Both the position numbers and the translations under genes were made by a program. Below the pieces are notes generated by a model, which did no database searches, was not told the DNA's origin, and saw only the letters and a program-made list of their open reading frames with translations. DNA of 64,000 nucleotides. Source: an uncultured Bifidobacteriaceae bacterium (GTDB lineage Bacteria > Actinomycetota > Actinomycetes > S36-B12). Shown piece by piece: positions 1 to 64,000 of this stretch (position 1 is the stretch's first letter; the number at the start of each line of letters is the position of its first letter). The stretch is taken from positions 1,661 through 65,660 of the forward strand of contig CAZQXO010000007.1 in the NCBI GenBank assembly GCA_964597445.1. Direction: 5' to 3'.

Positions 1-762
1 GCCCGACGCGCGCAGGATCCCCTGGGCCGATGGGTTGAGCCGCACGTAGTCGACGAAGGCACGGGCAGCAGCCTGCTGGCGGGAGTCCGCGACCACCGCG
101 ATCGGATAGGTCGTCGTCACGTTCCGGCTGCTCGGGATCGGCACCCCGGTCACCTTGCGACCGGCGGCACGCACGTCGGTGACGTAGACGATGCCGGCAT
201 CGACCTGATCGGCCATGACCTTGCCCAGGACGGCGCGTACATCCAGTTCGCGTGTCACGGGCGTGACGGTGATGCCGTTCTTGGCGAACAGATCACGCGC
301 CGCAGTGCCGCACGGCACGGCGACTTCGCAGAGGGCCACGCTGACCCTCGACAGATCCGTCAGGGATCTCACGCCTGCAGGATTGCCGGGTGGAGTGGCG
401 ATCATCATGGTGTTCCCGGCGAAGGGGGATGCTCGGCTGACCAGCCGGCTCGAGAGGGCCTTCGCCATCGTCGACTGGGACGCGGTGGCAAGGACGTCGG
501 CAGGAGCCCCGGCACGGAGCTGCTCGACGAGTGCGCTGCTGCTGCCGAAGTTGAAGGTGACATCGATCTGCGGGTGCGCCTTCTCGAAGGCCGCGGCGAT
601 GACGGGGAAGACATCGGTCAGTGACGCGGCGGCCGAGACGGTGATGGTGCCCGAGGGTGCCGTGGATGGCTTGGGAGTGGCGGTGGAGGGGACGGCGATC
701 ACCGCGGCGACCGTTGCGGCGGCGCCGGCGAGGGAGACGAGGAGAGTCAGCCTCGTCTTCAT
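1..762 (-). CDS. modA: Molybdate ABC transporter substrate-binding protein; C-terminal end cut by the window edge
   Basis: Not in the ORF track because there is no stop in the window. My translation of the minus strand from the ATG (cat at 760-762) reads MKTRLTLLVSLAGAAATVAAVIAVPSTATPKPSTAPSGTITVSAAASLTDVFPVIAAAFEKAHPQIDVTFNFGSSSALVEQLRAGAPADVLATAS... This is a signal peptide followed by a ModA-like sequence. Its ATG overlaps the stop of the upstream Mop-domain regulator (ATGA). Confidence 0.8.
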   Translation of the reverse strand, partial: MKTRLTLLVSLAGAAATVAAVIAVPSTATPKPSTAPSGTITVSAAASLTDVFPVIAAAFEKAHPQIDVTFNFGSSSALVEQLRAGAPADVLATASQSTMAKALSSRLVSRASPFAGNTMMIATPPGNPAGVRSLTDLSRVSVALCEVAVPCGTAARDLFAKNGITVTPVTRELDVRAVLGKVMADQVDAGIVYVTDVRAAGRKVTGVPIPSSRNVTTTYPIAVVADSRQQAAARAFVDYVRLNPSAQGILRASG

Positions 763-1142
763 GACGACGCCTCCACGACGACGTTGGTGGCCTTGACGAC
801 GGCGGCAGCCAGGGTCCCGGGCGCCAGGCCCAGTTCCTCGGCTGCTTCACGGCTCATGAGCGAGACCACCCGATGCGGACCGGCCTGGATCTCGACGAGC
901 GCCATGACCCCGTCCTTCTCCACGCGGGTGACGATGCCCTCGAACCGGTTGCGAGCCGACGTCGCGAGGTGGGGAAGCTCGGGCGACGACTCACGCATCA
1001 GCGCGGCGACGTCCTCGGCCAGGACGGTCCGGGGACCGGTGGCGCTTCCCGCACGCAGCCGACCCTCGTCGGCCCAGCGGCGGACAGTGTCATCGCTGAC
1101 CCCCAGGAGCTGGGCTGCCTCGGAAATCCGCAAAAACGTCAC
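759..1142 (-). CDS. MerR/excisionase-type HTH plus TOBE/Mop molybdenum-binding domain regulator
   Basis: ORF 759..1178. LRISEAAQLLGVSDDTVRRWADEGRL is an HTH. The C-terminal NRFEGIVTRVEKDGVMALVEIQAGPHRVVSLMSREAAEELGLAPG is TOBE/Mop-like. The track start at 1178 is TTG. GTG at 1142 or TTG at 1133 are more likely starts, so the start is uncertain. Confidence 0.75.
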   Translation of the reverse strand: MTFLRISEAAQLLGVSDDTVRRWADEGRLRAGSATGPRTVLAEDVAALMRESSPELPHLATSARNRFEGIVTRVEKDGVMALVEIQAGPHRVVSLMSREAAEELGLAPGTLAAAVVKATNVVVEASS

Positions 1143-1160
1143 AATCGGGCAGATTAGTCC

Positions 1161-1188
1161 GAATTCTCGGATGAGCAAGCGAGAATCC
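1161..1188. promoter_or_regulatory. Inverted repeat GAATTCTCG-N10-CGAGAATCC in the AT-richer leader of the mod operon
   Basis: Read directly. The arms at 1161-1169 and 1180-1188 are reverse complements at 8 of 9 positions, just upstream of the regulator-modA operon. This is a candidate operator only. Confidence 0.3.
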
Positions 1189-1205
1189 TCCGCAGGTGCG
1201 GCCCC

Positions 1206-1613
1206 TCAGGTCCTGCTGGCGAAGAACTCCACCGCGATCCCGTCAGGATCGCGGGCCGTGACGGCCCAGCCGTAGGCGACCTCCTCGACCGGCCCATGGG
1301 CGAAGCCGAGGAGGTCGAGGCGCTCGGCCCATGAGCGGACGACCTCCTCATCCGGGCAGGCGAGGCCGAGGTGGTCCAGTCCCACGCGAGTGGGGTCGAA
1401 GGCCGATCCCCGATCCGTGGACTCGTGGCGGGTGAGCCCGATGACGAGGCCGCTGGGCCACTGGAGTCGGAGGCGATGCCAGCCGGGACCTTCGCGCGTG
1501 ATGATCGAGGCGTCGCCCAGCAGGGCCTGGTACCACTCAGCACTCCGCGTGGGATCCGTCACCGAGAGCGCCACATGGTGCACGTCGGGCGCGGGGAGCT
1601 CGGGCGGGGTCAT
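1206..1613 (-). CDS. VOC (glyoxalase/bleomycin resistance/dioxygenase fold) family protein
   Basis: Internal ATG of ORF 1206..1790: MTPPELPAPDVHHVALSVTDPTRSAEWYQALLG...LDHLGLACPDEEVVRSWAERL...DPDGIAVEFF. The ATG overlaps the stop of the upstream gene at 1610 (ATGA). Confidence 0.8.
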   Translation of the reverse strand: MTPPELPAPDVHHVALSVTDPTRSAEWYQALLGDASIITREGPGWHRLRLQWPSGLVIGLTRHESTDRGSAFDPTRVGLDHLGLACPDEEVVRSWAERLDLLGFAHGPVEEVAYGWAVTARDPDGIAVEFFASRT

Positions 1614-1960
1614 CCCGCCGCCGCACGGGCCAGGTGCCGCTCCCGGACAGCGAGGAACAGAGGGAAGGTGAAGGCCACGGCGGTCACGAAGGAGAACACC
1701 ACATAGGCCCAGTACCAGCGGATGCCCAGGCGGCGACCCTCGAGGATGATGAAGATCGATGCCGCGCTCGCCGTGGCGAGAAGGTCCCACGAGAGGGAAC
1801 TGACGGACGGGTTGGCGAACCAGGCGGCGAAGAAGGTGTCGCCTCCTGGGTTGATGACGCTCTGGACGTTGAACCAGGCGGTCCCGACCAGGCCGATGGC
1901 GGCCACCAAGAGGTAGACCCAGAAGGCGCCCGGTGAACGGGTCGGTGCTGCGGTGCTCAT
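1610..1960 (-). CDS. Small integral membrane protein (DUF2834-like)
   Basis: ORF 1610..1960 has four hydrophobic segments (WVYLLVAAIGLVGTAWF, LLATASAASIFIILE, WAYVVFSFVTAVAFTFPLFLAV). It is translationally coupled to the VOC gene. Confidence 0.65.
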   Translation of the reverse strand: MSTAAPTRSPGAFWVYLLVAAIGLVGTAWFNVQSVINPGGDTFFAAWFANPSVSSLSWDLLATASAASIFIILEGRRLGIRWYWAYVVFSFVTAVAFTFPLFLAVRERHLARAAAG

Positions 1961-2015
1961 CTCTCGCGATGTCCCCTCGGGTGAATCGGGTTACCCTGAC
2001 AGGAGGGAGGTTGCC

Positions 2016-2462
2016 ATGTCCGTCGCACTCGCGTGGCTGATCGCCGCCCTCGTCCTGCTCGGGATCGAGATCCTCACGGTTGACCTGGTCTTCGGGCTCA
2101 TCGCCGTCGGAGCTGCATCAGCGGCTCTCGCGGCCGCGCTGGGCGCTCCGTTGTGGCTGCAGGCCGTTGTCGGCATCGGAGTCTCGATCGTGGGTATCGC
2201 TGTCGTCCGACCCATCGCGATGCGCCACCTCCGCCGAAGCGCCCGTCACACCCGCACAGGCGTCGATGCCCTGCCGGGAACGCGCGGCGAGGCCACGGAG
2301 GAGATCACCTCCCGTGATGGCCGCATCCGCCTGCGCGGCGAGATCTGGTCCGCTCGGCTCGACGTCGACGTCACCTCCGAGCCCGTGCCCGCGGGAGTCG
2401 ATGTCGTCGTGACACGCATCGACGGGGCAACCGCTCTCGTCTACCCCGTCGATCCCCGATAG
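2016..2462 (+). CDS. NfeD family membrane protein
   Basis: Internal ATG at 2016 preceded by AGGAGGGAGG. N-terminal TM helices are followed by a C-terminal OB-like segment (GRIRLRGEIWSARLDVD...VVVTRIDGATALVYPV). It lies directly upstream of an SPFH gene, which is the classic pairing. Confidence 0.85.
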   Translation: MSVALAWLIAALVLLGIEILTVDLVFGLIAVGAASAALAAALGAPLWLQAVVGIGVSIVGIAVVRPIAMRHLRRSARHTRTGVDALPGTRGEATEEITSRDGRIRLRGEIWSARLDVDVTSEPVPAGVDVVVTRIDGATALVYPVDPR

Positions 2463-2475
2463 CCAGGAGGCTGCC

Positions 2476-3393
2476 ATGGATGTCGTCGTCCCGATCGTCG
2501 TCGCTGGAGTCGTGCTGCTCGTCCTCGCGCTGTTCCTGAACCGGACGATCGTGATCGTCCGTCAGGCGGATACGGCCATCGTGGAGAGGCTCGGTCGCTA
2601 CAGCCGCACGCTCAGCCCCGGATTGAACATCCTCGTCCCCGTCGTGGATCGCATCCGGCAGCGAGTCGACATGCGCGAGCAGGTGGCGTCCTTCCCACCG
2701 CAGCCAGTGATCACTGAGGACAACCTGGTCGTGTCCATCGACACCGTCATCTACTTCCAGGTCACGGACCCCAAGGCAGCGACGTACGAGATCAGCAGCT
2801 ACATCGTCGGCATAGAGCAGCTCACGGTCACGACCCTGCGCAATGTGATCGGCTCGATGGACCTCGAGGAGGCGCTGACATCGCGCGATCAGATCAACGG
2901 ACAGCTTCGCGGAGTGCTGGACGAAGCGACGGGCAAGTGGGGCATCCGCGTGAATCGAGTGGAGCTCAAGGCGATCGATCCACCTGCGACCGTGCAGGAG
3001 GCGATGGAGAAGCAGCTGCGTGCGGAGCGAGAGCGTCGAGCGGTCATTCTGACGGCAGAGGGCGCCAAGCAGAGCGCGATTCTGAACGCCGAGGGCTCCA
3101 AGCAGGCCGCGGTGCTGGCAGCCGAGGCCGATGCGCAAGCAGCCGTGCTGCGTGCCGAGGGCGACGCGAAGGCACGCGTGATCGCCGCGGAGGCCGAGTC
3201 GACAGCTGTCGCCAAGATCTACGAGGGACTCCGGGCGGCCGATCCGCAGCCCAATGAGCTGGCGCATCGATACCTGCAGGCGCTGCCTGAGGTGGCTCAG
3301 GGCGACGCGAACAAGGTGTGGGTCGTGCCGGCTGAGCTCACCGGGGCGATCGCGAAGATCACCGAAGGGATGCGCGGGCCAGACCGCGGGTAG
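2476..3393 (+). CDS. SPFH/band 7 (stomatin-like) protein
   Basis: ORF 2476..3393. N-terminal TM, then RTIVIVRQADTAIVERLGRYSRTLSPGLNILVPVVDRI...VITEDNLVVSIDTVIYFQVTDP and an Ala/Glu-rich coiled-coil tail. Confidence 0.9.
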   Translation: MDVVVPIVVAGVVLLVLALFLNRTIVIVRQADTAIVERLGRYSRTLSPGLNILVPVVDRIRQRVDMREQVASFPPQPVITEDNLVVSIDTVIYFQVTDPKAATYEISSYIVGIEQLTVTTLRNVIGSMDLEEALTSRDQINGQLRGVLDEATGKWGIRVNRVELKAIDPPATVQEAMEKQLRAERERRAVILTAEGAKQSAILNAEGSKQAAVLAAEADAQAAVLRAEGDAKARVIAAEAESTAVAKIYEGLRAADPQPNELAHRYLQALPEVAQGDANKVWVVPAELTGAIAKITEGMRGPDRG

Positions 3394-4054
3394 CCTCGCG
3401 TCGAGCCACAGGGCTCAGCGTCGGGTGAGACTCCAGGAAGGCCGCCACGACTTTCGGGTTCCAGTTGGTTGCGTCTCTCAATGCCCAGCCGACCGCCTTC
3501 GCGACGAAGAACTCCCGGTCGGACGCATGCTGAGCACACATGCTCAGGAGTCGATCGAGGTCCGTGTCCTCACGTCGTCCCCGCTGATGCTGCAGGGCAG
3601 CGCGGATGAGCCATCGGTCTCCTGAACCGCACCACCGCCACATGAGAGACACCTGGTCTGGATGGCTCACCACAAGCGGTGCTACGACTGCTGATCCGAG
3701 CGAGTCGACTGTGTCCCACCAGGCCTTGCTGGTCAGCAGGTCCTGACCAGGGTCGATGAGGAAACTCCCGGGAAGGCACCTGTGTGTCCGTGCAAGGAGA
3801 TCGCACGCGGCGTAGTGATACTCGCGCTCATCCAGAGCCCACAGGGATCGGACGATGATCGCCACGTCTTCGGCGCCGGGCTGGGGCAGAGCTCGCCATG
3901 CGGCCGTTTGGGCTCTGCGTCGATCTGGGGTAGGAACACCCAGGAAGGGAGCGATGTCCTTCATGTAGCGGCGCATGGTCTGGCCGCGTTGCTCGCAGGC
4001 AAGCGGTCTCAGGGAGGCGATGGTGGTGGCCACCCATTCGTCAGGCAGATTCAT
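3359..4054 (-). CDS. DNA alkylation repair protein (AlkC/AlkD-like HEAT repeat)
   Basis: ORF 3359..4087. MRRYMKDIAPFLGVPTPDRRRAQ...WWDTVDSLG...EFFVAKAVGWALRD is typical of this family. I prefer the start at ATG 4054 because it overlaps the upstream stop (ATGA). Confidence 0.75.
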   Translation of the reverse strand: MNLPDEWVATTIASLRPLACEQRGQTMRRYMKDIAPFLGVPTPDRRRAQTAAWRALPQPGAEDVAIIVRSLWALDEREYHYAACDLLARTHRCLPGSFLIDPGQDLLTSKAWWDTVDSLGSAVVAPLVVSHPDQVSLMWRWCGSGDRWLIRAALQHQRGRREDTDLDRLLSMCAQHASDREFFVAKAVGWALRDATNWNPKVVAAFLESHPTLSPVARREATRGLARASLR

Positions 4055-4662
4055 GATGTCTCGTGGCGCTTGTCCCGTGGGACCCACTGATTCGCGCGCA
4101 TGCCCAACTGCGCGAGACGAGCGGTCTCGTCAATGCGGGCGGCCCGTGTCTCCGGTCGCTTGGCCGTGATGATCCACTGCAGGATCTGCTTGCGAACTCC
4201 GGGAGGAAACTGGTCAAAGTTCTCTTGGCTGCCCGGGTAGGCCGTGAAGGCATCGCTCAGGTCAGGAGGGACGAGAGCTGCCTCGCTGGAATCGATGGAG
4301 GTCCAGGAGCCGTCGGCTCGTGCACGATCAATGACTGCCTGCCCTGCCTCTGTCATGCGGCCATCCGCCACGAGGCGCTCGACTCGAGCCTTGTTGGTTG
4401 CAGCCCATGGGCTTCCAGGCTTCCGAGGGCTGATGTAGACGCGGGTCCGCGAGTCATCCACGCGCCCGGGTCTGCTGTCGACCCAGCCGAAGCACAGGAC
4501 CTCCTCGACGACGGCGGCGTAGTCGAGCTCGGTCGTGCGCGCAGCCTTTCGGGGGTACACCACCCAGACGCCCGTGCTCGAGGCATGCTGCTCGGCGAGC
4601 CAAGCTCGCAGGTCTCTCCGCTCTCGGGGCTCGAGCCACTCCGCGTCATCGAGAGCACCCAT
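4051..4662 (-). CDS. YdeI/OmpD-associated family protein
   Basis: ORF 4051..4662. LRAWLAEQHASSTGVWVVYPRK...LCFGWVDSRPGRVDD...PPDLSDAFTAYPGSQENFDQFPPGVRKQILQWIITAKRPETRAARIDE. Confidence 0.75.
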   Translation of the reverse strand: MGALDDAEWLEPRERRDLRAWLAEQHASSTGVWVVYPRKAARTTELDYAAVVEEVLCFGWVDSRPGRVDDSRTRVYISPRKPGSPWAATNKARVERLVADGRMTEAGQAVIDRARADGSWTSIDSSEAALVPPDLSDAFTAYPGSQENFDQFPPGVRKQILQWIITAKRPETRAARIDETARLAQLGMRANQWVPRDKRHETS

Positions 4663-4706
4663 GCCGGCTCCTCACCTCCTCCGCTCACGGCCTAGGCTCT
4701 CGTCCC

Positions 4707-5711
4707 GTGAACAGTGATATCGCAGTGCAGGCAGAGGGCCTGGTCAAGGACTTCGGCGAGGTCAAGGCCCTCGCCGGAATCGACCTGACGGTCAAGCGCG
4801 GCCAGGTGGTCGGCCTTCTCGGCCCGAACGGTGCCGGCAAGACGACGACTGTTCGGATCCTCTCGACGCTGCTCAAGCCGACCGCGGGGCGTGCGACCGT
4901 CGACGGGTTCGATGTGGTGAAGCAGGCTGACGATGTGCGCCGATCCATCGGCCTGACGGGGCAGTACGCCGCCATCGACGAGTACCTCACGGGCCGCGAG
5001 AACCTACGCATGTTCGGTGACCTCTACCACCTGAAGCCCTCGTACGTGAAGGAGCGCAGCGCCGAACTGCTGGAGTGGTTCGATCTGACTGCGGCTGCCG
5101 ATCGTCCGGCGAGGACCTACTCCGGCGGCATGAGGCGACGGCTCGACCTCGCGGCGAGCCTGGTGGCCCAGCCGTCGATCCTGTTCCTCGACGAGCCCAC
5201 GACGGGACTCGACCCGCGCTCGCGCCTGGGCCTGTGGGGCGTCATCGAGAACCTCGTCAAGGAGGGGACGACCGTCCTCCTGACCACGCAGTACCTGGAG
5301 GAGGCCGACCAGCTGGCCGAGGACATCGTCGTGATCGATCGTGGACGTGTCATCGCGCAGGGAACCTCGGAGCACCTCAAGGACCAGATCGGCGGTGATC
5401 GCATCGAGATCACCGTCGTAGACCCGGCGACGGTCGACCAGGCTGCTGAGGCCCTGGCGTCCGTGGGCACGGGAGCGCCGCTTGTCGAGGACCTGCAGGT
5501 CTCCGTGCCGGTGGCGGGCGGTTCCACCGTCCTCGTCGACGCCATCCGCGCACTCGATGCCCGCGGTGTCGCCGTGTCAGATCTCCAACTGCGTCGTCCG
5601 ACCCTGGATGACGTCTTCATGACCCTCACCGGCCATGCTGCTGAGGAGGAGACGACTCCACCCGCCCCCAAGGGTCGAGGTCGTCGCGGACGAGGAGGGG
5701 AGGGCGCATGA
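4707..5711 (+). CDS. ABC transporter ATP-binding protein (DrrA/daunorubicin-resistance-like)
   Basis: Walker A GPNGAGKTT, signature YSGGMRRRLDLA, Walker B ILFLDEPTTGLD. GTG start at 4707. Confidence 0.9.
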   Translation: MNSDIAVQAEGLVKDFGEVKALAGIDLTVKRGQVVGLLGPNGAGKTTTVRILSTLLKPTAGRATVDGFDVVKQADDVRRSIGLTGQYAAIDEYLTGRENLRMFGDLYHLKPSYVKERSAELLEWFDLTAAADRPARTYSGGMRRRLDLAASLVAQPSILFLDEPTTGLDPRSRLGLWGVIENLVKEGTTVLLTTQYLEEADQLAEDIVVIDRGRVIAQGTSEHLKDQIGGDRIEITVVDPATVDQAAEALASVGTGAPLVEDLQVSVPVAGGSTVLVDAIRALDARGVAVSDLQLRRPTLDDVFMTLTGHAAEEETTPPAPKGRGRRGRGGEGA

Positions 5712-6559
5712 GCACGCTGAGCATCGGGTCCCCGGTCGCCATGCGGCGACCGATCTACGGTTGGACCCTCCACGACGGTCTGGTCGTCGCACGGCGAAAC
5801 CTGATCCAGACGGTTCGGGTGCCGGAGCTCCTGTTCTTCTCGCTGGTGCAGCCGGTGATCTTCGTCCTGCTGTTCGCCTACGTGTTCGGTGGCGCCATCC
5901 CGGTACCCGGTGACTCGGACCCGAACGCCTACCGCCAGTACCTGATGCCCGGCATCTTCGGGCAGACGGTCGCCTTCGCCGCCGCGGCGAGCACCGTGGG
6001 CTTGGCGGAGGACATGCACAAGGGCCTGATCGATCGCTTCCGGTCGCTGCCCATGGCTCCCGCCGGGGTTCTCATCGGCCGCACCCTCGCCGATGCTGCA
6101 CGGCAGATCCTCGTGCTCTTCGTGCTGACGATCACGGGCTTCCTCGTCGGCTGGCGCATCGACAACGGCCTGCTCAACGCCATTTACGCCTATGCACTGC
6201 TGCTGCTGTTCGCCTACACGGTGGCGTGGGTCGGGGCCTGGATCGGTCTCTACATGCCCAACCCGGAGACGGCCAACACCGCCGGCCTGGCCTGGCTGTT
6301 CCCCCTCACCTTCCTCTCGAACGCCTTCGTCCCGTTGGCCTCCCTGCCGACGTGGTTGCAGTACATCGCTGCGTGGAATCCGATATCGGCCTTGGTGCTC
6401 GCGACCCGTGAACTGTTCGGCAACCCGACGGGGATGGCCGGCGACGAGTTCTGGCCGCTCCAGCATCCGCAGCTGTACACGGTCCTGTCCTGCGTCATCC
6501 TGATCGCCATCTTCTCGACGCTGTCGGTGCGCCGCTTCCGTCGGACCACCTCCCGCTGA
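5708..6559 (+). CDS. ABC-2 type transporter permease (DrrB-like)
   Basis: ATGA overlap with the ATPase gene. Six hydrophobic segments and ABC-2 style motifs (GLIDRFRSLPMAPAGVLIGRTLAD). Confidence 0.9.
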   Translation: MSTLSIGSPVAMRRPIYGWTLHDGLVVARRNLIQTVRVPELLFFSLVQPVIFVLLFAYVFGGAIPVPGDSDPNAYRQYLMPGIFGQTVAFAAAASTVGLAEDMHKGLIDRFRSLPMAPAGVLIGRTLADAARQILVLFVLTITGFLVGWRIDNGLLNAIYAYALLLLFAYTVAWVGAWIGLYMPNPETANTAGLAWLFPLTFLSNAFVPLASLPTWLQYIAAWNPISALVLATRELFGNPTGMAGDEFWPLQHPQLYTVLSCVILIAIFSTLSVRRFRRTTSR

Positions 6560-6621
6560 CGGGGCGGTGCTCCGGCTGGTCCGGGGTCGAATGTCCGGAA
6601 GGCCGGGGTTCCTTGTGACGC

Positions 6622-6646
6622 CCTGACCGCGCATTGGCCGGTCAGG
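6622..6646 (+). terminator. Stem-loop CCTGACCG-N9-CGGTCAGG downstream of the ABC operon
   Basis: Perfect 8-bp arms read directly at 6622-6629 and 6639-6646. There is no U-tract. Confidence 0.4.
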
Positions 6647-6716
6647 ACGCTGTCGAGAGCCTCGTCGCTTAGCGCCCCTGCCTACCGTGTCATCAGGTCC
6701 CGGATCCTCGGAGGTG

Positions 6717-7085
6717 ATGGCGATGACCAGTGAGCGCGCCGTGCGTGAGCGACAGGCGAGTCAGGCGTGGAAGGAGCTTCCGCAGGGCGGGCGCGGGGCC
6801 GTCACCCTTCAGGTTCACTGCGCGGCCGGGCATCACGTCGCCAAGGTCGCTGACACTGCTCAGGGACGAGTGGTGGTCACCACCCTGCGTTCGCGGTCGC
6901 ATGGTGATCGCGACCTGCCGGATGCTCCGCACACTCCCGGTCGATCGCATCAGGTGTTCGATCTGCTGGATGGGGTAGACGACGATGCCATCCCCGCATG
7001 GTGCGACTGCGGTCCTCGCGTGCTCTCGCGGGCGGAGCTGCGCGCGTGGGCGGCGGCGGGGGAGCGTCGCGTGGTCGTGGACTGA
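6717..7085 (+). CDS. Hypothetical Cys/His-containing small protein
   Basis: ORF 6687..7085. ATG 6717 follows GGAGGTG. Contains HCAAGHH and CDCG motifs. No family recognised. Third-position T is more frequent than in neighbouring genes. Confidence 0.5.
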   Translation: MAMTSERAVRERQASQAWKELPQGGRGAVTLQVHCAAGHHVAKVADTAQGRVVVTTLRSRSHGDRDLPDAPHTPGRSHQVFDLLDGVDDDAIPAWCDCGPRVLSRAELRAWAAAGERRVVVD

Positions 7086-7087
7086 CT

Positions 7088-7102
7088 CCCGACCCCCGTC
7101 GG
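7088..7102. terminator. Short hairpin CCCGAC-CCC-GTCGGG between convergent genes
   Basis: Read directly. It lies between the stop at 7085 (+) and the stop at 7116 (-). Confidence 0.3.
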
Positions 7103-7115
7103 GGGAAGACGCTCG

Positions 7116-7574
7116 CTACTTGTCCTTCCTCGTCGCGTAGGTGAAGGCGGCGAGCCCGATCACGACGGCGCCCGCCCCGATCCCGATGAGCATGACGTCG
7201 TTGGCATCGGTCGAGTCGACGAGCACTCCGAGGAACACGACGGCGATGATCGCCACGACGACCCCGATCAGCTTCGCCTTCAGGTCGTCGAGAGACCGGA
7301 TCTCGAGCCACGGTGGCAGCCGCACTGAGGAGTCCACGAACAGTTCGTACAGGCCGTAGCCGATGACGAGGAGGACGGTCGCGAGAAGGAGGGTGTCGAT
7401 CGCCGTCAGGACGGCGACGACGGACTCCTTTAGGGGAATCTCGGTGTCGATGATCTTCAGGAAGGACCTGATGATGTCCCAGGTGCCGATGCCCATGAGC
7501 AGGAAGGACCCGAGGATGGAGCCCACCGCGGGAACGGCCACGACATAACGCGAGAGCTCGATCAGTCGACGCAT
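7116..7574 (-). CDS. YqhA family (UPF0114) membrane protein
   Basis: ORF 7116..7574. MRRLIELSRYVVAVPAVGSILGSFLLMGIGTWDIIRSFLKII...LLATVLLVIGYGLYELFV is characteristic of the family. Confidence 0.8.
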   Translation of the reverse strand: MRRLIELSRYVVAVPAVGSILGSFLLMGIGTWDIIRSFLKIIDTEIPLKESVVAVLTAIDTLLLATVLLVIGYGLYELFVDSSVRLPPWLEIRSLDDLKAKLIGVVVAIIAVVFLGVLVDSTDANDVMLIGIGAGAVVIGLAAFTYATRKDK

Positions 7575-7640
7575 GCGCGAACCGTAGCGCGGCGTGAGGG
7601 CGGGTGCCGATCCTCCGGGGATCCGTCGGGGGACGTGTGC

Positions 7641-9383
7641 CTACCCGCTCCAGGCGACCTGGCCCCCGACGTAGGTCGCCTGGAAGGTAACGTCAGCCCA
7701 CCCTGACGGATCCGAGTTCCAGGGGTTGCCATCGGCGAGACCGAAGTCAGCGGCCTTGCCCACCTCCAGGCTTCCCCGGTCGTCGGCGTGAATCTGCCAT
7801 GCGGCGTTCGTCGTGATGGCGGCCAGTGCCTGCTCGGGAGTCGCGCACTCCGTGGCATTGAGCACCTGCCCGTCGGCCTTGGTCTGACGCAGCACCGCGG
7901 TCCTGGCACTCAGCAGCGGATGGACTGCCGTCACGTTGTAGTCCGAGTGAAGCGACGGGCGCAGGCCGGCCTTGTAGGCCGATGCGACGCGGTCCAGGCG
8001 TCCGGCCCGCGCAGGTCCCAGGATGGTGTCGCGGAAGGCGGCGCCCCAGTAGTAGACGTGGTTCATCAGGAAGCTCGGAGACAGGCCTGCTGCGGCGATG
8101 CGCGCGAGTTGATCATCGGTCGTGAACGAGCAGTGCTCGAGGCGATGCCGCAGATCCGTGTCGCCGTAGGACGGCAGGAGCTCCTCGTAGGCCTCGAGAA
8201 CGAACTCGACCGCGGCATCACCGTTGGTGTGCACCATGATCTGCCACCCGTCATCGAGACCGGCACGCAAGGCCACGCGCAGGGACTCTGGCGTGTAGTC
8301 CGCCTTGCCGCCGTTGTCCTCGCCCAGGTAGGGCTGCAGGAAGTAGCCGGAGCGACCCTGATTCGATCCGTCGGACACGACCTTCCAGGCGTCGGCGCGG
8401 AGCATCTCGTCACCGCTGAAGGGCGTGACGCCGGCGGCCTTCCACTGAGCCGCCACCTGGGTCGGAGTCAGCCCGGGCAGCACGGCGAACTGTGCGGTGG
8501 ACACGCGCACGGGGAATCGGGCCTGGCCGTTGAGCTGGTGCAGGAGGGCCAGCTCCTTGGGTCCGGCCAGTGCACCCGTGGCCGCCTCGCGCACCGACGT
8601 CACCCCCTGGGCTGCGCAGGCCGTGAGGATCTCGCGGATGTAGCGCGCCACGTCGGTCATGTTCGGCTGGGGCAGGCCCTTGAGGATGAGCTGCTCCGCC
8701 GGGGGCTCGCCCACGACGCCGGTCATCTTCCCGTCAGCGCGCTCGAAGGTGCCGCCCGGCGGATCTGGAGTCTCGTCGGTGATGCCTGCGGCGGCGAACA
8801 TCGCGCTGTTCACGTACATGAAGTGCCCGGAGGCATTCCAGACCAGCACAGGATTGCTCGGTGCGAGCTGATCGAGCATGGTGCGTGTGAGCACCGGTTC
8901 CCCGGGATACAGGCTGGGATCGAAGTTCTTGAAGCAGACAGGTGTGCCCTGGGGCGCCTTGGCGACTGCCGCCTTGATCGCTGCAGTGACGTCATCGAGG
9001 GTCGGGCACGAGTCGTGGGCCAGGTCCACGTCGGGGTAGTTGAGCAATGACGTCCAGATGTGCATGTGGGGATCGATGAGCCCGGGGAGGATGAACCCGC
9101 CGGGCTTGAGCGTGGTGGTGGACGAGGTGACCAGGCCCTCGACGTCGGCCTGCGACCCGATCCCGATGATCACCCCGCCGGAGATCGCCATGGCCTCGGC
9201 CGTCGGCATGGCCGGGTTGTTCGTGACGATGTCGCCGATGACGACGACGTCTGCCGTGGATCCTGATGGATTCCCCTTGGCATGGTGCGCGGGAGAGATG
9301 GACTCCGAGACTCCCGCGAGTGCAGGGCCGACGTGGGCGGCGGCCAAACCCTTGGGATTGCAGCAGGATGTGGACGAGAACAT
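7641..9383 (-). CDS. Amidohydrolase family protein (amidohydrolase_3 / metal-dependent hydrolase)
   Basis: C-terminal 580 aa of ORF 7641..9803. DVVVIGDIVTNNPAMPTAEAMAISGGVIIGIGS, LPGLIDPHMHIW, IMVHTNGDAAVE, LSPSFLMNHVYYWG, LHSDYNV. ATG 9383 is the first plausible start. The upstream 140 aa of the track ORF are Ser/Ala/Arg-rich and overlap the divergent gene region. Confidence 0.85.
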   Translation of the reverse strand: MFSSTSCCNPKGLAAAHVGPALAGVSESISPAHHAKGNPSGSTADVVVIGDIVTNNPAMPTAEAMAISGGVIIGIGSQADVEGLVTSSTTTLKPGGFILPGLIDPHMHIWTSLLNYPDVDLAHDSCPTLDDVTAAIKAAVAKAPQGTPVCFKNFDPSLYPGEPVLTRTMLDQLAPSNPVLVWNASGHFMYVNSAMFAAAGITDETPDPPGGTFERADGKMTGVVGEPPAEQLILKGLPQPNMTDVARYIREILTACAAQGVTSVREAATGALAGPKELALLHQLNGQARFPVRVSTAQFAVLPGLTPTQVAAQWKAAGVTPFSGDEMLRADAWKVVSDGSNQGRSGYFLQPYLGEDNGGKADYTPESLRVALRAGLDDGWQIMVHTNGDAAVEFVLEAYEELLPSYGDTDLRHRLEHCSFTTDDQLARIAAAGLSPSFLMNHVYYWGAAFRDTILGPARAGRLDRVASAYKAGLRPSLHSDYNVTAVHPLLSARTAVLRQTKADGQVLNATECATPEQALAAITTNAAWQIHADDRGSLEVGKAADFGLADGNPWNSDPSGWADVTFQATYVGGQVAWSG

Positions 9384-9564
9384 GTGGGCCCCCTCGCTCG
9401 ACTTACGTGTCTCGGAGATTAGTGCCTGATGCCGGGGAGGACACCCCCAAGGGTGAATCGCAGCGATCGCGCATGACGAGGCGAGGGCGGATCCTCCACG
9501 GTGGCAGGCGATGTTGCTACCTTGCGCCGATGCGCTCTCGACCCTCCGACGGCCGACGACAGTC

Positions 9565-10053
9565 ATGGGTTCGATCATGAGCGACTCTCGCGGCTGGGAT
9601 CTCGCACAAGTCAACATCGCCCGACTCAGGGAACCCCTGGACTCGGCTGCGCTGGCCGACTTCGTCGCCGCGCTCGATCCGGTGAACGCCGAGGCCGAGG
9701 CTGCGCCGGGATTCCTCTGGCGGCTGCAGGCGGACGACGGCAATGCCACGTCCATCCGTGCCTTCGAGTGGGATGAGAGGGGTACGGCGGGTGTCATCGT
9801 CAATCTCTCGACGTGGTCGTCGCCGGGGGACCTTCGGGCGTTCGTGTACTCCGGTCTCCATCGCGAGGTCCTGCGCAGGCGACGGGAGTGGTTCCATCAC
9901 GTGGCCGAGGGCATGACGGCACTGTGGTGGGTGCCCGCGGGCCATCGGCCGACCACGGACGAGGCTGAGGACGCGATCCGCTCACTGCGAGAGCACGGTC
10001 CGACCGCAGCCGCCTTCGGGCTCGACGATGCGTGGTCCGCGCCCGACAGGTGA
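9565..10053 (+). CDS. DUF3291 domain-containing protein
   Basis: ORF 9511..10053. WDLAQVNIARLREPLDSAALADFVAALDPVNAEAEAAPGFLWRLQ...VNLSTWSSPGDLRAFVY. The start is ATG 9565 or 9577. Confidence 0.7.
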   Translation: MGSIMSDSRGWDLAQVNIARLREPLDSAALADFVAALDPVNAEAEAAPGFLWRLQADDGNATSIRAFEWDERGTAGVIVNLSTWSSPGDLRAFVYSGLHREVLRRRREWFHHVAEGMTALWWVPAGHRPTTDEAEDAIRSLREHGPTAAAFGLDDAWSAPDR

Positions 10054-10118
10054 TCCGGAAGAGAATCCCCACGAGCACCCGGGATGTCCGCCATCACCTC
10101 CCGGCATGACAATGAGGG

Positions 10119-12152
<2,034 letters not shown>

Positions 12153-12194
12153 CCTGAGGCTGACGGCTCATCCGAGCCGCAGGCGGGAGCGACG

Positions 12195-12956
12195 GTGGGC
12201 CTCAGTGACCTCGTGTACGGGGTCTACGAGCGTCGGCTCTACCAGCAGATCCCGCCCGAGCGTCGGCCCTGCCACATCGGCGTCATCCTGGACGGCAACC
12301 GTCGGTGGGCGAGCGTCCAGGGCACGACGTCATCAGACGGCCATCGGGCCGGTGCCGCGAAGATCGTCGAGTTCCTCGGCTGGTGCGATGACGCCGGAGT
12401 CGAGGTCGTCACGCTGTGGCTGCTCTCGACCGACAACCTGAACCGTCCACCCGCCGAGCTCGACGCCCTGCTGGGGATCATCGAGGACACCGTGAACGGG
12501 CTCGTCGGCCAGGGGCGCTGGCGCCTGCACCCGGTCGGTGCTCTCGATCTCCTGCCGGCGCGCACGGCCCGCCTGCTCAAGGAGGCCGAGGAGAGCACCG
12601 CCGACATCGACGGGTCACTCGTCAACGTGGCTGTCGGGTACGGCGGGCGCCGCGAGGTCGTCGACGCGGTGCGCTCGCTCCTCCAGGAGCACGCATCGCA
12701 GGGCACGTCACTCGACGAGCTGGCCCAGCTCCTCGAGCCGGATCACATCGCCGAGCACCTCTACACCAAGGGCCAGCCGGATCCGGACCTCGTCATCCGG
12801 ACCTCCGGTGAGCAGCGGCTCTCCGGCTTCCTCATGTGGCAGAGCGCCCACTCGGAGTTCTACTTCTGCGAGGCGTACTGGCCGGACTTCCGGCACGTCG
12901 ACTTCCTCCGGGCGCTTCGGGCCTACGCCGAGCGGGAGCGGCGGTTCGGCTCCTAG
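12195..12956 (+). CDS. uppS: Isoprenyl transferase (cis-prenyl diphosphate synthase, UppS family)
   Basis: HIGVILDGNRRWA, TLWLLSTDNLNRP, RTSGEQRLSGFLMWQSAHSEFYF. GTG start. Confidence 0.9.
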   Translation: MGLSDLVYGVYERRLYQQIPPERRPCHIGVILDGNRRWASVQGTTSSDGHRAGAAKIVEFLGWCDDAGVEVVTLWLLSTDNLNRPPAELDALLGIIEDTVNGLVGQGRWRLHPVGALDLLPARTARLLKEAEESTADIDGSLVNVAVGYGGRREVVDAVRSLLQEHASQGTSLDELAQLLEPDHIAEHLYTKGQPDPDLVIRTSGEQRLSGFLMWQSAHSEFYFCEAYWPDFRHVDFLRALRAYAERERRFGS

Positions 12957-12963
12957 CCCGTCG

Positions 12964-13395
12964 TCATCCGACGGTCAGCACTCCCCGGCGAAGATCCGAC
13001 TTCACATCGAAGAGCCCGCGGGTCGCCGGGCCGAGGACCAGAGCGCCGGTCGACGTGAACTCCGAGCCGTGGGCCGGGCAGATCCAGCCTTCCGGGTCCC
13101 GTACGACGGTGGCCCCCTGATGCGGGCAGACGAGGGAGAGCGCTCGGTAGCCGCCGGCCGTCCGTGCCACGGCGACGGGGCGCCCCTGCACCGTGCCGAC
13201 GCGAACCGCGCCACCGACCTGCTGCAGTTCAGGAATGCGCCGCACCTGGACAGCGAGGCGACCGTCGGGCAGTCGGCGCACCGTCGACTCGGCGGCGGCG
13301 GGCAGGGCCACCGCCGCCGAGGCGGCCAGTCCGAGAGCGGCGCACGCGCCGGTCAGGACCGCTCGTCGCGTCAGTCCCTCACCCGCGCCGCTCAT
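12964..13395 (-). CDS. Exported Rieske (2Fe-2S) protein with twin-arginine signal
   Basis: C-terminal 143 aa of the spurious 831-aa ORF 12964..15459. MSGAGEGLTRRAVLTGACAALGLAASAAVA is Tat-like. The Rieske ligand boxes CPHQG and CPAHGSEF are present. ATG at 13395 overlaps the upstream stop (ATGA). Confidence 0.85.
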   Translation of the reverse strand: MSGAGEGLTRRAVLTGACAALGLAASAAVALPAAAESTVRRLPDGRLAVQVRRIPELQQVGGAVRVGTVQGRPVAVARTAGGYRALSLVCPHQGATVVRDPEGWICPAHGSEFTSTGALVLGPATRGLFDVKSDLRRGVLTVG

Positions 13396-13985
13396 CCCCG
13401 ACCCTGCAGCGTCACGTCGGCGGTGGCGAAGAGCGTGCCGTCCGGCAGTGACCCGGCGGGGAGCCCGAGGCCGGACTCGACCACCGCACCGACACCCGGA
13501 GCCACCACGAGTCGTGCACCCGAGATGGTTGTCACGCCGTCCTTCGTGGACGTCTTCACCTGTGCGGCGTTCGGGATCCGGAACACGGTGGTCGCCTTGC
13601 TGGCATTGCCGACGGACGCGCGGACGACACCGGAGCGCAGATCGATGATCGGGTTGCGCAGCTCCACCTGGCGATCGCCGGCGGTGTTGAACAGGACGAG
13701 CGTGCTGCCCTGGTGCTTGACCGTGGGCGAGCTGCCGGTGACGGGCACGTGGAACACGACCTGGCCGTTGGATGCCGCGATCGAGTCGCCCATGACGCCG
13801 CTGGTCGCGCCGCCCCGGGCGTACAGGACGACCCCGGCGGTCTCGAGGGCCGATGCCAGACCGGGGGCCGTCTTGATGTGGGTCATGCTCGATCCGGATC
13901 CGGAGTCGGCGAGGGCCGTTCCGGTCGAGGTGAGGGCCGTGAGTCCGAGGACGAGCCCGGTGATGATCGAGGCAGAGCGGCGCAT
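13392..13985 (-). CDS. Secreted hypothetical protein (Gly/Ser/Thr/Val-rich, probably beta-rich)
   Basis: Internal ATG 13985 of ORF 13392..14189. MRRSASIITGLVLGLTALTSTGTALA signal peptide. No family recognised. Translationally coupled to the Rieske gene. Confidence 0.6.
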   Translation of the reverse strand: MRRSASIITGLVLGLTALTSTGTALADSGSGSSMTHIKTAPGLASALETAGVVLYARGGATSGVMGDSIAASNGQVVFHVPVTGSSPTVKHQGSTLVLFNTAGDRQVELRNPIIDLRSGVVRASVGNASKATTVFRIPNAAQVKTSTKDGVTTISGARLVVAPGVGAVVESGLGLPAGSLPDGTLFATADVTLQGRG

Positions 13986-14217
13986 GGGTTCTCCAGGGTC
14001 GAGTCGTCGAGGGATTGGGGCGTCCCGATTCGAGGGTGAGCCATGAATCCGGATTCCGCAAACCGGGTGAGGGGCGGTCAGGTGGCGACCGCGTGAACGT
14101 CGGCGTGGCGTCGGGCAACCCCGGTTCGGGCGTCCTAGCGTCATGGCCAACGACCGGGGCGCCTGCCGCGGTCGACCGCACCGGGTCACCGGGCTGGTGG
14201 CCCCTCAGGGAGGTCAC

Positions 14218-15534
14218 GTGCCCACTGCCCGCTCGCAGGGATCGAACCGCCGCACCTACGTCCTGGACACCTCTGTCCTGCTGTCCGATCCGCGAGCACT
14301 GCTCCGCTTCGACGAGCACGACGTCGTCATCCCGATCGTCGTCGTGACGGAGCTGGAGGCCAAGCGCAGCCACCCCGAGCTCGGCTACTTCGCGCGTCAG
14401 GCGCTGCGACTGCTCGACGACCTGCGCGTCCAGAACGGCCGGCTCGACGAGCCGATGCTGGTGGGCGAGGCCGGTGGCACGGTGCGCGTGGAACTGAACC
14501 ACACCGACGTCTCCGTCCTCCCGAGCGGACTCCAGCTGGGCGACAACGACACCCGCATCCTCGCCGTCGCGCGGAACCTGCAGGCCGAGGGCCACGGTGT
14601 CGTCCTGGTGAGCAAGGACCTCCCGATGCGGGTCAAGGCCTCCTCGGTCGGGCTGACGGCGGAGGAGTATCGGGCGGAGCTGGTCGTGGAGACCGGCTAC
14701 ACCGGCATGGCGGAGCTGGATGTCTCGGTGTCGGACGTGGACCGTCTCTACGAGGAGCAGGTCGTCGAGATCGAGGCCGCAGCCGACCTTCCGTGCCACA
14801 CCGGTGTCGTCCTCCTGTCGGATCGGGGGAGCGCACTGGGTCGGGTGACCTCGGACAAGCGGGTGCGCCTGGTGCGCGGTGATCGCGAGGCGTTCGGGAT
14901 CCACGGGCGCAGCGCCGAGCAGCGCATCGCACTCGACATCCTCCTGGACCCGGAGATCGGCATCGTCTCGCTTGGCGGCCGTGCAGGCACGGGCAAGAGC
15001 GCCCTGGCCCTGTGCGCCGGGCTCGAGGCTGTCCTCGAGCGTCGCCAGCATCGCAAGGTGATCGTGTTCCGGCCCCTCTTCGCTGTCGGGGGGCAGGAGC
15101 TCGGCTACCTCCCGGGCACGGAGGCGGAGAAGATGTCGCCGTGGGGTCAGGCCGTGTTCGACACCCTCGGCGCGGTGACCACCCAGGAGGTCGTCGAGGA
15201 GATCGTCGACCGCGGAATGCTCGAGGTCCTGCCGCTGACCCACATCCGCGGACGTTCCCTGCACGACGCGTTCGTGATCGTCGACGAGGCCCAGTCCCTC
15301 GAGCGCAACGTCCTGCTCACCGTGCTCTCGCGCGTGGGCCGCGATAGCCGGGTCGTCCTCACCCACGATGTCGCCCAGCGCGACAACCTCCGGGTGGGAC
15401 GGCACGACGGGGTCGTCGCGGTCGTCGAGAAGCTCAAGGGCCACCCGCTCTTCGCGCACGTGACCCTGACCCGCTCGGAGCGGTCCCCGATCGCGGCCCT
15501 GGTGACCGAGATGCTCGAGGACATTCAGGTCTGA
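14218..15534 (+). CDS. phoH2: PhoH2-type protein (N-terminal PIN domain fused to PhoH-like ATPase)
   Basis: ORF 14143..15534. GTG 14218 follows GGAGG. The PIN region is [15 protein letters not shown]...[12 protein letters not shown]...[10 protein letters not shown]. The PhoH region has Walker A GRAGTGKS and IVDEAQS. Confidence 0.85.
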
Positions 15535-15550
15535 CCCCTGTGGATGACTA

Positions 15551-15566
15551 TGTGATGGTCATCACA
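15551..15566. promoter_or_regulatory. Perfect CRP/FNR-family consensus palindrome TGTGA-TGGTCA-TCACA
   Basis: Read directly. TGTGA at 15551-15555 and TCACA at 15562-15566, with 6-nt spacing. It lies 17 bp after the phoH2 stop and about 200 bp upstream of the 15767 start. Confidence 0.5.
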
Positions 15567-15614
15567 CACCTATGGCAGCCTTCCCTCATGGCCCTGTGAG
15601 CCGTGGTGCTGGTG

Positions 15615-15628
15615 TCCGATTTATCGGA
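15615..15628. promoter_or_regulatory. Perfect palindrome TCCGAT-TT-ATCGGA in an AT-richer patch
   Basis: Read directly in the same 232-bp intergenic region. The binding protein is unknown. Confidence 0.3.
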
Positions 15629-15766
15629 TATCTCCTGTGACATGGGCCACCCCGGTCCGGCGTGACAATCCTGTGATTCTTGGGCAGCGTAGGAACCCGG
15701 TCGGGCCCGCGTGGGCGCCGATCGCACCAGCCGAGTGAGTCGGACCAGACCGTCGAAGGGTCGTGC

Positions 15767-16393
15767 ATGAGGTCGAGAGTGGGAGCCGTCGCCGCCCTGG
15801 CGCTGGCACTTCCGCTTCTCCTGGCTCCTGCTGTCGCCCAGGCGGACGAGGTCTTCTACCCCGCAGGCCAGGAGCCCCCCGCGGCCCCGGTCGAGAGGCC
15901 CAAGGCCGAGCGGCCGGCACCCGCGAACTCCGCGCCGGACGCCCCCACGCCGGGCGACGCCGACACCGATCGGACGGGCGGCGCGGACCTCTCCTCGATG
16001 AACGATCGCGAGCGGGAGGCGGCGCATGCCCGCGGCAGCCGCATGGCGATCGACCTGATGGGCTGGCAGCCCAGCCTGTACCAGGGCAAGTGGTTCATGC
16101 CCCGGAAGGAGGATGTGCGCCGCTGCATCCTCGATCGCGAGAGCAACTTCAACTACCGGGCCACGAGTGGGGTCTACCACGGTGCGTACCAGATGAGCGC
16201 GGCCCTGGGCCGCGGTGCGACCTGGATGATGCAGCCGGAGGTCCGCCGCGAGATGGGCGAGGAGGGCGTCGCCATCCTCGAGACCCTGCGCAAGCTCACG
16301 CCGAACAGGTGGAACCGCTACTGGCAGGATCGCGCCTTCTGGACGATCTGGCGTGAGGGTGAAGGCGCCCGCCACTGGCACGGCGGCTGCTAG
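15767..16393 (+). CDS. Secreted transglycosylase-like (lytic transglycosylase / Rpf-like fold) protein
   Basis: Internal ATG 15767 of ORF 15680..16393. Signal peptide [26 protein letters not shown], then a Pro/Ala linker, then [25 protein letters not shown]. This resembles the E-S...G..Q catalytic segment of SLT/transglycosylase-like domains. Confidence 0.65.
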
Positions 16394-18051
16394 CGAGGCG
16401 GTCCCACCGGGATCTCGGTGATCGGCCGCAGTGTCTCGGCGAAGAAGTCATTGCCCTTGTCGTCGACGACCACGAAGGCGGGGAAGTCCTCGACCTCGAT
16501 TCGCCAGACGGCCTCCATCCCGAGTTCGGGGAAGTCGAGCACCTCCACCTTGCGGATGTTGTCCTGGGCGAGTCGTGCGGCCGGGCCGCCGATCGATCCG
16601 AGGTAGAAGCCGCCGTGCTCCTGGCAGGCCTTCGTGACCGCCGCGCTGCGATTGCCCTTGGCCAGCATGACGAAGGAGCCGCCCTCCTGCTGGAATCGAT
16701 CGACGTAGGAGTCCATGCGCCCGGCGGTCGTGGGGCCGAAGGATCCTGACGCGAAGCCCTCGGGCGTCTTCGCGGGTCCCGCGTAGTAGACCGCGTGGTC
16801 TCGCAGGTACTGGGGCATGGGCTCGCCCCGGTCGAGCATCTCGCGGATGCGCGCATGGGCAAGGTCACGCGCGACGACGAGCGGCCCCGTGAGCGAGACG
16901 CGGGTGCGGATCGGCAACTGCGAGAGCTGCTGACGGATCTCGTCCATCGGGCGGTTCAGGTCGATGCGGACGACGTCGTCGTCCAGGTGGTCGTCGGACA
17001 CCTCCGGCAGGTAGTGCGCCGGCTCGGTCTCGAGTTGCTCGAGGAAGACCCCCTCTCGGGTGATCCGGGCCTTCGCCTGCCGGTCAGCCGAGCAGGAGAC
17101 GGCGATCGCGACGGGGCACGAGGCTCCGTGGCGCGGCAGCCGGATGACCCGCACGTCATGGCAGAAGTACTTGCCCCCGAACTGGGCGCCGATGCCGAAG
17201 CCCTGGGTCATGCGCAGCACCTGCTGCTCCATCTCCAGGTCGCGGTAGCCACGCCCCTCGTCCGAGCCGTGCACGGGAATCGAGTCGTAGTAGCGGGCGC
17301 TGGCGTACTTGGCCACCTTGAGTGCGTACTCCGCGCTCGTTCCTCCGACCACGATCGCGAGGTGGTACGGGGGGCATGCTGCGGTGCCGATCGCGCGCAG
17401 CTTCTCGTCCAGGAAGCGCTCGAAGGCGGCCGGGTTCAGCAGTGCGGCCGTCTCCTGGAACAGGTAGCTCTTGTTCGCACTGCCTCCGCCCTTCGCCATG
17501 AAGAGGAAGTCGTACTGCTGCTCGTGACCCGCGTGGGTGTCGGCGTAGAGCTCGATCTGGGCCGGCAGGTTCGATCCGGTGTTGCGCTCCTGCCACATGC
17601 TCAGCGGCGACATCTGGGAGTAGCGCAGATTGAGGCGCTGGTACGCGTCGTAGATGCCTCGCGCGAGGTCACGCTCGTCGTCGCCTTGAGTGAGCACCTG
17701 CTGGCCGCGCTTGCCCATGACGATCGCGGTGCCGGTGTCCTGGCACATGGGAAGGACGCCCCCAGCGGCCACGTTGGCGTTCTTGAGCAGGTCGAGGGCG
17801 ACGAACCGGTCATTGGGGCTGGCCTCGGGATCGTCGAGGATGCGCCGCAGCTGCGCGAGATGCCCGGGGCGAAGGAGGTGCTGGATGTCGTGGATCGCCT
17901 CGTATGCGAGCAGTCGAAGGGCGTCAGGCTCCACTGCCAGGAAGGTGCGGTCGCCGAGGGTGACCTCCGAGACGCCCTCGGCGGTGAGAAGTCGATAGGG
18001 CGTCTCGTCGGCACCCAGAGGGAGCATGTCCGTGTAGAGGAAGTCCGTCAC
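16390..18051 (-). CDS. fumA: Class I (Fe-S, FumA-type) fumarate hydratase
   Basis: 553 aa. [51 protein letters not shown], and the C-terminal beta domain [16 protein letters not shown]...YYAGPAKTP. Confidence 0.9.
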
Positions 18052-18112
18052 AGGTTCAGCGTAGGGGGAGACGAGCGAGGCGGTGCCTTCGTGACCATGG
18101 TGGTGACCGGTC

Positions 18113-20053
18113 TCACGCTCGGGGGGACGCCGGTGCCGTCAGCCACCACGCGGCATACGGAGGCAGGATGACCGGGCCGGTGATGTCGATGGCCTCATCG
18201 CGAATGTGCTCGTGCAGAGTGCCGGGACTCAGGGGACTCAGGGCACCGGGCCACAGCACGCGGCGGCGCTCGGAGAGGTTGTACACCTCGACGAGGGCAC
18301 CGGAGGGGTGGCGCCTGCGGAAGAGGAGCACGGCGGGGTCGTCGGTCACGATGACCTCGGTGCCCACGGCGGCGTGGAGCGCGGGCAGGCCCTTGCGCGC
18401 CGTGATGAGGGAGCGGATGGCCGCGAACACCCGGGCAGGGACCTCGTCACCCGAGCCACGGCCGGCGGCCATCGTCCAGTCCATGGCTGGTCGATGGAGC
18501 CACCGGTTGTCGTCCGCCTTCGCCGGATCGGCGAGGTAGGACTCATCGTTGAGCATGCCCAGCTCATCGCCCATGTAGAGCAGGGGCAGGCCCCCGAAGC
18601 CGAAGGCCATGGCGTAGGCGCACGTCAGGCGCGCGATCGCCGCATCCACGGCTGCGGAGTCCTTCGCGTCGAGAGCCGCCTCGACTCCTGCGAGACTCGC
18701 GGCTGATCCCGAGGTGCGCCGGTCGCCTGTCTCGGGATTCGACTGGAAGTGCGCGCCGCGTGCGAAGCTTCCGTCGAACTCCCCGGCATAGAAGTCGGCG
18801 AGGAAGGCCCGATGGCTGAAGCCGTCCCACCCGACCGCGGCTGCGTCGGCGTCATCGATCGCCCAGCCGATGTCGTCGTGGCACCGCACGTACGTGGCCC
18901 ACGCCGAGGTCACCGGAATCGGGTTGAACCGCGAGAGGGCGGTGGCCAGGAGGCGACCGTCTCGTGCGGCCAGGGCCGACCAGATCTGCACCATGAGTGA
19001 GTTGTGGTACGCCAGCTCGCTCACCTTGCCGGCGTGCTCGCCCTGGCCGAGGTAGGCCACGACGTCGGCAGGTCCGACGATCGCCTCGGCCTTGAAGATG
19101 AGTGCGGGGGCCATGATGTGGGCGGCGGCGCGCATGGCCTGGGTCAGCGCATGCACCTCAGGCTGGTTCTGGCAGTTGGTCCCCATCCGCTTCCAGGTGA
19201 AGGCGATCGCATCGAGGCGGATGCAGTCGGCCCCCTGGTTGGCAAGGAACCCGATGATGTCGACGAACTCGACCATGACCTCGGGGTTGGCCCAGTTGAG
19301 ATCCCACTGCCACTCGTTGAAGGTGGTCCACACCCAGCCCTGCAGATCGGCGTCCCAGGTGAAGTTGCCGGGCGCGAAGGCCGGAAAGACTTCCGGAAGG
19401 TTCTTCTCGTAGGCATCCGGGGTGATGCGATCGGGGAACACGAGGAAGTAGTCGCGGTAGTGGGCGTCACCCTCGCGGGCCTTCTGGGCCCACGCGTGCT
19501 CCCGCGCGACGTGGTTCAGGACGAGGTCGAGGGTCAGGGAGATGCCGGCGTCGTGCAGCTGGGACGCGAGCTCGGCGAGGTCCTGCATCGTGCCCAGATC
19601 CGTGCGCACCGAGCGGTAGTCCATGACGGCATAGCCGCCGTCGTTGGCCCCCGGGCGCGGGGTGAGGAGCGGCATCAGGTGCAGGTAGGTGACCCCGAGG
19701 TCGACGAGGTAGTCGATGCGCTGGCCGATGCCGACCAGGTTCCCGGCGAACAGGTCGGTGTAGGCGACGTAGCCCACGGCGTCCTGGGACTGGAACCAGT
19801 CCGGGCGCAGAATCCGCTCACGATCTCGCTGACGCAGGCTCTCGGGACGTGACAGGTGCACGTCGGCGATCACATCGACGATGCGTCGCAGCACGGGAGC
19901 CGGGTCGTAGACCTCGACCAGGCCTGCCCACAGGTCGGGGGCCCATCGGTCGTACCGGGCCAGGACATCCGTGGCCTGCGGGTCGTCGGCGAGCCGGTCC
20001 GCCAGACGCGCACGACCGTCGGCGATCGTGGAGCCGTAGGCGGGCGCGGTCAT
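18113..20053 (-). CDS. Amylosucrase (GH13 sucrose glucosyltransferase)
   Basis: 646 aa, collinear with amylosucrase as I recall it. [120 protein letters not shown]. Confidence 0.9.
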
Positions 20054-20170
20054 GTGCTCATTCCGTCCATGTAAACGATGTCACCGCACAGCATGATGCC
20101 CCGCAGGGGTAGTCGGCAAGAGGTGGGGGTGGGGCTGTCAGCGTGTGCATGCCCGGAATCAGGGTTTCCC

Positions 20171-20234
20171 GGCTCCTGCGGCGCTCCGGATCCCTACGCG
20201 CCGGCTTCTGCGGCGCTCCGGATCCCTACGCGCC
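20171..20234. repeat. 32-bp tandem direct duplication (2 copies, 1 mismatch) spanning the glpX stop codon
   Basis: Read directly. 20171-20202 is ggctCctgcggcgctccggatccctacgcgcc and 20203-20234 is ggctTctgcggcgctccggatccctacgcgcc. Confidence 0.95.
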
Positions 20235-21254
20235 GTGGGCTCCCCCCGCACTGCTGAAGTCCACGCTGCTGTACGTCGACAGCTTCGCGAGGCGGTGCTC
20301 ACTGCGCACCTCGCGAATCGTCCCGCTCTTGCTCCGCATCACGATCGAGTGCGTCGTCGGGCCTGCGGGGGTGTACCGAACGCCCTCCATGAGCTCGCCG
20401 TCGGTGATGCCGGTCGCGCAGAAGAAGACGTTGTCTCCGGTGACGAGATCGTCGGTCGTCAGCACCCGCGACAGGTCATGCCCGGCGTCCAGGGCCCGAC
20501 GCCGCTCGTCCTCGTCGCGCGGCGTCAGTCGTCCCTGGATCGTGCCGCCGAGGCACTTCATGGCGCAGGCCGCGATGATGCCCTCGGGTGTGCCGCCGAT
20601 GCCGGCGAGGAGGTCGACGCCGGTCCCGGCCCGCGCGGCCATGATCGCACCAGCGACGTCACCGTCCGTGATGAACTTGATGCGCGCTCCAGTGGCGCGC
20701 ACATCGGCGACGAGCGAGTCGTGGCGAGGTCGATCGAGGATGCACACGGTGAGGTCGGCGACGTTCTCACCCTTGGCCTTCGCGAGTCGAGTGAGGTTCG
20801 TTCCGATGGGGGCGGTGATGTCGATGACATCGGCACCCTCGGGTCCGACAACGAGCTTCTCCATGTAGAAGACGGCGCTGGGGTCGTACATCGCGCCCCG
20901 CTCCGCCACCGCCAGCACCGCGATCGCATTGGGCATGCCCTTGGCATTCAGGGTGGTGCCGTCGATCGGATCGACGGCGACGTCGACGTCGGGGCCCGTT
21001 CCGTCGCCCACGCGCTCACCGTTGAACAGCATCGGGGCGTCGTCCTTCTCGCCCTCGCCGATGACCACCGTGCCGTTCATCGACACGCTTCCGATCAGCT
21101 GGCGCATGGCATTGACCGCCGCGCCGTCGGCGCCGTTCTTGTCACCGCGGCCGACCCAGCGGGCGGCAGCCATGGCGGCCGCCTCGGTCACGCGCACCAG
21201 CTCCAGAGCCAGATTGCGATCCGGGACCTCGGGTGCCCGCTCCTGCGCCGCCAT
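20226..21254 (-). CDS. glpX: Class II fructose-1,6-bisphosphatase
   Basis: 342 aa. [81 protein letters not shown]. Confidence 0.95.
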
Positions 21255-21333
21255 GCCGCCAGCGTAGCCATGGGGGAGGGACGAGTCGCGAGGTCGATTC
21301 GTGGACCTTCCCGGAATGGGCGATCATGGGGTC

Positions 21334-21909
21334 GTGAGCGATCAGGTCGACGTGGGCGATTCCACGCCCCAGCCCACAGGGCGGTCCACGGGGCACTTGC
21401 GCAAGACCGTCACGGACATGGTCCTGTCCATGGCCGTGGTCCTCGCCCTGGTCTTCGTCATCGTCCTGCTGGCCTGGCGGCCCACCCCCCAGGTCATCAA
21501 CGTCATCGATCCCGCCCCGGCGATCGCCCAGGCCACAGCCCAGGCCGACTTCCCGCTGGTCACGCCCACCGGTCTGGAGGCTGACTGGCGTCCGACCAGT
21601 GCGCGGTGGGAGCCGTCACCCGAGTCCGGATCCGATCCCGTGCTGCACATCGGCTACGTGACGCCGACCGACCAGTACGGCCAGGTGAGCCTGTCGCGCT
21701 CGGCAACCGAGCGCTACCTGACGGAGCAGACGTCCGGAGGCAGGCCGATCGACACGCGCGAGGTCGCTGGAGCGGTGTGGCAGAGGTGGGAGGCCGACGA
21801 CCGTCGAAGCCTCGTCCTGATCGAGGACGGTGTCACCACGATCGTGTCCGGCACGGGGGGGTGGTCGGAGATCGAGGGTCTCGCGGCGACTCTCCAGCCC
21901 CTGCCCTAG
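21334..21909 (+). CDS. DUF4245 domain-containing membrane-anchored protein
   Basis: ORF 21301..21909. RKTVTDMVLSMAVVLALVFVIVLLAWRP, then a periplasmic domain. It occupies the usual position divergent from glpX. The start is uncertain (GTG 21301, ATG 21316 or GTG 21334). Confidence 0.7.
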   Translation: MSDQVDVGDSTPQPTGRSTGHLRKTVTDMVLSMAVVLALVFVIVLLAWRPTPQVINVIDPAPAIAQATAQADFPLVTPTGLEADWRPTSARWEPSPESGSDPVLHIGYVTPTDQYGQVSLSRSATERYLTEQTSGGRPIDTREVAGAVWQRWEADDRRSLVLIEDGVTTIVSGTGGWSEIEGLAATLQPLP

Positions 21910-21935
21910 TCCGCGATCAGTCCTTCAGTCCGGGA

Positions 21936-22163
21936 TCAGTCCTCGTCGTCCTCGTCGTCGACCGTGACGCGCTCCCGTGCCGCGTCGAGCCACGTCTGGC
22001 AGTGCTGCGCGAGCGCCTCGCCGCGCTCCCACAGGGCGAGTGACTCCTCGAGCGTGAGCCCACCGGACTCGAGCTGCTGCACGACGGAGGCGAGCTCGTC
22101 CCGTGCCTGCTCGTAGGTGAGGTCGGTGTCCTGAGCCGCCGCGGTGGAGCTCTTCCTGGTCAC
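21936..22163 (-). CDS. xseB: Exodeoxyribonuclease VII small subunit
   Basis: 75 aa. TYEQARDELASVVQQLESGGLTLEESLALWERGEALAQHCQTWLD. Overlaps the xseA stop. Confidence 0.85.
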   Translation of the reverse strand: MTRKSSTAAAQDTDLTYEQARDELASVVQQLESGGLTLEESLALWERGEALAQHCQTWLDAARERVTVDDEDDED

Positions 22164-23305
22164 GGTGTGTCCTCTCGTCGCGCGGTCAGGCGTCCGTGGG
22201 AGACGCGGATGTCGAGCAGGGCCTGTGCGGGAACCTCGTCGGCATCGCGGACGATCCGACCCTCATCCGTCAGCACAATGGCATAGCCGCGCTCCAGCGT
22301 GGCCTGCGGAGAGAGCGCGCGAATGCGGGCCTGGAGGTGGTGGACGTCCTGCTCTGCCGCATCGAGTCGGGACGAGATCACTGCCCTCGCACGCTGGCGC
22401 CGATGATCCAGGGTCTGCTGGCCGCTGTCGATCAGGTGGCGAAGGGTCAGGGTGGCTCGGGATCGCAGACCGGTGACGAGAGCCTGCTGCTCGATGACCG
22501 ACGGCACCACGCGCTTGGCCGCATCCGTCGGTGTCGAGGCGCGGAGGTCGGCGACGAAATCGAGCAGGGGCGCGTCCTGCTCATGGCCGATGGCGCTCAC
22601 GACGGGTGTGTGACAGGCAGAGACGGCGCGCACCAGGGTCTCGTTGCTGAAGGGCAGCAGATCCTCCACGCTGCCGCCTCCGCGCGTGATGATGATGACG
22701 TCGACGTCGGCCAGGGCATCGAGCTCCATGACGGCGCTCGTGACGGCGGACACCGCCTGTGCTCCCTGGACAGGAACCTCGCGGACCTCGAAGTCGATCG
22801 ACGGCCATCGCTCGCGGGCGTTGACGAGGACATCCTGCATCGCTGCGCTGTTGCGTCCGCAGATGAGGCCGACCCGACGTGGGAGGAAAGGCAGGGGCTT
22901 CTTGCGCTCGGGGGCAAAGAGGCCCTCGGCCGCCAGCAGGTCGCGCAGTCGAGCGAGGTCGGCGAGCAGTGTCCCGAGGCCCACGTGCCGGATCTCCCGG
23001 GCCAGCATCGACAGCGACCCGCGGGCTGCGTAGAAGTCCGGCTTGGCGTGGACGAGGAGCCGCTGCCCCTCCTGCAGGGGCGGGTCGAGTCGTCCGATCA
23101 CGATCGAGTCGGCCTTGACGGTCAGCGACATGTCGACGTCCGTGTCGCGCAGCACGAAGTAGTGGAAGCGTGCTCCCGGACGGGGTCGGTACTCGGCCAC
23201 CTGCCCGTCGATCCACACGGCTCCGAGGCGTGCGATCCAGTCGGTGAGCGATCGCGCGATGGTCCTGACCGCGGCGGGAGACTCCGGTGTCGTCTCGAGC
23301 GCCAT
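22160..23305 (-). CDS. xseA: Exodeoxyribonuclease VII large subunit
   Basis: 381 aa. An OB-fold N-terminus (VWIDGQVAEYRPRPGARFHYFVLRD), then VGLICGRNSAAMQDV, IIITRGGGSVEDLLPFSNE, SAIGHEQD. Confidence 0.9.
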   Translation of the reverse strand: MALETTPESPAAVRTIARSLTDWIARLGAVWIDGQVAEYRPRPGARFHYFVLRDTDVDMSLTVKADSIVIGRLDPPLQEGQRLLVHAKPDFYAARGSLSMLAREIRHVGLGTLLADLARLRDLLAAEGLFAPERKKPLPFLPRRVGLICGRNSAAMQDVLVNARERWPSIDFEVREVPVQGAQAVSAVTSAVMELDALADVDVIIITRGGGSVEDLLPFSNETLVRAVSACHTPVVSAIGHEQDAPLLDFVADLRASTPTDAAKRVVPSVIEQQALVTGLRSRATLTLRHLIDSGQQTLDHRRQRARAVISSRLDAAEQDVHHLQARIRALSPQATLERGYAIVLTDEGRIVRDADEVPAQALLDIRVSHGRLTARREDTP

Positions 23306-23358
23306 GGCGGGAAGCCTACGGGTCGAGGGCGCTGCTCACCGGGGCTGACGGGACCCGG

Positions 23359-24195
23359 CTACCAGCGCCTCGGATCGAGAAGGTCGATGTCGCCGGAGGC
23401 GAGGGACGCGTCGGCGAGTCGAGCGGGCGTGGACGCCCATGCCTCGCACGCGGCATTCAGTTCGACCGGTGACGTGACGCCGATGACGACGTGCGTGGCC
23501 CATGGCAGGGCGCGCACGTGCGACAGGCAGGCGGCCACGGGGGTCTGCCCGGTGCTCTCGGCGTGAGCCCGGAACCTCCAGACGTCGGGGTGTGAGGCGT
23601 GCTCTCCCGCGGTCGAGACCAGCACGCCCTGGAGGAAGGCGCTTCGCACGACGATCTCGGCACCCTGCGCGGCGAGGTCGAGGAGAGCCGGGGACGAGTC
23701 GAGTCGACGATCCAGGACGTTCGCGGGCACCTGGACGATGCCGAGAGGGCACGAGCGGGAGGAGAACACCTCCGTCGCCGACTGCACCCCGCTCGCGTCG
23801 TAGACGGAGACACCCGCATGCGTGACGAGCCCCGCATCGCGGGCCCGTCCCAGGGAGGTGACAGCAGTGCGACGCGACGCCTCGTCGAGGGCGTCCCAGT
23901 CGTGCAGAAGCACCCCGTGGAGTCGGTCCATGCCGAGATCGACCAGGGAGGCGTGGATCTGCTCCTGCACGTCGCTCGCACCGGCCACCTTCGTGGTGAT
24001 CGAGAAGTCCCGGGCGAAGGGCCGCAGCCTCGACTGCGCATCTCCGTACCCCGCAGCCGTGTCGATGTCGGCGATGTCCCACTCGCGGGCCGTAGCCACG
24101 ATGTCGGCGACGGTGTCATCAGCCAGGCGTCCGGCCGTGTTGGTCACGCCGTAGTGGGACCCCCACTGGGCGGTGCCGAGCATGAGTCGTGTCAC
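23359..24195 (-). CDS. Aldo/keto reductase
   Basis: 278 aa. LGTAQWGSHYG, DIDTAAGYGDAQ, LHDWD, GVSVYD, SAFLQGVL. Confidence 0.85.
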   Translation of the reverse strand: MTRLMLGTAQWGSHYGVTNTAGRLADDTVADIVATAREWDIADIDTAAGYGDAQSRLRPFARDFSITTKVAGASDVQEQIHASLVDLGMDRLHGVLLHDWDALDEASRRTAVTSLGRARDAGLVTHAGVSVYDASGVQSATEVFSSRSCPLGIVQVPANVLDRRLDSSPALLDLAAQGAEIVVRSAFLQGVLVSTAGEHASHPDVWRFRAHAESTGQTPVAACLSHVRALPWATHVVIGVTSPVELNAACEAWASTPARLADASLASGDIDLLDPRRW

Positions 24196-24297
24196 GCAGC
24201 CATCCCATCACGTCCCGGGCGGGACTGCGGCGCTCCGCAGCGCTTCGCGCCGGTCCGCGATGATGCCGCCCCGAGCATCACCACCTAGCATGGCGTC

Positions 24298-25260
24298 ATG
24301 GCGATCGGAAAGAAGGTGCTCCTCGCGGCGCCCCGCGGGTACTGCGCTGGCGTCGACCGGGCGGTCGTCACCGTCGAGAAGGCGCTCGACCACTACGGCG
24401 CCCCGGTGTACGTGCGCAAGCAGATCGTGCACAACAAGTACGTCGTGCAGGCCCTGGAGGATCGCGGCGCCATCTTCGTCGAGGAGCTCGAGGAGGTTCC
24501 CGAGGGGTCCGTGGTGGTGTTCTCCGCGCACGGGGTCGCTCCGGTCGTGCATGAGGAGGCGAAGGAGCGTCAGCTTCGGACCATCGACGCCACATGCCCG
24601 CTCGTCACGAAGGTGCACGCAGAGGCGAAGCGGTTCGCCGCGGAGGGCTACCAGATCGTCCTCGTCGGCCATGAGGGTCACGAGGAGGTCGTCGGCACGA
24701 TGGGCGAGGCACCCGGCGTCATGACGCTCGTCGAGAACCCTGCTGACGCCGCGTCCGTCGAGCTGCCGGAGAGCGACCGACTCGTCTGGCTGTCGCAGAC
24801 GACCCTCTCCGTCGATGAGACGCTGGAGACCGTCGACGTCCTGAAGAGCCGGTTCCCGAATCTCGTGAGTCCGCCCAGTGATGACATCTGCTACGCGACT
24901 CAGAACCGTCAGGCCGCGGTGAAGGCGATCGCCCCGCAGTGCGACGTCTTCATCGTCGTGGGCTCGGGCAACTCGTCCAACAGCGTCCGTCTGGTTGAGG
25001 TGGCCCTTGAGGCGGGTGCCACGAGCGCTCATCGAGTCGACTACGCCGACGAGCTCGACGATGCCTGGTTCGCGGGCGCGTCCATCATCGGCCTGTCGAG
25101 CGGCGCATCGGTGCCGGAGATCCTCGTCGATGACGTCCTGACGTGGCTGCGTGAGCGCGGCTACGGAACGGTCGAGGAGGTCTTCACTGCTGAGGAGACC
25201 CTCATCTTCGCCCTGCCGCCCGAGCTGCGACGCGACCTGAAGGCCGCAGGCACGCAGTAG
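24298..25260 (+). CDS. ispH: 4-hydroxy-3-methylbut-2-enyl diphosphate reductase
   Basis: 320 aa. [83 protein letters not shown]. Confidence 0.95.
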
Positions 25261-25263
25261 CCG

Positions 25264-26091
25264 TCAGGTGCGCCGGCGGCGCACCAGCACGATCACCAGA
25301 GCGACCAGGGTGCTGCCGAGGATCCAGAGCCAGTTGTCGGCGAGTGAGAAGAACACGATCACGCCCCGATTGACCAGGGATCCCTCCCCGGAGTCCAGGA
25401 AGAGCTGGCCGGCCGTCAGCGCGGCGACGAGGAAGGCGACCGGGGGGACGAGGAAGGCGATGGTGTCGTCCTCGCGTCGGATCGCGATCGCCCCGTAGAC
25501 CGAGCTCACGAGCAGGGCGAGACCCGTCGGCCAGCCGAGGGAGCCGCCACCGAGGGCGGCGTTGGCGAAGCCGATGATGACGGTGATCGCGATGACGACC
25601 CCCGACACGATGAGGCCGCTGGCCCCGCGACCGGAGGTGCGGGCGGAGGCACTCCGCCGGGCACGACGAGCAGGGGACGCGGGTGTCTCCCGAGAGGGCA
25701 TGGGTTCTCCGCTGGTCTGCTCGGGAGCGGGTTCGACGAGAAGTGCGGCCACGGCCATGTCGCTGGGATCCACGGTGGGTGCAGTGTCGCCGCGCTCCAG
25801 GGTGCGCAGACGGCTGAAGCGACCTGACTCCAGGGCCAGGACGGCGTCCGGCCGATCGGCCACGCCCTGACTGCGGAAGAGGCGCCCGGTGTCGGAGACC
25901 GGCTGGCGCCCGGGGGAGTCGACCTCGTCAGCGGGCGGCGCGCTGGGCATCACGGGCCCGGGGGGCTCGACGGGTGCTGGCCCGGGGGCGGAGGGGGCGG
26001 ACGAATCACGCTCGGGGGTCTCGGGACGGAACAGCCCCTCGAAGGCCGGATCCACCTGATCCGGCCCGGGGGAGTCGCCCGCCGAAGTCAC
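25264..26091 (-). CDS. Membrane protein with Pro/Ala/Ser-rich cytoplasmic N-terminal region (DUF6542-like)
   Basis: C-terminal part of ORF 25264..26661. There are four TM helices at the C-terminus (LIVSGVVIAITVIIGFANAAL, GLALLVSSVYGAIAI, FLVPPVAFLVAALTAGQLF, NWLWILGSTLVALVIVLV). The track ORF would overlap ychF, so I prefer GTG 26091 as the start. The start is uncertain. Confidence 0.55.
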   Translation of the reverse strand: MTSAGDSPGPDQVDPAFEGLFRPETPERDSSAPSAPGPAPVEPPGPVMPSAPPADEVDSPGRQPVSDTGRLFRSQGVADRPDAVLALESGRFSRLRTLERGDTAPTVDPSDMAVAALLVEPAPEQTSGEPMPSRETPASPARRARRSASARTSGRGASGLIVSGVVIAITVIIGFANAALGGGSLGWPTGLALLVSSVYGAIAIRREDDTIAFLVPPVAFLVAALTAGQLFLDSGEGSLVNRGVIVFFSLADNWLWILGSTLVALVIVLVRRRRT

Positions 26092-26142
26092 CTGAGTACC
26101 GTACTCAAGGCTCCCGATCAGGGGTGCCCTCCCGCACGAGAA

Positions 26143-27225
26143 ATGAGTGTCGTGGCCCTCACCATCGGAATCGTCGGCCTGCCGAACGTCGGCAAGTCGA
26201 CGCTGTTCAACGCCCTCACGAAGAACGACGTCCTCGCCGCCAACTACCCCTTCGCGACGATCGAGCCGAACACGGGTGTCGTCGGGGTGCCGGATCCGCG
26301 ACTGGAGGTGCTGGCCGGCATCTTCAGCTCGGAGCGGATCCTCCCGGCCTCCGTCACCTTCGTCGACATCGCCGGCATCGTCAAGGGTGCGAGCGAGGGA
26401 GCCGGCCTGGGCAACAAGTTCCTGGCCAACATCCGCGAGTCCGATGCGATCTGCCAGGTGCTGCGTGCCTTCCACGATGACGACGTCGTGCACGTCGAGG
26501 GACGGGTGTCTCCCGAGGAGGACATGGAGACGATCAACACCGAGTTGATCCTCGCTGACATGCAGACCCTCGAGAAGGCCATTCCCCGCCTGCAGAAGGA
26601 AGCACGCAACGACAAGACGAAGCAGCCGCTTCTCGACGCAGCGCTTGCGGCGCAGGAGCACCTGAACGCGGGGACCACGGTGTTCGCCTCGGGTATGGAC
26701 ATGACGCCCCTGAAGGAGCTCTTCCTCCTGACGGCCAAGCCCTTCATCTACGTCATCAATGTTGACGAGTCGGAACTGGCCGATGAGGGCTTCAAGCAGC
26801 GCATGCGTGACCTCGTTGCTCCGGCCGAGGCGGTGTTCCTCGACGCCAAGCTGGAGGCCGAGCTCGTCGAGCTCCCGGACGATGAGGCGCTCGAGCTCCT
26901 GCAGTCAGTGGGGCAGGAGGAGCCCGGTCTCCATGCTCTCGCCCGGGTCGGATTCGACACTCTCGGACTGCAGACCTACCTGACGGCCGGGCCCAAGGAG
27001 TCGCGGGCGTGGGAGATCCGCAAGGGCTCCACGGCACCGGAGGCCGCGGGCGTGATCCACACGGACTTCCAGAAGGGCTTCATCAAGGCGGAGGTCGTCT
27101 CATTCGACGACCTCGTCGAGGCGGGGTCGATGGCGGAGGCCAAGGCCAAGGGCAAGGTGCGGATCGAGGGCAAGGACTACGTGATGCACGACGGCGACGT
27201 GGTCGAGTTCCGATTCAATGTCTGA
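26143..27225 (+). CDS. ychF: Redox-regulated ATPase YchF
   Basis: 360 aa. IGIVGLPNVGKSTLFNALT, ANYPFATIEPNTG, FVDIAGIVKGASEGAGLGNKFL, and the C-terminal TGS-like DFQKGFIKAEV. Confidence 0.95.
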   Translation: MSVVALTIGIVGLPNVGKSTLFNALTKNDVLAANYPFATIEPNTGVVGVPDPRLEVLAGIFSSERILPASVTFVDIAGIVKGASEGAGLGNKFLANIRESDAICQVLRAFHDDDVVHVEGRVSPEEDMETINTELILADMQTLEKAIPRLQKEARNDKTKQPLLDAALAAQEHLNAGTTVFASGMDMTPLKELFLLTAKPFIYVINVDESELADEGFKQRMRDLVAPAEAVFLDAKLEAELVELPDDEALELLQSVGQEEPGLHALARVGFDTLGLQTYLTAGPKESRAWEIRKGSTAPEAAGVIHTDFQKGFIKAEVVSFDDLVEAGSMAEAKAKGKVRIEGKDYVMHDGDVVEFRFNV

Positions 27226-27424
27226 GCGGGTGACGGGCTCGGCTTCCTACTTCCCCTCCATCGAGAAGACGTACGGCCAGCCCATCTCGTACTGGATGTC
27301 CCAGCTGGATGACGTGCGGGATGCCCAGCACATGGAGCAGGTGGCACACCTCAAGGCCATGGGAATGGGGCATGGCCACGCCAACGCTGTGGTGGCGGTC
27401 TATCGCGCCGAGCATGGCCTCTGA
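27218..27424 (+). CDS. DUF4287 domain-containing small protein
   Basis: 68 aa. SYFPSIEKTYGQPISYWMSQL...HMEQVAHLKAMGMGHGHANAVVAV. Overlaps the ychF end by 8 nt. Confidence 0.65.
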   Translation: MSERVTGSASYFPSIEKTYGQPISYWMSQLDDVRDAQHMEQVAHLKAMGMGHGHANAVVAVYRAEHGL

Positions 27425-27448
27425 CCTGCCGAGATCTACAGTGTTGCC

Positions 27449-27937
27449 ATGAGCGACTTCCTCTACTCCGTCGAGCGCCAGTTCGATCTGCCGGTCGAGA
27501 TCCTGTGGGATGCCTGGGTCGACGCGGATGCCCTGGAGTCGTGGTACCACCCCGTTGACCTCTCGGTGGTTCCCGGCTCGGTCACGTCGGATGCGGTCCC
27601 GGGCGGGGAGTGGTCGGTTGCCGTGGATGTACCGGGGATGGGCTTCGTGGCCTACTTCTGGGGCCGCTACACGGAGGTCGTCGACCAGGAGCGTCTCGTG
27701 CACACGCTCAGCTACTCGCAGTCGGCCGAGGAGTTCGCCCTCCGCGACCCGGAGGTCCCGCACCACCGCATCGTGATCGAGTTCGACAGTCGTGGGATGT
27801 ACAGCTGGGTGAAGTTCAGCCAGTACGGCGAGCTCCCTGACGGTGAGGCTGTGCAGGCTCAGGCCGGCATGGAGAGCTACTTCGACTCACTCGAGGCCTT
27901 CCTCGCAGCGGGCGCGGCAGGGGCGACCCTCGAGTGA
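27449..27937 (+). CDS. SRPBCC (Aha1/START-like) domain protein
   Basis: 162 aa. VERQFDLPVEILWDAWVDADALESWYHP...FWGRYTEVVDQERLVHT...GMESYFDSLEAFL. Confidence 0.8.
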   Translation: MSDFLYSVERQFDLPVEILWDAWVDADALESWYHPVDLSVVPGSVTSDAVPGGEWSVAVDVPGMGFVAYFWGRYTEVVDQERLVHTLSYSQSAEEFALRDPEVPHHRIVIEFDSRGMYSWVKFSQYGELPDGEAVQAQAGMESYFDSLEAFLAAGAAGATLE

Positions 27938-28341
27938 GTGAGGCGACGATGCCGGACTTCGTCGTCGCGGCTGTCGTCATGCGGGATGCGGACGGACGCA
28001 TCCTCGTGGTGCGCAAGCGCGGAACGAGCCGGTTCATGCTCCCGGGAGGGAAGATCGAATCGGGCGAGAGCCCGGAGCTCTGCGCCGCCCGCGAGGCTCG
28101 CGAGGAGCTCGGAGTGGTCCTGGACGCATCGGCCCTGATCCGGTTGGGCGAGTGGACGGCACCTGCGGCGAACGAGTCGGGACGCACGGTCCACGGGCAC
28201 ATCTACGAGCATGCGTGGGTGGCCGGCGTGACGGCATGCCAGGAGATCGACGAGGTGCAGTGGCTGTCTCCGGACGAGGCTCGCGTGCGCACGGACCTGG
28301 CGCCGTTGTTCCAGGCCTGCGTGCTCCCGGCCCTCAGCTGA
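27934..28341 (+). CDS. NUDIX hydrolase
   Basis: Nudix box GGKIESGESPELCAAREAREELGV. GTG 27934 overlaps the upstream stop. ATG 27949 is an alternative start. Confidence 0.85.
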   Translation: MSEATMPDFVVAAVVMRDADGRILVVRKRGTSRFMLPGGKIESGESPELCAAREAREELGVVLDASALIRLGEWTAPAANESGRTVHGHIYEHAWVAGVTACQEIDEVQWLSPDEARVRTDLAPLFQACVLPALS

Positions 28342-28945
28342 CGTCGGGGACGCGCAGTCCCTCGGCGCGCAGCTCGAGACCGGCCAGCTCCCGGATGACG
28401 CGCTGATCGCCCCGGCGCCACGCACCCGCGGGGTCATCCGTGATGGAGGCCAGCACGTGCAGGGGTTGACGGGCCATCGCGCGCAAAGCGAACAGGTCGA
28501 GATCCTCGTTGGCGTCGACGAAGCGCCGCGCTGCGGTCGCGCGGCGGATGAAGGCGACGCGGATGGGCACCCAGATGGCCGCCCACGACACGATGGCGAG
28601 CAGTGCGAGCGCAATGGAGAGGAACCGCGCGAGCAGTGACACGGCGTCGGCTGTGGTCTGGCCGGCCTCGGCGATGCCGAGCGCCGCATCGCTCATGCTG
28701 GCGAAGGGTGCGCTGATCGCGCCGCCGATGAGGGGGACCGAGGCGACGGCCGCTCCTGCCTCCTCGATGCTCACGGCGAGGTCCGACGCCCCCTCGGCGA
28801 TCGCCAGTCCCGGAGCGGCGAGGTTCATGATCAGGTCGTGGAGTCGGAATCCCACCCAGACCCACAGCGCGGTCCAGGCGACCAGCCACGCGTCACCGAG
28901 GATCTGACGGGCCCGTCGAGAGGGCAGCTCCGAGTACCAGGTCAT
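28334..28945 (-). CDS. Hypothetical membrane protein
   Basis: 203 aa. TM segments LGDAWLVAWTALWVWVGF and FLSIALALLAIVSWAAIWVPI. No family recognised. Confidence 0.6.
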   Translation of the reverse strand: MTWYSELPSRRARQILGDAWLVAWTALWVWVGFRLHDLIMNLAAPGLAIAEGASDLAVSIEEAGAAVASVPLIGGAISAPFASMSDAALGIAEAGQTTADAVSLLARFLSIALALLAIVSWAAIWVPIRVAFIRRATAARRFVDANEDLDLFALRAMARQPLHVLASITDDPAGAWRRGDQRVIRELAGLELRAEGLRVPDVS

Positions 28946-29057
28946 GATCCAGCCTCCGCGATTTCAGGGATCCACCCCCGACACCGTAGGGTCACTCACG
29001 ACCGCCGAGCCGCCGCCACGAGGAGCGTCGCGGCCCCGGCTTGACCAAGGAGCAGGT

Positions 29058-30917
<1,860 letters not shown>

Positions 30918-30920
30918 GCC

Positions 30921-33053
30921 TCAGGCGCCGAGGTGCCTGCGGAGGAAGTCCACCTCGAGTCGGAGCAGGTTCTCCGCGACGACCTCCTGCGGCGTCATGT
31001 GCGTCACGCCACTCAGCGGGAGCACGCTGTGGGGACGTCCCGCGGCGAGGAGCTCGCTCGACAGCTGAAGCGTGTGCGCGGCCAGCACGTTGTCGTCGGC
31101 CAGTCCGTGGATGATGAGCAGGGGACGCTCCAGTTGGGGCGCCCGCCGCAGCAGTGACGTCAGGTCGTACGCCTCAGGATTCTCCTGCGGCAGGCCGAGG
31201 TACCGCTCGGTGTAGGCCGTGTCATAGAGCGACCAGTCGGTGACGGGAGCTCCGGCGACCGCGGCGTGGAAGACGTCCGGGCGGTCGAGCACGGCAAGAG
31301 CGGCCAGGTACCCGCCGAAGGACCATCCGGTGATGCCGACCCGCGCGAGGTCGAGATCGGGATAGAGGACGCCGAGCGCGGCGAGGGCGTCGACCTGATC
31401 CTGGAGGACCTGGGTCGCGAGGTCGCCGTCCACCTCGAACTCGAAGGCCGGTCCTCGGCCGGGGGTGCCGGCACCATCGACGATGACGACGGCGAACCCC
31501 TGGTCTGCCATCCACTGATCCGAGGCGAAGGCCCCGGCGGCGTGGACGACGCGGGCGTGGTGCGGGCCTCCGTACGGCGCCATGACCACGGGCAGGCGGC
31601 GCGACCCCGGGATGTGGTCGGAGGGCAGCAGGACGACGCAGGCCAGTCGACGGTCGGTCACGCGGTGCCACTGGGGCCGGGGGACGACCGCGGGCACCTC
31701 CGCCATCGAGCGGATCGTGCCCTCGCCTCCGGCGAGCGTTGCCACGATGGTGCTCCCGAGGCGATCCGGCGACGTCGACACGATGACCCGGGCATCACGT
31801 TGGGCGACGGCAGCATGGATGCCGGGATCAGGGGTCAGCAGGTCGGGTGACTCCCCGTCTACTAGCCGGTAGATCCCCTGATCGAACGGATCCTGCTGCG
31901 CAGAGATCACGGTCTCGTCGGCCATCGACGACACGACCCCGGTCACCTGGAGTCCGCTCGGGGTCAGCCACTGTCCGTCGCGCATCAGGCGGAAGGTGTC
32001 GCGCTCGAGATCGGCGACGACCTCCAGGAGGCGGCCCTGCTGGTCCCGTCGGGGCACGCCGCCCTGCATCGTGATCCACGGCTCGGTGACCCGCTCGGCC
32101 AGCACCTGCGTCGCGCCGTCCGGCTCGACGCCGAGGATGAGCTGCCGGCTCTGGTCCCGGCTCAGCACGCTGATGACGGCCGTATCGCCCGTCGCGTCCG
32201 GCTGGACCGTGGCGAGATAGGGATACGCAGCGGTGTCCCACTCGACCTCAACCGGATCCCCGTCGAGGGGCAGGGCGTGGAGGGCCACGGTCGGGTTCAC
32301 GCCCCCGGCACGCGGATAGCGATGCGGCCGTGGCTCGCTCTCGGGTTGGGCCGGGTCGGCGATCCAGTGGAGGGACACGTCCGTCTCGTCGTACTGCTCG
32401 GCGAGGACGGCACTGCTGTCCGCCAGCCACCACAGGCCGCGTGAGCGCTCGAGCTCCTCGGCAGCGACGAAGTCCGCGAGCCCCCAGGACTCGTTCGGGT
32501 CGTCCGCGCGCGCGAGGCAGACCGGCTCCGCGCTGCCGTCCGCGGGGACGGCGAACACTGATCGCGCGGAGACGAAGGCGACGACCCGACCATCAGGCGA
32601 CAGGCGCGGGTCGATGACCCCGCCCGGGCTCGGGAGCTCGCGGGGCAGGGCGTCCGGGTCGTCGAGGGCGACGATCATGAGGATGCCGTCGATGCTGAAG
32701 GTGGCCTGCGTCACGGCGGCGTCCGTCGAGAACGCGGTGATGCCGGTCGCCGTCTCACGCATGCGCTCGCGCCGTGCTCGCTCGTCGGCAGGAAGTTCGG
32801 CGCCGTCATCGCCGGTGGCGAGCGCGTCGACGACGCACCTCTCCGAGAGGCCGCCCGTGCCGTCCGGTTCGGCGACCCACAGCGAGCCGCGTGGGTCGCG
32901 TCCGTGGGCGCTGCGGATGAAGGCGACCCGGGCACCGTCGGGGGAGAGGACGAAGCCGCGGGGCTGGCCGAGCCGGAAGCGGCGGGTCAGCGCCTCCTGC
33001 CGCGGGTAGCTCAGTTCGCCGGTGCCGTCCGGAGTCCCGTCGTCGGTGGTCAC
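30921..33053 (-). CDS. S9 family peptidase (prolyl oligopeptidase / dipeptidyl aminopeptidase-like)
   Basis: C-terminal 710 aa of ORF 30921..33470. A beta-propeller region, then the catalytic domain with GWSFGGYLA (nucleophile Ser), and D...H in IIHGLADDNV and GVTHM. GTG 33053 is chosen so the gene does not run over mshB. Confidence 0.85.
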   Translation of the reverse strand: MTTDDGTPDGTGELSYPRQEALTRRFRLGQPRGFVLSPDGARVAFIRSAHGRDPRGSLWVAEPDGTGGLSERCVVDALATGDDGAELPADERARRERMRETATGITAFSTDAAVTQATFSIDGILMIVALDDPDALPRELPSPGGVIDPRLSPDGRVVAFVSARSVFAVPADGSAEPVCLARADDPNESWGLADFVAAEELERSRGLWWLADSSAVLAEQYDETDVSLHWIADPAQPESEPRPHRYPRAGGVNPTVALHALPLDGDPVEVEWDTAAYPYLATVQPDATGDTAVISVLSRDQSRQLILGVEPDGATQVLAERVTEPWITMQGGVPRRDQQGRLLEVVADLERDTFRLMRDGQWLTPSGLQVTGVVSSMADETVISAQQDPFDQGIYRLVDGESPDLLTPDPGIHAAVAQRDARVIVSTSPDRLGSTIVATLAGGEGTIRSMAEVPAVVPRPQWHRVTDRRLACVVLLPSDHIPGSRRLPVVMAPYGGPHHARVVHAAGAFASDQWMADQGFAVVIVDGAGTPGRGPAFEFEVDGDLATQVLQDQVDALAALGVLYPDLDLARVGITGWSFGGYLAALAVLDRPDVFHAAVAGAPVTDWSLYDTAYTERYLGLPQENPEAYDLTSLLRRAPQLERPLLIIHGLADDNVLAAHTLQLSSELLAAGRPHSVLPLSGVTHMTPQEVVAENLLRLEVDFLRRHLGA

Positions 33054-33087
33054 CCCGGGATCATGGCACGTCGATACCCTGCCTCCT

Positions 33088-33981
33088 GTGTCCGTCTCAC
33101 CCGACCTCCGCCTCCTGCTCGTCCACGCCCACCCCGACGACGAGTGCATCGGTACGGGCGCGACCATGGCGAGGTATGTCGACGAAGGCGTCCACGTCAC
33201 GCTCGTCACCTGCACCCTCGGGGAGGAGGGTGAGGTTCTCCTGCCCGAGCTCGCGCACCTGGCGTCGGACCAGGAGGACGCCCTCGGTGCGCATCGGCAG
33301 ACGGAGCTCGCGGAGGCGATGGCGATCCTCGGCGTCACCGACCATCGCCTGCTCGGCGGACCGGGTCGCTTCCGGGACTCGGGGATGATCGGCACCCCGC
33401 CCAACGACCGCTCCGACAGCTTCTGGCGCACGGACCTGCTCACGGCCGCGACCGAACTGGTGTCCGTCATCCGGGAGGTCCGTCCTCAGGTGGTCGTGAC
33501 CTACGACGACTTCGGCGGCTACGGCCACCCGGACCACATCCAGGCCCATCGCGTCACGCACTATGCCGTCGCGCTCGCGGCCAGCCCGACCTTCCGGACC
33601 GATCTCGGCCAGGCGTGGCAGGTCCTGAAGGTCTACTGGACGGCCTTCCCTCGCAGCATCGTCGTCGCCGGCATCGAGGCGATGAAGGCGCAGGGCATCG
33701 ATGACGACTTCGCGTCCCTCGATCCTGACGACCTGCCGTTCGCCTGCGATGACGATCTCGTGACGACCGTGGTCGAGGCCCCCGGCCACCTGGATCGCAA
33801 GATGGCGGCGCTGCGCGCGCACGGCACGCAGGTCACGGTCGATGGCGGCTTCTTCGCGCTGGCCGACAACGTCGGTGTCGAGGCCTTCGGCACGGAGTAC
33901 TACCGGCTCGCCCTCGGCTCCCTGGGACCCGTGGCCGAGGATGGCCGCGAGCACGATCTCTTCTCCGGGATCCGTGCGTGA
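33088..33981 (+). CDS. mshB: N-acetyl-1-D-myo-inositol-2-amino-2-deoxy-alpha-D-glucopyranoside deacetylase
   Basis: ORF 33022..33981. LLLVHAHPDDECIGTGATMARY, TCTLGEEGEV, GGYGHPDHIQAHRV (LmbE-like zinc motif). The start at GTG 33088 is inferred. Confidence 0.85.
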   Translation: MSVSPDLRLLLVHAHPDDECIGTGATMARYVDEGVHVTLVTCTLGEEGEVLLPELAHLASDQEDALGAHRQTELAEAMAILGVTDHRLLGGPGRFRDSGMIGTPPNDRSDSFWRTDLLTAATELVSVIREVRPQVVVTYDDFGGYGHPDHIQAHRVTHYAVALAASPTFRTDLGQAWQVLKVYWTAFPRSIVVAGIEAMKAQGIDDDFASLDPDDLPFACDDDLVTTVVEAPGHLDRKMAALRAHGTQVTVDGGFFALADNVGVEAFGTEYYRLALGSLGPVAEDGREHDLFSGIRA

Positions 33982-34400
33982 GGGGTCCGCGGGGAGCGGG
34001 TTTCTGGCTTCTGGTCGTCGCGCTTCTGCTCGTCGGCCTCGTGCTGGGCCTCGCGGGGGCCTTCGTCCAGGCGCAGCGTGCCATCGTCGATCTCCCGTGG
34101 GGCCTCATGCCGATCCCGTGGGGGGTGGGCGTCGTGTGGATCGCCCTCGTGTCCGGCGTCCGCGGAGGCGCCTGGCTCGTGCGCTCCCGATGGGGTGCCT
34201 GGGCGGTGGCCGTGGGCTGGCTCGCGGCCACGGTCCTGCTGTCGACGAAGACGCCGTCCGGCGATATCGCACTGTCAGGCGGCGGGCGTCAGCTGATCTA
34301 CCTCATCGGGGGCGTGATCCTCGCCTCCGCTGCGGCCAACCTGCCCCTCCCTCGGGGGACGGAGCCCTCGGCGGCCGGACGGAACGCGACCGTGTCGTGA
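33978..34400 (+). CDS. Small polytopic membrane protein (DUF6113-like), coupled to mshB
   Basis: 140 aa with four hydrophobic helices. GTGA overlap with the mshB stop. Confidence 0.6.
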   Translation: MRGPRGAGFWLLVVALLLVGLVLGLAGAFVQAQRAIVDLPWGLMPIPWGVGVVWIALVSGVRGGAWLVRSRWGAWAVAVGWLAATVLLSTKTPSGDIALSGGGRQLIYLIGGVILASAAANLPLPRGTEPSAAGRNATVS

Positions 34401-34483
34401 GGCGTCCCATCCCCGCACGCCGACGTAGCATCGTGGGCAAGTGCCGCGTGCTGGGCAGGACGACCGCGAAAGGGGAGTGACCG

Positions 34484-36400
34484 GTGCCGTCCCTGCCGAC
34501 CGCCCCGGCCCAGCGCCGCATCGGACTGATCGTCGCGGCGGTCATCGGCGCCCTCCTCGTCATCTACGTCATCGCGGCGCTGTCATCCGGAAGCTCGGCT
34601 CGCGGCGCGGTCACGGTCGGGGGCGTCGACATCAGCGGCCTGTCGCAGGAGGAGGCTGTCGCAGCCGTCGAGGAGGCGACGTCGGAGCGGGTGAGCCGGC
34701 CGGTGCGGATCCGCGCGGACGGCGTCAGCTTCCGCGTCACCCCCGCGGATGCCGGCCTCTCGCTCGATGCGGAGGCCTCGGTGGCTCCGGCGTTCGGGCG
34801 GACGTGGAACCCGATCACCCTGCTGCTGTCGCCCTTCACGGCGCAGGATCTCCCGCTGGTGCCCGTGGTCGACGATGAGGCACTGCGAGATTCGGTCACC
34901 CAGTTGGCCGATGCCGTAGCACGGGCTCCGGAGGAGCCCCGCATCATCATGCGCAACGGCTCAGCTCGCGCGAAGTCCGGTGAGCCCGGGCAGGAGCTCG
35001 ACGTCGACGCGACGATGGCGGCGGTCAGCGAGGCGTTCCTCCTGCCGCGCTCCCCGGTGACCGCGGCGATCGTCGAGGTTCCGCCATCGATCGCGCCCGA
35101 GGAGACGGAGCAGGCACTCGCCCTCGCTCGCGCGGCGACCTCAGCACCGGTCACGGTCCAGGCGGGGACCGTCCAGACCCAGATCAGTGGCGAGGACATC
35201 GGCAGCGCGCTGACGTTCGTGGCGGAGGATGGCCAGCTCGTGCCCCGACTCAACGGCGCCAGGCTCCATCGGGCGATCGCCTCAGAGCTTGCCGGCGTCG
35301 AGACCCCCGGACGCGATGCGACCTTCCGGATCCGCAAGGGCATCCCCCAGGTCGTCAGTTCGAAGGTCGGCCGCGGGGTCGAGGACGACGAGCTGGCGGC
35401 TGCTGTGGCGGGAGTGATCGCCAACCCACCGGGCGATCGTGCGGTCACGGTCTCGGTGGGTGTGCGTGAGCCCGCACTCACCACGGCGGAGGCCTCGCAG
35501 CTCGGCATCCGCGAGCGCATCTCCAGCTTCACGCAGAAGTACCCGTACGCGGCCTACCGATCGCAGAACATCGGCCAGGCTGCCGAGCGGATCAACGGCA
35601 CGCTGCTGATGCCGGGTGAGACCTTCTCCCTGAACGACACGATCCTCGAACGCACCGTCGAGAACGGCTACACGACGGGGTACGTGGTGGGCGAGGGCGG
35701 CGTCTTCCGCGAGGACCTCGGCGGCGGGGTGTCGGCATCGGCGACGACCACGTGGACCGCGGCCTTCTTCGCTGGCATGGAGCGTGTCCAGAACATCGCG
35801 CACTCGATCTGGATCTCCCGGTACCAGCCGGGTCTCGAGGCGACTGTCGCGTGGGGGATCTTCGACCTCAAGTTCCGCAACGACAGTCCCAATGCGGTGT
35901 TCATCACCGCCAGCACGACGCCCACGTCGATGACGGTCAGCTTCTGGGGCACACCCCAGTACGAGCGGATCGAGGCCGAGTTCGGGCCCCGTACCGGCAT
36001 CGTCCCGTTCTCCAAGATCTTCAACGAGGATCCCGAATGCAAGCCGCAGAGTGGGATCGACGGGTTCACCATCACGGTCGATCGGGTGTTCTACCAGGAT
36101 GGCGCTGAGGTGCGCCGCGAGCCGATCACGACCCGCTACAAGCCCGCCCCTCAGGTGGTGTGCGGCGAGAAGCCGAAGAAGAAGAAGGGCCAGAACCGAC
36201 CGGGCCAGCAGTCCGATGAGTTCACGGGTGAGGATGCCGCGCCAGGATCCGATCCGTCGGCGTCCGCCTCCCCGGAGGCCGGCGGCTCCTCTCCCGAGGC
36301 CAGCGCGAGGCCGGACCGCAAGCCGACCGAGAAGCCGGATCGCACGCCCTCGCGGAGGCCAGACCGTCAGCCGAGCGAGCCGGGCGTCTTCTCGAACTGA
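34484..36400 (+). CDS. VanW family protein with N-terminal TM anchor and low-complexity C-terminal tail
   Basis: 638 aa. TM helix IGLIVAAVIGALLVIYVIAAL. VanW core FSLNDTILERTVENGYTTGYVVGEGG...GGGVSASATTTWTAAFFAGME. The last ~90 aa are Pro/Ser/Glu/Lys-rich. Confidence 0.8.
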   Translation: MPSLPTAPAQRRIGLIVAAVIGALLVIYVIAALSSGSSARGAVTVGGVDISGLSQEEAVAAVEEATSERVSRPVRIRADGVSFRVTPADAGLSLDAEASVAPAFGRTWNPITLLLSPFTAQDLPLVPVVDDEALRDSVTQLADAVARAPEEPRIIMRNGSARAKSGEPGQELDVDATMAAVSEAFLLPRSPVTAAIVEVPPSIAPEETEQALALARAATSAPVTVQAGTVQTQISGEDIGSALTFVAEDGQLVPRLNGARLHRAIASELAGVETPGRDATFRIRKGIPQVVSSKVGRGVEDDELAAAVAGVIANPPGDRAVTVSVGVREPALTTAEASQLGIRERISSFTQKYPYAAYRSQNIGQAAERINGTLLMPGETFSLNDTILERTVENGYTTGYVVGEGGVFREDLGGGVSASATTTWTAAFFAGMERVQNIAHSIWISRYQPGLEATVAWGIFDLKFRNDSPNAVFITASTTPTSMTVSFWGTPQYERIEAEFGPRTGIVPFSKIFNEDPECKPQSGIDGFTITVDRVFYQDGAEVRREPITTRYKPAPQVVCGEKPKKKKGQNRPGQQSDEFTGEDAAPGSDPSASASPEAGGSSPEASARPDRKPTEKPDRTPSRRPDRQPSEPGVFSN

Positions 36401-36535
36401 GCCCGCCGCAGGGTCGAGCGCCACGCGGGGCAGGCTCCGATCGCGTCAGGCGGCCCCGTGCCCCGGTGTTGTGTAGGTTGTGGCTGTCGTTGCATCCCGC
36501 GCCCTCGGCTGAGGGCGGACCAACCGGAGGCTCAG

Positions 36536-36862
36536 GTGACCTACGTCATCACCTTTCCCTGTGTGGACCTGAAGGACAAGGCCTGCATTGAGGAGTGTCC
36601 TGTCGACTGCATCTACGAGGGTGACCGGATGCTGTACATCCAGCCCGACGAGTGCGTGGACTGCGGCGCCTGCGAGCCGGTGTGCCCGGTGGAGGCCATC
36701 TACTACGAGGACGACGTTCCCGAGGACTGGAAGGACTACACGGCCGCCAACGCCGAGTTCTTCGCTGAGCTGGGCTCGCCCGGCGGCGCGGCCAAGCTGG
36801 GTGCCCAGGCCTTCGACGCCCCGCTGCTGGCCTCGGTGCCCCCGCAGCAGCACGACCACTGA
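36536..36862 (+). CDS. fdxA: 7Fe-type ferredoxin
   Basis: GTG 36536 follows GGAGG. VTYVITFPCVDLKDKACIEECPVDCIYEGDRMLYIQPDECVDCGACEPVCPVEAIYYEDDVP. Confidence 0.9.
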   Translation: MTYVITFPCVDLKDKACIEECPVDCIYEGDRMLYIQPDECVDCGACEPVCPVEAIYYEDDVPEDWKDYTAANAEFFAELGSPGGAAKLGAQAFDAPLLASVPPQQHDH

Positions 36863-36876
36863 GCGCTCCGTCGGGG

Positions 36877-37965
36877 ATGACGTCTTCGTCGGCGCCGTCC
36901 CTGCCGGACTTCCCCTGGGATCGGCTCGCACCTCTGGGTGACGTGGCCCGGCAGCACCCCGGCGGCATCATCGACCTCTCGGTCGGCACTCCGGTCGATC
37001 CGACGCCCGCGATCGTCCAGGGCGCCCTCCGCTCTGCCGCCGACGCCCCGGGCTATCCCACAGCGGCGGGTCGCGAGGAGACGCGCGCGGCCTGCTCCCG
37101 TTGGCTCGAGCGCGTCACAGGAGCCCGCGTCCCCACCACGGCGATCGTGCCGGCACTCGGGTCGAAGGAGATGGTCGCGGGCCTGCCCCGGCTCCTGGGG
37201 CTCGGCTCCGGCTCCCGCGTGGTGATCCCGCGCATCGCGTATCCGACCTACGCCGTGGGTGCCGTGCTCGCGGGTGCCGAGTTCGTGGCCTCGGACGAGC
37301 CCGAGTCGGTGCCGCGCGCCGATCTCGTCTGGCTGAACTCGCCGGGCAATCCGACCGGCCGGGTGACCTCGCCGGCCAGGCTCGCGGAGATCGTGGCGTG
37401 GGCCCGGGAGACGGGGACGCTGGTCGTCAGCGACGAGTGCTACCTCGAGCTCGGCTGGGATGCCGAGCCGGTCTCCCTGCTCCACCCCGACGTGAGCGGC
37501 GGGTCGAACGACGGACTGCTGGTGCTCCACTCCCTGTCCAAGCGCTCCAATCTGGCCGGCTACCGGTTCGGGTTCCTGGCGGGAGATCCGACCGTCGTGG
37601 CCCGCATCCTGCACATCCGCAAGCACGCGGGCATGCTCGTCCCGACGCCGATCCAGGCGGCCGCCGTCGCTGCGCTCGACGATGACGGGCACGTCCGCGA
37701 GCAGCGGGAGCGCTACCGCGCGCGTCGTGAGGTGCTGAGGTCGGCAGTCGAGGCGGCGGGCTTCCGCATCGATGACAGCGAGGCAGGGCTGTACCTGTGG
37801 GCCTCCCGTGGTGAGCCCTGCTGGGACACCGTGGCGTGGTTCGCCGAGCGCGGCGTGCTCGCGACCCCGGGCGACTTCTACGGGCCGGACGGTGCCCGGC
37901 ACATCCGGCTCGCCCTGACCGCCACGGATGGTGCGATCGGCGAGGTGGCCGACCGGCTGTCGTGA
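36877..37965 (+). CDS. dapC: Succinyldiaminopimelate transaminase (class I aminotransferase)
   Basis: 362 aa. DFPWDRLAP, IDLSVGTPVDP, YPTAAG, LNSPGNPTG, SDECY, HSLSKRSNLAGYRFGF. It sits next to fdxA and near dapD/dapE. Confidence 0.8.
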   Translation: MTSSSAPSLPDFPWDRLAPLGDVARQHPGGIIDLSVGTPVDPTPAIVQGALRSAADAPGYPTAAGREETRAACSRWLERVTGARVPTTAIVPALGSKEMVAGLPRLLGLGSGSRVVIPRIAYPTYAVGAVLAGAEFVASDEPESVPRADLVWLNSPGNPTGRVTSPARLAEIVAWARETGTLVVSDECYLELGWDAEPVSLLHPDVSGGSNDGLLVLHSLSKRSNLAGYRFGFLAGDPTVVARILHIRKHAGMLVPTPIQAAAVAALDDDGHVREQRERYRARREVLRSAVEAAGFRIDDSEAGLYLWASRGEPCWDTVAWFAERGVLATPGDFYGPDGARHIRLALTATDGAIGEVADRLS

Positions 37966-38045
37966 GCCGGGTCACCTGGTCGGCGTCCTGACCCGGGAGA
38001 GCCGCCACGTGCGGCCTCGGTAGGCTCCCCGGCAGGAGGTTTCTT

Positions 38046-39329
38046 GTGTCTGACTACAGTCTCGCGTACCCCGGCGGCACCCTGCCCCTTCCCGAGGTTC
38101 CCTCGACGGTGGGCGACGCGGGCATCAACATCGCCCCGCTGCTGAAGACCACGGGTCACGTCACCCTCGATCACGGCTTCATGAACACGGCGGCATGCTC
38201 ATCGGCCATCACCTTCATCGACGGAGACCAGGGCATCCTTCGGTACCGCGGCTACCCGATCGAGCAGCTGGCTCAGCAGTCGACCTTCCTGGAGACCTCC
38301 TACCTGCTCATCTACGGCGTGCTGCCGACGGCAGAGCAGCTCGACGCCTTCAAGCGCGATATCCGCATGCACACGATGCTCCACGAGGATCTCCGCCGGT
38401 TCTTCGACGGCTTCCCGCGCGATGCGCACCCGATGGCGGTGCTCTCCTCGGCTGTCTCGGCGCTCTCGACCTTCTACCAGGACTCACTGGACCCGTTCGA
38501 CCAGCGTCAGGTCCAGATCTCGACCATCCGGCTCATGGCGAAGGTGCCGACGATCGCTGCCTACGCCCACAAGAAGGCCGTGGGTCAGCCCTTCATGTAC
38601 CCGGACAACTCGCTCGGGTTCATCGACAACTTCCTGCGCATGACCTTCGGCGTGCCGGCTGAGCCCTACGAGGTCAACCCGGTCCTGTCCAAGGCGCTCA
38701 ACCAGCTGCTCCTGCTGCATGCCGACCACGAGCAGAACTGCTCCACGTCGACCGTGCGCCTCGTGGGCTCCTCGCACGCGAACATGTTCGCGTCCGTCTC
38801 GGCGGGCATCAACGCCCTGTTCGGTCCGCTGCATGGCGGTGCGAACCAGGCTGTGATGGAGATGCTGCAGAACATCCATGCGCAGGGCGGGGGCGTCAAC
38901 ACCTTCATTCGCCAGGTGAAGGATCGCCAGGACGGTGTCAAGCTCATGGGCTTCGGGCATCGCGTGTACAAGAACTACGACCCGCGTGCGGCCATCGTCA
39001 AGAAGACCGCGCACGACGTCTTCGGTCAGCTGAACGTCAGCGACCCGCTGCTCGACATCGCGCTGCGACTCGAGGAGGTGGCTCTCGCCGATGACTTCTT
39101 CGTCGAGCGCAAGCTTTACCCGAATGTGGACTTCTACACGGGCCTGATCTACAAGGCGATGGGCTTCCCGACCGAGATGTTCACGGTCCTGTTCGCCCTC
39201 GGTCGCCTCCCGGGCTGGATCGCCCAGTGGACCGAGATGATCAACGATCCGGACACGAAGATCGGCCGGCCGCGTCAGGTCTACATCGGCGAGCCGCTGC
39301 GCGACTACGTGCCGATGGCTGACCGCTGA
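38046..39329 (+). CDS. gltA: Citrate synthase
   Basis: 427 aa. ITFIDGDQGILRYRGYPIEQLA, HADHEQNCSTSTVR, GPLHGGANQAV, GFGHRVYKNYDPRA, YPNVDFYTG. Confidence 0.95.
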   Translation: MSDYSLAYPGGTLPLPEVPSTVGDAGINIAPLLKTTGHVTLDHGFMNTAACSSAITFIDGDQGILRYRGYPIEQLAQQSTFLETSYLLIYGVLPTAEQLDAFKRDIRMHTMLHEDLRRFFDGFPRDAHPMAVLSSAVSALSTFYQDSLDPFDQRQVQISTIRLMAKVPTIAAYAHKKAVGQPFMYPDNSLGFIDNFLRMTFGVPAEPYEVNPVLSKALNQLLLLHADHEQNCSTSTVRLVGSSHANMFASVSAGINALFGPLHGGANQAVMEMLQNIHAQGGGVNTFIRQVKDRQDGVKLMGFGHRVYKNYDPRAAIVKKTAHDVFGQLNVSDPLLDIALRLEEVALADDFFVERKLYPNVDFYTGLIYKAMGFPTEMFTVLFALGRLPGWIAQWTEMINDPDTKIGRPRQVYIGEPLRDYVPMADR

Positions 39330-39370
39330 CCTCGGACGAGAGCGTGCCCCGCGGCCCAGCGCCGTGAGAC

Positions 39371-39386
39371 CTGAGCCTCGGCTCAG
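39371..39386. terminator. Hairpin CTGAGC-CTCG-GCTCAG between convergent gltA and dapD
   Basis: Read directly. It overlaps the dapD stop codon. Confidence 0.3.
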
Positions 39387-40333
39387 TGCGTGGTGTGCAG
39401 CGCCGCGTTGAGCCCGCCCCACGTTCCGGTGCGAGGCACCACCTCGATGGCTCCTGTCTGCGAGTTGCGGCGGTACAGCAGGTCGGGTGCCCCGGAGAGC
39501 TCGCGAGCCTTGGCCGTGCCGCCATCCGGCAGCCGCACCTTCGATCCGCCGGTGACGTACAGGCCGGCCTCGACCACGCAGCCGTCACCGAGGGAGATCC
39601 CCACGCCGGCGTTGGCCCCGATCAGGCAGCCCTTGCCGATGCTGATGACCTCCGTGCCGCCACCGGACAGGGTGCCCATGATCGATGCCCCACCGCCGAT
39701 GTCGGAACCGTCGCCGACGACCACTCCGGCGGAAATGCGTCCCTCCACCATCGAGGTCCCCAGCGTGCCGGCGTTGAAGTTCACGAAGCCCTCGTGCATG
39801 ACGACCGTGCCCGGGGCCAGGTGTGCACCGAGGCGGACCCGGTCGGCATCGGCGATGCGGACCCCGCTCGGGATCACGTAGTCGACCATGCGCGGGAATC
39901 GATCCACCCCGTGCACCGTCAGGTGGTGGCCCTTGCGGCGCATGTGCAGCCGCGCGTCGGCCACGCGGTCGAGGGGGATCGGGCCGGCGCTGGTCCAGGC
40001 GACCAGGGGCAGGATGCCGAAGATGCCCTCGAGATTGATGCTGTGCGGCCGCACCAGGCGATGCGAGAGCAGGTGCAGGCGGAGGTACGCGTCGGCTGCA
40101 TCGGCGGGCGGCGACTGCAGGTCCTCGATCACGGTGGAGATGGATCGCACGCTCGTGCCGCGAACCGGATCGGAGTCGATGCCTGCCTCGAGGTGGGGCA
40201 CATCGACGGGACTCGCGCCGAGGACGGGCTCGGGATACCAGACCTCCATGACGGAGTCGCCGTCGAAGGTGGCGAGCCCCAGAGCGGCGGCTGGGCCGCG
40301 CACGGTCGTTGCGGACGAGGCATCAGACGTCAT
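39383..40333 (-). CDS. dapD: 2,3,4,5-tetrahydropyridine-2,6-dicarboxylate N-succinyltransferase
   Basis: Internal ATG 40333 of ORF 39383..40471. Left-handed beta-helix hexapeptide repeats ([52 protein letters not shown]). Confidence 0.9.
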
Positions 40334-40350
40334 GCGGCTACCGTATCGAC

Positions 40351-41421
40351 GTGACCCCTGCAGCTGAGCTGGACCTCTCGGTCGGATCGGTGCCCCTGAC
40401 GATGCGCCTGATCGACGTCCCGAGCGAGTCTCGTCAGGAGGAGCACCTCGCGAACCTCGTGGAGTCGGCACTCACGACCATCCCCTGGCTCACGGTCCTG
40501 CGAATCGGCAACACCCTCGTGGCACGCACCGAACTCGGCCGTCCGGAGCGGGTGCTGATCGGCGGCCATCTCGACACGGTCCCCGCGCACGGCAATGTGC
40601 CGCATCGTCGTGAGGGCGACCTGATCTTCGGCCTCGGCGCCTGCGACATGAAGGGCGGTGTCGCCGTCGCCCTCACGCTGGCGGCCTCCGTGGCGGAGCC
40701 GACCCGTGACGTCACGTACGTCCTCTACGAGTGCGAGGAGGTCGACGCCGAACTCAACGGACTGAGCATGCTCGCCACGCATCACCCTGCGATGCTCCAG
40801 GCGGATCTGGCGATCCTCATGGAGCCGTCCAATGCCGGCATCGAGGCCGGCTGCCAGGGGACGATCCGCGCGGAGGTGCGAGTCGAGGGCGTTCGGGCGC
40901 ACAGCGCTCGCTCCTGGCGTGGTGTGAACGCCATCCATGGAGCCGGCGAGATCCTCGACCGGCTCCGGGAGTATGCGCCCCGCCAGCCTGTGATCGACGG
41001 CCTCATGTATCGCGAGGGCCTCAATGCGGTGCGCATCGAGGGTGGCGTGGCAGGCAACGTGATCCCGGACGCCTGCACCGTGACCGTCAACTTCCGGTTC
41101 GCGCCGGATCGCTCCCTCGAGGAGGCGGAGGCGCACCTGCGCGACGTCTTCTCCGGGTTCGACGTGACCGTGGTGGATGCTGCCCCCGGCGCCCTTCCGG
41201 GGCTGGATCGCCCAGCGGCCGCGGACTTCGTCGCGGCCGTGGGATCGGCGCCGCAGCCGAAGTTCGGCTGGACCGACGTCGCGCGCTTCTCGTCGCTGGG
41301 TGTTCCGGCACTCAACTACGGCCCGGGGGATCCGTCGGTGGCGCACATGCAGGACGAGCATGTCGCGGTGGGGCAGATCCGCAGCTGCGAGGAGCGGCTC
41401 CGGGCATGGCTGCTCACGTGA
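40351..41421 (+). CDS. dapE: Succinyl-diaminopimelate desuccinylase
   Basis: ORF 40309..41421. M20 peptidase motifs [23 protein letters not shown]. Divergent from dapD. GTG 40351 is the inferred start. Confidence 0.9.
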
Positions 41422-41427
41422 CCGGAC

Positions 41428-41458
41428 GCACCCCCGACATGAGGCACCCCCGACATGA
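41428..41458. repeat. Tandem direct repeat, two 15-nt copies of GCACCCCCGACATGA with a 16-bp period (1-nt spacer)
   Basis: Read directly at 41428-41442 and 41444-41458, immediately after the dapE stop. Confidence 0.85.
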
Positions 41459-41459
41459 T

Positions 41460-41491
41460 GAGGGGTCCCCGGCCAAGGCCGGGGACCCCTC
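41460..41491. terminator. 32-nt perfect palindrome GAGGGGTCCCCGGCC-AA-GGCCGGGGACCCCTC (bidirectional terminator candidate)
   Basis: Read directly. It lies between convergent dapE (+) and yceI (-). Confidence 0.6.
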
Positions 41492-41512
41492 AAGGGGAAG
41501 TACGGGGTGACG

Positions 41513-42076
41513 TCAGGCCTGCTTGACGGCCTCGACGTCGAGCAGCAGCGTGATCTCGTCACCAACGAGAACGCCGCCGGTCTCGAGGGCCGCGTTCCAC
41601 GTCAGGTCGAAGTCCTTGCGGCTGATCTTGGCCGTGCCCTCGAAGCCGATGCGCTGGTTGCCCCACGGATCCTGGCTGAGCCCGATGAACTCGTAGGCGA
41701 CCGGAACGCTACGCGTGACACCGTGGATGGTGAGGTCACCCGACAGGGTGACGTCGTTGCCGCTCGCCTGCACGCTCGTCGAGGTGAAGGTGAGGGTGGG
41801 GAAGGTCGCGACGTCCAGGAAGTCGGGTGACGTCAGATGAGCATCGCGGTCGGCGTTCTTGGTGTCGATGCTGGCGGCCTGGATGGTGACCTCGGCGGAG
41901 GAGGCGGCGAGGTTCGCGCCGTCGATGGTGAACGAGCCGGAGAACTCGCCGAAGGTGCCGCGCACCTTGGCGATCATGGCGTGACGGACGCTGAAGCCGA
42001 TGGTGGTGTGGCTCGGGTCGATGACCCAGGTGCCGGTCGCGCTGGCGAGGGTCGAGTTGTCGGTCGAGGTCGACAT
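41513..42076 (-). CDS. YceI family protein
   Basis: 187 aa. WVIDPSHTTIGFSVRHAMIAKVRGTFGEFSG, NADRDAHLTSPDFLD, LTIHGVT. Confidence 0.9.
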   Translation of the reverse strand: MSTSTDNSTLASATGTWVIDPSHTTIGFSVRHAMIAKVRGTFGEFSGSFTIDGANLAASSAEVTIQAASIDTKNADRDAHLTSPDFLDVATFPTLTFTSTSVQASGNDVTLSGDLTIHGVTRSVPVAYEFIGLSQDPWGNQRIGFEGTAKISRKDFDLTWNAALETGGVLVGDEITLLLDVEAVKQA

Positions 42077-42122
42077 GGGGTTCCTTCCGAAGGGACGGTG
42101 GCGGGGTCAAGGTCGTTGATGG

Positions 42123-42169
42123 TTCAACTAGAAGCACTGTAGTGCCATGTAGTTGACGGCGCAACTACC
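42123..42169. promoter_or_regulatory. Array of CAACTA / TAGTTG half-sites in the divergent yceI-LOG promoter region
   Basis: Read directly. CAACTA at 42125-42130, TAGTTG at 42150-42155, CAACTA at 42162-42167. GTAGTTG-ACGGCG-CAACTAC is a perfect 7-6-7 inverted repeat, and there is an inner CACT-GT-AGTG. Confidence 0.35.
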
Positions 42170-42196
42170 GATCGGACGGGCCCCTAGGGTTCTGCC

Positions 42197-42769
42197 ATGC
42201 CCGCTGTCTGCGTCTTCCTCTCCTCGAGCACAGCCATCGACCCGCGCTACCTGGATCTGGCGGCCGAGGTCGGCGATGGCCTCGCGCGTCGGGGATGGGA
42301 TGTCGTGTCCGGGGCAGGATCCATCTCGATGATGGGGGCCCTCGGCCGATCCGCGCGGGCCGCGGGTGGTCGCACGATCGGAGTCATCCCCGAGGCGCTC
42401 GTGACCCTCGAGGTCGCCGACCACGACTCGGACGAGTTCATCGTGACGCGGGACATGCGCCAGCGCAAGGGGCTCATGGATGAGCGCGCGGACGCCTTCC
42501 TGGCGCTGCCCGGTGGGATCGGCACGCTCGAGGAGCTCATCGAGGTGTGGACCTCTCGGAGCCTGAACATGCACCACAAGCCCGTCGTCGTCCTGGATCC
42601 CTGGGGTGACTTCACCCACCTGCATGCGCTCGTGGATCACTGGGTCGCGCAGGGCTTCGTCCGCCCGGAGGCGCTGGGTCACGTGCAGTGGGTGACCAGT
42701 GTCGATCAGGCCCTCGACGCGATCGAATCGAGCTGGGCAGCAGCACGACGTGGTGGAATGGAGTCGTGA
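42197..42769 (+). CDS. LOG family / TIGR00730 Rossmann-fold nucleotide-binding protein
   Basis: 190 aa. VSGAGSISMMGAL, IGVIPE, MRQRKGLM, LPGGIGTLEEL (PGGxGTxxE motif). Confidence 0.9.
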   Translation: MPAVCVFLSSSTAIDPRYLDLAAEVGDGLARRGWDVVSGAGSISMMGALGRSARAAGGRTIGVIPEALVTLEVADHDSDEFIVTRDMRQRKGLMDERADAFLALPGGIGTLEELIEVWTSRSLNMHHKPVVVLDPWGDFTHLHALVDHWVAQGFVRPEALGHVQWVTSVDQALDAIESSWAAARRGGMES

Positions 42770-43005
42770 CCCTGCTCTTCGCCGTCGTGGTGATCCTCGT
42801 CATCGCCGGTGCGTTCCTCTATGCGTCCGGACGATGGTCGGGCCTCCCAGACCCCGAGCGCGACCGCCGGCCGGTGACGGAGGCCGGCCCGGGGTTCGAT
42901 GTCGTACTCCGGGGCTACCGGATGGACGAGGTCGATGCCCGCATCGCTGCCCTGGAGCAGGAGAACGCCGCTCTGCGTGCCAAAGCACCGGGGACCGGAC
43001 GCTGA
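42766..43005 (+). CDS. Small DivIVA-domain membrane protein
   Basis: ORF 42688..43005. GTG 42766 overlaps the LOG stop (GTGA). A TM helix, then FDVVLRGYRMDEVDARIAALEQENAALRA, the DivIVA N-terminal motif. Confidence 0.6.
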   Translation: MTLLFAVVVILVIAGAFLYASGRWSGLPDPERDRRPVTEAGPGFDVVLRGYRMDEVDARIAALEQENAALRAKAPGTGR

Positions 43006-43191
43006 CGGCGGCCCCGACCCGGTCGAGCCGGGGCAGGGGCGATCGGCGATAATGGGGTGTCCGCTGAGAGTGAGGGCGCTGCTGGGTCTCGTCCCGGAGC
43101 CGTCCGGCCGAGCGGGCATCGGTCGGGGCCCCTGGGTCCCGGCGCACGTATGGGGCCTGCCGGCCCCGGCGAAGCGACGGAAGGGGTTCAC

Positions 43192-43359
43192 ATGGCCGCG
43201 ATGAAGCCGCGAACGGGCGATGGCCCGCTCGAGGTGACCAAGGAGGGGCGTGGCTACGTCATGCGTGTACCCCTCGAGGGAGGCGGCCGCCTTGTCGTCG
43301 AGCTCAACGGCGAGGAGGCCAAGGATCTCGGAGCGAAGCTGCTCGAGCTCTTCGCCTGA
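43192..43359 (+). CDS. DUF3117 domain-containing protein (55 aa, actinobacteria-wide)
   Basis: Internal ATG of ORF 43057..43359. MAAMKPRTGDGPLEVTKEGRGYVMRVPLEGGGRLVVELNGEEAKDLGAKLLELFA matches the family almost residue for residue, as I recall it. Confidence 0.8.
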   Translation: MAAMKPRTGDGPLEVTKEGRGYVMRVPLEGGGRLVVELNGEEAKDLGAKLLELFA

Positions 43360-43373
43360 GTCCCGGAACTGAC

Positions 43374-43407
43374 GAGGGGCCCCGGACGGTGACGTCCGGG
43401 GCCCCTC
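43374..43407. terminator. Perfect 15-bp stem hairpin GAGGGGCCCCGGACG-GTGA-CGTCCGGGGCCCCTC
   Basis: Read directly. It lies between convergent DUF3117 (+) and the O-methyltransferase (-). Confidence 0.6.
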
Positions 43408-43432
43408 GGCGTTCGCGTGCGCGCGGGCGGGA

Positions 43433-44056
43433 TCAGGTCCGGTCGGACAGGTGCGCGACCAGAAGGCCGTCCCCGACGGTCAGGAGGGCGGGAACCCAGT
43501 CGTCATCCGACCGGATCATCGAGGCCACGTCGCGCAGGGCGACGGTCTCGGCGTCCCGCTCGGCCGGGTCGGCGACCCGGCCGCTCCAGAGCACGTTGTC
43601 GAGGACGACCAGGCCGCCGACCCGCAGCAGCCGCTTGGCCTGGGCGAGGATGGCCGGGTACTCGGTCTTGTCACCGTCGACGAACACGAGGTCGTAGGCC
43701 GCGTCGGACAGGCGCGGGAGCACCTCGAGAGCCCGACCGGCGATGAGCCGAGCCCGGGTGTGGTCGTAGCCGAGAGCGGTGAACGTCTCGCGCGCGACGC
43801 GCTGGTGCTCGGCTTCCACGTCGATGCTGGTCAGGACACCCGTGGGAGCCATGCCGGCCAGCAGAGCAGCACCGGACACGCCGGCACCCGTGCCGATCTC
43901 GACCACGGTCTGGGCGCCGACGGTGGCCGCCAGCAGTCGAAGCAGGGCGGCGGAGGGGCGGCTCAGGGCGGGGCATCCGAGTTCGGCAGCCCGCTCGCGG
44001 GCCTCGCGCACGGCCTCGGCCTCCTCGGACCAGCCGTCCACGTACTCCCACGCCAT
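43433..44056 (-). CDS. Class I SAM-dependent O-methyltransferase (caffeoyl-CoA OMT-like)
   Basis: 207 aa. VVEIGTGAGVSGAALLAG, YDLVFVDGDKTEYP, GGLVVLDNVLWSGRV. Confidence 0.85.
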   Translation of the reverse strand: MAWEYVDGWSEEAEAVREARERAAELGCPALSRPSAALLRLLAATVGAQTVVEIGTGAGVSGAALLAGMAPTGVLTSIDVEAEHQRVARETFTALGYDHTRARLIAGRALEVLPRLSDAAYDLVFVDGDKTEYPAILAQAKRLLRVGGLVVLDNVLWSGRVADPAERDAETVALRDVASMIRSDDDWVPALLTVGDGLLVAHLSDRT

Positions 44057-44247
44057 CGGCGTCGGCAGGAAAGGGTCACGCCCGTTGCTGGCGATGATGC
44101 ACCTCCGGTCGGGTCGTGGGCCGCCGGTGAATCGGTGGCCGAGTTCGCCCGAAGCCTAGTTGAGAACTACCGTGGGGGGTCGACCCACGGGAGCGTCCGG
44201 GTCGCTGGACGATTCCCGGAAGTCCGACGGGCGAGCGAGGAGGCACC

Positions 44248-45438
44248 ATGGCCGAGGACACCCCCCGACCCCCGGTCGGGCCGCAGGTGCCCCCGCGGGT
44301 CGTGACTCCGACGACGATGGCCAGTCCCTATCCGGCAGCCCCGGCTCCTGCTCCGCGTCGCGGCATGGGGCTCCTGGGCACCGTCCTCGTAGCAGCGGTC
44401 GTGGCTGCCGTCGTGGGAGCGTTCGCGGGCGTCGCCGGATACGCGCTCGGCCGCAGTCTCGGATCCGAGGAAGCGGTGCTCTCGGCCGAGACCACCCCGA
44501 TGGGCGACGTCGCTCCCCCGATCGTCACCGAGGACGGGTCCATCGCCGAGATCGCGGCGGGCACCCTCCCCGCGGTCGTGTCCCTGGCGGTGGAGGGATC
44601 CGCGGGCTCCGGCAGCGGCTCGGGATTCGTGATCCGTCCCGACGGCTACATCCTCACGAACAACCACGTGGTGAGCGTGGCCTCGGACGGCGGCGTCGAG
44701 GTGGTGTTCGCCGACGGCGACCGTCGGCCCGGCCGCATCATCGGCACGAGCCCGTCCTATGACCTCGCGGTGGTCAAGGTCGACCGCACGGATCTGCCCA
44801 CCCTGGCTCTGGGGAACTCCGACGAGGTCCGCGTCGGGGACATCGTCATCGCCATCGGAGCCCCTCTCGGCCTCGACGGCACCGTGACGTCCGGCATCGT
44901 CAGCGCTCTGGATCGTCCGGTCATGGCGGGGGAGTCCGCCTCCGATGTGTCGTACATCAATGCGGTGCAGACCGATGCCGCCATCAATCCGGGCAACTCC
45001 GGCGGTCCGCTCCTCGATCGCTCGGGCAACGTCATCGGCGTCAACTCGGCCATCGCGACGCTCGCGATCGGAGGCGAGGCGGGCAGCATCGGCCTCGGGT
45101 TCGCCATCCCCAGCAACTCCGCGTCACGCGTGGCGCAGGAGATCATCGCGACAGGAACCTCCCGCACGCCCCTCATGGGGGTACAGCTGGACCCGGCCTA
45201 CACCGACGGTGGAGCTCGGGTCAGTGAGATCACTCCGGGCAGTGGGGCGGAGGCGGCAGGACTGCGCACCGGCGACATCGTCCGCGAGGTCGACAGCCGT
45301 CCGATCGCGGACGCCACTGAGCTCGTGGTCGCGATCCGGTCCTATGCTCCCGGCGACACCATCCTCGTCACGTTCGAGCGGGGTGGGCGCACGCAGCAGG
45401 CTGATCTCGTGCTTGGCGACGACAGTCGGGCAGGGTAG
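44248..45438 (+). CDS. htrA: HtrA/DegP-family trypsin-like serine protease with PDZ domain
   Basis: 396 aa. TM anchor. Catalytic His in ILTNNHVV, Asp in YDLAVVKV, Ser in GNSGGPLL. C-terminal PDZ (AGLRTGDIVREVDSRPI). Confidence 0.9.
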   Translation: MAEDTPRPPVGPQVPPRVVTPTTMASPYPAAPAPAPRRGMGLLGTVLVAAVVAAVVGAFAGVAGYALGRSLGSEEAVLSAETTPMGDVAPPIVTEDGSIAEIAAGTLPAVVSLAVEGSAGSGSGSGFVIRPDGYILTNNHVVSVASDGGVEVVFADGDRRPGRIIGTSPSYDLAVVKVDRTDLPTLALGNSDEVRVGDIVIAIGAPLGLDGTVTSGIVSALDRPVMAGESASDVSYINAVQTDAAINPGNSGGPLLDRSGNVIGVNSAIATLAIGGEAGSIGLGFAIPSNSASRVAQEIIATGTSRTPLMGVQLDPAYTDGGARVSEITPGSGAEAAGLRTGDIVREVDSRPIADATELVVAIRSYAPGDTILVTFERGGRTQQADLVLGDDSRAG

Positions 45439-45445
45439 GGGAGCA

Positions 45446-45787
45446 ATGTTCGACATCGGGCTCGGCGAGATCATCATCATCGGGGTGATCGGCCTGCTCG
45501 TGTTCGGACCGGAGCGGCTGCCGCGTGCGGCCGCGGACGCGGCCAAGTGGATGCGCCAGCTCCGGGGCATGGCCACCGGAGCCCGCAAGGATCTCGCGGA
45601 CTCGGCCGGGCTCGACCTGACGGACGCCGTCGACACGGTGCGCGAGCTGCGCGACTTCCACCCCCGCCGTCTTGCCGCGAGCCTGCTCGATGAGTCGGAC
45701 GACGACGCGCCGAGCCGCCGACCGGACACCCCGGCGTCGGGGGGAACGACCCCGACTCGTCCGGCCTACGACCCGGACGCCACCTGA
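45446..45787 (+). CDS. tatB: Sec-independent protein translocase subunit TatB
   Basis: C-terminal 113 aa of ORF 44945..45787. MFDIGLGEIIIIGVIGLLVFGPERLPRAAADAAKWMRQLR. Confidence 0.85.
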   Translation: MFDIGLGEIIIIGVIGLLVFGPERLPRAAADAAKWMRQLRGMATGARKDLADSAGLDLTDAVDTVRELRDFHPRRLAASLLDESDDDAPSRRPDTPASGGTTPTRPAYDPDAT

Positions 45788-45829
45788 TCGGACGCGGGTC
45801 CCCGCGCCGCCTCCCGTCGCGCCGAGTCG

Positions 45830-46969
45830 TCAGCGACCGGCGGGCGTGAGTCCGAGCGACATCCCGGCCAGGCCACGCGGCTTGCGCCCCAGGGTCTCGG
45901 CGATGCTGCGCAGGGCCCGCGCTGCCGGAGCATCCGGCGTGCTGAGCACGAGGGGGTGACCGGAGTCGCCGCCCTCGCGCAGGGCGACATCGAAGGGGAT
46001 CTGGCCGAGCAGCGGAACATCGCTGCCGAGTTCCGCGCTGATCATGGAGGCCACCAGCTCACCCCCGCCGATACCGAAGAGGTCCATCGGCTCCCCGCAG
46101 TGCGGGCAGGGGAAGCTGCTCATGTTCTCGATGACGCCGACAACCTTCTGGTGCGTCTGTGCGGCGAGGGTGCCGGCGCGCACCGCGACGTCGGCGGAGG
46201 CGGCCTGGGGCGTGGTCACGATGACGAGCTCCGACCCCGGCAGGAGCTGCGCTGTGGAGATCGCGATGTCGCCGGTGCCCGGCGGCAGGTCGAGCAGCAG
46301 GACGTCGAGATCCCCCCACCACACGTCTGCGAGGAACTGCTCGAGTGCACGGTGCAGCATCGGTCCGCGGAAGGCGACGGGCTGTGCGACGCCACCGGGC
46401 TTGAATGGCAGCATCGAGATGACGCGCACGCCGTAGGACTGTGGCGGCATGATCATGCCCTCGACCATCGTCGGCGGGTCCATCGCGTTGAGGATGCGCG
46501 GGATCGAGTGCCCGTAGACGTCGGCATCGACCAGGCCCACGCTCAAGCCCATTTCCGCCATGGACACGGCGAGGTTCGCCGTGACAGACGACTTGCCCAC
46601 GCCACCCTTGCCGGATGCGATCGCGAACACCTTCGTGGTCGATCCAGCCTTCGCGAACGGGATCTCGCGCTGCTCGTGGCCGCGTAGCTGATTGCGCAAC
46701 TGGGCGCGCTGGTCGTCCGACATCACGTCCAGTTCGACTGACACGTCGGTGACGTTCGGGACGGACAGGACGGCGGCAGTCACGCGCTCCGTGATCGTCG
46801 TGCGCATGGGGCAGCCCGCCACGGTGAGGAAGACCCCGACCGTGACCGTGCCCTCGTGCGTGACGTCCACGCCCTTGACCATGCCGAGCTCCGTGATGGG
46901 TCGGTTGATCTCGGGGTCGTTGACCGTGGCGAGGGCAGCATGGATCGCATCGAGCGAGGGTTCGGCCAT
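45830..46969 (-). CDS. mrp: Mrp/NBP35 (ApbC) family Fe-S cluster carrier ATPase
   Basis: 379 aa. N-terminal DUF59 (VNDPEINRPITELGMVK), Walker A SGKGGVGKSS, and CPHCG. Confidence 0.9.
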   Translation of the reverse strand: MAEPSLDAIHAALATVNDPEINRPITELGMVKGVDVTHEGTVTVGVFLTVAGCPMRTTITERVTAAVLSVPNVTDVSVELDVMSDDQRAQLRNQLRGHEQREIPFAKAGSTTKVFAIASGKGGVGKSSVTANLAVSMAEMGLSVGLVDADVYGHSIPRILNAMDPPTMVEGMIMPPQSYGVRVISMLPFKPGGVAQPVAFRGPMLHRALEQFLADVWWGDLDVLLLDLPPGTGDIAISTAQLLPGSELVIVTTPQAASADVAVRAGTLAAQTHQKVVGVIENMSSFPCPHCGEPMDLFGIGGGELVASMISAELGSDVPLLGQIPFDVALREGGDSGHPLVLSTPDAPAARALRSIAETLGRKPRGLAGMSLGLTPAGR

Positions 46970-46978
46970 GCGCCGATG

Positions 46979-47551
46979 CTATTGGGGGTCGGTTGGGGCC
47001 GCCTCCGGTGCGACATCCGTGTGCTTGGCGTCACGTCGACTCCGGGTGCGGCGCTTGTCGGCGTCCTCGACGTCGAGCAGCTCGCGCAGGTCTGCGGCGA
47101 AGTCACGCAGTTCACTGCGGACGTAGTCGCGAGTCGCCACATCACCCAGAGCCATGCGCAGCGCGGCGAGCTCGCGCGCGAGGTAGTCCGAGTCGGCGAG
47201 GAGACGCTCGGTGCGCTGGCGGTCCTCGGCGAACTGCACGCGATCGCGGTCAGCCTGCCGGTTCTGGGCGAGCAGGATGAGCGGGGCGGCATAGGAGGCC
47301 TGCAGCGACAGCAGCAGCGTCAGGAAGATGAAGGGAAAGGGGTCAGGGCCGCCTTCGGAGATCGCGATGTTGATCCCGATCCAGATGACGATGGCGATCG
47401 TCATCCAGAGGATGAATGCCCAGGAGCCGATTCCGCGAGCAGCCTTCTCGGACAGGCGTCCGAAGCGCTCGGTGTCGACGGCCGGCCGCAGCGACCGAGA
47501 ACGGTCGAGCGGCTGGTCCAGGCGCGTGCTGCGACGGCGGGGAGATGCCAT
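46979..47551 (-). CDS. DUF1003 domain-containing membrane protein
   Basis: Internal ATG 47551 of ORF 46979..47725. FGRLSEKAARGIGSWAFILWMTIAIVIWIGINI...FIFLTLLLSLQASYAAPLILLAQNRQADRDR. Confidence 0.8.
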   Translation of the reverse strand: MASPRRRSTRLDQPLDRSRSLRPAVDTERFGRLSEKAARGIGSWAFILWMTIAIVIWIGINIAISEGGPDPFPFIFLTLLLSLQASYAAPLILLAQNRQADRDRVQFAEDRQRTERLLADSDYLARELAALRMALGDVATRDYVRSELRDFAADLRELLDVEDADKRRTRSRRDAKHTDVAPEAAPTDPQ

Positions 47552-47552
47552 G

Positions 47553-48812
47553 TCACGCACCGCCTTCGTCGTCGAGATCCTCGTCGCGCCAGTCGGCCGG
47601 AAGCATGTGGTCGATGACGTCATCGATCGTGACCGCTCCCAGCAGGTGACCACCCTCGTCGACCACGGGCAGGGCCACCAGGTTGTAGGCGGCGAAGAGC
47701 CGGGTGACCACATCCAGTGGTGCATCCGGACCGACCGGCATGAGATTGACGTCGACCAGTGCGGAGACGAGAGTCGCCGGCGGTTCGCGCAGCAGCTGCT
47801 GGAAGTGGCACACCCCGAGGTAGCGGCCCGTGGGCGTCTCGGTCGGGGGGCGCGCGACGTAGACCTGTGACGCGAGTGCGGGGGAGAGATCGGGATTGCG
47901 GATGTGCGCGAGGGCCTCGGCGACCGTGGCGTCCGGAGCCATGACGATGGGCTCGGTCGTCATCATGCCGCCGGCCGAGAAGTCGTCGTAGGAGAGCAGG
48001 CGGCGGAGGTCCTCGGCCTCATCCGGCTCGATCAGCTCGAGCAGGTCCTGGGCCTGCTGAGGAGGCAGGTCGGAGAGCAGGTCGGCTGCGTCGGCAGGAT
48101 CCATCTCCTCGAGGACGTCCGCGGCACGCTCAGCCTCCAGTGCCTGCAGGATCTCCACGCGCTCGTCGTCATTGAGCTCCTCGATGACGTCGGCGAGGCG
48201 CTCATCGTCGAGTGCTCGGGCCACCTCGAGCCGGCGCTTCGAGGTCAGGTCGTGCAGCACGTTCGCGACGTCCGCGGGCCGCATGGTGTCGAGGCGAGCG
48301 AGAAGCTGCTCGGCCGGCTGATCGGGTGCCGGCAGCGACAGGCCGTCGACCTCGTTCCAGTCCACGACGAGGGACGGCCCGCGACGACGCAGCCCGCCTC
48401 CGTGCCGCCGCACGAAGAGCTCGGTGACGAACCAGTCGCGCGTGATGGTCTTCTCCACGGCCACATCGAGGAGGGTGACCTCCTCCTGGGTCTCCGTGAG
48501 GCGCACGGCGCGATCGAGGAGCTCGCCGATCAGGAGCGTCTCGTTGCTGCGCTTCTCGAACCGGCGGAGGTTCACGGTGCCCGTGACGATCACCTGACTG
48601 GCATCGATGGCGGTCACCTTGGTCATGGGGACGAAGATGCGGCGTCGAGGAGGCACCTCCACGACGAGGCCGGTGAGGCGCGGGGCGTTGGTGCCGATCC
48701 GGAGCACGACGACGGCATCGCGTACCTTGCCCACCTTGTCGCCGTTGGGATCGAAGACCCCGAGGCCGGCAAGGCGGGCGAGGAACACCCGGGTTGCTGC
48801 GCCTATCGTCAC
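47553..48812 (-). CDS. Soluble MgtE N-terminal domain plus CBS-pair protein (PRC-barrel-like N-terminus, no transporter TM domain)
   Basis: 419 aa. The MgtE_N acidic repeats are ADVANVLHDL...DERLADVIEELNDDERVEILQALEAERAADVLEEMDPADAADLL. CBS-like modules follow. One nucleotide separates its stop from the DUF1003 start. Confidence 0.8.
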   Translation of the reverse strand: MTIGAATRVFLARLAGLGVFDPNGDKVGKVRDAVVVLRIGTNAPRLTGLVVEVPPRRRIFVPMTKVTAIDASQVIVTGTVNLRRFEKRSNETLLIGELLDRAVRLTETQEEVTLLDVAVEKTITRDWFVTELFVRRHGGGLRRRGPSLVVDWNEVDGLSLPAPDQPAEQLLARLDTMRPADVANVLHDLTSKRRLEVARALDDERLADVIEELNDDERVEILQALEAERAADVLEEMDPADAADLLSDLPPQQAQDLLELIEPDEAEDLRRLLSYDDFSAGGMMTTEPIVMAPDATVAEALAHIRNPDLSPALASQVYVARPPTETPTGRYLGVCHFQQLLREPPATLVSALVDVNLMPVGPDAPLDVVTRLFAAYNLVALPVVDEGGHLLGAVTIDDVIDHMLPADWRDEDLDDEGGA

Positions 48813-48848
48813 GCGGGCAGGCTACCCCCGAACAGGAGGTGCTGGCTC

Positions 48849-49775
48849 ATGGCTCCGTCCGCGCGTCCAGCGCCGACTCTCGCACGGCCCCCGGCCGGCG
48901 ATGTCCTGCTGCTCGGGGTCGCGGTCCTCTTCATCTCGTCCAGCGGTCCGATCATCGCCGTGATCGCGGCCCCGGCCCTGGCGATCGCCTTCTGGCGATG
49001 CCTGCTGGGTTCCGTCCTGACCGCTCCCTGGGTGCTGTGGCGAAGGCGCGCGGAGGTCGCGTCCCTGACGCGGCGGGACATCCGACTGATCGTGTGGGCG
49101 GGGCTGCTCCTCGGAGCCCACTTCGCCACGTGGATTCCGTCCCTGCGCTTTACCACTGTGGCATCGTCGACGGCTCTCGTCGCGACGCAGCCGGTGTGGG
49201 CGGCACTGATCGCGAGGTGGCGCGGTGCCCACATCCCTGCGCGGGCTTGGGTCGGCATCGGCATCGCGCTGGTGGGGGTCGTCATCCTGACCGGGATCGA
49301 CGTCTCGGCGAATCCCCGTCACCTCATCGGCGATGTGCTCGCGCTGATCGGTGCCGTGCTCGCCGCCGCCTACGTCACCGTGGCGGAGAGCGCGCGCCAG
49401 TCGGTGTCGACACCGACGGTGACGACCGGGCTCTACGCGAGCGCTGCGGTGCTCCTGCTCGTCCTCGCCCTTCTCGGAGGGCAGGCGCTCGTGGGGTTCT
49501 CGCTCACCGACTGGCTGCTGATCGGCGCCCTGACCCTCGGCGCGCAGCTGCTGGGCCACACACTGATCACCAAGGTGCTGGCCACGACGTCCGCGACTGT
49601 GGTCTCCCTCGCCATCCTGCTCGAGATGCCGGGAGCCACGATCATCGCCGCGATCGCCCTCGGTCAGCTGCCCCCGTGGGGCGTGCTTCCCGCAGCCGCA
49701 CTCATGTTCGTCGGCATCGTCATGGTCATCCGCTCGGGATCACGGACGACCCCGTCGGAGACGTCACCGGTGTGA
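48849..49775 (+). CDS. EamA/DMT family transporter
   Basis: C-terminal 308 aa of ORF 47904..49775, from ATG 48849. Ten hydrophobic helices. The upstream part of the track ORF is antisense to the MgtE-N gene. Confidence 0.8.
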   Translation: MAPSARPAPTLARPPAGDVLLLGVAVLFISSSGPIIAVIAAPALAIAFWRCLLGSVLTAPWVLWRRRAEVASLTRRDIRLIVWAGLLLGAHFATWIPSLRFTTVASSTALVATQPVWAALIARWRGAHIPARAWVGIGIALVGVVILTGIDVSANPRHLIGDVLALIGAVLAAAYVTVAESARQSVSTPTVTTGLYASAAVLLLVLALLGGQALVGFSLTDWLLIGALTLGAQLLGHTLITKVLATTSATVVSLAILLEMPGATIIAAIALGQLPPWGVLPAAALMFVGIVMVIRSGSRTTPSETSPV

Positions 49776-50474
49776 TCAGCGCGAGCGCCCCTGGCCGAAG
49801 CTCTCGTAGGCCTTGACGGCCGCCGCGTGCCACGTGCTGTTCACGGAACTGATCCGGCTCGCCGTCTGCTGAGCCTGCTTCTCGGAGGGGGCTCCCTCCA
49901 CGGCGCGGAAGACCTCGGTCTGGACGATCGCGAGACCCCGCTGCGTGGTTCGCACATCCTCGAATACCTGAGCTCCGCCGTCGGTGTAACTGACGCCGGC
50001 GGCGTAGCCGGTCCGCGAGTCGTCGGTGAAGTCCGATCCCGACTGCGCGGGCACGAGCGTGCCGCCCTCGTCGGCGATCTTCGGATTGTCGCTGCACCCG
50101 GCCTTCTGCAGGGCGGCCAGGGCTGCCTGCGCCTTGGCGGCATCGGCGTACTGGAAGACGGTGACGGAACCACTGGTGTTGGGGTCGATCTGGTATCCGA
50201 CAGCTCCCACGACCTTGGCTGCGGGCAGGGTCACGGCACCCTTCGCATTCCAGCACAGGGTGGGCACCGTGAAGGACCTGCTCGACTCGGAGTAGTAGTA
50301 GTTCTGGGTCCACGAGCCGAGGCTCTTCGGCATCTGGGCGCGCAGAACGGTCTGCTGAAGCTCGGCGGGCTTCATGTAGACGTAGTCGTCGGCCTGGGCG
50401 GCGCTCGTCACGCCGAGGGTGAGAGCTGCTGCGAGCGTCGCGGTGGCGGCGAGGGTGCTGGTGAGCTTCATCAT
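49776..50474 (-). CDS. Secreted hypothetical protein
   Basis: Internal ATG 50474 of ORF 49776..50594. Signal peptide MMKLTSTLAATATLAAALTLGVTSAAQA. Two Cys. No family recognised. Confidence 0.6.
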   Translation of the reverse strand: MMKLTSTLAATATLAAALTLGVTSAAQADDYVYMKPAELQQTVLRAQMPKSLGSWTQNYYYSESSRSFTVPTLCWNAKGAVTLPAAKVVGAVGYQIDPNTSGSVTVFQYADAAKAQAALAALQKAGCSDNPKIADEGGTLVPAQSGSDFTDDSRTGYAAGVSYTDGGAQVFEDVRTTQRGLAIVQTEVFRAVEGAPSEKQAQQTASRISSVNSTWHAAAVKAYESFGQGRSR

Positions 50475-51108
50475 GGCCCCATCCTGCCTCAGGCTGACCG
50501 TGCATGGGACCATCCACGGCGTGACACACACGGAGCCCCCCGAGGGCACGCAGGCCCTGCTCTTCGACTGCGACGGAACCCTGGTCGACACCATGGGCGT
50601 CTACCGCATCGGCTGGCGCCAGGTCTTCGGCCGGCACGGCTTCGAGATGACGGACGAGTGGTTCGCCACGTGGGGTGGGCACAGCACCCAGTCCTTCGTG
50701 GAGGCGGCCTTCCCGGACGCTGAGCCGGAGTTCATCGCGCAGGTGAGCCGCGAGGGCCACGAGACATTCCTCGCGTCCGTCCACCTGGTCGAGCCCTTCG
50801 ACCACGTGCTCGAGGTCGCGCGGGCCCATCACGGACGACTGCCGCTCGCGGTCGTCTCGGGAGGTCCCCGGGTCGCGGTGCTCGCCTCTCTTCGGGCGGT
50901 CGGGATCGAAGAGATGTTCGACCTGGTCGTCACGGCCGATGACGTCCCGTCGGGCAAGCCGGCCCCTGACGCCTACCTGCGGGCCATCGCCGACCTGGGG
51001 GTCGACGCGTCGCGGTGCGTCGCCTACGAGGACAGCGCCAGCGGGATGGCGTCGGCTCGCAGCGCCGGAATTCCGCTGGTCGTGGATGTGCGCCTGCCCG
51101 AAGACTGA
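50473..51108 (+). CDS. HAD-superfamily hydrolase (beta-phosphoglucomutase-like subfamily IA)
   Basis: ORF 50419..51108. Motif I LLFDCDGTLVDT, VVSGG, SGKPAPDAY, YEDSASG. The start is uncertain (ATG 50473, GTG 50500 or GTG 50521). Confidence 0.8.
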   Translation: MAPSCLRLTVHGTIHGVTHTEPPEGTQALLFDCDGTLVDTMGVYRIGWRQVFGRHGFEMTDEWFATWGGHSTQSFVEAAFPDAEPEFIAQVSREGHETFLASVHLVEPFDHVLEVARAHHGRLPLAVVSGGPRVAVLASLRAVGIEEMFDLVVTADDVPSGKPAPDAYLRAIADLGVDASRCVAYEDSASGMASARSAGIPLVVDVRLPED

Positions 51109-51114
51109 TACTTT

Positions 51115-51139
51115 CTGAGGGCTCTCACAAGTTTCTCAG
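51115..51139. promoter_or_regulatory. Leader motif A: CTGAGGGCTCTCACAAGTTTCTCAG (related to motif B at 55023)
   Basis: Read directly in an AT-richer stretch 27 bp upstream of GTG 51166. The terminal CTGAG and CTCAG are inverted repeats. Confidence 0.35.
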
Positions 51140-51165
51140 CGATGGTGCCGGTCTCAGGAGGACTC

Positions 51166-51636
51166 GTGATCGACTACACGACCCAGATGTTCCACGTCGG
51201 CCACCTGGTGCCGAACCTCCAGCAGGCCATGGACCAGCTCGGTGCGGACTTCGGGTTCGAGTGGACCGAGGTCGTGGTCCGTGAGGACCAGCCGCTCTGG
51301 ACGCCCGAGGAGGGCCAGCGCTCGGTGCCGCTGACGTTCTGCTACTCGATGGCCGGCCCGCAGCGGGTCGAGCTCATCGAGGGGCCACAGGGCACGCCCT
51401 GGTGGCACGGTGATCCGGAGAACCTCCATCACGCGGGCGTCTGGGCCGATGTCCCCGCCCTCACGAACGAGCTTCTGTCCCGCGGCTGGACCCTCGTCAT
51501 GGCCCAGAAGTCGCCGGAGGAGGGGTACGGCTCCTTCAGCTACGTGCGCTCACCCACGGGCTTCCTCCTGGAGCCGGTGGCCCTCGCCAACAAGCCGCGC
51601 ATGGAGCGCTGGTTCGAGACCGGGATCCTCGGCTAG
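51166..51636 (+). CDS. VOC family protein (single-module glyoxalase/epimerase-like)
   Basis: ORF 51142..51636. GTG 51166 follows AGGAGG. MFHVGHLVPNLQQAMDQL...RVELIEG...NLHHAGVWA...GFLLEPV. Confidence 0.75.
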   Translation: MIDYTTQMFHVGHLVPNLQQAMDQLGADFGFEWTEVVVREDQPLWTPEEGQRSVPLTFCYSMAGPQRVELIEGPQGTPWWHGDPENLHHAGVWADVPALTNELLSRGWTLVMAQKSPEEGYGSFSYVRSPTGFLLEPVALANKPRMERWFETGILG

Positions 51637-51727
51637 CCCCGGCGTCCGTCGTCGGGGTCACGCCCGGGGGTGAGGATCCGCCAGGTTCCCGTGGTGCTGG
51701 AGCAGATGCTGTCCTAGTCTTCGGCCC

Positions 51728-53488
51728 ATGACGGAGACAGCCAAGACAGGTCAGGTCAGCGACGACTGGTGCATCGACAGCGCCAAGCTCAACGAGCGCT
51801 TCCCGGTGTACACCCGGTTCAACGCCAACGACGTGCTTCCGGACCCGATCACCCCTCTGGGTGCCGATCTGATCTGGAACCCGCACATCCTCCCGGGGTT
51901 CTCGAATGCCTATGCCGACATGGGCGCGATCTCCGTCGCCGAGGCGAATGTCGACCTCGACGCCTTCCCGGCGGCAGCCTTCCGCTACGGGCACATGTAC
52001 GTGAATGTCACGACGGCACGGCTGACCGGCATCCGCAGCGGCCTCGGCTGGCAGGCCATCGATGCGCAGTTCTTCGGCAGCCATCCTGACGCGCCCCCGC
52101 ACGAGGATCATCCGGACGACGGCGACCCCGTGGTCTCCCAGCGCCTCGCCGACCGCACCACGTGGACCCTCACGACCTCGTCCTTCCCCGACCTCGAGGA
52201 GGACACCCGGATCGCGGATCGACTGCGTGCGCAGCGCCCGGACTTCGACGAGATGAGCAACGCGGCTCTCGTCGCGTACGCCCGCAGCCTCGCGCCCTAC
52301 GAGCGCATGACGTGGCGCGGTGAGCTCGTCGGCGGCGCCCAGGCAGCCATCGGCCCAGCCGTGCTCGGCTCCCTCATCCCGGCGGAGATGGGCCTGTCCC
52401 CCTTCGACCTGGTGGGCCCGGCGGGCGACGTCGTCTCCGCGCAGCCGTCCTACGCGCTGTGGGACCTCTCCAGGATCGTTCGCGCCGACGCTGCGCTCAT
52501 GGAGCTCTTCGATGCGGGCGTCGACGGCATGGTGCCGTGGCTCAAGGAGCACCACCCCGAGTTCCACCAGCGCTTCATGGCCTTCCTGCGCGAGTACGGC
52601 TACCGCGGACCGTCCGAGTGGGATCTCGGTGCGGACTCCTGGGAGACCAAGCCGGAACTCCCGCTCGCCCTCATCGACCGCATGCGATTCCTCGACGACG
52701 AGCAGTCGCCGGTCGCGCGCCGCACGCAGGGAATGCAGGCCGCCGAGGAAGCTGTGGCACGCGTGGCCGAGGCCCTCGCGGGGAGCGAGGAGGCGCTGGC
52801 CACGATGCGCATGGCGCTCGACTCGGCTCGCCGGTTCGCCGGCTACCGCGAGCTCGGCAAGAGCAACTGCATCAAGGTCATCAACGAGGCTCGTGTGGCG
52901 CTGCTGGAGATGGGTCGGCGCCTGACGAATGAGGGCTACCTCGATCGGCCGCAGCAGATCTTCATGGCCCTCGACGTCGAGTTGGACCGACTGGTGCTGC
53001 AGCCCGACCTCGTCGTCGATGCAATCAAGCAGCGCGAGCAGGACTGGAAGGCCTACTTCGATCTCGAGGTTCCGCTGTTCCTCGATGCCCGTGCGCCGCG
53101 CGTGCCGGTTACGCAGGTGCCTCGCAAGTCGGGCGACACATTCCCGGCCGCCTCGGTCGGCGACACCCTCACAGCCATAGGCGCGGCCGCGGGTCGCGCT
53201 TCAGGCCGCGCTCGCGTGATCCTCGATCCGGGTGCCATTGCGGATTTCGAGCCGGGTGACGTGCTCATCGCTCCGCAGACGGATCCGTCGTGGACCCCGC
53301 TGTTCGTCGTGTCCAGCGCCGTCGTCGTGGGCGTGGGTGCACCGAACAGTCACGCGATGATCGTCAGCCGTGAGCTCGGCATCCCCTGTGTCGCTGGTCT
53401 GGAGGGAGCCACGCAGCGCATCCCGGACGGTGCCATGGTGACGGTCGACGGCTCCACGGGCACGGTCACGATCGACAGCATCGGCTAG
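51728..53488 (+). CDS. PEP-utilising-enzyme mobile (swivel phosphohistidine) domain protein; rifampicin-phosphotransferase/PpsA-like but with no ATP-grasp domain
   Basis: 586 aa. The C-terminal swivel domain is GRASGRARVILDP...FEPGDVLIAPQTDPSWTPLF...GAPNSHAMIVSRELGIPCVAG. The long helical N-terminal region carries FLREYGYRGPSEWDL. Confidence 0.8.
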   Translation: MTETAKTGQVSDDWCIDSAKLNERFPVYTRFNANDVLPDPITPLGADLIWNPHILPGFSNAYADMGAISVAEANVDLDAFPAAAFRYGHMYVNVTTARLTGIRSGLGWQAIDAQFFGSHPDAPPHEDHPDDGDPVVSQRLADRTTWTLTTSSFPDLEEDTRIADRLRAQRPDFDEMSNAALVAYARSLAPYERMTWRGELVGGAQAAIGPAVLGSLIPAEMGLSPFDLVGPAGDVVSAQPSYALWDLSRIVRADAALMELFDAGVDGMVPWLKEHHPEFHQRFMAFLREYGYRGPSEWDLGADSWETKPELPLALIDRMRFLDDEQSPVARRTQGMQAAEEAVARVAEALAGSEEALATMRMALDSARRFAGYRELGKSNCIKVINEARVALLEMGRRLTNEGYLDRPQQIFMALDVELDRLVLQPDLVVDAIKQREQDWKAYFDLEVPLFLDARAPRVPVTQVPRKSGDTFPAASVGDTLTAIGAAAGRASGRARVILDPGAIADFEPGDVLIAPQTDPSWTPLFVVSSAVVVGVGAPNSHAMIVSRELGIPCVAGLEGATQRIPDGAMVTVDGSTGTVTIDSIG

Positions 53489-53494
53489 CGGGCG

Positions 53495-54043
53495 GTGCGC
53501 GAGCCGCTCATCCGCTACCCGATCGTCCAGTACGCGTACGTCGTCGATGATCTCGATGAGGGTGTGCGTCACTGGGTTGAGGTGATGGGTGCTGGTCCCT
53601 TCTTCGTGAGTCGCAGCCATCGCGGCCGGGATCACACCTACCGCGGTGTGCCGGACGAGGCGGTCTTCTCCTACGCCTTCGGGCAGGCCGGCCCTGCTCA
53701 AGTGCAGCTCATCCAGTGCATGGATGACTCCCCGTCCATCTATCGCGACATGTTCGCGCCAGGGGAGAGCGGCTTCCACCACGTCGCGTGCCTCGTGCCG
53801 GCCGCGGACATGGAGCGCGAGGTCGCCCGATTCGTGGACGAGGGCTTCGAGATCGCGTCGACCCTCCATTCGTACGTGCCCGTCGCCTACCTTGACTGCC
53901 GCAGCGCACTCGGGTTCTTCGTCGAACTGCACGGCCTCAATGAGGACGTGGCGGATCTCTTCCGTGAGATCCGTGAGGCACACGAGTCGTGGGACGGTGT
54001 CACGGATCCCATGCGCGTGCGTAGCAAGTCGAGTTCGCTGTGA
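53495..54043 (+). CDS. VOC family protein, paralogue 1 of a tandem pair
   Basis: 182 aa. IVQYAYVVDDLDEGVRHW...GAGPFFV...YAFGQAGPAQVQLIQ...SIYRDMFAPGESGFHHVACLVP...FFVELHGL...SWDGVTDP. Confidence 0.8.
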   Translation: MREPLIRYPIVQYAYVVDDLDEGVRHWVEVMGAGPFFVSRSHRGRDHTYRGVPDEAVFSYAFGQAGPAQVQLIQCMDDSPSIYRDMFAPGESGFHHVACLVPAADMEREVARFVDEGFEIASTLHSYVPVAYLDCRSALGFFVELHGLNEDVADLFREIREAHESWDGVTDPMRVRSKSSSL

Positions 54044-54573
54044 TCACATCGCCGCTGCTGCGCCACCGCATCGTCCAGCACGCCTTCGTCGTCCCTGATC
54101 TCGATCAGGGAATCGAGAAGTGGCGCTCCACTCTGGGAGCGGGTCCGTTCGTCGTCATGCGCGACTTCGTCGGGAACCAGCTGATGTACCGGGGCGAGCC
54201 CAGTACGACTCCGGTCGACTACGCCTTCGGACAGTCGGGTGACATCCAGATCCAGCTGATCGCCCAGCAGGGGGAGGGCTCGTCGATCTACCGCGACATG
54301 TTCGCGCCGGGCGAGGGTGGCTTCCACCACGTCTGTGCGCTCGTGCCGATGGACGATTGGGAGGCTCAGCTCGCCGCGTTCACCGATGCGGGCTACGACA
54401 TGGCCGCCTCGCTCATGACGTCGGCGCCCGCGGTCTACTTCGACTGCCGGCGCGACGTCGGCTGCTTCGTCGAGCTCTATGGCCTCACCGAACGCTCGGG
54501 AGGGTTCTTCACGCACCTGCGCGACCTGCACGACTCCTGGGACGGCGTCACCGATCCCATCCGATCCCGCTGA
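54040..54573 (+). CDS. VOC family protein, paralogue 2 of a tandem pair
   Basis: 177 aa with a GTGA-type overlap with paralogue 1. IVQHAFVVPDLDQGIEKW...GAGPFVV...YAFGQSGDIQIQLIA...SIYRDMFAPGEGGFHHVCALVP...CFVELYGL...SWDGVTDP. Confidence 0.8.
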   Translation: MITSPLLRHRIVQHAFVVPDLDQGIEKWRSTLGAGPFVVMRDFVGNQLMYRGEPSTTPVDYAFGQSGDIQIQLIAQQGEGSSIYRDMFAPGEGGFHHVCALVPMDDWEAQLAAFTDAGYDMAASLMTSAPAVYFDCRRDVGCFVELYGLTERSGGFFTHLRDLHDSWDGVTDPIRSR

Positions 54574-54586
54574 CGACTGGAGCGCC

Positions 54587-55006
54587 ATGTCCGACCTTCC
54601 CTTCGAGCTCGTTCCCCTGGCCACGGTGCGGGTGACCCGTGGAGAGATCCATCGCATGGGCCAGACGGCCTTCCACACGCGGGTCATCGGTGCCATCTCG
54701 CACGGGAGATGGGACGGCGAACGGCTCAGCGGCGAGATCGTGCCCCCGGGCGGCGACTGGGCCCTCCCGTCGGGCGACGGGACGGTCATGCTCCTAGAGG
54801 TCCGTCAGGTCCTCCGCACGGACGATGGTGCTCTGGTCTATGTGACGTACCACGGCCGTGCCGACCGCCATCGCGGCACCTACACCGTGGCGCCGACCTT
54901 CGAGACTGATGATGAGCGCTACCTGTGGCTCAACGCCGTGCAGGCGATCGGGCAGGGGCGCTCGGACGGCGACGACATCGTCTACGAGATGTTCGAGGTC
55001 CGCTGA
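54587..55006 (+). CDS. DUF3237 (UPF0311) beta-barrel protein
   Basis: C-terminal 139 aa of ORF 54479..55006. PPGGDWAL, LRTDDGALVYVTYHG, APTFETDDERYLWLN, YEMFEV. Confidence 0.7.
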   Translation: MSDLPFELVPLATVRVTRGEIHRMGQTAFHTRVIGAISHGRWDGERLSGEIVPPGGDWALPSGDGTVMLLEVRQVLRTDDGALVYVTYHGRADRHRGTYTVAPTFETDDERYLWLNAVQAIGQGRSDGDDIVYEMFEVR

Positions 55007-55022
55007 CCCGAGGGGATTGTTA

Positions 55023-55049
55023 CTGAAGGCTTCCTCAAGTTAGTCTCAG
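55023..55049. promoter_or_regulatory. Leader motif B: CTGAAGGCTTCCTCAAGTTAGTCTCAG (related to motif A at 51115)
   Basis: Read directly in an AT-richer stretch 45 bp upstream of ATG 55094. About 20 of 25 aligned positions are shared with motif A, allowing a 2-nt indel. Confidence 0.35.
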
Positions 55050-55093
55050 GTGTCCGTGCGTCCTGCCGGACGCGCGTCCTCGAGGGAGTGTCC

Positions 55094-55858
55094 ATGGTGC
55101 CGTCCGCCATCGTGACCGGAGCAGGTGCCGGCATCGGCGAGGCCACGGCCCGTCTGCTCCATGCTCGGGGGTATCGAGTCATGGCGGCCGACGTCTCATC
55201 CGAGGCCCTTGCCTGGACGTCGGGGATCGACGGCATCGTGGCGCAGGTGGCCGACGTGAGCATCGAGGCTGACAACGCCGCGATGGTCGAGGCCGCCCTC
55301 GCGGCGTTCGGCCGGCTCGACGTGCTCGTCCTCAATGCCGGCATCGCACGACGCACCCACTGGACGGCGGACGATGCCGTCGAGGCATTCGACCGCATCA
55401 TGGCCGTCAACGCACGCGGCGTGGTGCTGGGGATCCGACACGGCGCTCCCGCCATCGCGGACTCCGGGGGAGGGGCCATCGTCGTCGTCGGCTCGACATC
55501 AGGAGTGCGCGCGGATCCCGAGCGCTTCGCCTACGACGCCTCGAAGGCGGCAGCGATCAACACTGCTCGTGCGGCAGCCCTGGACTGGGGCGTCAAGGGC
55601 GTTCGCGTGAACGTGATGGCCCCCGGCCCCACCATGACGGCCATCCTGCAGGGGGGCCGGGTGAGCGACGAGCACCTCGCGGAGCTGACCCGCAACATCC
55701 CGCTGCAGCGCATGGGCACCCCTGAGGAGCAGGCTGAGGCCATCTGCTTCCTTGCCTCGCCCGCGGCGAGCTTCATCACCGGTGCCGTCCTGATGTGCGA
55801 TGGCGGTGTCACCGCGCAGGCGGGCATCTTCCCGCCCCCGCAGAAGGAGAGCGCATGA
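55094..55858 (+). CDS. SDR family oxidoreductase
   Basis: TGAGAGIG, NAG and YDASK motifs. The track start GTG 55088 is an alternative. Confidence 0.9.
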   Translation: MVPSAIVTGAGAGIGEATARLLHARGYRVMAADVSSEALAWTSGIDGIVAQVADVSIEADNAAMVEAALAAFGRLDVLVLNAGIARRTHWTADDAVEAFDRIMAVNARGVVLGIRHGAPAIADSGGGAIVVVGSTSGVRADPERFAYDASKAAAINTARAAALDWGVKGVRVNVMAPGPTMTAILQGGRVSDEHLAELTRNIPLQRMGTPEEQAEAICFLASPAASFITGAVLMCDGGVTAQAGIFPPPQKESA

Positions 55859-57276
55859 GGGAGTACGACGTCGATGTCGTGGTCGTGGGGTCGGGTGCCG
55901 CTGGCCTGTCGGCGGCCCTGGCTGCGTCGGAAGCGGGCGCGACGGTGCTCGTTGCCGAGTCGGAGGGAATCATCGGCGGCTCGTCCCGCCTGTCGGGGGG
56001 CCTGATGATGGGCGCCGGCACGCGGTACCAGCGCGCCCTGGGAATCGAGGACTCCCCGGAGGCCCTGTTCCACGACTACATGACCCTGAACCAGTGGAAG
56101 GTGGAGAGCGCTGTCGTCGAGCGGCTGACGCAGCGTGCCGGCCAGGCAGTGGAATGGCTGGGCGATCACGGTGTCGAGTTCTACGACCAGATGGTCTACG
56201 GCGGGGATGAGACGGTGCCCCGAGTCCACTGCCCGATCGGGCGCGGCCAGGCGGTCGTCGACACCCTGTATGCCCGGTGCCGTGAGGCCGGCGTCGAGTT
56301 CGCCCTGGGCCAGCGGATCGACCGCCTCGTGGTGCAGAACGGAGTCGTGCGCGGTGTTGCCGTCGGCGGTGATGAGATCACCGCGGGCGCTGTCATCGTC
56401 GCGAGCGGGGGATTCGGCGCCAACGAGGAGAAGCGCCGCGAGTTCTTCCCCTCCGTCTTCGACACGGGCTGGTCCTACTACATCGGTGCGGACGGTGCCC
56501 GCGGTGACGCCCTCGACTTCACCCGTGAGGTCGATGCGCAGGTCACCGGATTCGACCGTGGCCTTCGCCTCCTGCACACGGACTTCGACAGGATGTACGA
56601 GGCGTACATCCCCGGCTGGCTCATCCTCGTCAATCGCGACGGACGCCGATTCTGCAACGAGACCGCCCCCTACGGGATCATGGACGGCCTCCTGGCGGAG
56701 CAGGGCGATGTCGCCTTCGCCGTCTTCGACCACCGCCGGCTCGTCGAGGCGACCGAGTTGGGTGTCGCGCGCTACAAGCAGGCGATTCCCGGATCCACCA
56801 AGAGGCAGAGCCCGCACTGGAACCTCGACGTCATCGAGTTGATGCAGAAGGAGGGCAAGGTCCACGTGGCGGACTCCGTCGACGCCCTGGCGGAGCGGAT
56901 CGGCGTACCGGCCGCCCACCTGCGGGCGACGGTCGAGCGCGTGAACGAGCTCCATGCCCGCCAGCAGGACGCCGACTACCTCAAGGATCCCTCGTTCCTC
57001 GAGCCCATCGCGGAGGGTCCCTTCTACGCGGTCGAGGTTCGCCCGGCCACCTGCTGCTTCACGGCATGCGGACTGCGCATCGACCGCGACGCGCAGGTGC
57101 TCGAGTCCAGCGGTCGACCCATCCCGGGGCTCTTCGCGGCAGGCGAGGTGACCGGCGGTGTGATCGGACCGCGTTACGTCGGAAGCGGCAACTCGTACGG
57201 CAACTGCGTGACGATGGGACGCGTCGCCGGTCAGTCGGCGGCTGCCCTTGTCGTCCGCGGGAAGGTTGACGCATGA
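55855..57276 (+). CDS. FAD-dependent oxidoreductase (FAD_binding_2; KstD / soluble fumarate-reductase-like flavoprotein)
   Basis: Internal ATG 55855 of ORF 55795..57276, overlapping the SDR stop (ATGA). DVDVVVVGSGAAGLSAALAASEAGATVLVAE, ASGGFGAN, GLFAAGEVTGG. Confidence 0.85.
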   Translation: MREYDVDVVVVGSGAAGLSAALAASEAGATVLVAESEGIIGGSSRLSGGLMMGAGTRYQRALGIEDSPEALFHDYMTLNQWKVESAVVERLTQRAGQAVEWLGDHGVEFYDQMVYGGDETVPRVHCPIGRGQAVVDTLYARCREAGVEFALGQRIDRLVVQNGVVRGVAVGGDEITAGAVIVASGGFGANEEKRREFFPSVFDTGWSYYIGADGARGDALDFTREVDAQVTGFDRGLRLLHTDFDRMYEAYIPGWLILVNRDGRRFCNETAPYGIMDGLLAEQGDVAFAVFDHRRLVEATELGVARYKQAIPGSTKRQSPHWNLDVIELMQKEGKVHVADSVDALAERIGVPAAHLRATVERVNELHARQQDADYLKDPSFLEPIAEGPFYAVEVRPATCCFTACGLRIDRDAQVLESSGRPIPGLFAAGEVTGGVIGPRYVGSGNSYGNCVTMGRVAGQSAAALVVRGKVDA

Positions 57277-57761
57277 GCATGCGGGTCGATGATCGCGAGG
57301 CCATCCGCGAGGCGACGCTGAGATATGCGCGTGGCGTGGACCGGCTCGACACGGAGCTGATGAAGAGCGCCTACTGGCCGGATGCCACCGATGATCACGG
57401 CCGATTCGTAGGAAACGGCTGGGAGTTCGCCGAGCGCGTCGTGGGCACCCATGACCGCTGGGCGGCGTCGATGCACTGCGTCTACAACCACAGCATCGAG
57501 TTCGACGACGATGACCATGCGCGAGGCGAGCTGTACAACGTCACGTACCTCATCCCGCGGGACGGGGGACCCTGGTCGGTCTGGCTGGGGCGCTACCTCG
57601 ACCGCTACGAGCGACGCGAGGGTCAGTGGCGCATCGTCCACCGCATCTGCGTGCACGAGGCGACCACGACCGTCGAGCACGCGCCGATGGCGGGCGACAT
57701 GTCGAACTTCCGCACGGGAGACGCAGACCGGCCCCGAGGGGATCGTCCGCTAGGCACCTGA
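57273..57761 (+). CDS. SnoaL-like / NTF2-fold protein (SnoaL_4-type)
   Basis: 162 aa with ATGA overlap with the flavoprotein gene. DREAIREATLRYARGVDRLDTELMKSAYWPDATDDHG...YLDRYERREGQWRIVHR. Confidence 0.8.
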   Translation: MSMRVDDREAIREATLRYARGVDRLDTELMKSAYWPDATDDHGRFVGNGWEFAERVVGTHDRWAASMHCVYNHSIEFDDDDHARGELYNVTYLIPRDGGPWSVWLGRYLDRYERREGQWRIVHRICVHEATTTVEHAPMAGDMSNFRTGDADRPRGDRPLGT

Positions 57762-59375
57762 CGCGGCTGCGAGCCCGGCCAGGCGCCCGAACACCAGGAT
57801 CGGTCCGAGCGTGCCGCCGGCGCCGCCATAGGCCATGGCGGTCGGTGCTGCCGCGACGTTGCCCGCGGCGTACAGGCCGGGGATGACGTCACCGTGCGTG
57901 TCCAGCACGTGGCCGTCGGGATCCGTGCGCGGGCCGCCGCTCGTGCCCAGCGTGCCGGACTCGACGCGGACGGCGTAGAACGGCCCACGGTCGATACGGC
58001 CCATGGTCGACGCCTTCAGGAAGCGGTGGTCGCCGTCGCCGCTCCAGCGGTCGTAGGCGCTGTCGCCACGTCGGAAGTCCTCGTCCTGCTCCCGATCGAC
58101 GAAGCCGTTCCAGCGGTCGATCGTGGCCTCCAGGCCATCGGGGTCGATCCCGACCTCGACGGCGAGGTCTCGGATCGTGGCAGCCGTGGCGACCCAGTCA
58201 GGCACGCCGGAGCCGGCTGGGGCCCCGAACGTCCCGTACCTCTCTGCATGCGAGGCATCGAAGATCAGCCAGGCCGGCAGGTTGGCGTAGGTGAACGTCA
58301 CCGGGTCGAGCTGGTGGAAGGCACCGCCGAGGGCGTTGTAGTTCGTGGCCTCGTTCGTGAACCGCCGCCCCGCCGAGTTGACCATGATCGAGCCCGGAAG
58401 GGTGCGCTCGCGGTTGACGAGATTCGACCGCTGCTCGCCGAAGGCGACATCCCCGGGGATCTTGACGGCCGGGACCCACCAAGCCTGACCCATGTTGCCG
58501 AGCTGGGCACCGATGCGCATCGCCATACGCAGGCCATCTCCGGTGTTGGTGGGCACCGATGTCGGAGCCGTCATGGGGCCGCGCAGGAAGGCGGACACGA
58601 GTTTCGGGTCCCACTCGAAGCCACCGGTCGCGAGGATGACGCCGCGCCGTGCCCGCACGATCGTCTCGGTGCCGTCGATCTCGATCCGGGCTCCCGTGAC
58701 GCGGCCATTCTCCACGAGAAGGTCGGTCGCTCGTGCGTTCACGACGGGGTCGATGCCGAGGTCGAGAAGGGCTTTGATGAGGGGCCCGACGAGGGCGTTG
58801 CCGCACCCGCGCAGGTCGTTGTCGATGCGCCGCTGCATCTCCTCGTCCGACAGGTAGCCGGTGCCTCCACCGAGCGTGGTGTCGGTGATCTTCAGGTGCG
58901 CGCTGCGCTTGCTGCGGGCGACCCTGTTCTGCCATGCCCCGAGGGTCGTGAAGTCGAACAGCCCGGGGTCGAGAGACCGGCCTCCGTCGGGCTTCCCGCC
59001 GGGGTTCTCCGGGTGGTAGTCGGGGTACTGGGGCAGAAGGGTGAACGCGGCGTCGGTGGTGTCCTCGAGCCACTGGATGGTCTCGCGACCGTGATCGACG
59101 AAGGCGGCGGCCATCGTCGGGTCCATGCGGTCCAGGGACAGGGATGCGAGATAGGCGAGCGCCTCCTCCCGGGAGTCCGAGACCCCGGCCGCGTCCTGAT
59201 GGTGGTTGAGGGGGACCCACGGGACCCCGCCGGAGATGGCGCTGGAGCCACCGAGGACGTCCGACCTCTCGTAGAGGCCGACATCGGCACCGGACTGAGC
59301 GGCCGCGAGGGCGGCGGTGAGGCCTGCGGCGCCACTGCCGAGCACGACGACGTCATGACTCAAACTGGACTCCAT
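57750..59375 (-). CDS. FAD-dependent oxidoreductase, 3-ketosteroid-delta1-dehydrogenase-like
   Basis: 541 aa. HDVVVLGSGAAGLTAALAAAQSGADVGLYERSDVLGGSSAISGG, ATGGFEWD, GLYAAGNVAA. Convergent 12-nt overlap with the SnoaL gene. Confidence 0.85.
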   Translation of the reverse strand: MESSLSHDVVVLGSGAAGLTAALAAAQSGADVGLYERSDVLGGSSAISGGVPWVPLNHHQDAAGVSDSREEALAYLASLSLDRMDPTMAAAFVDHGRETIQWLEDTTDAAFTLLPQYPDYHPENPGGKPDGGRSLDPGLFDFTTLGAWQNRVARSKRSAHLKITDTTLGGGTGYLSDEEMQRRIDNDLRGCGNALVGPLIKALLDLGIDPVVNARATDLLVENGRVTGARIEIDGTETIVRARRGVILATGGFEWDPKLVSAFLRGPMTAPTSVPTNTGDGLRMAMRIGAQLGNMGQAWWVPAVKIPGDVAFGEQRSNLVNRERTLPGSIMVNSAGRRFTNEATNYNALGGAFHQLDPVTFTYANLPAWLIFDASHAERYGTFGAPAGSGVPDWVATAATIRDLAVEVGIDPDGLEATIDRWNGFVDREQDEDFRRGDSAYDRWSGDGDHRFLKASTMGRIDRGPFYAVRVESGTLGTSGGPRTDPDGHVLDTHGDVIPGLYAAGNVAAAPTAMAYGGAGGTLGPILVFGRLAGLAAASGA

Positions 59376-59431
59376 GTAAAGAATCTATCGCTATAGTGCC
59401 GTCATCTGGAAGAGAGGATCGAGGGGGCGTC

Positions 59432-60199
59432 GTGACGGTAGCGGGACTGCTGGTCGTCCGGGACGGTGACGCTCTCCGGCTCACCTTCGACAAGCCGGAT
59501 CGGCTCAACGCGCTGACCGCCGAGATCATCCATGCCGCGGCGGACGCCGTGGACGCGGCCGCGGGTGACGGCACGAGAGTCATCGTCCTCACCGGCAGCG
59601 GGCGTGCGTTCAGCTCAGGTGCCGACGTGGGACCGGACGGGGCCGCACCGGGATTCGACACCCTCGATGCCGCCAATCGGTTCACCCTGGCCCTCACGAC
59701 CTCCCCCCTCCCCGTCGTGGCCGCGGTCAACGGGATCGCTGCCGGGGTGGGCTGCTCCTTCGCCCTCGCGGCGGATCTCACCGTCGCCCGGGAGTCCGCC
59801 GCCTTCATGCTGGCCTTCACCAAGATCGGCCTGATGCCGGACGGCGGTGCCTCGCTGCTCGTCCCGGCCGCCGTGGGCCGTGCCCGCGCTGCTCGGATGG
59901 CCCTGCTGGCCGAGAAGGTCAGTGCCACCCAGGCAGCGGACTGGGGCCTGATCGCCGAGGTCGTCACGGACGACGCCTTCGAGGCCCGGATCGACCAGCT
60001 GGTCGCACAGTTGGCCGCGGGCGCGCCGCTGGCCTACGCGGCGACCAAGCGGGTCCTGCGGGCGGCGACCCTCGCCGACCTGCCCGCGATCCTCGACGCC
60101 GAGCGAGCCGGACAGGGGCCGCTGCTGGAGTCGGCCGACTTCGCCGAGGGCATCGCGGCCTTCCAGGAGAAGCGCCCGGCCCGATTCACGGGGGCCTGA
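59432..60199 (+). CDS. Enoyl-CoA hydratase/isomerase (crotonase) family protein
   Basis: ORF 59396..60199, with GTG 59432. LTGSGRAFSSGADV, AAVNGIAAGVGCSFALAADL, GLMPDGGAS, EGIAAFQEKRPARF. Confidence 0.85.
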   Translation: MTVAGLLVVRDGDALRLTFDKPDRLNALTAEIIHAAADAVDAAAGDGTRVIVLTGSGRAFSSGADVGPDGAAPGFDTLDAANRFTLALTTSPLPVVAAVNGIAAGVGCSFALAADLTVARESAAFMLAFTKIGLMPDGGASLLVPAAVGRARAARMALLAEKVSATQAADWGLIAEVVTDDAFEARIDQLVAQLAAGAPLAYAATKRVLRAATLADLPAILDAERAGQGPLLESADFAEGIAAFQEKRPARFTGA

Positions 60200-60299
60200 T
60201 CACGGTTCGGCCAAACCCGGGCGCATTCGAGGAAGTCCTACTACCCTCGGCAGAACCGCTCGGCAGCGAGTCCGGGCACCCCACACGAAGGAGCACCAG

Positions 60300-61082
60300 A
60301 TGGGCCAGTTGGACGGCAGGGTTGCAGTCATCACGGCGAGCACCCGCAGCATCGGCCGCGGCATCGCCGAGGCCTTCCATGCCGAGGGCGCCAGTGTCGT
60401 CCTCAGCGGACGCAATGCCGAGAAGGGCCAGAAGGCTCTCGAGGAGATGGGCGGCGGCGACCGCCTCCACTTCATCGCAGCCGACGCGTCCAACCAGGCC
60501 TCCGTCGAGGCTCTCGTCGACGGCACCGTCGAGAAGTTCGGCCGGGTCGACATCATCGTGCCCAACGCGGGTGGCGTGGCCAACACGGCGCCCGTCGCCA
60601 TGATGAGCGACGAGGAGTGGCAGTACGAGCTCAACTTCAACCTCAATCAGACCTTCTGGATGTCCCGTCGCGCACTCAAGTACATGCTGCCCCAGCAGTT
60701 CGGCCGCATCATCGGCATGTCCTCGATGTACGGCAAGATCTCCACGATGGCCGTGCCCGGCTACATCGCCAACAAGCACGCCATCATCGGCCTCATGAAG
60801 GCGCTGGCCAAGGAGGTCGGCACCTCGGGCATCACGGCCAACGCGGTCTGCCCCGGCTTCGTGCCCACCGACATGTTCTACGAGACCGGGCCGGCCACCG
60901 TCGAGGCCATGGGCCTCCCGGACCTCGATGCCCTGGCCGCTGTCATGTACTCCGTGACGTGCATCCAGCGCCCGAACACCGTCGAGGAGGTCGCGGCCGC
61001 CTGCGTGCTGCTCGCCTCGGATCTCGGTGGCGGCATCACCGGCACGACCATCAACATCGACGGTGGTGCCTCGCCCTACTAG
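60300..61082 (+). CDS. SDR family oxidoreductase
   Basis: 260 aa. VITASTRSIGRGIA, NAGG, YIANKHAIIG, NAVCPGFV. Confidence 0.9.
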   Translation: MGQLDGRVAVITASTRSIGRGIAEAFHAEGASVVLSGRNAEKGQKALEEMGGGDRLHFIAADASNQASVEALVDGTVEKFGRVDIIVPNAGGVANTAPVAMMSDEEWQYELNFNLNQTFWMSRRALKYMLPQQFGRIIGMSSMYGKISTMAVPGYIANKHAIIGLMKALAKEVGTSGITANAVCPGFVPTDMFYETGPATVEAMGLPDLDALAAVMYSVTCIQRPNTVEEVAAACVLLASDLGGGITGTTINIDGGASPY

Positions 61083-61127
61083 GTCGCCCCGGACGACCTG
61101 CGTCACCCCAGCACACACCGGAAAGGC

Positions 61128-61922
61128 ATGGCGTTGTCCCATCTCGGAAACCTGGACCAGTGGTTCGACGGTCGCTCAGCGATCGTCACCGGCGGTGCAG
61201 GGGGGATGGGACGCGCCATCGCCCTCGCCTTCTCCGCCGCCGGCTCCCGCGTCGTCGTCAGTGACGTCGCGGAAGCCGGCGGTCAGGAGACGGTCGACAT
61301 CATCCGTGCTGCGGGCGGTGAGGCGACCTTCATCCGGACCGATGTCGCCAGCAATGATGACGTCAAGGCCATGGTCGACCTGGCTGTCTCGACCTACGAC
61401 GGCCTCGACTTCGCGGTCAACGCGGCTGCGATCGAGTTCGAGGTCGACTACCTCGCGGACCTCGCGGAGAGCGACTGGGACCGCATGATCGACGTCAACC
61501 TCAAGTCGATCTTCCTGTGCATGAAGCATGAGATCAACGCGATGCTCGCAACCGACCGCGAGGGCTCGGCCATCGTCAACATCGCCTCCACCAACTCCTA
61601 CCGCCCGCAGCCGCACCAATCCGCCTACACGGCGAGCAAGTTCGGCGTGCTGGGCGTCACCAAGTCCGCAGCGGTCGACTACGCCCCCCGAGGCATCCGC
61701 ATCAATGCCATTTGCCCGGGCTCCATCGACACCCCGATGCTGCGCGGAGCCATGGAGAAGCGTGGGCGTGACCCCCAGGAGGTCGCCAACCGCCTCTCCC
61801 TGATCGGGCGATTCGGCACGGTCGACGAGATCGCCGCCGCGGCCCTGTGGCTCTGCTCCGGCGCTGCCGGCTTCACCATGGGCCATGCCCTGGCGGTCGA
61901 TGGCGGCTACCTGTCGCGATGA
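61128..61922 (+). CDS. SDR family oxidoreductase
   Basis: 264 aa. VTGGAGGMGRAIA, NAA, YTASKFGVLG, NAICPGSIDTP. Confidence 0.9.
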   Translation: MALSHLGNLDQWFDGRSAIVTGGAGGMGRAIALAFSAAGSRVVVSDVAEAGGQETVDIIRAAGGEATFIRTDVASNDDVKAMVDLAVSTYDGLDFAVNAAAIEFEVDYLADLAESDWDRMIDVNLKSIFLCMKHEINAMLATDREGSAIVNIASTNSYRPQPHQSAYTASKFGVLGVTKSAAVDYAPRGIRINAICPGSIDTPMLRGAMEKRGRDPQEVANRLSLIGRFGTVDEIAAAALWLCSGAAGFTMGHALAVDGGYLSR

Positions 61923-62953
61923 GCGACATCCTGTTCGACGTCGAGAACGGGGTCGGCTACATCACCCTCAATCGCCCTCAGGCGCGCAACTCCCTGACCA
62001 CTCCCATGGTCACGGCCATCTCCGCCCACCTTGACGAGTGGGAGTCCGATCCGACGGTGCGACTGGCGCTCATCAGGGGTGCGGGGGCCCATGGACTCTG
62101 CGCCGGCGGGGACGTCAAGGGCATGTACGCGGGTGCCGTGGCCGGGGATGACTCGACGGTCGACTTCTTCCGGGCCGAGTACCGCATGAATGCGCGCATC
62201 CACCAGTTCTTCAAGCCCTACGTGGCCCTGATGGACGGCATCGTCATGGGCGGCGGCATCGGTGTGAGCGCGCACGGCAGCGTGCGGATCGTCACCGAGC
62301 GCTCGGTGCTGGCCATGCCTGAGGTCACCATCGGCATCTGCCCGGATGTCGGGGCCACGTGGCTCCTGGCCAATGCGCCCGGCTTCCTCGGGACCTACCT
62401 GGCCATGACCGGCACGACGTTCGGGGGAGCCGATGCGATCTACCTGGGCCTCGCCGATCTCATGATGCCCGCGGCCGACCTGGCCGCCTTCGAGCAGCGC
62501 ATCCAGCATGAGCCGCTCGACTCCCTGCTCCGGGAGCTGACGGTCCCCGCCCCGCGGGCGCCCCTGGAGGACGCCCAGGGCTGGATCGACGAATGCTTCC
62601 GGTTCGACACCGTGGACGAGATCCTGACGGCCCTCGACGCCAGCGCGGAGCCCTCCGCTCGTGAGACGGCGGCCCTCATCCGCACCAAGTCCCCTCTGGC
62701 CGTGAGCATCGCCCTGGCGGCCGTCTCGCGTGCCCGTGGCCTGGAGAGCGTCGAGCACGCCCTGGAGATGGAGTTCGGTATCTCGTCCTACCTGATGTAC
62801 GGGCACGACGGAATCGAGGGAGTGCGGGCGCTCATCATCGACAAGGACCGGAACCCGCAGTGGTCCCCGGCGACCTTCGCCGAGGTGACTCCGGAGCAGG
62901 TCGAGGCGGCTTTCGCCGAGGGCCCGCACGGGACCCTCGGGATCCTCGACTGA
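61919..62953 (+). CDS. Enoyl-CoA hydratase/isomerase family protein, 3-hydroxyisobutyryl-CoA hydrolase-like (ECH_2)
   Basis: Internal ATG 61919 of ORF 61847..62953 (ATGA overlap). ITLNRPQARNSL, GAGAHGLCAGGDV, FFRAEYRMN, ALMDGIVMGGGIGVS, MPEVTIGICPDVG. Confidence 0.85.
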   Translation: MSDILFDVENGVGYITLNRPQARNSLTTPMVTAISAHLDEWESDPTVRLALIRGAGAHGLCAGGDVKGMYAGAVAGDDSTVDFFRAEYRMNARIHQFFKPYVALMDGIVMGGGIGVSAHGSVRIVTERSVLAMPEVTIGICPDVGATWLLANAPGFLGTYLAMTGTTFGGADAIYLGLADLMMPAADLAAFEQRIQHEPLDSLLRELTVPAPRAPLEDAQGWIDECFRFDTVDEILTALDASAEPSARETAALIRTKSPLAVSIALAAVSRARGLESVEHALEMEFGISSYLMYGHDGIEGVRALIIDKDRNPQWSPATFAEVTPEQVEAAFAEGPHGTLGILD

Positions 62954-63799
62954 TCAGCTGTAGTCGTAGAAGCCCCGGCCGGACTTGCGTCCGAACATGC
63001 CCGCCTCCACGTGGCGCTTCAGAAGGGCCGGAGGGGCGAAGCGGTGCTCGAGGTGCTCGGCATAGAGGCTCTCGGAGACCAGAAGCATGGTGTCGAGCCC
63101 GATCATGTCGCAGAGCGCGAGAGGCCCCATGGGCATGCCGCACCCGCTGACCATGCCCTCATCGATGTCCTCCCGGGAGGCGACTCCGTTCTCGAGCGAG
63201 CGGATCGCGTCGAGGAGATAGGGCACCAGCAGGGCGTTGACGACGAAGCCGGAGCGATCCTTGGCCCGGATGACCTTCTTGCCGAGGACGGAGGAGCAGA
63301 ACTCGTGCGTGCGGTCAGCGACGGCGGGATCGGTCTGGAGGGCCGAGACGACCTCGACCAGCGGCATGACCGGCACCGGGTTGAAGTAGTGGGTCCCGAG
63401 GACGCGTCCGGGGTGGGCGCTCGCAGCCGCCAGCTGGGCGATCGGGATGGAGGAGGTGTTGCTCGCGATGATGGTGTCCGGCGAGAGGATGCCGTCCAAT
63501 TGCCCGATGAGCGCGACCTTGTCCTCCAGGGACTCGCGGATCACCTCGGTCACGAACTCCCGGTCGGCCAGATCGGCGAGGTCGGACGACCAGCGGATGC
63601 GGGCGAGGATGTCGGCGGCGGGCTCGGCGAGCTTGCCCTTCTCCTCCGCCTTGGCCAGCGAGGCCGCCATGCGTGCCTTCGCCTTGTCCAGTGCCTCCGG
63701 GAAGGCGTCGACGACGATGACGTCGCAGCCTCCCTTGGCCCCGATCTCTGCGATTCCTGCGCCCATGACGCCGCAGCCGACAACACCCATCCGGTTCAT
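62954..63799 (-). CDS. 3-hydroxyacyl-CoA (3-hydroxybutyryl-CoA) dehydrogenase
   Basis: Internal ATG 63799 of ORF 62954..63985. MGVVGCGVMGAGIAE, IASNTSSIPI, GTHYFNPVPVMPLVE, DRSGFVVNALLVPYL, GPLALCDMIGLD. Confidence 0.9.
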   Translation of the reverse strand: MNRMGVVGCGVMGAGIAEIGAKGGCDVIVVDAFPEALDKAKARMAASLAKAEEKGKLAEPAADILARIRWSSDLADLADREFVTEVIRESLEDKVALIGQLDGILSPDTIIASNTSSIPIAQLAAASAHPGRVLGTHYFNPVPVMPLVEVVSALQTDPAVADRTHEFCSSVLGKKVIRAKDRSGFVVNALLVPYLLDAIRSLENGVASREDIDEGMVSGCGMPMGPLALCDMIGLDTMLLVSESLYAEHLEHRFAPPALLKRHVEAGMFGRKSGRGFYDYS

Positions 63800-63825
63800 T
63801 GTGTGATCTCTTCCATGTGATGAAC

Positions 63826-63848
63826 GGTGCGCCGATGTCGTGCGCACC
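63826..63848 (-). terminator. Hairpin GGTGCGC-N9-GCGCACC between the MarR-like gene and the dehydrogenase gene
   Basis: Perfect 7-bp arms read directly. There is no U-tract, so read-through is possible. Confidence 0.35.
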
Positions 63849-63860
63849 GCACTGCGGGGA

Positions 63861-64000
63861 CTAGAAGTCGCCGGCATTCGCGCGGAGGGCACGGAGCACT
63901 CCACGCAACTGGCTGATCTGGTGCTCGGTGATCCCGAGCTGCTCGAAGACCTGCCCGTTGAGGGCGGTGGTGGCCGCGAGGGCACGCGCGCGACCGGCGT
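63861..64000 (-). CDS. C-terminal fragment of a probable MarR-family regulator (5' part beyond the window)
   Basis: My translation of the minus strand ends ...ARALAATTALNGQVFEQLGITEHQISQLRGVLRALRANAGDF followed by a stop (cta at 63861-63863). This has the shape of a MarR C-terminal dimerisation helix, but only 46 codons are visible. Confidence 0.35.
   Translation of the reverse strand, partial: AGRARALAATTALNGQVFEQLGITEHQISQLRGVLRALRANAGDF

Follow-up and report, generated by a model that had tools for sequence, protein, structure and literature searches.

The two-component dikinases described to date include HpeHI/AcvAB, which acts on hydroxyphenylethanones, CreHI, which acts on 4-cresol, and PpsAB, or phenylphosphate synthase (PMC12167813, PMC9618137). 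HpeH, CreH and PpsA each possess an RPH-like substrate-binding domain and a C-terminal swivel histidine without an ATP-grasp domain, and the histidine is loaded by another protein. HpeHI, CreHI and PpsAB work with separate ATP-grasp subunits, and an H581Q substitution abolishes HpeH activity (PMC12167813). In all characterised systems the gene encoding the ATP-grasp subunit (HpeI, CreI or PpsB) is adjacent, its product of ~40 kDa has no swivel domain of its own, and the genes reside in catabolic clusters with a dedicated phosphatase. HpeH, CreH and PpsA comprise one clade, with ~45% pairwise identity. Dikinases of this kind use ATP to phosphorylate a hydroxylated small molecule, with AMP and Pi as the other products.

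In rifampicin phosphotransferase (RPH; PDB 5FBS/5FBT/5FBU/5HV1), which phosphorylates rifamycins and confers resistance, one chain of 860 aa comprises an N-terminal ATP-grasp domain (PF01326), a rifampin-binding domain and a C-terminal swivel; R666, E667, K670 and H825 are required for the second phosphotransfer (PMC4844700). In the transfer from Enzyme I to HPr of the PTS, phosphate from a homologous swivel histidine domain is passed between separate histidine-carrier proteins. VadK (Rv1127c), which possesses an ATP-grasp domain and a swivel histidine, autophosphorylates on His422 and is not known to have a domain that accepts a small molecule; its reported role is to regulate the methylcitrate cycle, not to serve in a small-molecule dikinase. 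We take Rv1127c to belong to PRK05878.

Here, we describe a computational analysis of a 586-aa protein, the target, encoded in a 64-kb stretch of DNA (the window). We consider it reasonably probable that the target, as the equivalent of HpeH, CreH or PpsA, binds the substrate and carries the phosphate in a small-molecule dikinase of the RPH/PEP-synthase superfamily that is split between two proteins, and that it is charged in trans. A first-pass annotation of the gene overlooked that members without an ATP-grasp domain had already been characterised as halves of two-component dikinases (PMC12167813, PMC9618137). The short architecture is not new, and current Pfam already models Rph_4th + PEP-utilizers.

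Domain architecture and catalytic residues

The target gene (51728..53488, + strand) begins with ATG and encodes a substrate-binding domain followed by a swivel phosphohistidine domain. The substrate-binding domain, mostly helical and comprising aa 1-~477 (51728..53158, +), is homologous to the rifampin-binding domain of RPH. Within the swivel domain (aa ~478-586; 53159..53485, +), PF00391 at aa 507-578 was the sole match in a Pfam search of the target (E 3.9e-23), and PF01326 was not found in that search. The precomputed annotation for the exact protein is PF27448 (Rph_4th) + PF00391; PF27448 is absent from the Pfam version searched, and the Rph_4th assignment rests on the precomputed annotation. 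PF02896, the PEP/pyruvate-binding barrel, was found neither in the target by Pfam nor in the window, and PF27448 + PF00391 without PF01326 or PF02896 is the architecture of the target and of all top homologues. An Rph-like substrate domain joined to a swivel histidine, with PF00391 at the C-terminus and neither PF01326 nor any other sign of ATP-grasp, is what the first-pass annotation had anticipated; the motifs that it quoted are present, and its histidine is His542 (codon 53351-53353, +), in the motif V-G-V-G-A-P-N-S-H.

The AF2 model of the target is confident (pLDDT 90, pTM 0.89), and its superposition on the rifampin-binding and swivel domains of Listeria RPH gave a whole-length match (~589 columns, TM 0.66, E 3e-22). 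This fold match identifies residues 1-470 as a substrate-binding domain; a concealed ATP-grasp domain in this region, whose detection would have spoken against the earlier annotation, is ruled out by Pfam and by the superposition. In NCBIfam and PDB searches, aa ~235-582 align to the C-terminal 40% of RPH. The substrate-binding and swivel fold of RPH thus matches the whole target, with the catalytic R, E, K and H kept, but RPH differs in its N-terminal ATP-grasp domain, in its identity of 21-22% to the target, and in its role in resistance as opposed to the catabolic context seen here. The target does not have the three-domain organisation of RPH, for it maps to the rifampin-binding domain from residue 1 onward, and it scores 154.1 bits against an equivalog cutoff of 999 on the RPH model NF041857, over model positions 519-863 only.

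Matches to other models were likewise partial. The swivel is the only part of the target to be matched by the NCBIfam PRK08296 models of ~600 aa (at aa 478-583) and by the PEP synthase and pyruvate phosphate dikinase models TIGR01418 and TIGR01828 (84 and 19 bits versus cutoffs of 740 and 843). In the prodiginine-condensing enzymes PigC, RedH and HapC, what aligns to aa ~243-583 of the target is the substrate and swivel region at the C-terminus (E 1e-32 to 1e-37), and the PigC/RedH models NF052631 and NF052632 score 112-127 bits over the C-terminal part only, against cutoffs of 1300-1350. MarK was also considered as a relative and was ruled out, being a member of the unrelated UPF0261 family.

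R374, E375, K378 and H542 of the target align to R666, E667, K670 and H825 of RPH, the first three being encoded at 52847-52849, 52850-52852 and 52859-52861 (+). Among 101 members with RPH as outgroup, conservation is 101/102 for R, 102/102 for E, 102/102 for K or R, and 101/101 for H; the conserved histidine, whose absence on alignment would have spoken against the first-pass proposal, is therefore present. That proposal had left a choice between a kinase acting in trans and recruitment of the swivel domain to another role. The latter is not supported, H542 and R374/E375/K378 being nearly invariant in these 101 members, whereas the former is supported by the comparative genomics described below.

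The target is a member of a large uncharacterised actinobacterial subfamily, with 799 representative clusters (50%-identity clustering) at E<1e-30 and with hosts among aquatic and soil Actinomycetota, Acidimicrobiia and some Chloroflexota. The short form is the norm: hundreds of homologues are ~575-590 aa long. A truncated gene or an assembly artefact is ruled out by these equally long homologues and by an identical 586-aa protein called on two metagenome contigs that are independent of each other. Of 101 family members, 73 have the carrier motif V-x-x-G-A-x-x-S-H, whereas T/S-x-x-G-G-x-x-x-H has been reported as conserved in RPH, HpeH and PEPS (PMC12167813). The motif of the target does not fit the latter pattern, which also sets it apart from HpeH, CreH and PpsA, and the loading of its histidine may therefore differ. 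The deviation does not mark members lacking a loader, as it is family-wide whether or not a partner is encoded in cis.

Genomic neighbourhood of the target gene

Genes of the subfamily are embedded in catabolic clusters of oxygenases, SDRs and flavoproteins. In the window, the target is preceded by a HAD-family hydrolase gene (50419..51108, +; Pfam HAD_2, 1.3e-27; ORF as listed, with the true start probably further downstream), which is syntenic in L001, L011, L012 and L028, and by a VOC gene (Glyoxalase_4 by Pfam; 51142..51636, +) that is not conserved outside the window's clade (8 loci). Seven nt past the target stop codon begins a tandem VOC pair, the first of which (Glyoxalase_4; 53495..54043, +) overlaps the second (54040..54573, +) by 4 nt; the relative L001 has a single copy. 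The first-pass annotation had placed the target between VOC paralogues, a description that suits the downstream pair (51% identical) but not the upstream VOC, which is remote (23%, E 5e-4). The VOC context itself is real, but it is clade-specific (8-10 of 83 loci) rather than a trait of the family. Against solved structures, the VOCs gave only one weak match, to an uncharacterised glyoxalase-family entry.

Further downstream lie genes for a DUF3237 protein (54587..55006, +; 139 aa as called on L092), an SDR oxidoreductase (55094..55858, +; Pfam), a KstD/fumarate-reductase-like FAD_binding_2 flavoprotein (55855..57276, +; Pfam), a SnoaL_4 protein (57273..57761, +; Pfam) and, on the - strand, a second FAD_binding_2 flavoprotein (57750..59375) that is syntenic with L001. 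SDRs, present at 45 of 83 loci, are the commonest neighbours of family genes, and a fusion of a family member to an SDR exists (P0163).

A deletion in the window strain has removed the gene normally found directly upstream of the target, which encodes a Rieske ring-hydroxylating oxygenase alpha subunit. The 3' stub of the deleted gene, the last ~45 nt (...VLEQMLS*), remains at 51672..51717 (+), where the L093 allele, otherwise 99.8% identical, carries the intact Rieske gene and an 83-aa ORF. Contigs of two further studies run across the junction upstream of the target, which also speaks against an assembly artefact. The deletion suggests that the pathway in the window strain may be altered or decaying.

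Loader linkage and the proposed charging of His542

No ATP-grasp domain was found in the six-frame translation of the 64-kb window, either with three single ATP-grasp queries (phmmer) or with a 17-sequence ATP-grasp profile (best window E = 0.75), so that its reported absence from neighbouring genes extends to the whole window, 51 kb upstream and 10.5 kb downstream of the target. In a leave-one-out control the profile recovered E. coli PpsA at 5e-56, and an RPH-type seed recovered 9goj, a stand-alone 387-aa ATP-grasp structure that is probably HpeI, at 1e-41, which indicates that the sensitivity of the search was adequate. Queries with full-length PPDK, PpsA and APH revealed no PEP-binding barrel, second swivel or APH kinase in the window. 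A loader elsewhere in the window is ruled out by these searches, and the closest relatives (L001, L010-L013 and L028) have none within 10 kb. The target thus differs from HpeH, CreH and PpsA in having no partner within 64 kb, and the partners of its family elsewhere are PRK05878-type proteins with a swivel of their own.

Across the family, a PPDK_N gene lies within about 7 kb in 13 of 83 loci, abutting or overlapping the family gene in five, and in the fusion protein P0164 a family member is followed by PPDK_N and then a swivel. In a reverse survey, six genes of the PRK05878 type, which encode VadK-like proteins with an ATP-grasp domain and their own swivel, were sampled; five of them lie no more than 10 kb from an Rph_4th+swivel gene, both being part of a conserved cre-like cluster that also includes a P450, an aldehyde DH, an SDR and a phosphatase, as in a Rhodococcus pair (L094). 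Plasmids L005 and L090 show the same cre-like linkage. VadK thus represents the type of protein found fused to, abutting or clustered with the family; it is the proposed type of partner and not a whole-length homologue, only its swivel domain being homologous to the target. In the tree of the family, members linked in cis are spread across at least five branches, a distribution that suggests an ancestral dependence on a loader. Unlinked pairs of loader and carrier are plausible: rv1127c (ATP-grasp + swivel) and rv2047c (epimerase + PEP-utilizing domain) of M. tuberculosis occupy separate loci, yet have very similar conditional-essentiality profiles (PMC7058343).

The nature of the linked partners bears on the source of the phosphate. 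All of them keep their own catalytic histidine, and in L020/L021, L026 and L027, the lineages closest to the window's clade with any linked candidate, the linked gene encodes a divergent homologue of PPDK, with PEP-utilizers_C retained and a score of ~650 bits on TIGR01828, under the cutoff of 843. The L027 ORF aligns only to the swivel and barrel part, and the 867-aa neighbour in L020/L021, in which Pfam finds no PPDK_N, was recognised as a divergent PPDK homologue by the ATP-grasp profile and NCBIfam. His542 might accordingly be charged from phosphoenolpyruvate, histidine to histidine, by a PPDK- or Enzyme-I-like protein with a swivel and a barrel, and B. subtilis Enzyme I alone does phosphorylate rifampicin in vitro (PMC13099321). 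We regard this as unlikely: such neighbours occur in only four loci, three of them independent, most linked partners (9 loci and 5 from the reverse survey) have no PEP-binding domain, and characterised relatives use ATP (PMC12167813). The PTS is also distinguished by its PEP-binding barrel, HPr and EII, none of which is in the window, whereas the target is proposed to pass its phosphate to a small molecule that its RPH-type domain binds. It is rather improbable that the target needs no nucleotide-binding partner and shuttles phosphate between two small molecules via His542, as HpeH alone does from 4-phosphoacetophenone to acetovanillone and as phenylphosphate synthase does with phenylphosphate (PMC12167813). 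The lack of a loader within reach in the window's clade, and the APH-type kinases, possible makers of a phospho-donor, near some distant members, would fit such an activity; the HpeH exchange, however, is very slow (2.7 nmol/min/mg) and is treated as a partial reaction (PMC12167813), the window holds no APH or other kinase, and linkage or fusion to ATP-grasp proteins on many branches favours dependence on a loader.

That the target no longer transfers phosphate, as a leftover of a decaying pathway or as a ligand sensor, might be read from the deleted Rieske gene and the lack of a nearby loader, but it is very unlikely: the ORF is intact and has a GC3 of 0.87, as is usual for genes of this genome (68% GC), conservation extends to every catalytic residue, Rieske-plus and Rieske-minus alleles encode the same protein, and L011 and L013, also without the Rieske gene, retain the target gene intact. 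Hardly any probability attaches to a rifamycin-type resistance enzyme, a function implied by some JGI entries named 'rifampicin phosphotransferase' and by RPH being both the best curated match (the equivalog model) and the best structural match, given the score far under that model's cutoff, the low identity, the missing ATP-grasp domain and a catabolic gene context of oxygenase, SDR, flavoproteins and enoyl-CoA hydratase.

We therefore return to the split dikinase charged in trans, and infer a loader encoded outside the window. The charging partner is likely a truncated PPDK with its own phosphohistidine domain, frequently encoded elsewhere in the genome. A PPDK-type protein, most probably of the PRK05878 type with the VadK architecture or else a divergent full-length PPDK homologue, would bind ATP in its ATP-grasp domain, and the phosphoryl group would reach His542 either directly at the partner's ATP site or from the histidine of the partner's swivel. 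The swivel of the target would then dock on the helical substrate domain, where R374, E375 and K378 would position the phosphohistidine for transfer to the hydroxyl of a small molecule. As substrate, a hydroxylated catabolic intermediate, aromatic or alicyclic, is probable; it would be handled by the products of the surrounding operon, that is, by the VOCs, the DUF3237 protein, the SDR, the two flavoproteins and the SnoaL protein, together with the Rieske oxygenase of sister alleles. The phosphate would later be removed, plausibly by the HAD hydrolase encoded two genes upstream, a candidate phosphatase by analogy with HpeD. Detection with single seeds, which covered about half of the loci, placed a phosphatase-family gene no more than 5 kb away in 16 of the 29 loci of the closer clade, in parallel with HpeD and CreD.

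More tentatively, Rph_4th+swivel and PRK05878-type proteins may together form a widespread, often unlinked two-carrier phosphorelay in which the target is an orphan acceptor and phosphate would pass from ATP to the histidine of the loader, to that of the carrier and then to the substrate hydroxyl. Such a relay would supply the missing class of phospho-acceptor for VadK of M. tuberculosis, and Rv2047c would be the obvious candidate for that acceptor. If the pairing itself is real, it offers a concrete class of acceptors for VadK-type kinases and extends to many more substrates the strategy of phosphorylation, transformation and dephosphorylation employed in phenol, cresol and acetovanillone catabolism. 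It would also mean that annotations as 'PEP-utilizing enzyme' and as a short 'pyruvate, phosphate dikinase' hide a two-protein kinase. The NCBI-style name for the target protein is 'PEP-utilizing enzyme'.

Architecture, conservation and distribution of the protein

The open reading frame at 51728-53488 on the forward strand starts with ATG and encodes a protein of 586 residues. The gene is real: its GC3 of 0.87 is coding-typical for a window of 68% GC, and gene calls on two independent metagenome contigs yield the identical protein. A Pfam scan identifies a sole domain, the PEP-utilising mobile phosphohistidine (swivel) domain PF00391, near the C-terminus (residues 507-578, E = 3.9e-23) and does not find the ATP-grasp domain PPDK_N (PF01326); the current Pfam release assigns the N-terminal region to PF27448 (Rph_4th), an annotation present on this exact protein. 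Residues ~235-582 align with the C-terminal 40% of the NCBIfam models for rifampin phosphotransferase (RPH), PigC and RedH, at scores far under the cutoffs (154 bits versus 999 for RPH), and a PDB sequence search aligns residues 277-582 with residues 566-865 of Listeria RPH (E = 1.6e-33). Foldseek places an AlphaFold2 model built from a 30-sequence alignment (pLDDT 90, pTM 0.89) in its entirety on the rifampin-binding and swivel domains of RPH (TM 0.66-0.67, 21-22% identity, ~589 aligned columns). Because the entire protein is accounted for by these two domains, the N-terminal 470 residues are the substrate-binding domain, with no concealed nucleotide-binding domain. The first-pass annotation, which described an RPH-like substrate domain joined to a swivel domain in a protein without ATP-grasp, was thus correct.

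In RPH, mutagenesis has shown that Arg666 and Glu667, together with Lys670 and His825, are needed in the second phosphotransfer (PMC4844700). These residues align to R374, E375, K378 and H542 of the target, and among 101 family members (proteins with Rph_4th and swivel domains and no ATP-grasp) and an RPH outgroup they are nearly invariant (R, 101/102; E, 102/102; K or R, 102/102; H, 101/101). At the level of sequence, the target therefore has the look of a functional phosphotransfer module, and we find no sign of the repurposing of the swivel domain that had been proposed as an alternative. The family differs from RPH, HpeH and PEPS in its carrier motif: where T/S-x-x-G-G-x-x-x-H has been reported for those proteins, 73 of the 101 aligned family members have V-x-x-G-A-x-x-S-H, located in the target at residues 534-542 (nucleotides 53327-53353). 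Across this alignment the motif is a family-wide signature, independent of a linked partner in cis.

The short architecture is the rule in the family. Among the best 120 homologues, almost every protein has 571-597 residues and carries PF00391 and PF27448, and of 1.84 billion cluster representatives searched, 799 match at E<1e-30, mostly with 570-590 residues; none of the NCBIfam models spans the family. The nearest relatives by genome are 'Candidatus Nanopelagicales' MAGs, at 86%, 81% and 74% identity, and aquatic, aquaculture and freshwater metagenomes contain the window sequence itself. Further members occur in Williamsia, Dietzia, Rhodococcoides, Trujillonella, Geodermatophilus, Amycolatopsis and Actinomadura, in many Acidimicrobiia and in some Chloroflexota. 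A tandem second paralogue is present in 17 of 83 family loci (for example L018-L021, L029-L032, L034, L048 and L057), and three metagenomic proteins, P0195, P0238 and P0263, consist of two fused substrate and swivel modules without ATP-grasp. Such paralogues may form hetero-oligomers, or one ATP-grasp protein may serve several acceptors.

Swivel proteins lacking ATP-grasp are already known and form no new class. In the HpeHI system, HpeI is the homologue of the RPH ATP-grasp domain, and HpeH that of the RPH rifampin-binding and swivel domains; the H581Q substitution abolishes HpeH activity, and HpeH alone moves phosphate slowly between phenolic substrates (PMC12167813). CreHI, acting on 4-cresol, and the phenylphosphate synthase PpsAB are homologues of HpeHI (PMC12167813, PMC9618137). 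A trans-acting module is thus the established solution for such proteins, and a trans loader, a separate ATP-grasp protein that would charge His542, is likely for the target, as the first-pass annotation had suggested as one alternative; the architecture has precedents in HpeH, CreH and the PpsA subunit of PpsAB. The target belongs to a large subfamily, as yet unnamed, whose members are substrate/phosphocarrier subunits of split dikinases. This subfamily differs from the HpeH, CreH and PpsA systems in its carrier motif, in that its apparent partner is an ATP-grasp protein with its own swivel domain, and in that the partner gene is often unlinked.

The search for a loader

The earlier statement that no neighbouring gene encodes an ATP-grasp domain holds throughout the window. 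Single-sequence queries of the RPH type (Streptomyces rph and a 918-residue M. branderi protein), the PPDK/VadK type (a 503-residue Rhodococcus protein and others) and the PEP-synthase type (E. coli PpsA) against six-frame ORFs of >=50 residues matched the target swivel only, and a 17-sequence profile gave a best E of 0.75. As controls, a leave-one-out ATP-grasp profile recovered E. coli PpsA at 4.7e-56, and the RPH-type seed matched the 387-residue crystal structure of a stand-alone ATP-grasp protein (9goj, probably HpeI) with E = 1e-41, so an HpeI-type partner in the window would have been detected. The window, which extends 51 kb to the left of the target and 10.5 kb to its right, likewise contains no PEP-binding barrel, second swivel domain or APH-type kinase.

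Elsewhere in the family, a survey of 83 loci with flanks of ~10 kb revealed a PPDK_N-bearing gene within ~7 kb of the family gene in 13. This gene abuts or overlaps the family gene at five loci (L041, L058, L073, L079 and L081), is 1.15 kb away at L071, and is 5.4-5.7 kb away at three Amycolatopsis loci. A divergent full-length PPDK homologue lies 1.9-7 kb away at L020/L021, L026 and L027 (L020:14477-17077, L026:5430-8024 and L027:528-2876, the latter two on the reverse strand); these homologues, in which Pfam misses the ATP-grasp domain, reach ~650 bits on TIGR01828 (cutoff 843) and come from the lineages closest to the window's clade. PPDK_N genes are estimated at a few per genome; less than one is therefore expected by chance in ~1,300 flanking genes, and the enrichment is strong. 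The abutting partners combine PPDK_N and PEP-utilizers domains, are of the PRK05878 'pyruvate, phosphate dikinase' type, which we take to be the Rv1127c family (a tested representative from L094 scored 616 bits against a curated cutoff of 456), and all retain their own canonical GGxxSHAA histidine motif. Four abutting or nearby partners from Acidimicrobiia and Chloroflexota (L041:11746-14010 and L071:10102-12354, both on the reverse strand, L079:11730-13985 and L081:11706-13895) are 720-755 residues long and bear a C-terminal extension of ~250 residues without a Pfam match.

The association also holds in reverse: an Rph_4th and swivel gene lies 5-9 kb from five of six PRK05878-type genes sampled (Rhodococcus, Nocardioides, Microbacterium, Gordonia and Actinomycetospora), and none was found near the sixth, a Streptomyces copy. 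A conserved cluster (L005, L094-L097 and L099) unites Rph_4th and swivel, PPDK_N and swivel, P450, SDR, AMP-ligase, phosphatase (SurE or His_Phos_1) and TetR genes, at most loci with aldehyde dehydrogenase and ferredoxin reductase genes; its content mirrors the C. glutamicum cre operon, although the kinase is seemingly non-orthologous. Two Rhodococcus plasmids carry the same pairing, and in P0164 (1321 residues) a family member is fused to a PPDK_N and PEP-utilizers module. A rough NJ tree places cis linkage on at least five separate branches; no linked PPDK-type gene was found within the ~10-kb flanks in the window's immediate clade (L001, L010-L013). The simplest reading of these gene arrangements is that dependence on a PPDK-type loader is ancestral and that the genomic linkage of the loader varies, in which case the loader of the target would be encoded elsewhere in the genome, outside the window. 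APH/EcKL-family kinase genes, often accompanied by SnoaL genes, are found near some family members (L002:14002-15000, L004:15629-16981, L095:13405-19243 and L099:947-2044), and may represent a separate phosphorylation system or a source of phospho-donor.

The C-terminal part of the 854-position NCBIfam model 'sugar epimerase family protein', presumably Rv2047c of M. tuberculosis, aligns with target residues 227-582 (E = 8e-37), and the metagenomic protein P0163 (849 residues) has an N-terminal SDR (adh_short) domain fused to a family-type substrate and swivel module. Rv2047c itself has been described as an NAD-epimerase domain with a 'PEP-utilizing domain' (PMC7058343). VadK (Rv1127c) comprises ATP-grasp and histidine domains and autophosphorylates on His422, with no phospho-acceptor defined (PMC13400623). 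In TnSeq across iron sources, rv1127c (NE/ES/GD/NE/NE/ES) and rv2047c (NE/ES/ES/NE/NE/GD) have very similar conditional-essentiality profiles (PMC7058343); the two genes occupy separate loci, have mycobactin-dependent essentiality in common, and are listed alongside pks12 (PMC7058343 Table 1). Their common profile fits a loader and acceptor pair. Taken together, these observations suggest that proteins of the VadK type may act as trans loaders for substrate and swivel proteins in general. A His-to-His relay between the loader swivel and the family carrier is an unlikely arrangement in our estimation; if true, it would give VadK-type kinases an acceptor class.

Gene neighbourhood and an upstream deletion

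The first-pass annotation placed the target between VOC paralogues, which holds for the downstream side: the two downstream VOC (Glyoxalase_4) genes are true paralogues at 51% identity, and the upstream VOC is remote. The first (53495-54043) starts 7 nt past the target stop codon and the second (54040-54573) overlaps it by 4 nt; their sole PDB relative is the uncharacterised glyoxalase-family entry 3gm5. DUF3237, SDR, FAD_binding_2 flavoprotein and SnoaL_4 genes follow, then a second flavoprotein on the opposite strand and an enoyl-CoA hydratase. This order agrees with that around the 81% relative (L001), where the VOC gene is single. The VOC association is limited to the window's clade (8-10 of 83 loci). 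Family-wide, the commonest neighbours are SDRs (45/83), with enoyl-CoA hydratases at 18 loci, Rieske ring-hydroxylating alpha subunits, usually directly upstream, and His_Phos_1 phosphatases at 14 each, and P450s, AMP-ligases and luciferase-like oxygenases at 12 each.

In 16 of 29 closer-clade loci, a gene of a phosphatase family (HAD, His_Phos_1 or Y_phosphatase3) is found no more than 5 kb away; the window's counterpart is the HAD gene at 50419-51108. CreD of the cre operon is likewise a phosphohydrolase, and HpeD is a NagD-like phosphatase (PMC9618137). The presence of such genes fits the Hpe/Cre pathway logic, in which a hydroxyl is phosphorylated, the phospho-intermediate transformed and the product dephosphorylated. 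The most that can be said of the substrate is that it may be a hydroxylated aromatic or alicyclic intermediate.

A contig encoding the identical target protein (L093, region 149-1773) carries, directly upstream, an 83-residue ORF and a gene for a 458-residue Rieske oxygenase alpha subunit. The window matches this contig at 99.8% from position 51672 onward only, and retains just the final ~45 nt of the coding sequence for the Rieske ring-hydroxylating oxygenase alpha subunit (51672-51717), with no further trace of the gene within the window. Contigs of two other studies span the junction as it stands in the window, and within one run the allele that carries the Rieske gene diverges at exactly 51675. 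The deletion is thus genuine, and the two alleles occur together in nature, in aquatic metagenomes.
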